This document shows, in pieces, positions 1 to 64,000 of a DNA stretch of 64,000 bases. This stretch comes from Eledone cirrhosa (lineage: Eukaryota), in the NCBI GenBank assembly GCA_964016885.1, contig OZ024747.1, positions 88,412,001 to 88,476,000 of the forward strand, read 5' to 3'. How positions within the stretch are numbered: position 1 is the stretch's first letter; every line of letters begins with the position of its first letter. A program made the position numbers and the translations under genes. Under the pieces are notes generated by a model, which saw only the letters and a program-made list of their open reading frames with translations, was not told where the DNA came from and ran no database searches.

Positions 1-920
1 TTTCCGATGAAGAACTAGAGTCTTCAATCTTCTTCTCCTTCTTCTTGTCCCCTATAGCATTTTGAATAAAGGAAACAAGATTGCTAGCCCTTGCAGTTAA
101 TCTCTTCTTAACAGAAGCCCCAAACCAACTAGTAACTGAAATTCTATAAATTTTAGAAAAAGCTGAATATTAGAATTTGATGAATGACTTAATAATAGCT
201 TCAAAGAATATAACGGAAAACAACAAATCCAAAGAAACTACCAAGTGAATTTATAATATTTCAAAATGTTTTAATACAAAATCAAATAAGCGAATAAATG
301 TGATGAAACAAGTACAAAATTACATAATCTTTTAATTATAAGAATGAAGTATTGAATGAATTGGTATACTATGAAATTGCATTAAACAATTATATGAAAT
401 TAGTCTACGTATAATATTACAATATGACCTGTGTTGAAACCCCCAAAGACGATCGAGGAAATGTTATTAGCTGACATGCAGTGACAAGCTCCTGAAGAAT
501 TTCATAATGTTGAAATTACTTCATATTAACTAGCGTAAATAATTATAATTGTCTCTCCATATAATTGAGTTCAATAAAGGCTAAATATTGTGTTCTAATT
601 GGAATGTTTACATTAATAATTGGTTTTGCATACATATACTATAGCAAAGTTGAGTTAACACTGAGAAAATCATAAGATTTCTAGCCAATAACGGGAAATT
701 ACAGATGTGAGGTTAATTATTTTCAAGTGAGAGAAACACACACTGTTAACTGGAAATGCAGCGACAACTTCAGTTCCGTTTAGGGGAGTCAGGTAATAAA
801 GTAAGAAAACGAAGTTTCCTAGAAAACCAGTTCTAATTGAGGGCATTAAGGAAGATAAAGGCAATTTGAAAAGTAAAATTGCAATATAATATATAATATA
901 GGGTATAATATGATCTAATA

Positions 921-1317
921 TAATTGTTTCTACTTTTGGCACAAGGCCAGCAATTACCCAGTACATGACTGGTACTTCATTTTATCGACCCCGTAAGGAT
1001 GAAAGGCAAAGTTAACCTCGGCGGGATTTGAACTCAGAATGGAAAGGACCGTAACTCTATGCGTCAAAGCATGGCGTCCGACCCTCTACCGATACTGCCA
1101 ATCAATATAATATAATATAATATAATATAATTGTTTCTACTTTAGGCACAAGGCCAGCAATTACCCAATACATTACTGGTATTTTATTTTATCGACCCCG
1201 TAAGGATGAAAGGCAAAGTTAACCTAGGCGGGATTTGAACTCAGACTGTAAAGGGACGTAACTATGCTAGAAAGCATGGTGTCTGACGCTCTGCCGATTC
1301 TGCCAATCTACCACCCC
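921..1317 (-). mobile_element. Two tandem copies of a tRNA-derived SINE (921-1103, 1128-1317)
   Basis: The minus strand reads A-box TGGCAGTATCGG, B-box GAGTTCAAATCCC, conserved body GCCTTTCATCCTTACGGGGTCGATAAAAT..GTACCAG (resembles the MetaSINE central domain, from memory) and an AT-rich tail. The same family recurs about 20 times in the window. Confidence 0.9.
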
Positions 1318-1437
1318 TATAATATAATATAATATAATATAATATAATATAATATAATATAATATAATATAATATAATATAATATAATATAATATAATGC
1401 AATGTAATCTAATCTAATCTAACCTAATGTAATATAA
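1318..1437. repeat. (AATAT)n pentanucleotide microsatellite
   Basis: Direct read; the repeat resumes at 2354 after the Helitron insertion. Confidence 0.95.
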
Positions 1438-2353
1438 TCTGTATATATATAACATTAAGTATGTGTGTGTGTGTGTGCGTGTGTGTGTGTGTGTCTGTGT
1501 CTGTGTGTCTGTGTATTTCCTATAGGGGCCTACATCTTACGACCGATTTTCATGAAACTTTACAGGTTCATAGATTAGTCATCGGGGAGTGTTTTCTATA
1601 TATCAGCGTATCGTTTCTTTTATTCCGGGGTCATTCTGCAGATAAAAATCTATAGGGGGGGGAGGGGGTCACCTTTCTTGAGGTATCGAAAAGTAAGATT
1701 GTTGGCTGTAGCTCCAACATTTTCCCACCGATTTCGTTCGAATTTTAAAGCAAAATAGAATTTATCATTGCACATCCTGTAATGGTTTTATATTTTGCAT
1801 TTGTTGTTCACGGACGGCGTGGCAGCCACTTAAATATTCAAAAATACCACTTTTAGACTCAAATTTCCACCTTTTCGGCTCTAGCTCCCACATTAATCAA
1901 CCTACTTTGTTCAAATGTTACACTACGCTAGATCTGATTATTTCACGTCTTAAATATTCGAAAATACCACATTTTCGCTCAAATTTCCGCGTTTTCGGCT
2001 CTAGCTCCCACATTTTTCAACCGATTTCGTTCAAATTCGAAACTTCGGCTCCACCTCACACATAAATCAATTTATTTGGTTCAACTTTTATACTACGATA
2101 GAACCTATCATTGCACATCTTATAGTAGCTTTACACTTTGCATTTTTTGTTCAGGGACGGCGTGGCAGCCGTTTAACTCTTCAAAATACGATTTTTTCCA
2201 CCTCCCACATATTACATACGATTTCACTTAACATTTCGTCATTTGCTACACTTACGACCGATTTTCAAAAACTCGCAGTCGCTAAGATCAACCCATTTTC
2301 ATTAAAGCAGATATTATTTTACCTACCCAGGCAACGCTGGGTACTGATGCTAG
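1438..2353 (+). mobile_element. Non-autonomous Helitron, family A copy 1
   Basis: A|TC 5' end at 1437/1438. Subterminal hairpin ACCCAG-GCAACG-CTGGGT followed by CTAG|T at 2350-2354. No TSD; inserted at an AT site inside (AATAT)n. Homologous copy at 52226-52960. Confidence 0.88.
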
Positions 2354-2580
2354 TATAATATAATATAATATAATATAATATTATATAAATAATATAATAC
2401 AAAAGAATTGGGAATTGAAATTGAACGAAATAGCTAACGAGAGACAAACATTTATAGAAATTAGATTAACCTAAATTAATAATCGGATTTAAGAATTACA
2501 GTTTGGCAGAGTTGTATATTAATATCAACATTTTGGGTATAAATTATATTAATATAACTCTTGTCTTTCCTTATTTTGGG

Positions 2581-2879
2581 TTCTTCTATTTCTTACTCTT
2601 GCTCAGTGAGACTGGGGTTATTTTAGGTCAGTGACCCAGAGGTATGTGTAGAGCCTACCAAGTTCACCAGTACCCTCCATCTCTGCCGGTCACGTGCCAG
2701 CCCCTCTGCATCTTCCAAGGTGACGTCGAGCCTCTGGAGATATTCCTTGATGGCATCCAACCATCTGGTGCAGGGCCTGATATGAGGCCCCTTCCAGCCT
2801 GTAGCTGCTGCATCAAAGGAGAGTAAGGCTCTGGTAGGATGATCTGGTGGCAGACGGAGGACATGTCCGTACCAGCGGA
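2581..2879 (-). mobile_element. RTE-clade LINE 3' fragment
   Basis: ORF 2623-2901 reads RWYGHVLRLPPDHPTRALL...RPCTRWLDAIKEYL...LARDRQRWR, typical of the RTE ORF C-terminus, followed by a short AAG-rich tail. Confidence 0.8.
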
Positions 2880-4220
2880 CAAAGTTTCCAAGATGCTTCA
2901 AGCTCTAGCTCGAATTGTTTGTAGGCTAACAGGTACACCTTTTGTATCCGATCGTTTATTCAGATCATCAGCAAATTTTCCCGATTTTATCACTACTTTG
3001 TTACTATTGTTAACTACGTAAAGGTTAACATTTTTACTGCGTCCAAAAACTCTTTTCATTAATAATAGTTGAGAACGTTGAATGCAACAACTGTAACTCA
3101 CATACGATAGCATTTACTGCTTTCCCTGCTACATGTTGGCTAATTATACATATTTTTACTTCTAAATTATATGATTTCCTCTTGTATTGAAAAGTATGAA
3201 CACATCTCCCGTTTGCACAGCAACTTTCGCAGTTATAAATCTTTAGAAGCTAAGTGAGATAGTTGTAATATGTTTGCTGTAGTAGGAATATTGAATTTAA
3301 TGGCTGAAGTACAACGGATGTGAAGAAAACGTATGCTTTCGTGGTGGGAATTATAAATGGTCATAACTGTGAGTGGTCGTAGGCCTTGTAGGATATACAT
3401 CGAGTAGTGCTTCTAAACTACACAGTATTTCACAAACATATAACAATAAGAGAATACAAATTATATGGGCCTATCGACTTTTGCAACTAACCTGATAGAG
3501 AATGAATGTTAAATTAAATATATAAATGATTCAATATGTGTTGCCGTTAGAACTTGGTTCGTCAATCTGGAATTTGAAACGATGTTAAAATCTTCGGATT
3601 ATTTGGGTTAACAGAAGAATAATTGAAAAACAATATCAATAGTATATTAAACTATAAGGTGTTTGTGTTACAGAAATGTAATTAGAAAAAGTGGAAATAA
3701 GCAAAGTTTGCTCACTATATCATATCTGTGTGAAGATATCACGATGTGGAAAGTTGAACAGAATAAACTGTGTAAATTGTGATGTTTAATGAACCTGTAA
3801 ACATGAAAGTGAGTATTTTGTGCTACACACTGTTTAGAGGCAATGGAATTTGTAAGTGTGGTGTATTACAGATGCGGAGATGTAGCTCTAAAAACCAGTG
3901 GTGACATGACTTGGCTGTTGTAGTGTGGCTCAGTACGGCTGATCGCTATCGCCAAAGTCCTTTGTCCTGTGTTTGAGAGGAAACTGAAAAAAAAAAAGGG
4001 TTTGGCTTATATACTCCTAGGTATCACCATAACTATTTCCTTTGGTCTCGTCGTAGTTATTTTCGTTTGGGTTACTGAAATATGCCGACACGCCGATTTA
4101 ACCACAGCCGATTTAACGTTGGTATAATTTTGATACATATTTAACGCCTTCGTTTTGACCACATATTTACTTGTGAAACAATATTCAAGTTTATTACAAT
4201 CTTCTTTAAATACTGTCTCA

Positions 4221-4572
4221 ATACATGATGGCTGCCTCATCGTTATCGAGTATGGCCATTGCACGATATTATTAATAATTATCAATTAATGCTATCGTGC
4301 AATGCCTATGCGTGAAGATTTTTTTTTAAAGTGAGGAAAGACAGTGCACTGAGCCAATCCCACTCTCTGGGCGACAGTAGCTATAACCCGAAAAGAAGAA
4401 AAGATCAACATCGTCGGTAACTACTGAGCCGCAGTTTCTATGTTGGAGTTATCCTAGTTTTCTGAGTTGCCTTTTTCTAGAAGAATGCTCTGACAAAGGC
4501 TAGGGGTCCGTCATTCCCAGTGGTTTAACTGCGCGATCGGGTATCCAGCCCGATTATTTCTATGTCCCCGCG
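4221..4572 (-). mobile_element. RTE-derived bipartite non-autonomous element
   Basis: The minus strand shares TAGCCTTTGTCA..TTCTAGAA..AACTC, GATGTTGA..TTCTTCTTTT, GAGAGTGGGA.TGGCT..GTGCA and the 3' tail TGGCC.TACTCGA.AACGA..GGCAGCCA with the element at 49538-50143. Confidence 0.75.
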
Positions 4573-4607
4573 CATATACATACACATGCATACATGTATA
4601 TACATAT

Positions 4608-4665
<58 letters not shown>

Positions 4666-4744
4666 GTATATACATATATACATTTATATATATACAAATG
4701 CATACATGTATATATATATATTTACACAATTTTGGATACATACA

Positions 4745-4905
4745 TGCATACATACATGATGATGGCTGCCCATCAGTATTCGAGTATGGCCATTGCACAA
4801 TATACTATTATTAATAATTATTAACTAATGCCATCATGCGATACCTGTGCGTGAAGATTTATTTTTAAAGTGAGGAAAGACTGTGCACTGAGCCAATCCC
4901 ACTCT

Positions 4906-4906
<1 letters not shown>
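4745..4906 (-). mobile_element. 5'-truncated second copy of the RTE-derived element
   Basis: Near-duplicate of 4221-4367; truncated at an (ACT)n tract. Confidence 0.75.

Positions 4907-4979
<73 letters not shown>
4907..4979. repeat. (ACT)n microsatellite
   Basis: Direct read. Confidence 0.95.
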
Positions 4980-6350
4980 GCACTCTTCACATATTCTACA
5001 CTGTTTATAAACAAATCTAGTGCAAATAAATGAATCCCAATGCTTTACCAATGAATATTGTAGCTGAACGCACCTCTCAATCAAATGGTATTAATACATA
5101 AACTACCGCCATCAGAAAAATAAAAAAAAGCCAAGGTTGATCAGAGCATAGGATTTGAGCTTAGAAAGTAAAGCGGTGATTACTAAATGCTGAGACGCAT
5201 TGAATGCGAAACATTCAATCTAGCATACTTACCTTAGAAACTTCTGATCAAGATTACCTTATGATATTTAAGCATACCTTTTCTGTGCTCACTGTAGACC
5301 ATTACAATCAGATGATAGTATCGTCAGAATAAACAACACTTAGAAAGTTAATTTCGAAATATTTCACACGTATGTGTTATTTTACTCTATTCTGTAATAA
5401 AGATAGGCTTTTTAATTAATTGCTCTATGAGAAGTCATAAAATTCAAGATCGTTCTATTTGATAGTATTTAATGAATGTATAATAATTAATATTCAACAA
5501 TAAGAAATATCATTTAACATCTAGAATCGAATTATTTTGCCTTTAGAACTTTTAACAGAAGAAAACCTTGAATGATGCCCGATAAAAAATATATCTTCAC
5601 AAAAATCGATTGTTAGCTAAATCATGAGAGAAGAAATAAAGAAGTAAAGAAACGAAAGAGAGAAGTTAATTATAATATGCAAATGAAAGCAAGTAGTTAC
5701 ACTAATAATAATTATGACTAGTGTGAATGTGTGTCCAGGAAACATACATATACACCAGGTCTGAAAATAAAAGAACCAAACTCCCACTGTCACTGCCTCC
5801 GTCTCTCCCGCTATGACTTGTTTACTATTATAAAACGCAACTAATATAAAATTCAACATAAAATCATGGCAGTCTGAAGATGTAACTTACAACCACGGCT
5901 TCGAAGTAACAGCTACCCTTTCCTTCTTATACACACCATAACACACAGGCATACACACACACACACGCACACACATTCACACACACCATAACACACAGCC
6001 ACACACAATAACACAGATACACTCACACACCATAACACACAGGCACACACACACACACACACCATAACACCACAAACATAACAAGTGACATATCAATTAT
6101 GTATGTGGTGCAATCAAACTAAAAGTGGCGAAGAATCTATTGGGGAGATTCAGGGATGCACAACACGAATATTCCGGCAATAAATTGAAGATAACTGACA
6201 CTTAGATCGATTGTTGTTTGTTTGAAGTGTCCGAGTTGTAGAAATAAAGCACAGTAATCACTCTATGAGTCTGAACGCCAAGTGTGATAGAAGATTGTAC
6301 AGACAATAATTCATCAACGAAGAGACTAAACATGAACAGCAGAGAGAAAT

Positions 6351-6895
6351 CATATAACAAGCTGGCCAACATATATGATATTAGAAGTAACCATATGAAC
6401 CATATAGCAAGCTGGCCAACATATATGATATTAGAAGTAACCATATGAACTTTATAACAAGCTGGCCAACATATATGATATTAGAAGTAACCATATGAAC
6501 CATATAGCAAGCTGGCCAACATATATGATATTAGAAGTAATCATATGAACTTTATAACAAGCTGGCCAACATATATGATATTAGAAGTAATCATATGAAC
6601 TTTATAACAAGCTGGCCAACATATATGATATTAGAAGTAATCATATGAACTTTATAACAAGCTGGCCAACATATATGATATTAGAAGTATCCATATGAAC
6701 TTTATAACAAGCTGGCCAACATATATGATATTAGAAGTAATCATATGAACTTTATAGCAAACTGGCCAACATATATGATATTAGAAGTAATCATATGAAC
6801 CATATAACAAGCTGGCCAACATATATGATATTAGAAGTAATCATATGAACTTTATAGCAAGCTGGCCAACATATATGATATTAGAAGTAATCATG
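6351..6895. repeat. 50-bp minisatellite, ~11 copies
   Basis: (G/A)CTGGCCAACATATATGATATTAGAAGTA recurs exactly every 50 bp from 6361 to 6861 with no unique spacers. Confidence 0.97.
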
Positions 6896-7006
6896 AATTT
6901 TCTTGTTAAGAACCTTAGTGCAAGGTTTGATTTAAGTCATAAGGTGAAATGAATTAATTGCTAATATGGAAATAGAGGATTTTTCAAAGCATTATTATAA
7001 AGCCCA

Positions 7007-7197
7007 GGGTAGTGGATTGGCAGTTTCGGTAGAGGGCCGGACGCCATGTTTTCCAGCATAGTTACGTCCATTTACAGTCCGAGTTCAAATCCCTCCAAGA
7101 TTAACTTTGCCTTTCATCCTTACGGTGTCGATAAAATTAAGTACCAGTAATGTACTGGTTAATTGCTGGCCTTGTGCCAAAAGTAGAAACAATTATT
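7007..7197 (+). mobile_element. tRNA-derived SINE
   Basis: Full-length copy with A/B boxes, central domain and ATT tail. Confidence 0.9.
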
Positions 7198-10149
7198 ATA
7201 AAGGCCACACTTTCTCCTACAATTCAAGATTATCATAACCTAGATACTTGAATTGATACAGATGAAAATAAATGCCATTGGTTCTATTTCAAGTAAACAA
7301 TGGACAGTAGTAACAGGTTAGGCAGTACTCTCTATTGTATGTGAATTATTGTAAATATTGCTTCAGAAATGCCACCTTATTAGCTACAATGGCACAGATT
7401 TAAGAACATCGGCGATATAAAGCTAATCAAATAACCACAAATGGTGAGTTGAAACAGGCTCAAAGAAATCCTATTGTGGAAGGCTTATCAACAATAAAAT
7501 AGGCTCTATATAAGGAGATGTTGGTGTATTTATGGTGGGTAGAAAAAGAATTCATATTTACCAAAGGCGTAGATGTAATATTGTTTACAACGAAAAATGA
7601 AACCAAGTGTTAATATGTATTACATTCTACTCTGTCACCATATTCATTACCTTATTCTTTATAACATAACAAGGCCAACAATTTAGAGCAGAGTAAACGT
7701 CGATTATAATGTATTGACACCTGAAGGATGAAAGGTAGAAAGTAAGGAGTAGGAACAAATACCACCAAACATTTTGTTCGAAGCTCTAACGATTCTGCCA
7801 ATCCAATCACACTAAATAGTTCTTGAATTAATTAATACCAACTACTGTATGAATGCATCACATCGTATGAATTATACCTTTTCCTGTCACTAAGTAACAG
7901 AAATATTTACTGATAACACAAGATTTGATTTCACAGTTAAAACTATATTGTGCCAATGTTCCTGTTAGCCGTTTACTCACTTATACATAGATATTATTCT
8001 ATTTCATTTCGTGTTGAAATATCTTGGAGAGATAAGTCGCTTTAATCGATCTATTGATTTGATAGTTCTTTAAACAGATATGTTTCTTCAAATAAACTTT
8101 ATTTTCTTGCATAAATATAGTCTGCTTTGTTTTCTAATCAAAGCAGAGTGAAAACGGATTAGGAGGATGAAGCGAATCCCAGTTTGTTTCGGATCAATTT
8201 ACTAAAAGTTTAATTATTTCGATAGATTTGAATGATTTTGTTTGGATGACGATCTATCTTATGCAGCCATCCTCCAAATGATAACAAAAAAAAAAAAATT
8301 GATAAAGTCACAGAATCTGCGTTCAATTATTCATAACAATTCCCTGCACTTTGTTATCCTGTCAGTACAAAATCTAGAACTCATGAAAACGATACGGAGT
8401 AGTTAAAATGTCTAGTTTAAATCTTCTCAGAGAACCAAGATTGTAATTGTTTGAAGAGCTTTATTTCACGTTTGCACCTGCCGTAATTGACAACATTCTC
8501 AATGTCACTTCGACGTATGCATCGTTAGGTTTCTAGAATACGAGAACATTTCTTTCACGATCGAAGTAGAAATTTCCCCTTTTCGTTGCTCCATAGTAAT
8601 CTGTGGGATTTGCAGATAGTGTTTGACATTTTATCTCTTTGAAATCTCTTCGTTCTTTTGTGTTTCTTTAAGCAGGAAAAAGAGGAAATGTGATAAATAT
8701 ACTTAATTCTGAAGTGTAAATTATATATGCCCAGATTGTTGACTAAAATAGTCATCCGAATTAACAGCTGCTAAACAATCACTGAGCGAATGCAATTCAA
8801 AGTAAGGAAAAAAGAGTTTATTCCCGTTTATATCGATCTGTCTTTCCCCCTCTATTTCGTTTTTACACACACATACACACAGGTACGTGTGTGTGTGTGT
8901 GTGTGCGCGTGTGTGTGTCTATCAATCCATTTTACCTATATCTATCTATAGATATATAGATACTAATACAGAGGAAACTAGTAGTAATCTCTCTTGACAA
9001 ACTGATACAATAAAGTTCAGAAAAATACATGGAGCGTTAACATTTTCTGTGCAGTGTATTGTATGTGTACACACACACACACATACACATGTGCCATATA
9101 AGTAGACGCTATGTTTATTCTACAGTACTATCGCTGCAGCACGTACTGAAGAACAACTCGACTAGTTTCGCCTGGACACCACCTTCTCTTGGGGAGTTTG
9201 TGACCTTTGTTTTACAGAGAGAAATGGTGACTTAAAGCTACCAATGAAAAATGTTTTCAGTGTCAAGCATGTATTTTACTCATGTGTATATCGGTTCAAC
9301 CGTGGGGGTATATATAATTAAGGAAAGTGCTTTGACAATATATGTGTGGATAAATTGTATATATGTTTATATAGGTACTTTTAATAAAATCACATAACCA
9401 CACAATGCATATAGACCCTTTAGTTAAATCATAGTAGTGTCTCTTCACAAAAGGAACAAAAAATATTCTCTAAGTTTCGGGTTTGAGTCCAATGTGGGGC
9501 ATCTTGGAAAATGTCATTTAGCATAGCTAAAGTCGAGTCATGCTTTGTGAGTGAAATCGGGTGGAGTAAAACTGGAAGCCTGTAATGCAAAGGACCAGTC
9601 TTATCACACACTGTGCCATACTGAATCATCCAGAGAATTATGCTATGGGTACACACGTTTGTGGAACCCTCAACAACGTACACGTTAATTCTATTAGCAG
9701 GTTGTTCCTTTGATCTAACAACTAGAACACTCATCGTCGAAGCCGATGTAGGTCCATTTCACGACAAACAGCTGCCACAAGATCCTAGAATCGTTTATTG
9801 TAGATTTATATCAGAATATTTGCGAGAGCTAAATAATGTGAAGAATCCCTGTCGGTTTCATTTTAGTAGCAGCAGCAGTAAAATATGTCTAATCGTGTTG
9901 GAACTGGTCTCGCTAAAGTTGAAAATCTAATTTCTATTATAAACACTAACGGAAGTAAATAGTCGCATGTTTTATAGAGACAAATATACACTTTGTATAT
10001 CATTTTTATCTTTTCGAATTCAACTTCGTCTGTCTCAATATTAACCATATCACCAAAGTTTAAAATTTTCCCCTTCACTGTTATCCCAGAAAAAAATGAA
10101 TATTATTGGCCAAAGAGAAACAACACTATTATATGAATCGTATTTACGA

Positions 10150-10335
10150 TAATAGTTTCTGCTTTAGATACAAGGCCAGCAAGTTTTGGCGAGGTGAAAG
10201 TCGAATAAATGATCCCAGTGCATGACTGGTACTTTATTTTATCGACCTCGTAAGGATGAAAGGCAAAGCTAACCTCAGCAGAATTTGAACTCAGAACATA
10301 AAGGGCTGCAACTATATACTGCCAATTCGTTGCCC
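10150..10335 (-). mobile_element. tRNA-derived SINE (older, long variant)
   Basis: GGTACTTTATTTTATCGACCTCGTAAGGATGAAAGGCAAAG and ATTTGAACTCAG motifs. Confidence 0.8.
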
Positions 10336-10823
10336 TCAGGATGAACAGTGAGGTTTAATTCAGAAGATAAAACGGCACTATACTTTTTTTCCATTTAACT
10401 TCCTTCATATATTTGATTGGCATTTCTAATTCTACCAGGGATTATTTCCTTCAAATTACACTCTATCGTCTTAAAAAAGGAAGGACACATTGGATGATAA
10501 ATTTGTACGAAAATACCGGATAATCGCGACTAGAACACCTCCAGGCATATTTCAGCTCAATCAGGACTGATTTAGGTTAAACAACACCGACAAAAATTGT
10601 AACTTTTTCCTAACGTGAAATATCAATATAAAGAGAAAGTAGAAAACATCTAAATTAATGTTAACGTTTGTCTTTATATTTTTATATAATTAAACTTGTA
10701 ATGTAGGTACAACATGTAATATTTCACAGTGTCCTCTCATACAGACAATAGCCTCTATATATGTAGTGATAAATTAATATAGTTTCTCTTTCTGATATAG
10801 AATGAGAGAAGTAATATTATATG

Positions 10824-10967
10824 CAGTGCCGGATTTAGCACAGGGCCCCATTGGCCAGTAGGGTTGGCATCTCCCTACCCGCCAAATTTTTACGATGAAT
10901 TTTTCAAATGTTTCGGGCCTCATAACTTAACTAGCACAGGGCCTCATTTGTCCTAAATCCGGGTCTG
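10824..10967. mobile_element. hAT-like MITE
   Basis: TIRs CAGTGCCGGATTTAG / CTAAATCCGGGTCTG; 8-bp TSD ATTATATG / ATTATGTG. Confidence 0.8.
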
Positions 10968-11063
10968 ATTATGTGATGGTTAAAGTTTTCCCATGAGCAA
11001 TTAAGTAATGTGAAGATACAGCTAAGCATCGAAAATGAGTCGAGTTCTAGAACAACTACAAAA

Positions 11064-11094
<31 letters not shown>

Positions 11095-11319
11095 ACTGCA
11101 TTTGTTTCATTACCTCCAAAATGGACGTAATTATTTTATGGGCGGTGAAACTCATAACATGTTAGGTAATAAAAGAATTTGTGAAATATTTTGTTTCATT
11201 CTGTGTATTTCTTTGTTGCATATGTTAGTAATCGAAAGTGTAAATTAAACTCTTATCGACTTTACCTTTCACCCACTGCTTATAGTGAGTAACTATTGAA
11301 GCATGTGAAGCTTATAGAA

Positions 11320-11627
11320 CAGGGGTGTGTATCATATTCCATTGGCGGGTCACCTTTGAACATTGGAACAACTATTAGAGCCAGTCACTGTCAAAAATAT
11401 GTAGTCTAATGAAAACCACAACTTCTTTCCATAACATGGAACTGGGCAGTTATAACACACATAACCCTATCAGTGAAACCTTGTAGTATAGGTCAACTAA
11501 CAGAAAACTAACGGAAAAAAATTCTAAATAAGCCTATAAGGTAAAAATTAAAAATGGTCATCGCGGGCTACTCTGATTGGTCTGGCGGGCTGGATTGTGG
11601 CCCGCGGGCCGCCCGTTGCACGCCTTG
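11320..11627. mobile_element. hAT (Charlie-like) MITE
   Basis: Ends CAGGGGTGTG / GCACGCCTTG; subterminal GGCCCGCGGGCC motif; 8-bp TSD TTATAGAA / TTATAGAC. Confidence 0.8.
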
Positions 11628-12445
11628 TTATAGACAATTTGAACTGGCCCGTTGAATTTAGTCAGAGACACTGCACAGTGATAATCTATCTAGCTATCAA
11701 TATCTTATTGATCAGCTACGATTCTGCATAGGATTGTCTCCACATAATATTGACTATGTTATACAATCATTTTTCAAATGACAAAGCCAATATAAAGTCA
11801 CGTTACATATGTAGCGTTTCTCTTCACGCTAGCAACAATAAAATGATCCGTAAAATCAATGTTTGAACAATGTCTTACAGTTAAGAGGAACCTCCTTGGT
11901 CACGTAGTGTCTTGCGCAAAATCTAGTGTTATCGATATGTTAAAGAATATAAATCATTGCTCAAACAATAGATTTGTATTCGCTTAGATTAAAAGTCGTT
12001 TTAACCTATTCAGGAAAAGAGAATAGAAAAGCTATTTTTACAATAACATTTCATCTTTTGTGTGTGTATTTACATTGTTTAATTTGTATGGTAAAACTTC
12101 TTATTTCTTTATCATTTTGTATGTTGCTTATATAATTCTATAGTTTCTAGACTGTCTCTATATCTCCATACAAATCTCCAGTTACTTTTCTGTGAGAAAT
12201 TGTACGCAGCCTCATTAGTTTGTAATTATCAGAATAAAAACAGCAACATCAGAAACATATAAAAAGAAATATCTATTTAAAGTACAGGAAACATAAATGT
12301 AAGTATCTAAAGAAACTTAGGATATGTACAGTAACATATTTCCCATTTGGCCTCTAGATCTTTAACGTAAATAACATATATTCATACCATACTTTGATGG
12401 TTTCGTCTTTAAAGAAATCTGCTGTGGATATAGCATTATATCATA

Positions 12446-12552
<107 letters not shown>

Positions 12553-12742
12553 ACACAAACACTCCATCTCAATTCTACTTTTGAAAAGTACAAGAACTGC
12601 GAAATCGGTAAAGGAACCAAATAAATATATCTTTTTTAAAAAAGACTTCAGTTGCATTTTCGATTTCACCTTTTTTCCTTATACTTTCACTCGTGTAGGA
12701 CACCTAGTTTTTTTCATTTTGTAAAAACACCTCACTTTGTAA

Positions 12743-12829
<87 letters not shown>

Positions 12830-13519
12830 TCTTCTGTATAATCAGGGTAGAGTATCTGCAGATTTCTCATTAGTTCTGCATAAATATTCTCCTTTTCGCT
12901 AATCTTTGATATATTGCCATCTGCTGGACAGCTAACTTCCACTACTGTGCATGCCTTCTTTTCCCTGTCCCATATTATAATATTTGGTCTGTTATACCTG
13001 CATTTTATTGGTGTTTTTACTGGAACATTCCACCAGTACTCTTTCATATTATGTATATGTATGTCTTCCACATTGCTGTAGCTTTTAATGTGTTTATTAT
13101 CGGGGCTATCTTTTCTATGGATTGCATTGTACAGTTTTTTTGGCCACTACATCATGCCTCATAGGTAGATAGTACCGCAATGAGATCTTTGGACAGCTGC
13201 TTATGACATGGGTGACATCTTCGATGTTAATTCTGCAGAGTCTGCACTTGTTATCACATCTAGGTGTTTTGCTTGCATCCCTATCTCTTTTGTGAATCAG
13301 GTATTTCGTGTTGATTTCCTGTTCTTGGATTGCAAAAGCATATCCTTCAAAGTGGGAGCCAATATAGCGGTTGTTGGTCCAAGATAGACTATTTTCTTTA
13401 TCTATATTACTTTCACTCTGGAGCTTCCTGGCAACATATCCATGCATGATTTTTTGCTGATAAGCATGCAGTTTTTGATCCATGGATTCACTGAGATACT
13501 GCCGAGCAACTTCCCTGGG
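12830..13519 (-). mobile_element. R4/Dong-clade (R2 superfamily) non-LTR retrotransposon fragment: CCHC knuckle plus restriction-like endonuclease
   Basis: AIQEQEINTKY...CRLCRINIEDVTHVISSC...RHDVVA (ORF 13115-13483), then YWWN...[23 protein letters not shown]...EKENIY (ORF 12679-13071). Frameshifted; bounded by (GT)n and (GTAT)n. Confidence 0.88.
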
Positions 13520-13769
13520 TGTGTATGTATGTATGTATGTATGTATGTATGTATGTATGTATGTATGTATGTATGTATGTATGTATGTATGTATGTATGT
13601 ATGTATATGTATAATATATATGTAGAACTAGAATTTAGCTTCGAGCACATCTGTATACAAGGATGTATTGGAATTTCGTATTTTTTAAAAATACGGCATG
13701 TTTATAAATAAACATTTAGAAAGCCGTAGCTATGTAAAATCACTGGCGGCTATCACCATATATATATAC

Positions 13770-13919
<150 letters not shown>

Positions 13920-14252
13920 TAATCCTTGAAAGACAGAGTGTTTAAAACTGCAATATAAGTGTTTGTCTGCATGTTATGAATATATATATCAGCTGCTGGT
14001 GCTACCTGATGTTTCTTGTTTTCAATTACATCTTCAGTAATATTGTTTTGTTCTACATAAACCAAATGCTATCTATCGTTGACAATACCATATTTTAGGT
14101 GTATGCTGGACTATATCGTAGAAAGTGTCCTTTAAACGGTTTTAGTTACTGATACACGTAGTAAACAAAAGCATCCTATATATTCTTTGGCTGCTTGGCA
14201 AGCTGAAAACAGCAGCCAAATCACGCCACGATATTATTATTTACAGATGTCT

Positions 14253-14443
14253 GAGGGCGGTGAATTGGCAGTATCGGTAGAGGGTCGGACGCCATGCTTT
14301 GACGCATAGAGTTACGGCCCTTGCCATTCTGAGTTCAAATCTCGTCGAGGTTAACTTTGCCTTTCATGCTAACGGGGGTCGATAAAATAAAGTACCAGTA
14401 ATACACTGGGATAATTGCTGGCCTTGTGCCTATTGTAGAAACA
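14253..14443 (+). mobile_element. tRNA-derived SINE with 17-bp TSD
   Basis: TSD ATTATTTACAGATGTCT at 14236-14252 and 14444-14460. Confidence 0.93.
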
Positions 14444-14638
14444 ATTATTTACAGATGTCTCATTGTATTTAATGTGTAATGTGAAATATATGTTTATTAA
14501 TGTACATACCGATTTGTGACAAAGTTTACGTGATAAATGTTGTGGCACAGGTTTCAATACAAAAATACAATAAGATGAAGCTAATCAATCCCTAGTGAGA
14601 ATCTTTACCAAATATTAATGGAAATATCATTATTATTA

Positions 14639-15240
14639 TGGCGGATTAGCAGTATCAGTAGTGGGTTAGACGCCATGCTTTGCCGCATAGAGTTACGGCC
14701 CTTTATGATCTGAGTTCAAATCCCGCCAAGGTTAACTTTGCATTTCATCCTTACGGGGTCGATAAAATAAAGTACCAGTCACGCACTGGGGTCGATTTAA
14801 TCGACTTTTCCCTCCTTCCAAATTACTGGCCTTGTTCCTATACTAGAAATCATTATTATGGTGGCAGTATCGGTAGAGGGTCGGACGCCATGCTTTCTAG
14901 CATAGAGTTACGGCCCTTGCCATTCTGAGTTCAAATCCCGCCGAGGTTAACTTTGCCTTTCATCCTTATGGGGTCGATAAAATAAAGTACCAGTAATTCA
15001 CTAGGTAATTGCTGGCCTTGTGCCAAAAGTAGAAACAATTATTATGGTGAATTGGCAGTATCAGTAGAGAGTCGGACGCCATTCTTTGCGGCATAGAATT
15101 ACGGCCCTTTATGATCTGAGTTCAAATCCCGCCAAAGTTAACTTTGCCTTTCATCCTTACGGGATCGATAAAATAAAGTACCAGTAATGCACTGGGGTAA
15201 TTGCTGTCCTTGTGCCAAAACTAGAAACAATTATTATTAT
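14639..15240 (+). mobile_element. Three head-to-tail SINE copies
   Basis: B-box/central domain repeated at ~14712, ~14927 and ~15118, with copies joined by ATTATTAT linkers. Confidence 0.9.
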
Positions 15241-15359
15241 AAACGCCACGACAAATAGCATATTCCTTCACATATAACGAAGTATTGGGTCGTAAAGTAT
15301 GAAATTTGTAAAATTTCTGGAAAAAAAAACAAATTTCTACAAATTTCATACTTGATGAC

Positions 15360-15397
<38 letters not shown>

Positions 15398-15780
15398 TGA
15401 TATACACATATAAGTTTTATTGACTGTTACATTCAATCACCTCCTGCTCCAAGACCCAATACAAGATAAACCAAAATCTACATCAAACCATCACAGACAG
15501 CCAACTAAATAAATCGAAAAATGTGTAGGATTGTAAACAAATAACCAAAGTTAGAAACTATGCCAAAATACCATTGAATACATCACCAAAAGGATATATA
15601 AAGGTGCACACGGTAGACAATGTTTTCTCCGCGGGTGAGTTTCTCCAAGACTTTGATACATTTTTTGTGAACATTCTTAAAAAAATATTTTTAATTTTAA
15701 GATACTAGTGTAGTTTTATTTAGATTTGGTTGTTAATTATAGCAGTTAGGGTGACCATGTTGAGACACCCTCATACCAAC

Positions 15781-15966
15781 AGCGGTGAATTGGTAGTATC
15801 GGTAGAGGGTTGGACGCCATGCTTTCTAGCATAGCTACGTCCCTTTACAGTCTGAGATCAAATCCCGCCGAGGTTAACTTTGCCTTTCATCCTTACGGGG
15901 TCGATAAAATAAAGTACCAGTAATACACTGTGTATTTGCTGGCCTTGTGCCTAACGTAGAAACAAT
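15781..15966 (+). mobile_element. tRNA-derived SINE
   Basis: Same family, full length. Confidence 0.9.
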
Positions 15967-16694
15967 AAATTTAAACCTGTTTATGCTTTTCGGTTTTATA
16001 TCAGTAATAACCTCACGCATGATCTGCTTAATAGATGGCAGGTATAATAAATACAGCAACTCTTAATGTAAAGCGTAAACTTTCCTGTCCCTTCCGCTGT
16101 CGATTGAGGATAGATTTACATTTTGAATCAGAATGTATTCCACAATCTTTGAGTGAGGCGTATCAAAAATTTCATTAAATAATTTAATATTACTTTTTAG
16201 TATTCTCTTCTGAAGAATTCTCTTGTGTAGTTTTCAGAATAATACATGTATGAGATACCTTATATATATACCTTATATATATTTATTGTCTATAAAAGAT
16301 ACATTATGACTTTATACAAGTATCTGAATGAATATCCAATTTTTTCATTGGACACACATATGCGAAGAAACACAGATGCACACACACACACATGCACAGG
16401 CACACACATACACTTACATACATTTCTCTGCCTATCCACCTGTCTGTCTGTATATATATATGTATGTATGTATGAATGTATGAATGTATATCAACAGATA
16501 ACCCCGACTACAATCTCCACAGCATATATGCTCTAAGTAGCCGGAAAATGTCGCTGAAACATCGATGTAAACTATCACTATTAATAACACATATACACAC
16601 ACGAACACACACACACTCTCTCTCACTCTCTCTCTCTCTCTCTCTTTATATATATATATAAAGAGAGAGAGAGTGAGTGAGTGAGTGAGTGAGT

Positions 16695-16809
<115 letters not shown>

Positions 16810-17116
16810 GAGAGAGAGAGATAGAGATGGATAGATAGATAGATATACATAATCGTTGAAAGCTATTGAGTCACTGGGAAGTGGTTTCCTAATATATATA
16901 TATAGAGAGAGAGATAGATAGAGAGAGATTAAATAGTTTAGACAAGTTGATAACACAATATAAGGCAGAGAATAATTCTTAGTCCACAGCTAATTAGGTA
17001 AAAGACAGTTCAAAGTTTAATCTAATCAGTTATTTTCCAATCACAGTAGTTTTACAATATCACAGAACATATGTAAAAGAATAAAATAACCAGGATTAAA
17101 TCATATTAAATTATTT

Positions 17117-17372
17117 AATTGATTTACAAACGTTTCTATCAATACAGTAAGAAATTCCATTTTTTCCCCGCTGTACTGATTTCCTCAGAATCCATCAAAC
17201 AATATAACATATTTACCTACCATGTCCAAACATTGGTTTACGTTTTCGTACTGAAGATGTTTGGACATCGTTGGTAACTATGTTATATTGTTAAATAGAT
17301 TTTGAGGAAATCAGTACTCAGGGAAAAAATGGAATTTTTTAATGTATTGATTGAAATGTTCGTAAATCAATT
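17117..17372. repeat. Degenerate ~255-bp palindrome with outward-facing hammerhead motifs
   Basis: The arms are diverged reverse complements around ~17245. The right arm carries the mutated copy TTGAGGA...GAAAT gttc GTA AATC. Confidence 0.85.
17121..17192 (-). ncRNA. Type I minimal hammerhead ribozyme candidate (Penelope-pLTR-like)
   Basis: Minus strand: GATT-CTGAGGA-a-ATCAGTACAG[loop]CTGTATTGAT-a-GAAAC-gttt-GTA-AATC-AATTAAA. Helix I GATT/AATC, a 10-bp helix II and a minimal helix III. Confidence 0.7.
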
Positions 17373-17455
17373 TTAGATGTGGGCTCCGAATGTCCTAAAA
17401 CACCATATATCAAAACGGTGCCCCTACGACCCTCTCACATGTCACGGGACCATGC

Positions 17456-17502
<47 letters not shown>

Positions 17503-17593
17503 ACAAAGAAAGTGTGGGAATATACCAGGTGCACCATTACGCAACAAAGTATTCGATACTTAGGGTAGTAGAGTGGGTAATAGGAAAATAGAC

Positions 17594-17689
17594 GGGACCC
17601 CGAGGGCTGAGCTCCGGCCGTTTCAACAGCTAGATCCTGACTGTTCGGATCTAGCTGTCGAAACGCCGGAGCTCAGCCCTCGGCGTCCC
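17594..17689. repeat. GC-rich ~96-bp hairpin
   Basis: GGGACCCCGAGGGCTGAGCTCCGGCCGTTTCAACAGCTAGATCC / GGATCTAGCTGTCGAAACGCCGGAGCTCAGCCCTCGGCGTCCC with a 9-nt loop. Confidence 0.9.
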
Positions 17690-17979
17690 AACTCTTTTGC
17701 TATATATATCTATATAGATTAAATGTATGTGTACAATTCAATCGAGAAGGAGAGAGCACAAATTAGTTTGTGAGAATTATAATCCAGTAGCAAAGAAGGT
17801 AGAGTGCTCCATGCGTATATAATGCAAGAGAAGCGTACAGCGAGAGTTTGTAAGTGAAATACAAGCCAAGTAATAAATATATAAGCAAAGCGTAAATATC
17901 AAAATTACAGTAGGAGAAAATACAACCCAATTCTTGAAAAATTATTTAAGAATTTGGTTGTATTTTCTCCTACTGTAAT

Positions 17980-18025
<46 letters not shown>

Positions 18026-18069
18026 AATGGATGGCGTAGACATTAGTAAGTGACATAGTAAGTGACATT

Positions 18070-18524
18070 AGTAAGTGACATAGTCACTACTTTACAACAA
18101 TAGCGTAAGGTCTTCAAAATGCTTTTAATTAAGCATACAGTGTATTGCAAAATACACTATATATTCATTCATATATATATCGCTATTTCAGAGCACCAAT
18201 TCTAATTTTCAATTTTTGCTGGACCGGCAACCGCTCTGTATAATCAGTTCCTGATTATTACTGGAATTCTATAAGAATCCAACATTCATAATTTTCAACA
18301 AACAAGGGGAGTGCTAAGCTCTGAGGAATACCAACACATGAAACAGAGATCTGTCAGCTTATCTCCCTTTGTTTGTTGAAAAAAGAAGTAAGTGACATAG
18401 TCACTACTTTAAAACAATAGCGTAAGGTCTTCGAAATGCTTTTAATTAAGCATACAGTGTATGTATTGCAAAATACACTATATATACATTCATATATATA
18501 TATATCGCTATTTCAGAGCACCAA

Positions 18525-18530
<6 letters not shown>
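18070..18530 (+). mobile_element. Retrozyme-like element copy 1 (317-bp monomer, ~1.4 units)
   Basis: Direct repeats 18070-18205 and 18387-18530 (period 317) enclose a hammerhead; the element is flanked by (TA)n. Homolog at 50180-50520. Confidence 0.78.
18315..18361 (+). ncRNA. Type I hammerhead ribozyme
   Basis: TAAGCT-CTGAGGA-ataccaacacat-GAAAC-AGAGATCT-GTC^AGCTTA. Perfect 6-bp helix I extended by a ~19-bp outer stem (18292-18311 / 18362-18382); helix III ACAG/CTGT; GUC site at 18355. Helix II is weak or mutated. Confidence 0.75.
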
Positions 18531-18558
<28 letters not shown>

Positions 18559-18560
<2 letters not shown>

Positions 18561-19230
18561 TCATCAACCATTTTCCGTCCGACACACTTCAATGGAGCCA
18601 TGCTGGGTTTGGTATCTCACACGTCCGTTCACACTCCCGAGTATGTACCCACATTTACACACACACACATACACACGCGCAGGCACACACACATGCACGC
18701 ATACACATATGTACGCATACATGTGTAGACACACATACGCCCACGCACATATATACACACACACACTCTCCCTCTCTTACACATACCCAAGCACACCCAA
18801 ATCCACATACCGACCACCACATGCCTATTGGCGCCTGCCTAAACAGCCCTTTAAATCCGGTCTCACACGCACGCATACGCGCACACACGCGCAGATACAC
18901 ACGTACACGCATACAAAGACACATATCGGCGTTCGGGCACATCTGCACATATATACACAAACATTCTCAGACACATACATAGATACACACACGCACATAC
19001 ACGCATATCCTTATGGATAGGCATCAAGGACAGACACACTTCCAAAGACATAAGCACACGTACACACACATGCACACACCTGTACATATATCTACACACA
19101 AGTACATGTACCCGCATATAAACACATAGACAAACCCTGTCTTATGTGGGTGGAGTGTGAACGGACGTGTGAGATACCAAACCCAGCATGGCTCCATTGA
19201 AGTGTGTCGGACGGAAAATGGCTGATGACC
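18559..19230. repeat. 79-bp inverted repeat pair (18559-18637 / 19152-19230) around a CA-rich spacer
   Basis: GGTCATCAACCATTTTCCGTCCGACAC...CACACTCC and its reverse complement, with one mismatch seen. Confidence 0.92.
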
Positions 19231-19590
19231 AGTGTAGCAGTAAATAGTGACCAGAACTTATGATGACGTAGAAAAACAACAGCCAATGGCATGACAAGAG
19301 CGGAAGATATTTTTTGAAGGTGTTGTTTGACGATAACACACCAGTGAGAAAATTTGCTCCGAACGAATTGCATGTGCCCGAAGGAACCTGCAGCCGTAGA
19401 ATCAGCCAGATCCATACAGTGATCATGTCTCGACCTACCTGCCGGCGAAACAATTGTAACACGCAATAAACTGAGTCCAGATGCATCACTGATTTTTCGT
19501 TTTTTTATACTATTCACACTCCGCTCTGTATAAATATTGAGTGCTAATTTTGGCATACCGCCTATGGAAGCACCATAGCTACCATTATAC
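19152..19590 (+). mobile_element. Penelope-pLTR-like element with degenerate hammerhead (~19373-19465)
   Basis: GTGC-CCGAAGGA...CTGCCGGC-GAAAC-AATT-GTA-ACAC, then AATAAA and CACTGATTTT as in the 26.0 and 49.3 kb elements. The core deviates from CUGANGA. Confidence 0.5.
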
Positions 19591-19679
19591 ACACGTACAT
19601 ATATATGTTGTTATATTTGGGGAGGGTCAAGTTTCAACAATACCTGTTTCAACACTGATTTCATATAAAAACCTTGCAA

Positions 19680-22630
<2,951 letters not shown>

Positions 22631-22803
22631 CAGCGTGCGTGTGTGAATGCGCGCGTATGTGTGTGTGTGTGACTTAAGGGTTGGATGTGCCGCTTGGATT
22701 GGTGCAAGACGAACTGCTTATGTGCTGGTGGGATGTACAGTTAATTTTGTGTTGTTGAGTGATGGTATGTGCAATTAAGTGTGGCCACGGGAAGAAATTA
22801 TAC

Positions 22804-22868
22804 TTCGACTGATGACCGGTCCGGAAGATTTACAATACTGGGATAAGTATTGAAACGCTAGAATAGAA
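22804..22868 (+). ncRNA. Degenerate type I hammerhead candidate
   Basis: TTCGA-CTGATGA-...-AATACT gggata AGTATT-GAAAC-gcta-GAA-TAGAA. The cleavage triplet is GAA rather than GUH. Confidence 0.35.
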
Positions 22869-22874
22869 CTGAGC

Positions 22875-23005
22875 ATGGCAGTTCCCTTCAACTAAATTCT
22901 TCTCATAAGACTTTGGCTGACCCGAGACTCATAGATGAAACTAGCCGAAGTTGTCATGCAATGATTTTAAACCCGAAACCACGAAGCAAATATCTTAACC
23001 AAACA
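22875..23005 (-). mobile_element. Old SINE of a second family
   Basis: The minus strand has a decayed tRNA-like head (TGGTTAAGA...CGGGTTTAAAATC) and body CTCGGGTCAGCCAAAGTCTTATGAG...GGAACTG. Confidence 0.5.
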
Positions 23006-23565
23006 AACATACATTTACCCATAAGGATTACGTTTATCTTTCTACTGCATTAGTAAGCTGTAACCCAATCAAAACTAACAAACGTTGAGGGACTCAATAT
23101 AAATGATGATTTAAACTTACAACACTTAAATACTGAATCCGATATCATAAATATTTGCAACTCTATTTTATATCAACCAACAGTAGTATTCCTTTGAAAT
23201 ATTGATTTTTCCTATTGACATTTAGAGAATCGGTTTATTACTAACTGAATAAAGCAAGCCAATGTCTGAAGGTGCAATCTAGCCTCGATAAACACCTGGA
23301 TCTCTGGAGGGATGAAAAGGAATGTAGAAAGCCGTGAAATTTTAACAGAAATGATTGTATCACAAAGCTAAAGTAAGAACAATGAAGTTTACAGTCTCTT
23401 GGTCTACTCTTTCTGTCAACACAACACAATGATTCTATGAAACAATAATATCAAAATAAACAAATACACAAAGAAATATCTGAAGATATTTTATAAGTTA
23501 AAACCAAAGTTTAAAATCAATAGAAAATGGAGTAGAGAAGGAGAATCTAAGATAATATACATACA

Positions 23566-23653
<88 letters not shown>

Positions 23654-23778
23654 CGCTGGCCGTCAGCCTTTCAATATTCATAGCTGGGGTCTCAAATGTT
23701 TATTTATTAAACAAACCGTATTTCTTTAGATATACGAAATTCACATATATATATGCATACAGCTATGATGAAGCTACA

Positions 23779-23881
<103 letters not shown>

Positions 23882-23885
23882 GTAA

Positions 23886-24020
23886 GTTTATCCCGGGTTC
23901 AATCGGGGGTAACCACTGTAAGTAAGGTACTCAATACATAGCAGAGTATAAATATTCAGCGCGGCTTCCAGATGATTTCTTCCGAATGAAACAGTTCTAG
24001 TCTTATAGAAGACATTTCTA
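23886..24020 (+). mobile_element. Short TA-inserted element with hammerhead-like core, copy 1
   Basis: Homologous to 50561-50701(-), with the identical terminus GTTTATCCCGGGTTCAATCGGGGGTAACCAC. Core reads CAGATGA-tTTC ttcc GAAt-GAAAC. Confidence 0.65.
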
Positions 24021-24410
24021 TATTATATTATATATATATATATATAATTTATTTTCAAATACGAATACAGATAAAGGTAGGTGAAGAAGTTACTACAACT
24101 TAAAATATGAGATTTATTACAGTAAAATACTCAGAAAGCTACACACAAGATGTACTTGAATGAACTTCTTATTTAAAATGTTTAAGTACACTCATAGAGC
24201 AAATGTTACATTGAAAATAAGACCAAAGATTGTTAATTATATCATATTTTAATTTATATGATATAATTAACAGTATTTGGTCTTATTTTTACACACACGC
24301 ACACACACATATATATATATAAATATATATATACATTTACACACCCACACACACCCACAGACACACACACACACACACACACACACACCCACAGACACAA
24401 ACACACACAC

Positions 24411-24467
<57 letters not shown>

Positions 24468-24849
24468 CACATTATTTGATTTTAAACAGGTCAATTATAA
24501 ATTTAAAGAGATAAAAATGGAGAATATTAAGTTGAAGAATTAATATTTTCTTTGGTGACGTAAATGAATATCGAATTTAAATGAAATTAAATTAAATTAG
24601 TTAAACACGTAATTAGCTTATTTTGTTTGATAAACAAGTAATCAGACAGAAAATGATTCTCGGGGAAATATTCGTTGAAAAATATGTTTAGGACAAAAGT
24701 TTGCATGGATATATATTTGTTATTGTATTCATTCATTTTTTGAACACTTAACTTCCAGTGGGATCGTGAAATAATTGGCGAAGCTCAATCTCTCGAAGTT
24801 TGACCGGAATCGATTTCTTCTAGAGAAAAGGAAGAAAGTGAGAAGAATA

Positions 24850-25000
24850 ATCAACCCTAGTACTGAACTGGTGTTTTATTTATCGACCCCGAACTGATGA
24901 AAAGCAAAGTTGACATCAGCTGGGTTTGAATTCAGAGCGCATAGAGCCGAACGAACACCATAAAACATTATATCCAACGCCGTAACAGCTCTGTCAACTC
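24850..25000 (-). mobile_element. Degraded tRNA-derived SINE
   Basis: TTTATCGACCCCGAACTGATGAAAAGCAAAG and GTTTGAATTCAG motifs. Confidence 0.7.
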
Positions 25001-25927
25001 CTTTCACATAATCTTTGTCAGAGAAAATATGGCAACTGTAATATTTGATAGAATTTTATATTGCTTAATTTAAATGCATAGAAATAATATGGCAGCTATG
25101 TATAGAATATATACATAAATAAACAACGAATAAAACTTTTATCTCTTAAAAATACCATTAGCCCTTACAGGTTCGAGTCAAATCGATATATATGTGTTTA
25201 AATTACAATTTGTTATTGAGTAGAAGTTGGTGAGTACATTATAATTATACCATACACACATAAAAGTGGAGATCAGTTAAAACGAGATCATGTGATAAAC
25301 ACCACTTTGGAATGGAGGATGTATAAAGAAAGATTGTGATATTCCACCTCCCCAAAAAAGAAAAGAAAGAGAATGTTGCTATTCAGGAGCAGGTGTAACA
25401 TAAATATTAAATCGGGTTTAATGGTGCAAGATTAAATACATTTGATTAAAAGCTAGATCAAGTAAGTTTCTAAACCATGAAAAAATACCAGATTAAAATA
25501 GGGAAAAATTAATATTTAGGATAAAGTGAAGCATAAATATTTTATTATATCTTGTATAAATTAGTTTAGGAATAATTCTTTGATATAAAGCTAAGAAATC
25601 AGTGAAATTTAATGTGTTTGAAATCGAAATGGGAAAGGTTGCGTAACGTAAGCTTGATGACGGGGAATCGACATCAAGATATTTGAGTTTGAATTTGGAA
25701 TTTATGGCTAATTAATTTCTAAATCCTCCATGACGTTTACCCCCACTCTATTACCTTTCGTGTACACTACACCCACACAAAATAACGGCTTGTTGAAAGA
25801 TATTTTACGATTAAAACATTACGGTGTAGCCAGTGATCAGACATACATTCAACCTTTTGCACCCCACAGTTTAAGATTTGGTGAAATATCAGTCAAGGCA
25901 CAAGTATTTTGAGTGAATATATATATA

Positions 25928-26007
<80 letters not shown>

Positions 26008-26019
26008 TAAAAAAAAAAT

Positions 26020-26260
26020 TTGGAAAATCTGCTTCGTAGAATCAAGACGTATCTGAGGACCTTGCGATTTTCAGAGTCAGGTTCGATCATCACATCGATC
26101 GTGCTTCGAGCTGGTCGCCAGAGAAACGATTGTAATATGTCCAATAAATTCCATTCGTCGCAACACTGATTTTCTTTTTTTTTGTGATATACTCTGCTCT
26201 GTGCGAGCATCGAGTGCTTAAACAGCCTACCGCATACGGACGCTTTAAGCATCCAACACC

Positions 26261-26262
<2 letters not shown>
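26020..26262 (+). mobile_element. Penelope-pLTR-like hammerhead element, copy 1
   Basis: Sits between two (TA)n tracts; homologous to 49272-49440. Confidence 0.75.
26046..26141 (+). ncRNA. Type I minimal hammerhead ribozyme
   Basis: GACGTAT-CTGAGGA-[long helix II]-GAAAC-gatt-GTA^ATATGTC then AATAAA. 7-bp helix I; predicted cleavage after 26134. Confidence 0.75.
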
Positions 26263-26310
<48 letters not shown>

Positions 26311-26379
26311 TCAATACCGAAGTAAAGTTTAAATAATCTTTATTATGGCTAAGTGGTGAAACCCCAGAGTAACAAGACA

Positions 26380-26440
26380 CACAGTGAAAAGGAAAACATT
26401 TATACTGAACTAATGGGTATCTACAGATACTCCAGCCTGG
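26380..26440 (+). mobile_element. Tiny R4/Dong RLE fragment
   Basis: SEKENIYTELM matches SEKENIYAELM of the 12.8-kb fragment. Confidence 0.65.
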
Positions 26441-26889
26441 CTATTTTTTTTCTTATTTATTTCACTAGCCGTGAGCGATGCGGTTGGGCCTTAATTTATA
26501 TCCGCACATCCACATCCGTCTTGGAGGTGACACCTTGACGCGGTGACGAAAAAAACCGAAGAAATCTCAAGTTATGCCAAGCACATTCAACGATATTGGA
26601 AAGATTGGGTTCGTGGTTCCAAACCAAGACCACATCCACCCCTTCCAAACCACCCTGGCTCACCGTGGTAGGGTATGGCCCACTCACACCCTATATCACA
26701 CGCCACAATTCAAACACCTTTTCAATATAGTTGTTCTAATTCTCACTAAATCCTTCACCTATAACCTGAGCTTACACAGGAAAACTTGCACAATAACCTT
26801 CTCGGCAATACAATTGTTTAGACACAAAAGATGAGGATTGTGATGGAGAATATATCTAGCGACTGAGATATCGTATTTGACTAGCTTAC

Positions 26890-27260
26890 CAAATTAGAAT
26901 CTAGTTGGTCGCATATTATTGCCATTTCTCTTGTTATGGATGACTATATTTTGGCATAATTTTATTTCACATAATTTTAAATTCCCTTGGGCTATTTTTA
27001 ACTGTTTACAAATCAAACGTATATTTGAGGAAATATCTATTTCCTTTAAACTACTTTCTACCAATGTAATGTAGAAGACCTGTAATGTTTTAAAGACACG
27101 ACATATATACGATTCCCTAATAAGATAGTTGCTATGTCTAAAATAAGTTGAATAACCAAGCATGGAATGATACCAACATATAAATACATAATCAATAAAT
27201 AATACCGGCTGTCTTGTTCATAATCTAAATTCATTTTAAAATTATAATTGCCCAATTAAC
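26890..27260 (-). pseudogene. Possible Penelope RT C-terminal fragment
   Basis: Minus-strand peptides NYNFKMNLDYEQDS and LDIATILLGNRIY resemble the KFTxE...FLD region of PLE RT; heavily decayed. Confidence 0.4.
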
Positions 27261-27879
27261 ATGCGCACACACATGCGCCCTCACATGCACATACCCTCCG
27301 CAAACAAACATGATATTTACTTGTGCCAACTTTCTAATTCTTTTATTTTTAATGGCAAGATTAAAATAATTATGAGATAAATAGGAACTAGCGCACATCG
27401 ACTCGATTCTCACTCGAACTTCTATTTCAGTTCAACTTGAAAAGATATAAATATGTGAAGATTTTTAACTAAAAACAACGGATACCACAGAAAGAGCTTC
27501 ACAAAGGTAACAATAAAAGAAAACAAAAGAAGTCTTATCTAATTCTGATCACAGGAATTTCAATCCATTGAATCTCTTCACCTCTCAGTAAAGATACAAA
27601 GAAGGTGTATTTGCAGATTTAATCATTAAAGAATATGCATGTAACCATCTGCTTGAATACAAATGGTTATCTATAGCGGTGTAATTCCTTTTCGTCAGAT
27701 AACTTTTGCGTTATTTCAGAAGTGTAAGCAAATTTCTTCTTTGGTTCTGTATCAAAGATAAAAACTGTAAAATACTGTAAGGTTGGTTACCCTACAACCT
27801 ACACACACACACACACACTCATACAACCCCTTAACAATAGATATACGCTAGCCAACGAAAAATCAGTCTGATTTTATTT

Positions 27880-29930
27880 AACATTAGAATTTAGAACACT
27901 ATGCTATTCGTTGGTTTGGTAAAAATATTATATATACTTTAAGATCTTCGGTTACTAAGTTACTTGAAAATTTAAGATTATAGTTCATGATAGTGTCGTT
28001 CTTTTTTCTTAAAATCATTCTAGTTTATTCTATATAATTCTTTCCTCGCCCTCAACACGTTATTATGTACTTTGATTTCCGAAAGCAGATATAATAATAA
28101 TTTTATTTTTTTTATATTGTCCTTGTTTAAAATAGAATTCTCATTCTCCGGCCAAGTTAAACCTTATTCCACAGTTGGATCACTTGCGTCTTTTAACTGT
28201 TGGTTTTGTTGTCTTTGAACATTATTTCGAATTTGCTAACATTCTCTTGTATGATTATAATAGTACGTGTTTGTAAAACGCGTGTTATTCTGGCACACAT
28301 TTTCATCATCGGTACATTAAAAATAATAATACAGATTTTGTTGTTTCTAGGATTATTTATTGTAAAACTTTCAATTTAGGTATAGAATGTAGTTTTGCTT
28401 TTTTTATTATCCAAATATCAATTGTCTTGGTTGTATTCTCATTCTATTATCAATTAAGGGTGGTACATATCATATCTGTATATCATTAAGTTTTAAAGCC
28501 GTTTAGGCACAAAAATTGTGCATTTCCTTTAAACTAAATTAAAAGGTATATTTATTCTAGTCTGATTCAAGATGCATGAATAATGGATATTACTGCAAAT
28601 CTGAATGTTTCAATTTGACTGCTGATTTCCATTACTAAAATATTTACAAATTATAATTTCGTTTAAATGTTTTCCATTGTGTATAGTGTATTATAACTTA
28701 TTTCATTTAGTAATTTTTTTAATCATTTAATTCTTTGTATTTTTATTTATAAAATAAAGTAATATTATATATATTTCCAGTTCCTTTTGATAGAAGGAAT
28801 TTCCATATTCTGTATCGATTCTTGATACATTGTAGTTTCCAAATATATCATACCTGATTTGCAAAGGTTGATGATACTTTGGTGCACAGAATTGTGTCGA
28901 TAATGGCTAACAGTTAAATGTGAAGTAGTTATGTTGGAGAATAAATTATAACCCTCCAAGTATTAAGTATTTTTCTATACGTACCGGAAACTCATCTACA
29001 AAACTCTCCAACCAGAATTTCATGATAATTAGGATTGTTTGCATATAAATTCACTACATCAAAAGATAAGTAATTTCTTTAATTATTTGTTTCCAGAAGG
29101 CGATTCAGCATACCTAGGTCATCTCTTATAAAAATGTGAACGTATTTAAGAAATTATTTCAGTATGATGGCTAAACGATTACTCAGATGGTGGGCATCAC
29201 ATGTTGGACCCGCTACTATTGATCTTAATTTTAAATCATTTAACACATATAATTATGGATCCTTGATATACTTCACTTATTTTTCTTTTGTGAATTTTTG
29301 AAAAGCCAAAGTAAAGACTAGATTTACGTTCTTTATCGGTTAATTCTTTTCGACACACGAGTAAGAAGACTACAATATGTTTTTATTACTTTCTGTTGGT
29401 TTTAGTCTTCAATGTTTCCCTAGTAGATATTGATTTTAGCATTGGAAAAAAAATTATAATAATACTCAGTAGCTATTAATGCAACGGCACCCCCTTTGTC
29501 AGTTTCATTAATTGTCAATTCATATTTATTTATCAATTCAATCGTATTCTAATTCAATAGTGTTGAAATTTGATTGACTTCTTTTTTTATGTATTATATT
29601 ATGTGGAGAATCCAAAATGTCGTCAATAAAAAAATGAAGTGCTTATTCCAATCTTTTGACGAAGAAGAGTTACTTCTATGTTTAACAAGTGATTTATCAT
29701 TGCTATTTTGATTAGATAAGTATTTTGTGAGCTGAAATTTTCTACAGAATTCTAAAATATTTAATTATATCTCAGACGGGTTGGGGTAAATTGAAGCCCT
29801 TTTGCTCCTATACTGATTTGTTGTATTCCTAATGTTTATTACTTTTAGTTTATCTTATTTGATTGCTTCCACTGCGTATATCTGTTCCTCTACACAGGGT
29901 AAAGAACGGTTACCATAATTTGCATTGGTT
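27880..29930 (-). pseudogene. Decayed Penelope-like element ORF (RT plus GIY-YIG region)
   Basis: Colinear minus-strand motifs KGLQFTPT (~29790), TINETDKGGAVALI (~29490), LKLRSIVAGPTCDAHHLSN (~29210), SFDVVNLYANNP (~29050), NNPRN (~28345) and a C-x-G-x-G-K-N-Y-I-like endonuclease motif (~28040). Many stops and frameshifts. Confidence 0.82.
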
Positions 29931-30559
29931 TAAATTGTCAGTATTTCAAGCTCCATTAGAGTAGATTGCAGAAAGGAAACAAGAACCATGGATGAAGGAT
30001 TCCTGAAAGGTTCAAATTCACAAATTTCTATTACACACACACACACATATATATACTCTATATATATATAACTTGAATTATTGCGTTTACTTAGCATGGT
30101 CACAATTGATTATTCGAATTATTATCTACTATCACCTCGCCTTCGACACAACCACCACCATATAGCCGACTAGTTTTATTCGAATCGTTGCCTTGGTTAT
30201 TTTGTTAATATAAAACGTAATTTACTCCTCTTGTACTCAATAATCATCTTCTTAATTTTATTAACGTATTGCTTGTTTTTATCGTCGTGGTTATTGAATG
30301 CTATGTTAGACTTGCCATTCATTCATCGTTCCTGCACACATTTTATTACAAAAACGTTTCTATAAGAGAAAGCGATATAATTGATATTAATGATCCCACT
30401 GGGACTTTTATCTGAAATAGAACTGAATGACCGTAAGCTTTAGTTAACTGATACGTATTTTAACAACGCAAACAAGCTGAACGATTATGTCAACCAAAGT
30501 TGATGTTGCAATTGAAACCTAAGAAACACAGCTAGATACTATATAGTGAGAAGGACAAA

Positions 30560-30965
30560 TGCTTAGTTGTATTTGTTCCGGCTCTTTGCGTTCTGAGTTC
30601 TAATACTGCCGAGAACAACTTTGCCTTTCATCATTCCGGGGTCGGGCGTCAATAAAATAAAGCACCAATTACGTACTGGGTTCGATGTAATCGACATTCC
30701 TCTCCCCAACAAATTGTTGGCCTTGGGTCTTCTCGTAGAATCATTAAAGCGTCGGATAAAATGATTTGTAGCATTTAGTTACGGCCCTTTAATTTCTGAG
30801 TTCAAATCCCACCGAGGTTAATTTTGCCTTCTATCCTTAAAGGGTCGATAAAATAAAGTACCAGTAACTCACTGGGGTCAATTTAATCGACTTGTCCCCC
30901 CCCCCCCCCCACCACCACCACCACACTTAATTCTCTGGACCTTGTGCCTAAATCAGAAAAAAATT
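30560..30965 (+). mobile_element. Two tandem older SINE copies (long variant)
   Basis: TTCTGAGTTC and the central domain at ~30592 and ~30794. Confidence 0.8.
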
Positions 30966-31439
30966 ATTTCTTCTTCAGCAATGTCATGCGAATTTCTGTT
31001 TCATCCCCTAGTGCAACTCCGTTGAGTGTGTTCTTATTTTTATGTGGGCAGGGAAATATAGATCCATCCTGCATCTTGTTTTTTCTTGTGTTATTTTATT
31101 GTTTGTTCTATTGTGTATGGTATATGCAATTTCGAGTTTTCTTATGTTGTTGAGTATTAATATTGGAAAAGCTCCATCAAAATATAAATATATATATTCT
31201 ATTAGACAGATTCGTTACTAAAACTATTACACTCATCACCAGAAATGGACATAAGAAATCATAGCGGCAAGATTACCAAGGGTCAACGAGAAAAAGTACA
31301 AGATGGACAAAAACAAAGCGCTGGTCAAAGCTATTTTTAGACCACCCTAAATGGTCCCATGTCATACAGGTGACCAGTGCCTCAATAGTGAAAGAAAATA
31401 ATAAGAAAAAAATTACAAAATGAAAAGTGATACAAGTTG

Positions 31440-32470
31440 TACTAAACAATAAATAGCTGATAAACAAAACCAGACAAAGATTCAATCATGCAGGCAACAG
31501 AGAGCACTGTTTAGCTTAGATAGAAAGCGGGGCTATAAACGGGAAGGAGTGAAGGTTATGGCATTAATATTTGAAACATTTTGGTGAAAACGAACCTATG
31601 TATAACACAAGCAATAGCTGAGTAGTAGAGTACGTAGCAACAATTGAAATAGAAATTGAAAAAAATTTCCCAAAGCATTATAAAATCTGATTGTATGCTT
31701 GCTGGAATAGCAGGAACTTGAAAAGAACTATCAAGGCTAACATCCAAAACGTTTGGTCATTGCCATTTGGTGTATTGCACTTCCAGATAAAGGATATCTT
31801 TAACATCTGAAACAATTCGAATTAAGTACCTAGCCTCCTTAACTGTAGCAAACCTGTCCAGGAATGAAATCTAACTATAACCCCAACATCTATGCCGGTA
31901 ATCTATAAACTGTTATCTAAAATTATATTTAACAGAATAACTGAACATTAATAAAATCAATACCTGTTGAGCAGAAGATGTGTATATTCTTACGGAATAA
32001 TCTCACATTTCTTGTTACTGGTTGATGCCAACATACGAAAGGAAACAGTTTTGATCTTGGATCATCTATAAGAAGGCTTATCAACAGAATGGAATTATAC
32101 AAATTTGATGACACCAACGTAACCTTTATTAAAACGACAATGAAGAAGAAAGATACACACTGTGAACAACAGTGCCGTGACTCTAAACTTCAGTCTGACA
32201 AGAACATGTATTGAAATATTTCAAGGCGAAAGTCATCGTTTCCTTCGAAACTTGTATAATAATTTCCAAGAGAGCTTCTTTGAGTTGGTTTGAAGTACTA
32301 GAAATACCGACCAAATTTCATTTAAATGGCATCCTATTATATAAAAAAAGGAGCACCACATCTGATAAAGGTAGTCATAGATTCAAAATGTCTGACGAGT
32401 TGTAATAGTCACGCCTGGAATGTACACTCGTCAGAGTAGTAGATGATCGAGGTTTAAACGAAAAACAACT
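31440..32470 (+). mobile_element. Highly degraded LINE remnant, probably RTE-like
   Basis: Weak motifs only (IKYLAS-like near 31820; a zinc-finger-like and RTE-tail-like end near 32385-32460). Confidence 0.3.
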
Positions 32471-32534
32471 ATAACTTAAACACCACCAAATGCCCTCCAC
32501 TACCATGACCACCACTACTACTACAGACATTATA

Positions 32535-33470
<936 letters not shown>

Positions 33471-33864
33471 CTCATATAAGTGAGAGGGGGGGAAACAAAA
33501 TAGAGAGCAATTATTAAAAAGATTAAAGACATTTTTGAGATCCCATGTGTTAAATTGGCAGATTATAAAATATTCACATCTGACGACAATTTTGTTTTTG
33601 TCCCGAGTCAGTACCGTTTGGATAGCATTTCTAATTAATATTTCTCTGGAATGTGGAGATCAAAGTGTTTTTTACATAAATAAATTCTCTACAGATATAC
33701 TTACACATACACAATTCGATACAATAAACGCATATAAATAAATGCATACACACAGATATATTGGCAGAATTAAATTAAGATTAATGACTTTAAAAAGGTC
33801 TAAATATATTACTATAAATTATCAATAAATGAATAAAATATAAATAAATAATGCATCATATATA

Positions 33865-33925
<61 letters not shown>

Positions 33926-34116
33926 ATGTATATGGTAAATATCTTTAAGTCGTTTGGAAGCCTCGACAATGCAAATGGGTAAATCTCCGGGTAACAAGAT
34001 CCGATGTAAGTGGGTGTACGTTGAGATGCGTGGTGTGTATAAGACGTGTAGAGGAATGAAAGAAAGAGTATAAAGGATAAAATTAAAATAACAACACGAG
34101 AGAGAGTTACCTTGGG

Positions 34117-34370
34117 AGAGATTTAATTGTCCCTATATATTTCGGATTCACATCCATCTACTGGGGGGTTTTTTTCCGGGGTGGGAGAAAGGTTGTCTGT
34201 CGGAAAGGTACGAAACGCGTCCTCCGCTGTTTGTTGTTTTGAATATTCAAAACAACAAACAGCGGAAGACGCGTTTCGCACCTTTCCGACAGACAACCTT
34301 TCTCCCACCCCGGAAAAAAACCCCAGTAGATGGATGTGAATCCGAAATATATAGGGACAATTAAATCTCT
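34117..34370. repeat. 254-bp near-perfect spacerless palindrome with terminal hammerhead-like motifs
   Basis: Centre GAAT|ATTC at 34244/34245. Each arm ends CCC-CAGTAGA-t-GGAT gtga ATCC-GAAA-TATA-TA-GGG-AC-AATTAAA. Confidence 0.95.
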
Positions 34371-34455
34371 ACTGCGCCTGCTTTCTTTTCCCTGTCCCAT
34401 ATCATAATATCTGGTCTATTATGCCTGCATTTTATTGGGGTTTTTACTGGAACAT
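34371..34455 (-). mobile_element. R4/Dong RLE fragment
   Basis: DNA homologous to 12945-13028; encodes [23 protein letters not shown]. Confidence 0.8.
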
Positions 34456-35390
<935 letters not shown>

Positions 35391-35719
35391 GATACTAGGC
35401 CGAACAAACCACCAACGGATCTAGTAGTTTATTGTTTGAAACAGTAAGATTGTTACATGCATTGTTTCATGAGAAGCATAAGGAGCACCTCTGTTTCTTA
35501 GAAGCTCGAAGAACATTGAAGTTTTGGGTACTTTGATCGAGTCGTCATCCTCGGCCAACTTTATAAAACAAAGATAATTTATCCCAAAGTTTTGGAATAC
35601 ACTACTAAGTGAAAAATACCATCTCGCTATAATTCCTATATCATTGACAATACAGACACTCTAATTCATTAGTAATATAGTTTGTAGTGTGCGCTAAACT
35701 CCACATTATTATACATTAT

Positions 35720-36025
35720 AGGGCGGTGAATTGGCGGTATCGGTAGAGGATTGGACGCAATGCTTTCTAGCATAGTTACGTCCCTTTACGGTCTGAGTTC
35801 AAATCCCGTCGAGGTTAACTTTGCCTTTCATCCTTACGGGGTCGATAAAATAAAGTACCAGTAATGTACTGTGTAATTGCTGGCCTTGTGTTAAGAGTAG
35901 AAACAATTATTATACATTATTATTTTGATGCAATACTTGCCTTTCATCCTTACGGGGTCGATAAAATAAAGTACCAGTAATGCACTGGGTAATTTCTGGC
36001 CTTGTGCCTAAAGTAGAAACAATTA
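35720..36025 (+). mobile_element. Full SINE plus a 5'-truncated SINE, each with a TSD
   Basis: TSD ATTATTATACATTAT flanks copy 1; TSD ATTATTTTGATGCAATACT flanks the truncated copy (~35937-36022). Confidence 0.9.
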
Positions 36026-36482
36026 TTTTGATGCAATACTCAGGCACCACCGGGTGGAGCTGCTTGTGTTAAAATAAGAGAGAAAGAACCGGTTATGACG
36101 TTGAAAATGAGTGAGCGACTGAGAGAAACAAAGAAAAAGAGAGGAAAATAGAGAGAGAGGAGAGAGCGAGAGAGGAAGGATGTGGGACATGGCATTAAGT
36201 ATTTAAAAATAGAACAAAAAAGAAACAAAATGACAGTAAGAAGTGTTGAGGATCAAACGACCAAGACGAAAAATGGATAGAAAACTAAGTATCTTGAAGT
36301 ATTAATTGTTTTATAGAATGGAGCGGATATTGCAAAAGTTTCCATGGAAAATATCTATTGTAAATATTCTTAAATCTATAACTAACTTGTATGCGTTTCG
36401 TGTCCTTTCAGTCTTTCAAACTAGTATAAATTAACCGCCAATAAATCTTTGAAGAAAACTATAAAATGTTCTCCCACTTACG

Positions 36483-36485
<3 letters not shown>

Positions 36486-36569
<84 letters not shown>

Positions 36570-36695
36570 TATACATATATATACATATATATATATGTGT
36601 GTGTATATATGTATATATATATGTATATATATATGTGTATATATATGTGTGTGTATATATATATGTTTGTATATATACATATGTCTGTATATATG

Positions 36696-36744
<49 letters not shown>

Positions 36745-36868
36745 GTATATATATATGTGTATATGTATATATATATGTGTATATGTATATATATATATGT
36801 GTGTGTATATATATATGTATATATATATATGGCTATATATATATATATGTATATATATATGCATACAT

Positions 36869-36902
<34 letters not shown>

Positions 36903-36906
36903 ATGT
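36486..36906. repeat. (TA)n/(TATG)n microsatellite
   Basis: Direct read. Confidence 0.97.
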
Positions 36907-37941
36907 GTTGTTATACTTGGGGAGGGTCATATTTGTGTAATATTGCCAGAATTAATAACAGAACACACTTACTGTTTGGTTGGTTTTCGCTTTTCGCTTC
37001 TGTGTCTTTTATATCGGTAATCTAATTTATTCGGTCCTCAATGTTGCCATTGACTGCCCAACGGTCAAAATAATACAGATACAATATAGACACAAACACA
37101 TATATATAGTTTATCAAAGTTCTTTCGTTGCACATCTGCAACATCGGCAGTGGTGCTATTGTTTCCTCCCGTTACAATGTATGTCTACATATATGTGTAT
37201 ATATATATATATATGTATAGATATATATGTATATATATATATCTATATATATATATGTATATATATATTTAAAGGTTAAACAAGGTTCAATGAATAAATG
37301 AAAGAATAAAGTTTTCCAATAGATTAGAAGCACTCCATAGAAATGGTTTTATTCATTCACAAAGCTATGCCCAAATGTATATTTATTTATTTTTATATAT
37401 TTTTGCATCATCTAATAATACGCTATTTATCCACGAGAATACAAATCTCCCTCCCTATGCTTTATACTATAAAAATTATTCTTCCATGTCTCTCTATCCT
37501 TAATCAATTTTCTTTTGCTTTAGTGCATAAGATATTTCTATACTTCTAGTAACTATCCTTTTCCTCATCTGTTTCTCTCTCTGTCTTTCTTCTTTCTTCA
37601 ATAATTTAAATTATTTGAATCTCTAACAGTTGTGAAAATTCCTATTATATAAGTTAGCTGGTTATTATTATGTATTTTTATAAGCTTTCTCACAGGCACC
37701 ATCTGTATTATATGTAATTTTTTCATGTCTCAATCTTAAGGTATATAAATATTGAGTTTTGTCATATCTTATTCACTGCCATGACTGAATTTTAACCATC
37801 TACTTAGTCAGGGTATGTCATGCATCATCTTATTTTATCTGATGAGGACGTACTGTTGCAGATAGCTCAGTACCTCTGAAATATGTATAATAAAATGTAC
37901 TTGATCACACGAATGTCTATTTTTGTTAATATTTTGAATTA

Positions 37942-38023
<82 letters not shown>

Positions 38024-38222
38024 CACTTTCATGTTACACACTATATATAAACTGGGATTTATATTTTGCGTTAGTGCCATATTAAGCTGAAAACGATATA
38101 TTCGTATCTTAAAAAATATTTTTTTTAGATCACATTGTTCTAGATATTATTAAAATTATTAAATCTATTTTCAATTTGCACGAACACTTGCATATACTAC
38201 ATACATACATTTATATAGACAC

Positions 38223-38624
38223 TAACACAAATATTAGCATATACATAATTTCTTAGTCATTGAGGATGTGTTTTTATACATACATATGCATATTGCATAC
38301 ATACATACACACATACAAGCATATACATAGACATACACACACACATATATATACACACACTGTATATATATATACATACACACACACACACATATATATA
38401 TATATACACACACACTATATATATATATATATAGTGTGTGGTGTATATATATATATATGTGTGTGTGTGTATGTATATATATATACAGTGTGTGTATATA
38501 TATGTGTGTGTATGTGTATGTATATGCCTGTATGTGTGTATGTATGGATGCAATATGCATATGTATGTATAAAAAACACATCCTCAATTACTAAGAAAAT
38601 ATGTATATGCTAATATTTGTGTTA
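38223..38624. repeat. ~400-bp palindrome centred on (TA)n
   Basis: TAACACAAATATTAGCATATACATAATTTCTTAG... mirrored by ...CTAAGAAAATATGTATATGCTAATATTTGTGTTA; the arms are slightly diverged. Confidence 0.92.
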
Positions 38625-38747
38625 TATATATATATATATATATATATACGCACACACTATATATATATATATACACACACACTATATATATATATATACA
38701 CACACACTATATATTATATATATATATATATACTTATATATATATAA

Positions 38748-41700
38748 ATCCCATTAAAAACCACATTAAAAATTCAATTAAAAATCTATTTTGAAAAACC
38801 CATTAAAACCCCCATTATAAGCTCATAAAACACTCCATTAAAACCCCAACCAAACCCCCCATTAAAACACAATTAAAACATCATTAAGAATGCCAATAAA
38901 AGCGCCATTAAAAACCACATTGGAAACCCATAAAAACCCAATCAAAACAAAATTTAAGGCTCAATTAAAAGCCCCCATTAAAACTCCATTAAAACCCCCA
39001 TTAAAATTGACCCCCCCCCATCGAAAACACATTTAAACCGAAATAAAAACTCAATTAAAACGCAATTAAAAACTCAATTAAAACACCATTAAAAACACAA
39101 TTAAAAGCCCATTTAAACCAATTAAAATTGCATTAACACACCACTAAGGTTCCATTGGAAAACCATTAAAAATTTCATTAAAAACTACACTGAAAACCCA
39201 TTAAACCCCCATTAAAAACACACCCAAAACTTTATAAAAAAAACCAATAAAAAAACCCCATTAAAATACCATTAAAACGCCATAAAACACCATTAAAACT
39301 CAATTAAAAACTCCATTTGAATCTCCATTATAAACTCAATTAAAACTCCATTAAAACTCAATTAAAAACTCCATTAAAAACACACACACATGAAGTTACA
39401 TGCTGGCTTGCACACTTATAGCGATTGCTATTTCCTTTTAATTTCATTAAAACTAGGATGTTTTAGAAAGATAAAAACAAAACTGAATAATGAAGAGACT
39501 AGGGAGGGGTAAAGAAAGGCAGATCAGGCTGTAGAGGACAGTAGGGGGAGAAGAGGGAAGGGACTAGGGAGGGGTAAAGAAAGGCAGATCTGGCTGTAGA
39601 GGACAGTAGGGGGAGAAGAGGGAGAAATAAACTAAATTATAAACTAAGTTATAAACTAAATTATAAACTAAATTAAAAACTCAATAAAATAAAATAAAAT
39701 AAAATAAAATAAAATAAAAAAAATAAAAAAAACTAAAAAATAAAAAAAACTAAAAAAGACTAAAAAAAATAAAATAAAATAAAACAAAATAAAATAAAAT
39801 AAAATAAAATAAAAAAAAATAAAAAAAAATAAAAAAAAATAAAAAAAAATAAAAAAAAATAAAAAAAAAATAAAAAAAAATAAAAAAAAATAAAAAAAAA
39901 TAAAAAAAAATAAAAAAAAATAAAAAAAAATAAAATAAATAAAATATAAAAAATAAATAAAATAAAATAAAATAAAAACTCAATTAAAAACTCAGTAAAA
40001 ACTCAATTAAAAACTCAATCGAAGCACCATTAAAACACCATTAAAAACGCCATTATAAACCCACTAAACCCATTAAAAATCAATTAAAAATTCCATTACA
40101 CATCCCATTAGAAATTTCATTAAAAACTCAATTAAAAGTTCCATTGAAAACACATTCAAAACCCATTAATCCCATATTAAAAGTTCATAAAACTCTATTA
40201 AAAACCCAATAACAAACCCATTAAAACGCCATTAAAACGCCACAAAACAAATAAAATGCCATAAAAAAGCAATTAAAACATCACAAAAAGCCCAATTAAA
40301 AAACCATTAATAATTTCATTAAAAATTCCATAAAAATCCATTAAAAACTCCACTAAAAGCCCATTAAAAAGTTCATTAAAAGCCATATTATAAATTTCAA
40401 AAAAACAATTGAAAACCCCATTATTTATGAGCTTTTTTATGAGTTTTTAATAGTGTTTTAATTCCGTTTCTAATTGCGTTTAAAATTGGGTTTTAATGGA
40501 TTTTTAATGGTGTTTTAATGGAACTTTAATAGGGTTTTCAATGCTGTTTAATGGGGTTTTTTATGGAGTTTTTAATTGGGTTTTCAATGGTGTTGTTTAT
40601 GAGTTTTTAATGGTGTTTTTAAATGGGTTTTTAATGGAATTTTTGATTGCCTTTTTAATGAAATTTTTAATAGATTCAATGAGGTTTTAATGGAGTTTTT
40701 AATGGTATTTTTAATGGCGTTTTAATTGTGTTTTTATGGTGTTTAAATGAGTTTTAATGATTTTTAATTGGGTTTTTAATGGAGTATTTTTAATGAGCTT
40801 TTAATGGATTTTTCAATTGGATACTTAATGGGTTTTAATGGAATTTATAATAAGGGTTCTAATTGACTTTAAATGTGATTTTTAATAGAGTTTTTAATGA
40901 AATTTCTAATGGTGTTTTTAATTGCGTTTCCCCCGTGAGGGTTTTAATGGCATTTTAAATGACGTTTTAATGAGTTTTTATGATGTTTTAATGGCGTTGT
41001 AATTGTTTTTTATTGGGTTTTTTAATTTTGTATGAGCTTTTAATGGGGGTTTTCAATGTTGTTTTTAATGGAGTGTTTAATGGAATTTTAATGGGCGTTT
41101 AATAAAAAAAATTGCTTTTTAATTTAATTTTTAATGCGTTTTTGATGGTGTTTAAGTGCGTTCATGACGATCTTTTTTTAATGGATTTTTAATGGGGTTT
41201 TAATTGAATTTTTAATGGTGTTTTCAATGTAATTTTTAATGACAGTTTAATGGTGTTTTAATGACGTTTTAATTGTGTTTTTATGGTGTTTTAGTGACGT
41301 TTAAATAGGATTTTTAATTGTTTTTTTAATTGAGTATTTTTATGAGTTTTGACTGGTGTTTTAATGGGTTTTTCAATATTGCATTTAATGGAATTTTTAA
41401 TATGGTTTCAAATGGAATTTTTAATGTGTTTTTAATTGGGTTTCTAGTGACGTTTTTAATGGTACTTTAAATGACGTTTTAATGACTTTTATGGCGTTTT
41501 ATTGGGTTTTTTAATTGGGTTTTTAATGTAGTTTTTTTTTAAGATCTTTAATGGGGATTTTATGGGTTTTCAATGCGGTTTTTAATGGCATTTTAATGGA
41601 GTTTTTGTTGTGATTGTTAATGGTATTAGTGACATTTTAATGTGTTTTAATGGGTTTGTAATGGTGTTTTAAGCGAGTTTCTGATTTAGTTTAAATTTAA

Positions 41701-43711
41701 ATATTTAATGGTCCTTCTAATGGGCTTTAATGGATGTGTAATGTGTTTAATGGAATTTTAATGGGGGTAGTAGGTTTTCAATGGGTTTTAATGGAGTTTT
41801 AATTGCCTTTTTTATTGGGCTCCTGTGCTCTTTTTTTTTAGAGTTTTTAATGGTATTTTTAATGGTTTTTCATTGAACTTTTAATTGCGTTTTTAATCTA
41901 GTTTAAAAACTGAGTTTTAATGGGTTTTTCAATTAGATTTTTAATGGATTTATAATGGTATTTTCTTACGGATCCTTTAATTTTTTTATAATGGATTTTC
42001 AATGCCGTTTTAATGGTGTTTTTTAATGGTATCCGTAATGACGCTTCGATAAGTTTCAATGTTATTTTAATGTGGTTTGGATTGATTTTTAATGGAGTTT
42101 TTTTTATGAACTTTTAATGGGGTTTTCGATCAGGTTTTTAACGGAATTTTTAATGTTTTTCAATTAGGTTTTTTATGGAGTTTTTATGGGCTTTTTAATG
42201 AGTTTTTAATGGTGCGCTAATTGAGTTTTCAATTACCTTTTTAATTGAGTATGAAATCGAGTGTTTAATAAGTTTTTAATGAATTTTTAATGGAATTTTA
42301 ATGGAGTTTTCCAATGGACTTTTAATTGTGTTTTAATGGGGTTTTAAAATTGGTTTTTAGTTGCATTTTTGAGGGGCTTTTAATGGGGGGTTAATGGGGG
42401 TTTAATGGGGGATTTAATTGAGTTTTTAATGGAGTTTAATATAATTTATAATGGATGTTTTAATGGAGTTTTTAATGAAGTTTTAATGTAGTTTTTAATG
42501 AGGTTTTAATGACAATTTTAATGGCGTTCTTAATGGTGTTTTAATGGTATTTTATGGCATTTTAATGACTGTTGTAATGGTTTTTAATGGAGTGTTAATT
42601 GGTTATTAATTGTATTTTAATGGGGTTTATGAGCTTTTTAATTGACTTTTTAGTGGTGTTTTAATGGAGTTTTTAATGGAGTTTTTAATGGGTCTTTTAA
42701 TGGAATTTGCAATGTAGTTTTTAATGGTGTTTTCAATTGCGTTTTAATGACGTTTTAATGGTGTTTTTTATGGCGTTTTAATAGGATTTTTAATTGGTTT
42801 TTTAAAGGACTATTATTATGGTTTTTTTTATGTAATTTTATAATGGGATTTTCAGTAGGGTTTTTAATTGGATTTTTAATGGAGTTTATAATATGGTTTT
42901 TAATTGGATTTTTAAAGAATTTATAATTGCGGTTTTAATCTAGTGTTTGATGGAGTATTTAATTGGTTTTTAATGGTAATTTTAATGGAGTTTTTAATGT
43001 GTTTTTTAATGGGGGGGGGGTTAAATGGAGTTTCTAATTGAGTTATCAATGGAGTTTTTAATGACATTTTTAATGACGTTTTAATAGCGTTTTATGACGT
43101 TTTAATGATGTTTTACTGGGTTTTTTTATTGGGTTTTGGGAGTTTTTATGAGCTTCTAATTAGGTTTTAAATGGGGTTTTCAATGAGGTTTTTAGTGGAA
43201 TTTTTAATGGGTTTTTAATGTATTTTTAATGGGATTTTAATGGTTTTTATGGCATTTTTAATGGTATTTTAAATGCTGTTTTAATGTTTCTTTTATGGCC
43301 TTTTAATTGGGTTTTTGATTGAGTTTTTAATGGCTTTTTTAACGAGAATGGGGAAGTTTAATGGGTTTCCAGTGTGTTTTAAATGAAGTTTTTGATAATA
43401 TTTTTAATGGAATTTTAATGGGGGTTATGGGATTTTAATGGGTTCCGGTGGTATTTTGCGGGTTTTAATTGGGTGTTAAATGGTTTTAATGTTGTTTTAC
43501 TTGCGCTTTCGATTACGTTTACAATTAAGTTTTTACTGTTTTTAATTGGATTTTTAATGGATTTTAATGTGGTTTTCAATGACATTTTAATGGTGTTTTA
43601 ATATAGTTTTTAATGGGTTTCCGATGTAGCTTTTAATGGTGGTTTAGTGTGCTTTTTATTGGGTTTTTAATGAGTTTTTATGAGCTTTTCAATGGAGTTT
43701 TTAATGGTGTT
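38748..43711. repeat. Fold-back degenerate ~9-11-bp A-tract satellite (CCATTAAAA / TTTTAATGG)
   Basis: A C/A-rich arm runs to ~40422, then switches abruptly to the reverse-complement G/T-rich arm to 43711. The left arm is interrupted by 39381-39975. Confidence 0.9.
39497..39623. repeat. 65-bp purine-rich tandem dimer
   Basis: GACTAGGGAGGGGTAAAGAAAGGCAGATC.GGCTGTAGAGGACAGTAGGGGGAGAAGAGGGA at 39497 and 39562. Confidence 0.92.
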
Positions 43712-43856
43712 TATATATATATATATACATACATATATATGTATATATATATATATGTGTATATATATATATTTACACATATATATGTGTATATATATAT
43801 ATGTGTATATATATATTTACACATATATATGTGTATTAAATATATATATATATTAA

Positions 43857-43888
<32 letters not shown>

Positions 43889-43905
43889 TTAATATATATA
43901 TATAT

Positions 43906-43941
<36 letters not shown>

Positions 43942-43955
43942 ATATATATATATAT

Positions 43956-44022
<67 letters not shown>

Positions 44023-44055
44023 ATATATATATATTAAATATATATATATATATGT

Positions 44056-44089
<34 letters not shown>

Positions 44090-44116
44090 ATATATATATA
44101 TTAAATATATATATAT

Positions 44117-44193
<77 letters not shown>

Positions 44194-44211
44194 TATTAAA
44201 TATATATATAT

Positions 44212-44246
<35 letters not shown>

Positions 44247-44255
44247 CATATATAC

Positions 44256-44329
<74 letters not shown>

Positions 44330-44365
44330 TATATATATATATATATTAAATATATATATATATAT

Positions 44366-44463
<98 letters not shown>

Positions 44464-44466
44464 TAT

Positions 44467-44501
<35 letters not shown>

Positions 44502-44524
44502 TATATATATATATATATATATAT

Positions 44525-44617
<93 letters not shown>

Positions 44618-44620
44618 TAT

Positions 44621-44696
<76 letters not shown>

Positions 44697-44748
44697 CATA
44701 TATACATATATATACATATATATATATACATATATGAAATATATATAA
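43712..44748. repeat. ~1-kb (TA)n array with TTAA variants
   Basis: Direct read. Confidence 0.97.
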
Positions 44749-45078
44749 GCTACGTATATATTTACTCAACCAAGCACAAAGAACGTATCTAGGGAATTGG
44801 GCATGTGTGTGAGTTGTGTTTCTGATACGCATGATCGTGGCAAGATTGAAATACCAACTATTGAGTATGAGTGTGAAATGATATGGAAATATCTGAAACA
44901 AACACTATACCTCAAACGGGGTCTTGTCTATTCTCGTATAAATATCATATGATTTCAGGTATACAATAATTTCATTTTATATCGCCTTAGTACATAACAT
45001 TGCATATAGCATTGTCTTTGTACATCCCAAAATATTTCGTAACTCCGTTTCGTAATGACAGTTGAATGTATGAATGTA

Positions 45079-45217
45079 ATAATTGTTTCTACTTTTGGCA
45101 CAAGGCCAGCAATTACCCAGTGCATTACTGGTACTTTATTTTATCGACCCCGTAAGGATGAATGGCAAAGTTAACCTCGGCGGGATTTGAACTCAGAATG
45201 GCAAGGGCCGTAACTCT
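45079..45217 (-). mobile_element. 5'-truncated tRNA-derived SINE
   Basis: Tail, central domain and B-box present; head missing. Confidence 0.88.
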
Positions 45218-45229
45218 GAACCTTTGTCG

Positions 45230-46260
45230 CTAATAATTAACAGCTGTAGTCGTAGTTCAAGGGAATACCGATTCTAGAATATTGTAAGGTTCTCAATGCT
45301 CTCTACCAGTCGGGAAATGCGGTCAGGGGAAATTCTAGATTTCTATACATGACTAGTGGTGAGCAAGTGCCATGACGTTTTAGGAAAGGCTCTGAGCGTC
45401 AACAAAATCAAACTGACCAGAAGAACTTTCCCGGAGAACTTTCTAACTTCCAGAAATCCTCTGGTTTAACCCTTTAGTATTTAAACCGGCCATATCCAGC
45501 CAGAATTCTCTCATTTCTTTTTGTTCAAACCGGCTGTAACCAGCTGCTCATACTGATGTTAAAGTATTTTTCTGTAAATAAATAATATAAAAATCTCATA
45601 GATTCGATATTATGTGAGATAAAGCCTTTACTGCGAAAATATAATAGTAAATATAGAGTGATGTAAATGCTAAAGGGTATTGTAAATACTAAAGGGTTAA
45701 CTGCTGGTTCGAGACAAACTCCGTAGGAACGTTAGTGCTGTCAGACGGAACTGCCCGAGATGCATGCAGAGCGATGAAATCGTTTTGCATGCCCTTGTTT
45801 AGTGTCTGTGCATTACTGATTTGTGGAGTTTTGTCAAACAGCTGTTATCACATGTAGGACGGGTCCAGCTAAAGGCCGAATCCATCGTATAGATCTTCCC
45901 GCCACATTCTTTTGACCAAAGGGAAGGACAGGCAGTTTTCCTCTGGTCATTGTAACGAAAGAGGTTGTGTGGTGGACACGACTGAAAGGACTGAAGTCAG
46001 ACACTTTTATCTCTTGCCAAGCCCTCATCAACGTTTTCATGTTCCACATGGAAAGGAATGTGAGGCTGGAGAGAAAAGTACTGACCCCCAGTAAATTTGT
46101 TAAAAGGTGGATGAATGTAACGAGGATGGCCCGAGTGAATGAGCCTACTCTGACGATGCACCTGTACACTGGGGAGCTTAGAGGGGCGCCCACATAGGGT
46201 GCTCTTGGAGAGTAGGGTGGTTTATGATATGTAGTGTTCCTAAGTTACTCCTGCGTGGTG
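45230..46260 (+). mobile_element. L1/Tx1-clade LINE 3' fragment interrupted by a MITE
   Basis: LLVRDKLRR...CPRCMQSDEIVLHALV*C...DLW (zf-RVT-type CCHC, 45701-45830), then WWTR...FVKRW. NFQKS lies upstream of the MITE. Confidence 0.72.
45470..45696. mobile_element. piggyBac-type MITE
   Basis: TTAA|CCCTTTAGTATTTA ... TAAATACTAAAGGG|TTAA, with an extra internal TIR copy at 45664-45677. Confidence 0.9.
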
Positions 46261-47329
46261 CTCCCCACTGTTAGTGACTTTTTTATTGTTATTAATTCAT
46301 TGTTTATTGTTAAATGTTTTATTTGTTTACAGGCTTCCATTGACAGGCATATGTATATACAGTTTATATATATTATATTCTTCTCAGACATTGTTAAACG
46401 TATCCCATCGAAAAGAAAATGTTCTTGTTTTTGCTCCTAATTTCATCATTACTCTTTATAAACAGTCACTCTCTTTTTTACTTATACTGCATTTGATTCG
46501 AGATTCGTAGTAGAAAGAAAAGGAAGAGCGACAGAAAGAAAAAAAAAATGAAAGAAAAAAAAATAGAGGAAGAAAGAAATAATAGAACAAACATAAGTTC
46601 AGTTTAGACTCATTAGAATTAGCAAGCACTGGATTCGTGCAAATTCATCCACCTTCCTAAACAGCAACATATTTTTAGCTTACAGAAAGAAGTTTGTTCC
46701 AAGATATATATTATTGTGCAACAGGAAATGTCGCCAAACCCCAATAAATATATGTGCAATCAAATATTTATCCTATATTCTGTATTTCTGTTTGAATTAT
46801 TATTATTATTTTATTCGTTCAACGAGAAGAAGAAAAAAAAAAACACTGGCGAAAACATATTTTCTGCTTAGATTATGAAAATTGGGATCATTTTCAGAGC
46901 ATCCATAATTTTATATTTACATGCATGTACTTACAACCATATATACATAATGTATACTCACATTTCTATCGAACGTACACGATAGGCTTTATTTGTCTTT
47001 TTTTTGCGTGCATATGATCATTTTGTCAAATGTATATGTACATATGTATATATAAAGTTTGACTCTCTTTATATCTATATCTATGTATTTATATATGATT
47101 ATATCTATCTCCAACCCCACCTCATATATATATATATAATTGTTTCTTTCTCCTTCCTCTCTCTTTAACCGCTCTTCTATGATGCTATACATGCAAACAT
47201 ACTACTATTATCCCTCCTCCTCATTCACTTCCACTAGCTTAGCCTTGTGGTTGTTGTTGTAGAGCCTTAAATGTGTTTTTGTTGTTTTTGTTTTAGCCAC
47301 TTGGTTAAATACTGCAATTTGCATCAGAG

Positions 47330-48420
47330 CTAGGTTTAGAGGACTCTACTCTGTTGCTAGCAATCGGAGCAGGTAATGGCGAAAGCCATTAACAATGACG
47401 TTTTTCAACACTTTGAATCCCTCTGCTTCTTTCATAACGGTTTTTGTAAAATCAGTTCAACTGGAGACCTACTCTCCTATGTGACTAACAAGTGGACTCT
47501 CGCAATACAGATTTTTGGTGTAAAATATTTTGTTGCTTTGAACATTAGCAAAGCTTTCAATCTTGGCTGGTATGCGATTCCCTTCTCAAAACTGTCCACT
47601 TGTGGGCCCCATCCGTCCGTTATCTCTTGGAATGGTAGCCTTCTATTGTTTCGTACTATAGTGACATGTGTAGGTGATGCTCCCTTTGCCTCACTGTATT
47701 CACTCTGGTGCACCTAGGGTTTTGTTTTTGTCTCCACACTGTTTCCTTAGTTACACCAATGCTTCATTATTAACCAGGTCCAAAAATGCCCAGCCAAGGA
47801 TTGTTCACACGCAACCTTAAATCCAAGCCTCTAATGGTGACCATGCCAACCTTGTCTCTTTCAAGAACAAAAAAGGCACAAGCATTGCTTATTTCAAGAA
47901 CACATCAATGAACATCATCCTCCTTAAGTATGAATAGAACATAACTAGAGTCATGGTAATCGCTTCAAATGTTAGTTCTCACAATTACCGAGGATCTCTC
48001 AAAGGGAAAACACTTCTTCGACATCACTATTAATTTAAATAGCAATAAGTACACGAAATAGATAGTGACCTTTAAGACAGCATATATTTAAGAGCACATA
48101 CAACGCCTGGATCTTATTAGAAAATACTTTACCCGCCAACTAATGACCCTCTTCAAGACTCAGCTGTGACTCTCAATGAAGTACTGCTCTCGCAAATGGT
48201 GTGGTACTGATATTACGTTTACTATCACACTAGACCGCGCCCAAGAAACATCACTCGGTTAATCGGTTAGAGTCATTTTCTGACAGTCTATAGATTTTGG
48301 CCCAAGGATGTGTTATTTCTCCCTTCTACTTCATGTTCTCTTGCTATAAGGCTTTCTGCTCCTCAGATCCCGCTGCAGTCATGCTCCGATTCACTCGCCT
48401 CTCCTCTCCACACCATCTGT
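47330..48420 (+). mobile_element. Degraded CR1/Jockey-group LINE RT fragment
   Basis: GFCKISSTGDLLSYVT...FVALNISKAFNLGWYAIPFSKL...SVISW matches GFR..RST..LDISKAFDRVWH..L; a GVPQGSVL-like remnant lies at ~47707. Confidence 0.82.
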
Positions 48421-49271
48421 GCAACCGGGAAAGATAAATTTACATTAATTTAGAAGCCTGAAAATATTTGAGCAGCCCATACAAGTATACTACCACTCAA
48501 TTTATTTAACGACAACTACTATACAACACACATAATCTCATATGTACTACAATACACGAACCAAACCAATGAAGAAGCTTCCAGGTGGTTGTTTGATATA
48601 CTATAGATAGCAGACAAATTCCTCTTAAATTATACCACAACGTTTTTTAGAATTAATAAATAAGATGTTGGATAAAATCTGTCTGAAAACGTGTCATGGT
48701 GAGAATGGTCTTGGATATATTCCTCGTTGAAGAAAACTTGCCTTAACGAGAACAACAACAACAATCAAATACAATATATCAGGTATGTTAAACATCAATA
48801 CACCAAATATTTCTCTCCAGCATAACATTTTAGAATAACCTCTGTTTCATTTCTGGTATTGACAGAAATCTTACCATATAAGCCGATAACATGAACTGAT
48901 AGCAGATGATGCCACAGGATTAATGGAGCAACTAACAGCAAAACAATATTTTAGAAGATTAATATTTACTTTACATTTTTCCTTAGTCTTTCCTTTAATT
49001 TCTGTTATATTACAAACTTTCTTTAGGACAAGCTTAAGGTAAGATTATCACATTTCATAAATTTATTATCTGATGTATTTCAGTAGCACCGTGTTTGTGT
49101 ACAATTCCCTTTTCACCTTTTTGCTTTAATATTTTCTATCCGTAATAAATTATGTATGTATGTGTTTGTATATAGGTACTTAAGTATAAATGCTTTTACA
49201 TGTGGCATTGTATTAATGTGTATATTTCTAAAATTAGTTTTTTCAAAGAATCCCAGTTCTATATATATATA

Positions 49272-49440
49272 TTTGGAAACTCTCGTTCGTAGAATCGAGA
49301 CGTCTCTGTCTGAGGACCTTGCGATTTCAGAGTCAGGTTCGATCATTACATCGATCGTGCCTCAAACTGGTCCCCAGAGAAACGATTGTAATATATCTAA
49401 TAAATTTTATTCGTCGCAACACTGATTCTCCGTTTCTTAT
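49272..49440 (+). mobile_element. Penelope-pLTR-like hammerhead element, copy 2
   Basis: CTGAGGA 49310-49316, GAAAC-gatt-GTA 49379-49390, then AATAAA; homologous to 26020-26180. Confidence 0.75.
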
Positions 49441-49537
49441 GTCACACACACACACACACACATACACACACACACATATATATATATATGTAAAAGGTAA
49501 ACAATATATATATGTATGTAAAAGGTAAACAATATAT

Positions 49538-50143
49538 TGTCAGGTCACCAGTTGGTGCTACTGGTAACATGTATTCCAGTACAACCTGTCCCATGGTCGG
49601 ATCGTTGGCGACTAAACTGGCAACCCCACCAACGTTTCTTGGTGAGGAGGGTGACTTTGGACATCTTGCAGGACTAAAAACAAAACCTGTCAAAGGGCAA
49701 AGGAGCTCTTAAGAGTCAATGGCCATCCAAAATCACCGGGAGAGATGACCTCTTAGCCTTTGTCAAGGCAGAATTCTAGAAGGAAAACTCTGATATAACA
49801 CCTGCAACCCTGATGGTATCCAATGATGTTGACTTGTTCTTCTTTTTGGTAAATATCATCTTGGTTAAGAGAGTGGGACTGGCTTTGTGCAGTGCCTTTG
49901 CTCACTATAAAAGCTTCATGGCACAGGCATTGCTTTATATCTAGAGATCTCACTGCACTTGTCGTCACATGGTACCAAGGGCCCAGCACTATGTGTCAAT
50001 AATTGTCACAAGTGTAGTGTTTGTACCAGAGTTTTCAAGTCGCTGGCTGGACTAAAATGTCACACTCGTTCAGCGCATCGGTAAGGGTTCTCCTACATGC
50101 ATATAAAGTAGTGGCCGTACTCGAAAACGAGTTGGCAGCCACC
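49538..50143 (+). mobile_element. Bipartite (internally deleted) RTE element with a 28-bp TSD
   Basis: TSD ATATGTATGTAAAAGGTAAACAATATAT at 49510-49537 and 50144-50171. RTE 5'UTR-type motif TAGAAGGAAAACTCTGAT. Terminal C2H2 finger CHKCSVCTRVFKSLAGLKCHTRSAHR* (50004-50084). Short 3' tail. Confidence 0.85.
49539..49620 (+). ncRNA. Degenerate HDV-like ribozyme candidate at the RTE 5' end
   Basis: P2 CCAGT/ACTGG, P3 ACA/TGT, GG then P4 TCG/CGA, and J4/2 CTAA occur in the correct order. P1 is imperfect and L3 is short. Confidence 0.45.
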
Positions 50144-50179
50144 ATATGTATGTAAAAGGTAAACAATATATATATATAT

Positions 50180-50514
50180 AAACATACAGCATATTATCAA
50201 ATATACTATACATACATCGGTATTTCAGAGCACTAATTCCTAATTTTTGCTGGACCGGCAACAACTCTGCTTAATCAGCTCCTGAACATTACTGGAATTC
50301 TATAAGGATCCAACTTCTATAAGTCTCGGCAGAAGCGAAAGGATATGCAATCTTGATAGCCGCTAACGAGCGAGAAACAGTTGTCGGCTGTTTTCCTTTG
50401 TTTTCGCCGAGACTAAGTAAGTGACATAGTCACCACTTTAAAACTCATAGCGAATGGTCTTCAAAATGTTTTAAAATAAACATAAAGTATATTATCAAAT
50501 ATACTATACATACA

Positions 50515-50520
<6 letters not shown>
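50180..50520 (+). mobile_element. Retrozyme-like element copy 2 (~298-bp monomer, different permutation)
   Basis: Shares TATTTCAGAGCAC, TTTTTGCTGGACCGGCAAC, ACTGGAATTCTATAAG and AGTAAGTGACATAGTCAC with 18070-18530. Terminal direct repeat AAACATA..ATATTATCAAATATACTATACATACAT at 50180 and 50478. Decayed hammerhead CTAACGA..GAAAC agtt GTC (50363-50385). Confidence 0.78.
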
Positions 50521-50560
<40 letters not shown>

Positions 50561-50563
<3 letters not shown>

Positions 50564-50701
50564 AATTGCTTCGAAAGGACTAGAACTGTTTCATTCGGGA
50601 GAAATCATCAGAAATCCATTTCTATATTAAATATTTATACTCTGCTATGTATTGAGTAGCTCATTTACTGTGGTTACCCCCGATTGAACCCGGGATAAAC
50701 T
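50561..50701 (-). mobile_element. Short TA-inserted element with hammerhead-like core, copy 2
   Basis: Minus strand GGATTT-CTGATGA-tTTC tccc GAAt-GAAAC-agtt-CTA-GTCC; homolog of 23886-24020. Confidence 0.65.
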
Positions 50702-51227
50702 ATATATATGTGTGTGTGTGTATGTATGAATTATGTATGTAAGCCCTTGTGGCCAATAAAGAAATCATTATTATTCTGTGGTCAATAAAAGAAATCATTA
50801 TTATTATTCCATACAGTAGAAACAAAAGTAGAAACAATTATTCCATACATTTATGTGTGTGTGTGAGTGTGTGAAATCACCTCTCTAGTAATCACCTACC
50901 ACACGAAATACAACTATTCAGCTACACAAATTTAACATTTAACACAATCGTCTTAAAGTAACGAATGTAGCTACGTTAGCAACGCAGGCAAATATAAATA
51001 CAAAGTATTAATGGAGACAATGTATTACACTCTCCACTATACAAAGCATATAGCACCCACATTAAACATACCTTAAAAAAGAAAACTATTCTACACACAT
51101 ACATACACACAATCATATACATAGAAAAAATGTGACTCATCACAGTGGAGTATAATCACTTATATCGTTAAGTCTAACTAGTTGACTGTTACTTTACAAT
51201 TTCCTTCAGATAAAGTTATTATATTTA

Positions 51228-51418
51228 GGGCGGTGGATTGGCAGTATCGGTAGAGGGTCGGACGCCATTCTTTGCAGCAAAGAGTTAAGGCCCTTTATGG
51301 TCTGAGTTCAAATCCCGCCGAGGTTAACTTTGCCTTTCATCCTTACGGGGTCGATAAAATAAAGTACTAGTAATACACTGGAATAATTGCTGGCCTTGTG
51401 CCAAAAGTAGAAACAATT
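51228..51418 (+). mobile_element. tRNA-derived SINE with TSD
   Basis: Full length; ATTATATTTAG on both sides. Confidence 0.9.
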
Positions 51419-52077
51419 ATATTTAGCAGTGTGCTACTGGTTACATGTAACCAGTAACACACGTGACTACTACTAGAGGTAAGTAAAGTAACAACCCTTG
51501 ACCATGCCCATAAACAAACCAGTGGTTGTTTGTATACCAAATCGTGCACCCTGTACCAGCCCATTGCTTTTTATTAGTTTGAAGTGAACAATCATTGAGG
51601 TAACATAACTTTGTAAAACTTTAATTTACAATTCAATGTTTCTCCGATTAATAGAATCAATCAATCTAATGTTAGATGCTAGACAGATCATTGTAAAATG
51701 ATTTAACTTACATTTCAATACTTATTTAATGACATTTTGTCTATTGCTGGTTGAATAGTCATTCAAGTTTTAAAATTTCACATTACAATTACTCCAACAC
51801 AATGGAATCACAAGACGATCTCCTTACACAATGGCTGATAAGTTACAAGCAATAATATTCGATGGACGTTAAACCGGATGTTTCAATTTCTGCTGGTGTA
51901 AACAATGCCGTACAGAGTGGAGATTTCCAGAAGGACGATAACATGAAAAGCTTAAAATATCATTTTTCCTTAATATTCAGAAAACGCCGGACCAAATAAG
52001 CCATCCCAATTTTCAAAACTAACTCACTATTTACTTTGTTCCAATTCTTACTATTTAATAACGGCGTCAACAAATCG

Positions 52078-52123
<46 letters not shown>

Positions 52124-52225
52124 GTTAAACTATATATGCAAAGCTCAGAAGAAAGTAGAGAATAATATATGATAGTATATAAGTGCCACGTCTTTACAGA
52201 ATTAGCTCAATGAGTTTATATAGTA

Positions 52226-52872
52226 CTAGCAGCAGTACCCAGCGTTTCCTGGGTAGGTAAAATAATATCTGCTTTGATGAAAAGGTGTTGATCTTAGCGA
52301 CTGCTTCTCGATGATTCATCTATGGCCACACACAGGCCATGCGGGGGAGGGTAGTGATGACCTCTATCACTGAGAAACGCGGGTGACTGACGAAGGGGCA
52401 TGCTGGGGGAGGGAGGTAATGACCTCTAACACTAAGCCAAATTTCCTCACGCTACTTGATTGGAAACCGATGAATTCTTAAATACACAACTAAAAGCTCA
52501 GACGACGTCAATGGCCATCGTTTTGCCTTTGACGACCTATAAGATGTGCAATGATAGGTTCTATCGTAGTATAAAAGTTGAACCAAATAAATTGATTTAT
52601 GTGTGAGGTGGAGCCGAAGTTTCGAATTTGAACGAAATCGGTTGAAAAATGTGGGAGCTAGAGCCAAAAATCTTATTTTTCGATACCTAAAGAAAGGTGA
52701 TCCCCTATCGATTTTTATCTGCAGAATGACCCCGGAATAAAAAAAAAACGATACGCTGATATATAGAAAACATTCCCCGATGACTAATCTATGAGCCTGT
52801 AAAGTTTCATGAAAATCGGTCGTACGATGTAGGCCCCTGTAGGTAATACACACACACACACACACTCACACA

Positions 52873-52939
<67 letters not shown>

Positions 52940-52960
52940 TTAATTTTATATATATACAGA
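52226..52960 (-). mobile_element. Non-autonomous Helitron, family A copy 2
   Basis: Reverse-complement A|TC...hairpin-CTAG|T ends; homologous to 1438-2353 but with a different internal segment. Confidence 0.88.
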
Positions 52961-53667
52961 TATAGGTTTAAAGAGAAAGAAATTTCTAGAGAGAATGATT
53001 TGGAGTTGTAGACATAAACACAAGTTTATAGATGGAAAAATTATCTTTGAAATCATATTTATTTCCTTAGACATGTTTCAAAGGACATTGAATTATTTGA
53101 AATTCGCATAATCAAGATCTATATACAGTCATTGATATATAGACATAATTTTACGCCCCTTCTTTTCATTGTTTAGAATGAGTTTATTTTCAGCCAATAA
53201 TAGTCCAGCTATTTTCTAAGACAGAATCCACTTTTCAGGTACACATCCCCTAATACTGCTTATAGGAATTCTCCTCCCTCCTCACTCTTACCTATATTGA
53301 TTTATCTACACCTATCTTATCCTTTTCTCCAGCGTCCATCTCTTCCTCCCAATCTTCATTTTACTTTCTTCATCGTTCTCCCACTTTATATGTCTTTTTA
53401 TCTATAATACTATCATTCACATATCTCCCCCTTTCTGTTTTTCCTTTTAATTCTCTATATGTGAAAAGGTTTTTTATTCCACTTTGAAAATTTGTTGTGA
53501 CCACGCATAATTTTTTGAGCGATTGGATTCGATTTAATTTGATTGAAAGAATCAAAATTAGTGATCCTAGACTGATTATATAACACATACAAAGAAACAC
53601 GTGTTAGCGTTATGCAATAACATTCTCCTGGAATGTGGTGCTTTAAATAATTTTTGTAAATTTCTTA

Positions 53668-53962
<295 letters not shown>

Positions 53963-53963
53963 A

Positions 53964-54080
53964 GGCGTGTGGCTGAGTGGTTAGAGAATTGGATTCGCAA
54001 TCGTAAAGTTGTGGGTTCAATTCCTGGACCAGGCGATGCGTTATGTCCTTGAACAAGACACTTTATTTCACGTTGCTCCT
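53964..54080 (+). mobile_element. 3'-truncated tRNA-derived SINE with CORE-like segment
   Basis: GGCGTGTGGCTGAGTGGTTAG (A box), GGGTTCAATTCC (B box), then TGTCCTTGAACAAGACACTTT. Confidence 0.75.
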
Positions 54081-56345
54081 TCTACCTGGAGTTGCGACCG
54101 ATAGATAGTATTAGCAATTGGAAAGACCAACGGAAACATTGTTCCCTCGGTCCGATTTGACGAAAGTCGATCGTTCCTATATACACGTGTGTGTATTTAT
54201 ATACACACACGTGTATATATATATATTTATATAACATATATTTATATATAACATATTTATATATACATATTTATATAAATATGTATGTATATATATATAT
54301 ATATATATATATGTTTATATATGTGTATGTATGTATGTATGTATGTATGTATGTATGTGGGTATTAAGTAATAGAATAGGGATACCTTCGTAAAAAAAAA
54401 ACATTTCATTCATTGGGAATGTGCCAGTCATGTCTTGGATGTAATATATGTCTCCCTGCAGGCATACACGTAAGTTTGGGCGTTTGCTTATGCGTTCTTA
54501 CAACCGTCATGTTTTTATAACGTTCAACAGTTATATGGGGCAAATACCTTCATATGTATATTCAGTATACAATGATACTAAAACATGATAAAAGTTGGTA
54601 TACCTTGATCCCTTCATACAGTTATTGTCTATTTGTTTTGAGCTCTACATAAAGAACAGAACACCTTGAAACGCGGCGATTTTGCTAAAAGAGATGATCA
54701 GATTTCCTTGCATAATATTGAATATCATAAATTGCTTAAATAAACAGATATATTTTTCGTTTCTTCTTTATTTCCTTTTTTCGCCTATGTTTATCTCTTG
54801 ATGTTGTAATAGCATGCTCTCCATTAATTTCGTGATTAGATACCCCAAGAAAACTAGAGGGAGATATATATTCTTAAATACGTCTGAAATACTATCAGAA
54901 TGCATGTTTTCTTTTATTAAAATAATTCCTAGTTGAATGAAAACGCTTTATATACAAACCAATTCTTTTATTGGAATGATGCCAACCCCCATCTCAAGGG
55001 TAACATTTTATCAAAATTGTATCAACATTTTTCTATTCAACGCTTTCAACGGAATATACTGATTTAGTTCAGGCGTGTTCTATTCAGAAAGCAACGAAGA
55101 CTTCATTGTTTAAACAAATAAATAAATTGGCACATAAAAGTGTGTTTAAACACATTTCAGATTTTCAGATTGAATCATAAAGGTGTGTTGAAGGATTATA
55201 CACAATCTCCCGCTGACACTCTATGAAAACACAATTTTAATTTAGTGTTAAAAATATTCTCTTTCACGCCTTTTAATTACTGCTATTGTAAAAAGCAGGT
55301 AAATCCAGAATGCGTCCACCTCTGTTATATAATTTAGGTAATTATGTAAATAAATCGCATTTCAGTTTGCTGTAAAGGAATTTAAGTAGCTAAATCTCCA
55401 ATTTAAAGCAAGGTAAATAAAGAGTAAGGAAAAGAGAGCTGATATCGGCAATGGACGTGACAACATCCCATTTAGTCACTGTAAATAAGATAGTGTACGA
55501 TTTATAAAATTACTATTTTTCATTTCATATCAGAAGTGTCTGAATAAGAAATTAATTTAGACAGCATCTCGTTCCAGATTCGGTTTCACTGTGCAGCACC
55601 ATTAATGCACTGGGAACAATTTAATCGATTTCCCCTCCCCCAAAATTGCTGGCCTTGTGGCTAAAGTATAAAAGGTTATAAGGAATATTAGACATCTCTC
55701 TCCGTCTGTCGTGGCTCACCAGCTGTACAAGGACTTTTATATTGATTAAATAAACGAATACGCAAATATAAATATAAATATAAATATGCGATATTGATGT
55801 CAATACATAACAGCATATAAGAAATGATATGAAATATCGATTTTGCAACGGCTATTTCTTCATTTTACTGAAACCATCGTTGAATAATGAAATGATGCAT
55901 TCTAAACTCACCATCGTATACACGACTATATTTCAGTACAACGTATATAAGAGCCAATGGCTATGTGTGTTTGGTTTAGTTTAATTCGTTTTGCAAAATA
56001 AGATCATAAACTTCAAAGTTAGTTATGTTGAAAATGGACAATTTAATAACATACTCTATATTATAAAGAAGAGAGACGATTTTAAACGTACGTCCTCTAT
56101 TTATTGTATGATGTGTGTTTTATTGATAAACTTATATATGACAAAGTACTAAATATAAACAGAAAATATAGACTATCTTTATATGAAATAGTTTGAAATT
56201 GTCTTCAAAGTTTCGTTTATGATTAGCCGCGTCAAATATTCTTATGAAGTTATTCACAAATGAAACTTCAAACTTACCGTCAACCATTTTGTTATGAGAG
56301 AGAGAGTGAGTGAGTGAGTGAGTGAGTGAGTGAGCGTGCGTGTGC

Positions 56346-56429
<84 letters not shown>

Positions 56430-57397
56430 TGTGTGGGGGGGGGGGGAACTTCCAATTTCAAAGACTATTCAGGCTATAGAAACGTTACAAGAGGAAAACT
56501 TTGAGCAAAGGTATTGAGGAAACTGATCGAAACAACAAGGCTCCTCGTGTAGCAAACTAACATTAAGAAAATAACGACGATTGTATTGAAGATCTTTTAC
56601 ATACTGATTTAAACGTGGATAAAGTTCTGTTAAAATCCTCAGAAGATAGTTGTTAGTTGTTAGCAGAGTGAAGTACATATCGTTTTCTTTCTTCTCCGTT
56701 CTTTATCCATCTCCACTTCTCTTTATCTAAATATCTATATTTAACATACAAAAGTCTTTTTGTTCCCATTAGATGGCTTCATTATTTCAAAAGGTTCCAA
56801 AAATCTAAGAATATTTCTATCTTTATAGTTAGTTATATTGTTCTTTACTACGGAGTAGAAACCAAGAAAAACCAACTCAACCAATAAAGAACAACAACGA
56901 CTGCAAAGTTTAGTAAAATTGCAGAGAAGAGAATAACCTCAAGATATGAAAATATTTGATTGATTTATAACAATACTCACAGACACTCCAATATTGTCAC
57001 ACTTAGAATTCTTTATTATTTTTTCTTTTTTTTTCTGATGGGCATCGAATAAAACAATCAACATAAAATTTTAAATATAATATTCAAAGCCACATCCTAA
57101 CTTTAATATTGCTGTTGCTGTTGAAGCTACTCACTCAGTTTTCTGTTGGTACTCTTCATATCGATGTCATCATCGTCGCTATTGTAAATGCTGTTGCTTC
57201 TGGTATTCAGTGTATCATAGAACTTGATGAAGCATTGTTTCATATACATCAGTGACGCCATCTTTGTTAGATATTCAAATATTTTCATCATCGAAATTTC
57301 GTCAGTTCTCTGTATTCATGCTTTTCCTCTTCCAGCAGCAGCACCACCACAACCACCTCCAAATCTCACCAGCACTACCACCACCACGACTACTAAT

Positions 57398-57991
57398 AAT
57401 TATTTCTACTTTAGGCACAAGGCCAGTAATTACCCAGTGCATTACTGGTACTTTATTTTATCGACCCCGTAAGGATGAAAGGCAAAGTCAACCTCGGCGG
57501 GATTTGAACTCAGATCGTAAAGGGACATAACTATGCTGGAAAGCATGGCGTCCGACCCTCTACCGATACTGCCAATCCACCACAAGGCCAGCTATTTTGG
57601 GAGAGGGAAAAGTCAATCAAATCGACCACAGTGCATTGCTGGTGCTTTATTTTATAGGATGAAAGGCAAAGTTAACCTCGGCGGGATTTGAACTCAAAAC
57701 GTAAAGAGCCATAACTCTATGCTGCAGAGTATGGCATCCGACCCCCTACCGATACTGCCAATCCACCACCCTTATTTATAATAATTGTTTCTAGTATAGG
57801 CACAAGCCCAGTAATTTGGGAGGAGGCGAAAGTCGATGAAATCAACCCCAGTGCAGTATTGGTGCTTTATTTTATCGACCTTGTAAAGATGAAAGGCAAA
57901 GTTAACCTCGGTAGGATTTGAACTCAAAAGGTAACTCTATGCTGCAAAGTATGGCATCCGACTCTCTACCGATACTGCCAATTCACCGCCC
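57398..57991 (-). mobile_element. Three head-to-tail SINE copies
   Basis: GATTTGAACTCA at ~57501, ~57685 and ~57915, each with CCGATACTGCCAAT. Confidence 0.9.
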
Positions 57992-59154
57992 TTATTTGTA
58001 ATAATTATGATGGTGATTATGATGACCATAATAATCGTAATTAAACTATTAATGTGTTTATTTGCCACAAGGACAACAACTTAGAATATTAGAATAGAGT
58101 TAATGATCCAAAGTAAAAGTAAATATTGACTGAAAGGACGGTTACACATCGTTTGGAGCATTCTGGAACGAAGAATAATTTGGAAGATGAGAAAATCCTA
58201 CAGGAGGGAAATCCTTATGTGGGCGACCGTAGTATAGGTGTTGGTAGTGGTAGTGGTAATTGTGGTAGCAGGAGTGGTGGTAATGGTTGTGGTTGTGCTG
58301 GTGACAATGGTTGTTGTCGAGGTGCTGGAGGCGTTGTTCGTGGCGGCGGCAGTGGCGGAGTTCATTTTGATGGTGATATGATGGTTATAAGATGTTGAAG
58401 ATAATAATTACATGAAGGAAAGATGAAGAATAATTGAAGAATGAGAAAATAGAAGGAAAGGAAAGTAAATAGAAGGAAATGCGAAGAAACGATTAGCTTT
58501 AAAATATCAAGAACAATAACACTAGCAACAACAACAATAATAATATTAAGGATAATAACAATAAAAATACGAAATAAAATAAAGGGGGGAAAATTATAGC
58601 AAAATAGAGAAATTGAAAGTCACAAATTGTAGAAAAGAAATAAATTAAAATACAAAAAAAAAACAACAACAACAACAAAAAACTACCCAGATTTAAAATA
58701 AAACAATTATACAAAGATGTTAACTGAAGTTATTCAAATATTATCATCGGTTGTTTCCGGCATTTAATTACTTATTAAAAAAATACTGCTTGCTTGAATT
58801 AATACCACAAACAGATTTCTTGACGACGAAATCAACTTTCTTAATTTTATAGACAATTGTTGTTTTGAAAACGAAAGTTCTTGTTAGATTTTTCAAAACG
58901 TCACAGTATAATTAATTTTTTTATTAGAGAGTAAAATCCAAATTTCGTTCATACGCTAAGAATTACTGTAATTAGCTGCATTTAGAAATGTTATCGAAAA
59001 AGAGAGATTGATAATTAAATGTGTCCAGGTTAAGCTAACCTATCATTTGAAGAAATAACAATTCCATTACAAAGGGGACGTGTTTGATATCGTAGCCAAT
59101 AAGGTCAATGGCATATCTTTAAATAAAAAAATATAATTTAATATTTAATTAATT

Positions 59155-59250
59155 GTCTCATTTTTTAGGCATAAGGCCAACGATTTTGGCGGAGGGAAAA
59201 GTTGATTGAATCAACCCCAGTGCGTTACTAGTACTTTATTTTATCAACCC
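59155..59250 (-). mobile_element. SINE 3' fragment
   Basis: Tail of the long SINE variant. Confidence 0.7.
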
Positions 59251-59439
59251 TGTTTTGCTCAATGACAGAATTAATGAGAAATCAATTTATCAGAGCATAA
59301 TAAATTATATTTGGGAAAAATAAAAAGGATAAGAAAAAATTTACCCATTTACGTTGCTCTCAGTGCACAAAAACTGCGATTACTCAGCGAAACTTTAAAG
59401 GAAATAGATACATTTTTTCTTATCTTGTTCACTTTTCCC

Positions 59440-59470
<31 letters not shown>

Positions 59471-59519
59471 ATTATATTTGAAAAGGGAGTAAGGCTCTAT
59501 ACAAAACAGGGGCTATTGG

Positions 59520-59859
59520 GAAAAGGTGGAATTGGAAATAATACGGAAAATATATTTAAGGATCTGTTTTTCTTTTTTTCTTCTATGACTCGTCAAAGTA
59601 ACATTATTGAAAAAAATGAGAGGAACAATTCTTAAAAAGAAAAGAGAGTTTTATAATGCATATAAAATATATATAATATATATTTTATATACATTATAAA
59701 ACTCTCGTTTTTTAATAAACTCTCAGTTTTTTAATAAACTGTCAGTTTTTTAATAAACTCTCAGTTTTTCAATAATATTACTTTGACGAATCGAAGTAGA
59801 AAAAAAGAAAAACAGATCCTTAAATATATTTTCCGTGCTATTTCCAATTCCACCTTTTC
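59520..59859. repeat. ~340-bp palindrome next to (TA)n
   Basis: GAAAAGGTGGAATTGGAAATA...GGAAAATATATTTAAGGATCTG mirrored at 59812-59859; centre ~59674. The right arm carries a 19-bp triplication. Confidence 0.9.
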
Positions 59860-62800
59860 TCTCTCACATATATATATATATACATGGATACACACATATA
59901 TACACTCCTGATAGATACAAGATTCGATTCCTCGCAAGCACCTTTGTCTACTTTTTCCGTTTACAGATTACTTTACCCGATATTTCAAACTAACATTTTC
60001 CTCAATCGACTACTGTCATTGTTATTTCCCAATCTTCCAATCTTTCGTAAACCAAACGGATATTCATACATACACACATATATACATACATACATACATA
60101 TATATATATATATAAATATATATATATATTACATACATCTACCTGTTTGTGTGTGTGTGTGTGGTCAAGCGAGTATTCTCATGAGAATTTGTTCTTGTAT
60201 TGCATCTATTTCCCATATCTAAGCAACAATGCCAACTCTAGTAATGAAATTAGGATTATATTATGTCATGCTCTGATGTAGGTAATTTCGCGTGAATGCT
60301 TTCAGGGCAACATTAATATGCTTTCCAATAAACGCAATGATACCGGTACAATCAGTTCCACAAAAAGAATTTAAATGACTTCTTATAGCTTTACTGAGAA
60401 AATTATAGTTGTTAAATTTCCCCAGGATCCTACATGACGTTACTATTGTAATCTTTGAACTTAATTGGTGAATATTCCAGAACTACATATTCAACATTAA
60501 CTTTCCAATTCATTAAAGATTACTTTTTTGAAAATATATTTGCTTGAACGAAGATAATCATTAGTACGTTCTTATTACGTAAGAGGAAATCTAAGCTACA
60601 CGCTAGACTCTGATATTTTAATCATTAACGAAAGCAGCTTGCAATGTTATTACTGCGCATTTTATTCTGCGGTTTGTTACATCTATATGTGTGCATATGT
60701 GTTTATGCATGAGTATTTGCGAGTACATTATGCTACATATATAATTTTAGAAGCATGTTGTGAAATCTTATTCACTTGACATCCTCAATCAGTTTCGACT
60801 CCTACTTCAGAGCCAACAATCATTACCTTTATACCATATTTCAGCCAGAGGGAAATGACAATATCCATGTTTGTAGAAATGGAGGATGAATCCATGACAC
60901 ATGGGTTTTTAATATTTCCAAGAAGTCTGATCCGAATACTTATAACACAGTTAACTGACATATTCTTTTGTTGATATTTCTAACTGATCTTTATCGGAGT
61001 TATTTAAATCCCATTTCCGCTCACCGTAGTCAACTGTTTGCATTGGCTCGAATTTATATTTCATTTTCTTTTTTAATTCTGAATATAATAAATATAATAA
61101 ATATTGCATTTAAGTTAAAGTAGTAATAAGGCGGGGACAAACCTTATTTATATTAAGTTTCAAACACATTCGGCAATAACAGAAACAATACCCTTTCAGC
61201 GAGAAAGAAATATCGCCCTTGTTAACAGTGGTGAAGCGACATGAAAAATTATTAAATGTGGAAAGCAAAAATAAAATAAAATTTGAAAATTTATAAAGAA
61301 CTGAGTTTAAAAATATAAAATATCAGATGCAAGGATCAATTCAATAGCTCCACTATTAGTAAATTTGAAAATAGAAATTTCGTTGAACACCTTAAGGGAA
61401 TCACTATAGCGTTTCGTAAATATTTCTATATTTAACATTTTCTACACAAATAAAATATATACTTTTAAAAAATGTTACGTTGCAAATAATTTCGATGAAA
61501 AACAAATATAGAGTTCCCTATGACTACGAGTCATAGGGAAAACTATATTTTAGGAAACTTTGCTGCGATGAGTTGAGCTGCGGTTAGTAGGCCACAGTCA
61601 GTTGTACGAGAACCTGATGGCGACTGTGATGATTAGGTTAAGGAATGTTTCAAATGTTTAAATAAATTGTTATTGTTGCTAGAACCGAGCTAGCTCTGAT
61701 CCAGCAGATCTATCTTCAAATGCATTTGTTTACTTGCGTGTTTGTGTGTGTGTCTGTGTGTGTCTGTGTGTGTGTAACTACATATGCAATCTGGCATTCA
61801 TATTTTTAAAGGCGACTGTGATTAAAAGCAGACAGCATATAGTCCCCGTTGCTGGCCTCTTAGTTTATATAATTATGTACCTAGATGCAAATATGATATG
61901 GAAGCATGCTAGTTATGTAGATTTTGCCGCCTTTAATGCATTCAACGTAATGTTATAAATAAGATCGAAAGCATTTGTTGTACACGTATAGTTAGCCAAC
62001 GTACACACTTTGACCAGAATCTGGTGTTCCTAGCTATTGTTATTCAGCATCACCATCCACTTCCCAGTCAAGCAGGTTCAATCAGACAAATGATCAAAAG
62101 TATTCCAGTGTTCATTATTTCGTGCTTTTCCCGCACATAATTTATGCAGTACCATAAACTAAGTACTCTGAAAAATTGGGGCTACTTTGGAAAAAACAAA
62201 AAAAAACAAAACAATGAAAACTTTATGCCATCATAGTTCCTTAAATATTATTTTGGAAAAGATGTCTTCATAAATCGAACCTTTAATTATCATTTAAACT
62301 TTCTTTTAAAGCATTTTCTTTAAATGACTTTAAACTCTGTAAAATATGTAAATTATGTAGGCGACACACAGACGCTGATATATTGACTATCAACTTTCAG
62401 TCTGATCAAAGGGAATAAATGTGTGTTTTGTATATATTTTTATATTTGATACATTCTTAATATATTTTTAATTGATTCTGTAAATTACATTTCAATTGGA
62501 TGTATGGTTCAGTTATACAATCCGTGTAATTCAGACTTTTTGTTAATCACGTCAAAATCAGGGCTACTTTGAATGTTTAAAAATGTCCCGCGTTTTTAGT
62601 ATTTGTTTCTTGTATACTGTCTATTCTTTTTAGTATTATAATTATTTATGATATAAAGCAGAAATGTTATACACTTGCTAGGTTACATATGTCTGAACAT
62701 CCACTATCCTTGTCGAATATTCAATTTTACAGCCAAAAAATTCACTTATTTGCTGTTTATATTTAATTATACATTAGCATCCAATGCTAATGTATAATTA

Positions 62801-64000
62801 AATATTCTTTTTTTGTCATAATTTCTGTGAAATTTATACTTACTTTAATTAAAATATCAATAAAATGTCTTAAACCTTTTACTCTATAGTGTATAGTTAT
62901 GTTTAGTATTCAAAATAGCCAATAATTATTTTACTAATTAAGATATTTTTGCAATCTTTTGACAAAAGTCGCAGATGATAGGGCTTCTTTGAATTATCTC
63001 TATATTAGCAATATTCGTCAACAACAAATTGAGCTATGGGGCATAAAAGATACAAAATTGACGAAAATCTTCTTCTTTTAAGACTGCATGGAGTGATTTC
63101 TAGGAGATTCGACTGTTATTTCCAGCGAGTCGAGTGGCCGTGTATAGTTGCCCTCGTTGACAGGCTGCGAAAGAAACAAGTGAAGTCGAACAAGTGACAA
63201 TATATTTTATAGCTATTTATTTAGGTAACATCAACACTGTGTTAGATATAATTATATTTCAAACTTAAGGTGCTTCTTATAATTAAAATCACAAAGAAAT
63301 AGTTATAATTTTAACCACAATAGGTGAGATATAATTTTACCCAAAGCAGGATATTTATAATTCCAAATTTCCGTTGGATATATAGCCCCATGGAGGAGCC
63401 TTCCACGCCGACGTGAGGCCTTTTTAGGCCACTTGACACACACTGTATTAAAAATGGAAGCAGACATTAGATAACTTGGGTATGATGATCAAGTCTTGGA
63501 TACTTTTAACAATTTGCTTTATCTTTGACATGCGAAGAACTCGCAGCGACTTATTTCACCATGTGGTTTAATTTATTTAATTCAAACTTGTCCACATCAC
63601 ATGATCTGATCCGATGAATGAGGAAAAGCTTTACTTCCAATGAGACACTTTCATAAAGTGTCAAAGTATCTTCACTCAAGATTTTTTCTATCCCAAAGAT
63701 CAGCAATGTATTTTCTCACTCCTGTGAAACTTTAAGTAATGCAATTCTACAAGACATGTTGAATGCACTTTTCTTTCATTTGTATATCCAGCTTTCTTTC
63801 TCTCTCTCAAACACACATACACACACACACACACATATATATATGTGTGTGGGTGGGGTGGGGGTGTATATAAAGACTAGTTAGTGTGAACAAGAGACAG
63901 ATCCCAACAGAATTACATCAATTAACTCTCTGTTAAACATGGATAGGTAACGTAGAAACCAGAAATTTCTTATTCTGAAGATACAATTATAGTTATTGTG

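Follow-up and report, generated by a model that had tools for sequence, protein, structure and literature searches.

A hammerhead-bearing tandem repeat in (TA)n

The window (the whole 64,000-nucleotide stretch of DNA analysed here) contains a short tandem repeat that the original prediction assigned to a retrozyme-like family with a type I hammerhead ribozyme and a probable circular RNA intermediate, raising the question of what this element is, how its copies entered the genome and from which template they were made. The predicted 1.4 tandem units of a 317-bp monomer are present on the forward strand, where self-search places a first unit of what we call subfamily A at 18070–18386 and a partial second unit, corresponding to monomer positions 1 to 137, at 18387–18531 (1.43 units in total, 92% identical over 145 columns). 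The monomer consists of a chassis of small hairpins common to all subfamilies (18070–18281, forward strand) and a long ribozyme-bearing stem that differs between them (18292–18382, forward strand). All seven named arm pairs of the hairpin chain described previously lie where they were expected, six as perfect reverse complements and one with a G-U wobble. The final ~26 nt (18506–18531, forward strand) form a “tail” between two 3′ end sites of the family, a short one at about monomer position 111 and a tailed one at about 137, and the window copy is single-armed with the tailed end.

The placement of this copy inside (TA)n stood for one side only. Repeat annotation identifies a left (TA)n (17985–18023) and a right (AT)n (18530–18558), both likely parts of the target, and the right end of the element abuts its microsatellite directly, but the left end is separated from it by about 46 nt (18024–18069, forward strand) comprising ~21 nt of filler and a stuttered 13-bp segment from the beginning of the element (3.4 copies, array at 18039–18081). 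Allowing up to 4 mismatches, the filler occurs nowhere else in the window, and a comparison with 266 loci gave no significant match. Similarly, the second copy near 50 kb exists as described (50181–50527, forward strand, ~1.1 units, with the short 3′ end followed by (TA)n), but it is only 74% identical and belongs to a different subfamily, B, with another ribozyme whose U3-A8 core is mutated.

Several other repeats lie around the insertion. A small repeat that contains a long palindrome adjoins (TA)n at 17505–17702; it is abundant and matches 41 of the 266 loci. A hairpin-forming stretch immediately left of the target (TA)n (17900–17985) matches none of them. To the right of the insertion, ~50-bp inverted ends at ~18575 and ~19195 enclose the CA-rich interior of a further element.

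The ribozyme and its family

The canonical-core hammerhead with helices I and III on a long stem was read correctly: CTGAGGA starts at 18321, GAAAC starts at 18340 and GTC ends at 18355, inside a type I motif at 18316–18360 (forward strand) whose helix I comprises 5 bp (18316–18320 with 18356–18360) and whose helix III comprises 4 bp with a palindromic loop. The position numbering and the predicted cut at 18355/18356 follow the standard hammerhead consensus. Helix II pairs over only 2 bp in the window copy compared to 4 bp in the family, where 24 of 41 sense-strand ribozyme rows (47 printed minus 6 reverse duplicates) are identical with a 4-bp helix II. Contigs of four sequencing runs matched to 18040–18530 confirm the family helix II and show loose (AT)n ends at the tailed site. 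The window copy itself is one aged copy of a non-coding repeat of ~315 bases, and it is incapable of yielding a monomer because it carries one ribozyme only and the helix II of that ribozyme is broken.

The covariance-model check suggested for the hammerhead gave no match: no hammerhead appears among 12 Rfam matches (E up to 10) on 18020–18540 or among the 150 of 201 matches listed for the whole window. Our ribozyme call is based on the motif and its covariation. Compared to shuffled sequences, the monomer (z −6.9) and the stem region (z −6.3) fold well, with no shuffle folding as well as either. Folding of circularised natural monomers gave z values of −1.3 to −10.4 among the monomers listed (−7.6 for the window), and the reverse strand folds about equally well. 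The family has the CUGANGA / GAAA / UH core, helices I to III and open helix I of a type I hammerhead, and its RNA is predicted to self-cleave.

Searches of the 3.0-Gb genome returned 1,446 matches to an exact 30-mer of the element, 4,247 to a 24-mer with 1 mismatch and 12,538 to a 22-mer of the tail with 2 mismatches, with no matches for any of the respective controls. A DNA search with the window element gave 1,878 first-look candidates, and among the 40 that were scored are 30 loci of 96% to 98% identity, the window itself aside; searching with subfamily B gave 2,909 candidates. The typical A ribozyme occurs exactly 151 times and the typical B ribozyme 37 times. Subfamily B has the same chassis (except for the ATAATCAG hairpin, which is absent from it) with another long stem and a UUGAUAA core, and at least seven types of ribozyme cassette can be read by eye on the one chassis. 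As a 317-bp, low-GC, non-coding and self-paired monomer that carries a type I hammerhead whose helix II pairs in the family at large, the element has the makeup of a retrozyme monomer (150 to 450 bp), so its designation as retrozyme-like is supported.

To judge from the letters, the ribozyme is under selection, with covarying core positions 3 and 8 and compensatory changes in its helices. Of the 157 cassettes that were parsed, 106 have C-G at positions 3/8, 39 have U-A and 12 have other combinations, and helix II pairs 2, 3 and 4 are kept in 146, 145 and 142, respectively, by several types of pair, though these counts stand for a handful of lineages and not for 157 events. Subfamilies B and C have a mismatch in place of the first helix II pair. 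An alignment of 16 monomers has 73 consensus pairs, of which 16 are compensatory; 14 of these belong to the stem and ribozyme and 2 to chassis hairpins. The 30-mer sample does not include some further subfamilies (L242, L244, L261 and L263), which have a U3-A8 core, begin helix II with a G-C pair and differ in their chassis hairpins. In addition, 12 contigs from a run labelled organism B match the element at 18040–18530, one of them across an A-type ribozyme, and the family may therefore occur in a second species.

Copies end at two fixed 3′ sites and often carry two arms

We sampled copies by their position, in order to avoid length bias, by taking the first 100 of the 1,446 exact 30-mer matches; these lie on one contig and yielded 97 arms, including two pairs of segmental duplicates. 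The expectation of freely permuted ends in a genome-wide tabulation failed at the 3′ side. There, 47 of the 97 arms end at monomer positions 100 to 113 and 26 at 132 to 144, with 24 elsewhere, so that two sites ~26 nt apart take 73 arms; (AT)n follows directly in 48 arms. We reject random permutation of ends around a circle on the evidence of these two fixed sites. The 5′ ends alone vary: they spread over more than 300 nt, with 14 of 97 short of the ribozyme cut site, 3 at it and 80 past it, and copies thus do not all share fixed ends as those of an LTR element or MITE would. Fixed 3′ ends together with variable 5′ ends point to priming of the kind used by Penelope-like elements (PLEs) followed by 5′ truncation. 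Most ends lie inside (TA)n, where a target-site duplication is unreadable. More than one unit is covered by 35 of the 97 arms, 5 cross a second cut site, and the longest arm in this sample measures 587 nt.

An inverted piece of the element lies on the 5′ side of 59 of the 97 arms. Across all loci we found 63 such head-to-head insertions, in 23 of which one or both ends fall elsewhere than at the two sites. The 40 classifiable pairs comprise 37 that combine a short with a tailed end, 3 with two short ends and none with two tailed ends (p = 9e-9 versus independence). Neither arm at locus L002 is a simple fold-back of the other because one extends further 5′ and the other further 3′.

A candidate Penelope-like partner

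Mobilisation by a PLE, which the original prediction considered, agrees well with the two 3′ end sites, the pairing of short with tailed arms and the like ends of a resident PLE group. We consider it very probable that the element is a PLE-mobilised, non-autonomous hammerhead element, whatever its template. PLEs have already been proposed as mobilisers of retrozymes (Cervera and de la Peña 2020, PMC7229834, available text). A PLE protein was moreover described to cut and extend both strands of AT-rich DNA, with two internal starts of reverse transcription (RT) that define a tail (Frangieh 2024, PMC11167929, available text), and this both-strand cutting with two RT start sites explains why the copies have fixed ends, a tail and two arms.

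Searching the genome for PLEs with a GIY-YIG domain gave 10,597 first-look candidates, of which 150 were scored, and one open reading frame (ORF) with RT and GIY-YIG domains carries a linker cysteine motif like that reported for Neptune and Nematis in the available text of Craig 2021 (10.1101/2021.04.23.441226). Where relatives of a resident PLE protein carry a species name, they are mostly from bivalves, at 46% to 50% identity, which hints weakly at a mollusc as the host. One PLE group ends in TTCA followed by (TA)n, like the short end of our element, with a further tail before another (TA)n, and of its 5 two-armed loci, 4 combine a short with a tailed end (L072, L080, L107 and L108) while L061 has two tails. 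By eye, this group also carries a hammerhead-like motif of the U3-A8 type. On its shared end architecture only, the resident Neptune-type, TTCA-ending PLE group is a candidate partner of the family.

No ORF with RT and GIY-YIG domains was found in the element or linked to it at the loci examined. Homology to the monomer, including in the pLTR, is absent from 50 PLE loci apart from independent insertions at L062 and L106, and the masked flanks of 60 element loci share no common body, only scattered pairwise matches that we read as other repeats.

The same loci offer several observations on PLEs and their neighbourhood. One Neptune-type PLE copy has a short 3′ end formed by (TA)n, into which a two-armed copy of subfamily C has inserted (L062:2438–2871). 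PLE groups at L061, L062, L064, L072, L094, L101, L103 and L104 differ in the hammerhead-like motifs of their 3′ regions, one group having U3-A8. In the window, an unrelated second hammerhead-like motif (50552–50660, reverse strand, core at 50611) abuts the (TA)n 3′ of the 50-kb copy; similar motifs lie next to the PLE ORFs of L099 and L103, and 30 of the 266 loci match it. Broken remnants of a Penelope-like RT ORF lie at 28256–29899 (reverse strand; 27% to 57% identity in tblastn), and fragments at 12682–13627 (reverse strand) resemble a non-LTR retrotransposon with a restriction-like endonuclease.

A circular or a linear template

Read-through of the cleavage junction, as seen in the 80 arms that extend past the cut site, is the rule and agrees with the original prediction. 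We counted 2 indels over 1,153 positions at the cut site, compared to 0.4% to 0.9% elsewhere; the junction is seamless, showing that the template was continuous at the cut site and consequently either circular or an uncleaved multimer. Scars of RNA editing were sought as an excess of A>G over T>C changes and not found in 6 tests of subfamilies and regions (p = 0.06 to 0.86).

More-than-unit length, previously taken as a trace of RT around a circle, does not on its own prove one, given that partial tandems are normal for PLEs (Craig 2021, 10.1101/2021.04.23.441226, available text) and that one dimer is a DNA duplication. At L228:1626–2345, 317 bp were duplicated within an aged copy of 1.3 units, i.e., the dimer was made at the DNA level after ageing, and extra length therefore need not stem from RT. 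Such duplication is an RT-free route to new two-ribozyme sources. L231 resembles L228 in that the sharing of variants within one arm is absent from the opposite arm. More generally, opposed arms share 89 rare variants versus 11.8 expected (154 pairs at 81 loci) and direct repeats within arms share 13 versus 4.1 expected (72 pairs at 61 loci), though both sets of pairs are non-independent and inflated by sub-subfamily structure; repeated segments within arms are already ~6% different. The family is too aged for DNA alone to settle the circle question.

We nevertheless think that the template was probably a circle, a reading favoured by read-through being the rule, by the rarity of two-ribozyme sources, by the lack of a long array in the lists examined and by the conservation of the core through repeated change. 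The window copy lacks a second complete ribozyme; family members that have two include L228, L231 and L232 and, within the first 100 listed of the 151 exact A ribozymes, 2 same-strand pairs.

The main alternative, to which we give a distinctly smaller though real chance, keeps the same PLE insertion but has it copy a linear RNA, that is, an internally uncleaved multimer or read-through transcript with a 5′ end perhaps made by one ribozyme cut. The element would then be a short non-autonomous PLE whose dimers are regenerated by DNA duplication between overlapping repeats, as the DNA-level dimer at L228 would illustrate. Unprocessed RNA is indeed the dominant PLE substrate in vitro, where the ribozyme is dispensable (Frangieh 2024, PMC11167929, available text), and the longest position-sampled arm reaches just the 587 nt given above. 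Among 247 arms, 34 reach the second unit, and 21 of these end just before the second cut site (16, at 4 to 33 nt) or at it (5), while 13 go beyond, with a few of these ends being mapping artefacts at inversion joints; this crowding would also be expected if the template were linear and its 5′ end made by cleavage. The truncation rate rises after one unit from 0.0051 to 0.0110 per nt (n = 96, p = 5e-4), which we do not use as evidence because it is compatible both with a circle and with finite linear templates. Several observations, however, speak against a linear multimer: 5′ ends do not accumulate at the first cut site, only 5 of 97 arms pass the second one, and no long array appears in the lists examined, where the first 100 entries of each of three motif lists and all 37 typical B ribozymes contain at most two same-strand matches spaced by one unit. 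The repeated compensatory conservation of the catalytic core would also be less needed with such a template than with a circle.

Much less probable is a cleaved linear monomer on which RT, having reached the 5′ end, jumps to a 3′ end, either that of the same molecule or that of a second monomer. A few arms do end within 5 nt of the cut site and end-to-end jumps are known for other target-primed RTs, but the near-absence of indels at the junction and the ratio of 3 arms stopping at the site to 80 passing it already largely exclude this route. Least probable of all is an ordinary MITE, LTR fragment or plain satellite spread as DNA, with a hammerhead present by chance or as a passenger. Fixed 3′ ends with inverted arms can mimic terminal repeats, and folding is about as good on the reverse strand, but the spread of 5′ ends and a short-plus-tailed pairing foreign to MITEs or LTR elements refute these identities, and the inverted arms are variable head-to-head pieces and the covariation of core and helices lies on one strand.

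Proposed mechanism

Taken together, the family is likely a non-LTR retrozyme whose RNA is predicted to self-cleave, likely circularises and would be copied into (TA)n by a PLE enzyme. By analogy with published retrozymes, rare two-ribozyme copies would be transcribed, the RNA cut to 315-nt monomers and these ligated to circles. A Neptune-type PLE protein, our proposal for the enzyme behind the observed ends, would then cut both (TA)n strands, with RT primed at two internal sites ~26 nt apart. From there, RT would run back across the ribozyme junction and at times beyond one unit, as the read-through in the copies indicates, on a putatively circular template. Both target ends may often prime, one per site, and the two cDNAs would join head to head; the resulting anatomy is what we observe, while the order of events is conjectural. 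Aged copies of more than one unit may also expand at the DNA level, as observed at one locus. A more elaborate version, which we offer tentatively and hold as somewhat less likely than not, is that a dimeric Neptune-type PLE enzyme primes both cut (TA)n strands at two obligatory sites on one 315-nt circle, with the chassis as the enzyme-binding part and the hammerhead swapped or re-evolved in at least seven ways, including flips between C3-G8 and U3-A8, while its function was kept.

Comparison with known retrozymes and Penelope-like elements

The class of element and the U3-A8 variant are already published. Like the metazoan non-LTR retrozymes of PMC7229834 (available text), our family has monomers of 310 to 341 nt with a GC content of 32% to 39%, is non-coding and highly self-paired, carries type I hammerheads and comprises several ribozyme variants in one genome; the mismatch at the helix II base likewise has a counterpart in the axolotl HHR_Amex2 motif. 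The family differs in consisting of dispersed fragments of up to ~1.9 units as opposed to dimers and even long multimers, and in its two-armed (TA)n insertions with two fixed 3′ ends, which are absent from the description in that available text. Cleavage and circles were demonstrated for those retrozymes, whereas the present family is known from its DNA. The available text of Li, Clavereau and Pollet 2026 (10.64898/2026.07.22.740005) likewise reports co-occurrence with PLEs, many monomeric copies and a proposed mobilisation by PLEs, but its evidence is distribution and pLTR homology in vertebrates, whereas our link is the anatomy of insertions, with no pLTR homology in the 50 PLE loci.

With EN+ PLEs such as Neptune and Poseidon, as covered by the available texts of Craig 2021 (10.1101/2021.04.23.441226) and Frangieh 2024 (PMC11167929), the element shares 5′ truncation, partial tandems, an inverted 5′-truncated copy, a one-ended tail, AT-rich or microsatellite targets, two internal RT starts and a hammerhead. 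It differs from them in having no ORF, a tail of ~26 nt compared to 30 to 40 and a ribozyme with full helices I to III on a long stem instead of the minimal PLE form.

A search that covered neither most subscription papers nor repeat databases or supplements found no published description of this family or of short-plus-tailed pairing in a retrozyme. The route by which retrozymes re-enter the genome is proposed and not demonstrated in the literature compared (available text of PMC7229834 and 10.64898/2026.07.22.740005). The copy ends described here match the in vitro tail mechanism of PLEs (PMC11167929, available text), with strict short-plus-tailed pairing in two-armed insertions, and naming two start sites and a candidate enzyme group makes the re-entry step testable with the existing in vitro PLE assay. 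U3-A8 in place of C3-G8 is also seen in the Cercyon PLEs of Schistosoma (Cervera and de la Peña 2014, PMC4209133, available text), but unlike that variant both core types occur here as full-size ribozymes of sister subfamilies on one retrozyme chassis. The family also provides a natural set of hammerhead variants that share a single scaffold.

Follow-up and report, generated by a model that had tools for sequence, protein, structure and literature searches.

A predicted flavivirus-type exonuclease-blocking knot at the 5' end of an RTE-type element within a stack of four mobile elements

Retroelements of the RTE clade often carry ribozymes at their 5' ends, and the likely role of these ribozymes is the processing of the 5' end from upstream transcripts (PMC7761336; this and all other literature is cited from the accessible parts of each source). 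Bipartite RTE elements keep 5' parts for a reason given as unknown (PMC5786205). Penelope-like elements are recognized by inverted and partial tandem copies of their pseudo-LTRs, a tail, and a use of (TA)n targets (PMC8557442), and a preprint derives the retrozymes of animals from Penelope-like elements (bioRxiv 10.64898/2026.07.22.740005).

The closest viral structure is the exonuclease-blocking xrRNA, for which the defining features of subclass 1a are set out in PMC7527734, PMC7749634, PMC13161572, and PMC8374639. These are a three-way junction with a 5-bp P1, a variable P2, and a P3 of 4-8 bp, one conserved C separating P2 from P3, a U.A-U base triple, a PK1 of two pairs with G-C as the second, a PK2 of 3-8 bp joining L3 to the downstream strand, C-G as the sole pair type at the junction, and resistance to Xrn1 that needs no protein and relies on a ring around the 5' end. 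The second pseudoknot, PK2, is essential for resistance in a viral xrRNA (PMC13161572). A 2021 review described xrRNAs as characterised only in viruses and asked whether eukaryotic genomes encode them (PMC8374639). In our literature search, which left most subscription journals outside its range, none of the papers listed describes a retroelement with an xrRNA.

The stretch of DNA that was analysed, hereafter the window, is 64,000 nt long and lies in a 3.0-Gb animal assembly (G000). Within it, the 1.4 kb at 49272..50701 consist of four separate mobile-element insertions in one microsatellite patch. These elements, A, B, C, and D, follow one another in the order claimed by an earlier note on this DNA, and the TA and CA spacers that it described are confirmed in the sequence, together with GA tracts. 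Each represents a genome-wide family, with 2185, 5391, 2942, and 1103 first-look candidates, respectively. Their nearest copies are 93%, 98%, 88%, and 91% identical, so the stack was likely built up over time.

A (TA)n tract (49260..49272) borders the 5' side of A, a fragment of 5'-truncated Penelope-type pseudo-LTR appearance (49273..49442, + strand). A (CA)n and then (TA)n tract (49443..49489) leads to a 14-nt remnant of the 3' end of a fifth TA-flanked family (49490..49503, - strand; matched by eye), which is seen again at 49518-49531 and 50152-50165. Longer copies of this fifth family occur at two other loci (L008 and L012), and the remnant sits inside the target site of B. Element B itself (49538..50143, + strand) lies between the left (49510..49537) and right (50144..50171) copies of a 28-bp target-site duplication, both on the + strand and identical to each other. 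Element C (50180..50515, + strand) is a partial tandem of Penelope/retrozyme type with a unit of ~298 nt, in which 50180-50217 is repeated at 50478-50515. Beyond a (TA)n and then (GA)n tract (50516..50561), D is composed of an inverted 5' piece with a damaged type I hammerhead (50562..50611, - strand; core starting at 50611) and a direct 3' end plus tail (50612..50701, + strand), after which a TA/TG tract begins.

The earlier note had also placed a homolog of each element elsewhere in the window beside microsatellite, and all four can be found there: A at 26.0 kb (86% over 169 nt), B at 4.3-4.4 kb (73% over 115 nt), C at 18.1 kb (74% over 341 nt), and D at 23.9 kb (80% over 200 nt). The point needs narrowing for B, as its 4.2-kb match is just the 3' half of a sister subfamily and comes without the 5' domain. 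Separately, long degenerate 11-12-bp satellite arrays in opposite orientations occupy 38746-43714 of the window.

B is the youngest of the four elements, with copies elsewhere that are 97-98% identical and a perfect 28-bp flanking duplication; most of these copies have an (ATGT)n/(AT)n 3' run. In B, a 5' UTR part is joined to the end of an ORF and a 3' UTR. The remnant of the ORF C-terminus (49950..50081, + strand) includes a C2H2 zinc-finger-like motif and a stop codon, and it matches Pfam zf-C2H2_4 at E 0.0035, which is below the curated cut-off. B also matches the 5' end of a locus with an AP-endonuclease ORF (L248) at 80% over 94 nt; we take this locus to be an RTE from motifs and position, not from a tree. 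By its sequence, B qualifies as a bipartite RTE element, with an RTE 5' UTR part and 3' end, a microsatellite tail, and a target duplication. Tail-dependent priming has been proposed (PMC6007223), and the TA/ATG flanks of B fit it. An autonomous partner was not found in G000: the knot described below stood at the start of none of 30 RTE-type loci, and the longest open frame among 150 matches was 104 aa. One contig joins 49531 to 50165, with a short side of just 24 letters that is too weak for an empty-site claim.

The first 58 bases of B (49538..49595, + strand), at its exact 5' end, match the subclass 1a flavivirus xrRNA in the three-way junction, the junction C, the triple nucleotides, and both pseudoknots. 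On the + strand, P1 is formed by 49541-45/49584-88, P2 by 49546-49/49554-57, and P3 by 49559-64/49576-81, with the unpaired junction C at 49558. PK1 joins 49538-39/49582-83 and PK2 joins 49568-71/49592-95; the bases expected of a putative triple (49540, 49560, and 49580) are in place. For 49537-49600, structure prediction gives the three-way junction as the fold of lowest energy, and this energy is not unusual (z 0.23).

A search of Rfam places Flavivirus_SLIV (RF01415) at the first bases of B with 24.9 bits and E 0.14, against a cut-off of 54.5, and this is the sole non-microsatellite structural match over the knot stretch. The same family matched only 1 of 13 related loci, at E 4.6. Among 30 copies of B, 28 could be parsed, and in these P1 and PK1 pair in 28, P2 in 27, and P3 in 26, with a 4-bp PK2 in 27. 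Sister subfamilies keep the P2 hairpin with a different sequence. A short inverted fragment of the P3 region also occurs at 51418-51469 of the window, just after a SINE.

Covariation was assessed in 12 rows chosen by eye, one for each of 12 animal repeat families, four from G000 and eight from metagenomes; chance-like rows, viral rows, and the loci L278/L349 and L343, not shown to be retroelements, were excluded. In this set, 91% of cells pair (27-43% in slid controls) and 11 of the 22 pairs show changes in both partners, a count reached in 0/500 shuffles, in a test that is inflated by kinship among the rows. The search pattern placed no constraint on P2 or on the middle of P3, and PK2 lay outside it. 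All five PK2 pairs covary across the 12 rows, and Watson-Crick cells number 43/60 at its register compared with 9-13/60 at seven shifted registers.

Conservation of the anchor bases in metagenome rows is circular because the search pattern imposed them. This applies to the junction C between P2 and P3, found in 12/12 rows, which was imposed for the metagenome rows and not for B. P1 is present in all 12 rows, as is a P3 of at least 4 bp. The second pair of PK1 is G-C in 12/12 families, the first forms in 6/12, and PK2 reaches at least 3 bp in 10/12. One family (L296/312/313/330) keeps the junction without PK2, and L358 has one mismatch in PK2. We consider it very probable that the 5' end of B folds as an xrRNA-like knot.

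The position of the knot is precise, with 29 of the 30 top B copies starting at 49538, the first knot base. In an unrelated repeat family, which has 47 copies and mixed flanks, the shared sequence begins at the conserved G or at the preceding base. A junction-anchor pattern found at least 120 metagenome loci, many of them GC-rich, chance-like, and without helices; among the matches listed, 47 are from one short animal-like repeat family and several others from further AT-rich families. In G000, two knot patterns matched at 14 and 291 places, and their reversed controls at none. At L248, the knot is directly upstream of the AP-endonuclease ORF, whose nearest clusters are eukaryotic; L318 has a decayed counterpart (by eye).

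Three further observations concern the distribution of the knot. Many copies (L405-L424, L268, L317, L318, and L325) have an extra 5-nt TCAGG at the 5' end, and these units perhaps arise from reverse-transcriptase slippage at the knot. Tandem arrays of knot sequence are found at L425-L434 (G000:C2:221059405-221061226) and L397-L400, with units of 59 nt and ~103 nt. Complete knots with C-G closing P1 are present in eukaryote-like metagenome contigs (L278/L349 and L343) with no clear retroelement downstream.

A similar pattern applied to a viral collection yielded 49 loci, of which 16 lie near the 3' end of 10.4-11.1-kb contigs and are taken as flavivirus by size and position. When a model was built from the 12 non-viral rows, 13 of these 16 contigs scored at least 21 bits, as did 0/31 of the other anchor-matched loci in the viral collection. 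Two small contigs, L442 and L445, possess the full fold and also score highly with this model. Applied to 40 metagenome loci, the model gives 23-26 bits to three that lie outside the repeat families. The geometry of the knot rows, with a linker of 2-4 nt and P3+L3 of ~17-23 nt, matches that of viral xrRNA. As a side observation, small contigs of 1.2-4.8 kb (L442:149-206; L445:149-226 and 496-553; L267:1499-1565 and 1835-1892; L476) hold either one or two subclass 1a-like knots, which are complete and share the U-A junction pair of B; the contigs are possibly non-flavivirus RNA viruses.

What might such a knot do at the start of a retroelement? Likeness to the viral structure suggests that it probably acts as an exonuclease block. 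B would be co-transcribed inside a host RNA, Xrn1 or Xrn2 would digest the RNA upstream of B and halt a few bases short of the knot, and the unit RNA left behind would be copied by an autonomous RTE, whose reverse transcriptase would open the knot from its 3' side. Halt sites have been reported ~5 nt before P1 or 2 nt before PK1, and the equivalent position here is near 49536. We put at about even the chance that B begins with a predicted flavivirus-type knot and that this knot, not a ribozyme, sets its 5' end. The broader proposal, that a branch of animal RTEs, together with the elements that depend on them, has a genuine subclass 1a xrRNA at the 5' end with which host Xrn1/Xrn2 carve element RNA from read-through, seems to us evenly balanced too.

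That the knot may replace a ribozyme is suggested by the starts of other RTE-type families in this genome, where the folds are twister-like or HDV-like. One such family in G000 starts with a 5'-truncated twister-P1-like fold (L365:934-986, +; L381:2743-2797, -; L372; L384), with Rfam scores of 28-39.8 bits (best E 1e-5) that fall below the cut-off, and it often lies right after a TA tract. Two more RTE-type families have HDV-like starts, identified by eye and with no Rfam match. The first includes L364, L367, L368, L370, L385, L388, and L389; the second (L362, L371, L375, L376, and L382) also begins CTGATGA, with no GAAA after the first hairpin.

One should keep in mind that a real fold may serve another purpose, such as binding of the RTE protein, 5' joining at insertion, or translation, with the likeness to xrRNA being a convergence on a compact junction. 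We regard this as unlikely. It gains from the family (L296) that is without PK2, the pseudoknot found essential in viral xrRNA (PMC13161572), from junction pairs that are weaker than the viral ones, and from the retention of 5' parts by bipartite RTE elements (PMC5786205). However, the match extends to unpaired positions of specific identity (junction C, triple bases, and PK1), to the register of PK2, and to the length of the linker, and the fold stands at the exact 5' end.

It is also quite unlikely that the knot blocks exonucleases only to protect, after decapping, an RNA made from an internal promoter of the element, and has no part in creating the 5' end. An internal promoter would also be expected to give a precise 5' end, and the start of B resembles what we take to be a TCA-type initiator. 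The sister RTE-type families speak against this reading, as they start with ribozyme-like folds of the kind proposed to free the element from upstream transcripts (PMC7761336).

The earlier note had read an HDV-like fold in B. A relaxed HDV descriptor does parse the 5' end of B, with a score of 12; 23 of 100 shuffles score at least 12, and 42/100 match the descriptor at all. A stricter descriptor matched 0/30 B copies, although it also missed all 10 of its intended positive controls. Since the strict version missed 10/10 controls and the relaxed version matched 42/100 shuffles, neither is a strong test. With the parse at chance level and no Rfam ribozyme match to B, we did not retain the HDV-like assignment. 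HDV-like and twister ribozymes are common at the 5' ends of RTEs (PMC5786205, PMC7761336), yet a self-cleaving ribozyme in the 5' domain of B, whether HDV-like or of a class so far undescribed, is very unlikely; besides these results, sister subfamilies retain the junction hairpin but have other sequence in place of the CCAGTT arm that could pair downstream.

The three other elements, A, C, and D, look like Penelope-type pseudo-LTR fragments. We place them as Penelope-like because inverted and partial tandem copies, a tail, and microsatellite targets match the hallmarks in PMC8557442. Inverted copies adjoin A, C, and D in 10, 13, and 25 of 29 other loci, and B in 0/29; C is a partial tandem copy. 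A has an optional tail, present in 9/29 copies, that aligns with the tail of D (5/2000 shuffles score as high), which makes it doubtful that A and D are unrelated, as the earlier note had supposed of all four elements. The three would have been mobilised by Penelope-like endonuclease/reverse-transcriptase proteins favouring (TA)n. The genome has 10,596 GIY-YIG candidates, and domains of this type that carry a cysteine motif upstream occur in abundance. In the 30 GIY-YIG loci checked, no such ORF could be tied to A, C, or D, and one of these loci held a copy of C that is probably a separate insertion; within 1.5 kb upstream of A, no ORF was found.

The earlier note proposed that (TA)n tracts are a shared landing pad for a community of ribozyme-bearing elements. 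As background, 120 random 10-kb stretches of the genome (1.2 Mb in total) were sampled, in which (TA) tracts of at least 8 bp cover 6.5% of bases, at 3.5 tracts per kb. A (TA) tract lies within 15 nt of 1.8% of control positions and any TA/TG/CA run within 15 nt of 4.1%. By comparison, 3' ends at (TA) number 8/10 for D, 7/9 for C (whose 3' end is itself TA-like), and 5/12 for B in this sample; 12/12 B ends are at some TA/TG/CA run, partly via its own tail. A had just two matches in the random sample, and 26/29 of its top-scoring copies, a non-random set, end at (TA). In the commonest SINE-like family, 13/149 have (TA) at one end or the other.

The enrichment thus holds up in the test that the note itself named, whereas its restriction to ribozyme-bearing families does not. 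Of 57 de novo families with four or more copies, 31 reach 75% or more in microsatellite flanking, and the canonical hammerhead motif is present in 8 of those 31; more families may carry ribozymes, because only this motif was counted. Flanked copies make up 102/115 in hammerhead families and 265/557 in the others. For the A, C, and D families, the enrichment at (TA)n is the already-reported target bias of Penelope-like elements (PMC8557442).

Clustering of these families is real and common, and the island as first described is ordinary. At least four such families fall within 1450 bp in 8/120 stretches, against a mean of 0.7 under uniform placement; shuffling within stretches gives a mean of 2.0 stretches and a maximum of 7 in 500.

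The same note took all four elements to bear ribozyme motifs and suggested that read-through transcripts could be cut into unit RNAs. Neither statement is supported by the elements themselves. Rfam gives no ribozyme family in 15 matches at E<=10 over the 49272..50701 region, and none among the best 150 of 201 matches on the window, which are mostly microsatellite-driven miRNA matches. The type I hammerhead of A (49302-49398, + strand; core 49310-49316, GAAA 49379-49382, predicted site after 49390) keeps a canonical core, but a 4-nt duplication and a substitution have left it with a stem I of 3 bp. In the family, 24/29 parsed copies have the canonical core, 17/29 with a stem I of at least 6 bp as well, and the first pair of the long branched stem II is C-A in 27/29.

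In the hammerhead-shaped region of C (50357-50391, + strand), CTAACGA replaces CTGANGA (50363-50369), and a canonical core is found in 0/27 parsed copies of the subfamily. The subfamily reached thousands of copies with this non-canonical core, keeping a long enclosing stem and a palindromic stem III. The core is intact in a relative at 18.3 kb: at 18311-18360 of the window, in the 18.1-kb relative of C, lies an intact type I hammerhead with a 6-bp stem I and a palindromic stem III. The hammerhead of D is in the inverted piece, on the - strand, with the tail on the + strand, and has mismatches in stems I and III; its family shows the core in 28/95 loose matches, chance matches included, 13 of them with the stems also.

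Cutting of read-through RNA into unit RNAs is unsupported here because the + strand of 49272..50701 has no intact canonical ribozyme. Even with clustering above uniform placement and intact hammerheads in other copies of families A and D, it is highly improbable that the island works as one unit, with four ribozymes cutting its read-through RNA into unit RNAs, as each of its three hammerheads is damaged, non-canonical, or antisense, the nearest copies point to elements of different ages, and such stacks are common in the genome.

By itself, the island matters little beyond showing the known Penelope bias for (TA)n. The knot, if it works as proposed, would add a third way of defining a 5' end to the HDV-like and twister ribozymes, and it would explain exact 5' ends without a ribozyme in one group of LINEs. 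It would also be a chromosomally encoded class of xrRNA with tens of thousands of copies, which implies that these genomes yield many stable RNAs whose ends are set by exonucleases. As a candidate donor or recipient of the flavivirus fold, it would have a bearing on the origin of that fold. As a 60-base candidate with natural compensatory variants, it is open to the standard Xrn1 assay.

A, C, and D share with Penelope pseudo-LTRs and the non-LTR retrozymes of animals a type I hammerhead or hammerhead-like motif near the 3' end, 5' truncation, and a tail extension, together with inverted and partial tandem copies and (TA)n targets (PMC8557442; 10.64898/2026.07.22.740005). They differ in that tails here are ~70-80 nt whereas theirs are 30-40 nt, in the long branched stem II of A with its C-A first pair, and in the spread of the C subfamily without a canonical core.

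Like the bipartite non-autonomous RTE elements RTE-N and Bov-A, B has a 5' UTR part joined to a 3' end, a microsatellite tail, and a target duplication (PMC5786205), and a sister subfamily of B has a close match, by eye, to the 23-bp RTE 5' UTR motif of the same paper, the accessible text of which describes no such RNA structure at the 5' ends of those elements. With the 5'-terminal ribozymes of the RTE clade (HDV-like, PMC5786205; twister, PMC7761336, PMC8501958), B has in common a structured RNA at an exact 5' end and the proposed freeing of element RNA from an upstream host transcript; unlike them, its knot is without a catalytic motif and is proposed to be a passive exonuclease block.

The features shared with the subclass 1a xrRNA of mosquito-borne flaviviruses (RF01415) are a 5-bp P1, a variable P2, and a 5-6-bp P3; one unpaired C between P2 and P3; U, A, and U at the triple positions; a 2-bp PK1 with G-C as its second pair; and a PK2 of 4-5 bp after a 3-nt linker. 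Viral xrRNAs, however, lie in the 3' UTR of viral genomes, whereas the knot of B is encoded on an animal chromosome, where it stands at the start of a retroelement. B has U-A at two junction pairs, where the accessible text of PMC13161572 gives only C-G for mosquito-borne flaviviruses; U-A closing P1 is seen in none of the correctly parsed viral rows (14 of 16). Because of these two pairs and a score below the RF01415 cut-off, we file B as xrRNA-like, not as a member of the family.

Follow-up and report, generated by a model that had tools for sequence, protein, structure and literature searches.

Both the element type discussed here, the metazoan non-LTR retrozyme, and the replacement of the hammerhead core pair C3-G8 by U3-A8 are already published, the latter from Schistosoma Penelope-like elements (PLEs) and elsewhere. 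Positions 3 and 8 of the hammerhead form a tertiary Watson-Crick pair (PMC3088659), and U3-A8 is a natural variant that was reported to be active in vitro (PMC3088659; PMC4209133). As a U.U mismatch at 10.1/11.1 is documented in print (PMC3088659; PMC7229834), the pair at the base of helix II is conserved, not absolute. For PLEs, inverted arms, tails, partial tandems and microsatellite targets were described as characteristic marks (10.1101/2021.04.23.441226), and a zinc-finger-like linker marks the Neptune or Nematis type (PMC8557442). A PLE partner was proposed for vertebrate retrozymes, and cleavage was seen in one of nine Xenopus dimers (Li et al.; 10.64898/2026.07.22.740005).

The locus considered here lies at 50 kb in a window of 64,000 nucleotides from Eledone cirrhosa (contig OZ024747.1), which holds a related copy at 18 kb; positions refer to this window unless another locus is named. 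The 50-kb copy belongs to a distinct subfamily, B, of an approximately 318-nt non-LTR retrozyme-like repeat, and in itself it is an ordinary decayed insertion. The family, its unit and subfamilies, a hammerhead consensus on the plus strand, covariation, two core-pair switches and an insertion anatomy of the Penelope type are observed. Judged from the sequence, it is very probable that the repeat is a non-LTR retrozyme, whose source copies are selected for a folded, self-cutting RNA and which a PLE-type enzyme inserts into (TA)n. The evidence presented below supports the original prediction in its main point, namely that the source elements were selected as folded single-stranded molecules. Against the retrozyme reading speak the missing 10.1-11.1 pair in subfamily B, Rfam scores below threshold, monomer folds other than the active one, the rarity of long arrays, the absence of truncations at the cleavage site and the lack of a significant pair in the plain unbiased alignment.

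In the genome searched (3.0 Gb) a pattern of two flanking motifs gave 3,742 matches and the reversed pattern none, so that the family stands beyond chance. The first 100 listed places on contig C1, corresponding to 97 distinct cassettes, served as an unbiased sample. The subfamilies form a ladder, the period being 316 nt in B, 318 nt in A and 319 nt in C, and the B lineage accounts for 331 exact core-pattern matches. In subfamily B the motifs follow the order helix I, TTGATAA, a 14-nt helix II, GAAA, a 6-nt palindrome, TC and helix I. The unit is non-coding, low in GC and within the 150-450 bp given for retrozymes, carries one type I hammerhead and occurs in high copy number. Concerning tandems with at least two complete hammerheads, two full units were present in 9 of 85 unbiased insertions and three in none; four same-strand cores spaced by about 320 nt occur at G000:C1:90804904-90805946. 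For the comparative analyses 57 of 182 cassettes were dropped as they contain no full unit, and 76 of the 125 full units were used, i.e., all 50 unbiased ones and 26 of 75 picked by similarity; L174, which was misparsed, was removed from the structure-anchored covariation test and the tree. L112, L162 and related copies represent a C-lineage subfamily in which an additional A separates helix II from the GAAA box. A literature search covering listings and passages of openly accessible main texts found no publication on the family.

The 18-kb copy (18070-18530, plus strand) belongs to subfamily A and consists of a 5'-truncated piece and a full unit from 18180, set within (TA)n, with a C3-G8 core (18321-18327), a 26-nt tail (18505-18530) and a private 2-nt deletion in helix II. 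At its 5' junction three short repeats of the same 10-13 nt (18042-18080) resemble template slippage at the start of insertion. The original prediction had regarded the 50-kb copy as a mutated form of this type. An alignment of the best 30 relatives of each copy instead resolved two clean groups; the two copies share 74% identity over 340 bases, and the 50-kb copy is a member of a separate subfamily with an intact U3-A8 core. Its identity to the B majority is 89.8%, the median for B being 95.6%.

At 50 kb a short (TA)n run (50166-50179) precedes the insertion, which begins with a 5'-truncated piece of the plus strand (50178-50216), the last approximately 40 nt of a preceding unit (95% identity to 50476-50515) in partial tandem with the single full subfamily-B unit (50217-50518, plus strand). 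This unit has a period of 298 nt, compared with the mode of 316 in B, has lost 6 nt near 50231 and is shortened at the junction; a longer (TA)n run (50519-50551, no strand assigned) forms the 3' end. The locus contains no tail, inverted arm or second complete hammerhead unit, and no ORF of 110 aa lies within the unit. A circle of one period folds with a z-score of -3.7 relative to 40 shuffles. Directly upstream, a separate high-copy repeat of about 610 nt (49538-50148; 40 scored matches, 97% identity) is flanked by a repeated stretch of about 27 nt, is set in TATG/TA microsatellites elsewhere, belongs to no Rfam family and has one copy inside a retrozyme at L047. Further upstream (49280-49420), CTGAGGA, a later GAAAC and an AT-rich end may represent the decayed end of another PLE; on inspection no clear hammerhead fold was found in this segment.

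The hammerhead sits at the tip of a long plus-strand stem (50323-50413) with outer arms at 50323-50330 and 50406-50413; position numbering and cleavage site follow the established hammerhead consensus. The 5' arm of helix I (50345-50352) is followed by core positions 3-9, TTGATAG (50353-50359), in which U3 and A8 are a subfamily trait and the change of A9 to G is private. Helix II (50360-50373) has a C.A apposition at 10.1/11.1, and the segment 50374-50385 comprises the GAAA box, the two-pair helix III with its loop and UC, with cleavage predicted after 50385. The helix III loop, palindromic in subfamily B, carries one private change at 50381, and the 3' arm of helix I (50386-50393) is weakened by changes at 50388 (none of 29 other B loci) and 50391 (1 of 29). 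The boxes YUGANRA, GAAA and NUH together with the 3-8 pair are present in subfamily B and in the family, and the 50-kb copy departs from them at A9G.

This assignment corrects the initial reading of the ribozyme in several respects. CTAACGA (50363-50369), formerly taken for a mutated core, is the inner part of helix II with its loop, and helix II, described as nearly absent, has four pairs, CGCU/AGCG, round a 4-nt loop. The AGCC/GGCT pairing had been equated with helix I; the true homologue of AAGCT/AGCTT in the 18-kb copy is 50345-50352 paired with 50386-50393, and AGCC at 50358-50361 represents core positions 8-9 and the start of helix II. An extended pairing, AGCCG/CGGCT, forms in the predicted minimum-energy fold of the 50-kb copy, beating helix I. 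It is a private misfold, as it rests on two changes, A>G at 50359 and T>C at 50388, each absent from the 29 other subfamily-B loci. The combination was found in one of five genome-wide matches, the 50-kb copy itself, and the idea of a sublineage marked by A9G and U1.3C and selected for the alternative helix was rejected on this count. The conclusion that this copy is probably inactive is likely right, on grounds other than those first given: A9 of the hammerhead pairs with G12, and predicted folds give helix I a probability of 0.01 in the 50-kb copy, compared with 0.99 for pair 2.3-1.3 in the intact locus L003. The copy is thus probably dead through A9G and the breaks in helix I.

The compensated pairs reported between the two copies were confirmed by direct reading. 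In the outer stem, four pairs are compensated between GTCTCGGC (50323-50330) with GCCGAGAC (50406-50413) and TTTTCAAC (18292-18299) with GTTGAAAA (18375-18382). Each of the two plus-strand 3' hairpins (50466-50505), ATGTTT/AAACAT (50466-50483) and AGTATATT/AATATACT (50486-50505), contains one compensated pair relative to the 18-kb copy and to subfamilies A and C. Both hairpin changes are single events on the tree, splitting the family 40/29 and 38/33, and neither is significant alone, one having E=39 over all pairs and the other lying outside the top 40.

Genome-wide, U3-A8 was counted 2,878 times, C3-G8 1,550 times, U3-G8 54 times and C3-A8 64 times, with controls at 0, so that 4,428 of 4,546 cores (97.4%) are paired at 3-8 and 118 are mixed. 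In the unbiased sample (95 of 97 cassettes parsed) the corresponding counts were 53, 37, 0 and 2, with three others. Since copies are not independent, switch events were counted on a tree derived from 207 flank columns, ribozyme columns being excluded. This flank-only tree needs two 3-8 changes, and a single U3-A8 clade is rejected (p-AU 6.3e-6); support is 100/96 for the C lineage and 84/88 for the B lineage (bootstrap not settled), with the C3-G8 subfamilies between them. In each switch both positions change on a single branch, the two branches carrying 11 and 22 changes over 300 columns. This twofold exchange between C-G and U-A is likely a sign of selection on folded RNA. A U3.G8 core is common to five similar copies at three loci (G000:C1:47998782, C2:83744022-83745194 and C4:295997246), which may represent an intermediate or a tolerated wobble.

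Covariation was assessed by an R-scape-like G-test against a null distribution obtained by simulation on the tree. In the structure-anchored set of 75 units, whose alignment was fitted to the structure and is enriched in B copies, 2.1:1.1 ranks first and 3:8 second of all pairs (E 0 and 0.08). Of 25 proposed pairs, 8 reach E<=0.05; besides 2.1:1.1 and 3:8 these comprise three pairs of helix II, two of the outer stem and one of helix III. The plain MAFFT alignment of 76 rows is again led by 2.1:1.1 and 3:8 (E 0 and 1). The covariation therefore involves the ribozyme junction, these two pairs topping all column pairs in both the 75- and the 76-row sets, and the refuting condition attached to the original prediction did not come true. 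The expected significance holds strongly for the structure-anchored alignment and more weakly for plain unbiased sequences: among 50 unbiased rows no pair was significant over all pairs, the best being 2.1:1.1 with E 0.25 and 3:8 falling outside the top 12. The signal covers the outer stem, helices I-III and the tertiary 3-8 pair; it shows clearly in ranks and event counts but only modestly in single pairs. It backs three helices with helix I open, again more weakly on the plain unbiased alignment.

Compensatory change might also arise in DNA, by arm-to-arm conversion, template switching at hairpins or selection on single-stranded cDNA, with no working ribozyme. Such processes could cover the simple hairpins and the outer stem; moreover, folding energy does not tell the strand, reverse complements being as stable as the sense sequence, and many non-pairing columns covary too because the subfamilies form a ladder. 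Some of the C lineage has the 3-8 pair within an inverted repeat of 4 bp that arose by chance. In the B lineage, however, positions 3 and 8 are outside any inverted repeat and yet switch together, on the branch of 11 changes, and the unpaired hammerhead boxes stay fixed while the helices turn over. G.U cells outnumber A.C cells on the plus strand (113 versus 30 of 1,575, cells that are not independent). As the covariation reaches the ribozyme junction, hairpin conversion is no explanation for it, and an origin purely in DNA appears very unlikely.

At the base of helix II, subfamily C has G-C, subfamilies A and D have A-U or U.U, and the B lineage has A.A and then C.A; the states among 75 rows are G-C 31, A-U 15, C.A 13, U.U 6 and A.A 4. 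A paired 10.1-11.1 position, usually G-C, is present in A and C and missing from the B lineage, and the literature search described above, with the same coverage, retrieved no C.A or A.A variant. The B ribozyme might be crippled and the subfamily spread passively, its RNA processed in trans or left uncut, with the other subfamilies active. The C.A or A.A apposition runs through the whole lineage (331 matches), only U.U is described as a tolerated 10.1/11.1 mismatch in the accessible text of the sources (PMC3088659; PMC7229834), predicted monomer folds close the core, helix III is tiny and the lineage is the smallest. Nevertheless, one helix II pair still changes in a compensated manner within B (U-A in 15, C-G in 10, unpaired in 3 and unparsed in 2 of 30 loci), 2.1:1.1 switches from U-A to C-G inside the lineage, and 2 of 30 loci preserve the palindrome of helix III in an alternative form. 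A crippled B ribozyme is compatible with the rest of the retrozyme reading, and we consider it unlikely.

Every subfamily parsed has a palindromic helix III, perfectly or nearly so. That of subfamily B, two pairs with a self-complementary loop, has a predicted probability of 0.01 in the monomer (L003 and L005) and fits the double-hammerhead model of PMC4209133. Predicted monomer folds do not favor the active form, and C-lineage copies take alternative folds; pairing of the 5' arm of helix I with helix III in C-lineage monomers is a possible lock against monomer cleavage. At the gathering score, Rfam identified no hammerhead in the window, the 50-kb copy included, and at E<=10 the matches round the 50-kb locus were microsatellite-driven. 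Of seven loci tested with the Rfam hammerhead models, three gave a sub-threshold HH9 match, none of them B, and the two B loci gave none.

The insertions bear the marks known from PLEs: a partial tandem, an inverted 5'-truncated arm, a tail at one end (27-28 nt in 69 of 113, where 30-40 nt is typical of PLEs) and a microsatellite target. Among 85 unbiased insertions, 57 had an inverted arm, 50 a tail, 81 a 3' partial piece and 77 (TA)n at an end. The arms diverge in 116 of 118 two-strand insertions, and these 116 have a tail at one end in 85 cases and at both ends in 6. No peak of 5' truncation was present at the cleavage site (none of 229 ends within 3 nt, in a distribution biased by locus choice). 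The genome thus retains no trace of cut linear templates, and copying ran through the site, as it would on a circular template or on tandem RNA left uncut.

According to the retrozyme reading, tandem or read-through transcripts would cut themselves after C17; those of subfamily B would probably do so as double hammerheads, since its helix III consists of two pairs with a palindromic loop. The unit-length RNA would be ligated into a circle, on which a (TA)n-targeting GIY-YIG/RT enzyme may prime at the AU-rich junction and copy more than one unit, leaving a truncated piece and a full unit, often with an inverted second arm and a tail of about 27 nt. If only ribozyme-competent source copies amplify, founders would keep their pairs, and inserted copies such as that at 50 kb would decay.

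The unit might instead be the solo pseudo-LTR (pLTR) of an autonomous PLE yet to be found, cut and copied within a long RNA without a free circle. The tail, inversion and (TA)n anatomy would be the same, PLE pLTRs carry type I hammerheads including U3-A8 forms (PMC4209133), and retrozymes were proposed to derive from pLTRs (10.64898/2026.07.22.740005). Yet what precedes a full unit is a piece from the 3' terminus of the same repeat (period 316-319), inspection of 62 5' flanks revealed no common upstream sequence, and the one autonomous family examined has a different hammerhead without alignable similarity. A solo pLTR is accordingly a quite improbable origin.

This autonomous family is an abundant element of Neptune/Nematis build, with a 1,257-aa frame comprising RT, a zinc-finger-like linker and GIY-YIG. 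In the Atlas the frame has RT/HTH_animal/GIY-YIG clusters as neighbours (0.96-0.98). Searched over its full length, it matched no Pfam family, and a PDB search gave a weak GIY-YIG match (E 0.52), so the call of an RT is based on these neighbours and on known motifs. A near full-length copy (L210:1018-4791, minus strand) includes the frame, an inverted 5' arm and a minimal hammerhead, different from that of the retrozyme, in a pLTR that does not align to the retrozyme; tails in this family measure 54-59 nt. No retrozyme piece was found at 11 loci of the Neptune-like family, and the retrozyme unit shows neither an RT plus GIY-YIG ORF nor an upstream frame shared with that family. Fragments of Neptune-like 3' ends lie in the window at 36724-37188 (minus strand) and 19596-19920 (83-88% identity to loci L059, L078 and L105), and a remnant of a non-LTR retrotransposon frame at 12679-13627 (minus strand) matches zf-RVT weakly (E 0.008).

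At L105 (263-1231) and L087 (1449-2119), C-lineage retrozyme pieces are fused to 5'-truncated copies of the Neptune-like PLE on the same strand, without a TA spacer and with junctions at short microhomologies; the L087 junction is 3 nt from the predicted hammerhead cleavage site of the PLE. Tails at both ends occur in both fusions but in no more than 6 of the 116 pure insertions, which makes a later insertion accompanied by a target deletion as plausible as a single event. The literature search, of the same scope, found no retrozyme-PLE chimera. The two fusions suggest a candidate for the enzyme in the proposed movement of retrozymes by PLEs. The family further adds a dense ribozyme record from one genome, with two 3-8 switches, five 10.1/11.1 states and turnover of the helix III palindrome, which argues that cleavage-competent RNA is what is amplified, and its natural variants are ready-made for assay. 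It is a tentative and rather doubtful combination that the family is a natural mutagenesis series (two 3-8 switches, U3.G8 as a possible surviving intermediate, and B cleaving without a 10.1-11.1 pair, with A.A and then C.A) and that L087 and L105 are also single reverse-transcription events that name the retrozyme-moving enzyme.

By the criteria applied to sequence, the repeat is a metazoan non-LTR retrozyme (PMC7229834; 10.64898/2026.07.22.740005), in agreement with the retrozyme-like label first given to it. Like the elements described in PMC7229834, it has a short (316-319 nt), low-GC, non-coding unit with a type I hammerhead, no LTR, PBS or PPT was seen, and it has thousands of copies and a stable predicted circle; in the axolotl HHR_Amex2 (PMC7229834), as in subfamily B, helix III has two pairs and a tetraloop and the base of helix II is mismatched. 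Unlike these retrozymes, the octopus family mostly occurs as one or two units with inverted arms and a tail and without long arrays, and it combines both 3-8 pair types with C.A and A.A at 10.1/11.1 (PMC7229834). It shares U3-A8 covariation and the U10.1.U11.1 mismatch with the natural core variants of Perreault et al. (2011; PMC3088659), the accessible text of which does not mention C.A or A.A at 10.1/11.1 and describes no repeated switch within one family. As in the Schistosoma Cercyon PLE hammerheads (Cervera and de la Pena, 2014; PMC4209133), U3-A8 replaces C3-G8, and PLE hammerheads likewise show palindromic 15.2-16.2 and loop 3, a dimer model and abundant compensatory changes (PMC4209133). 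Those hammerheads, however, are minimal pLTR motifs that have one additional base behind position 9 and conserve G10.1-C11.1 (PMC4209133), whereas the octopus family has canonical spacing, a long helix I and a stand-alone unit. Vertebrate retrozymes align to pLTRs (Li, Clavereau and Pollet, 2026; 10.64898/2026.07.22.740005), whereas here no similarity to the one PLE family tested was found and the PLE link rests on insertion anatomy; the many monomeric copies and the co-occurrence with EN+ PLEs are common to both (10.64898/2026.07.22.740005).
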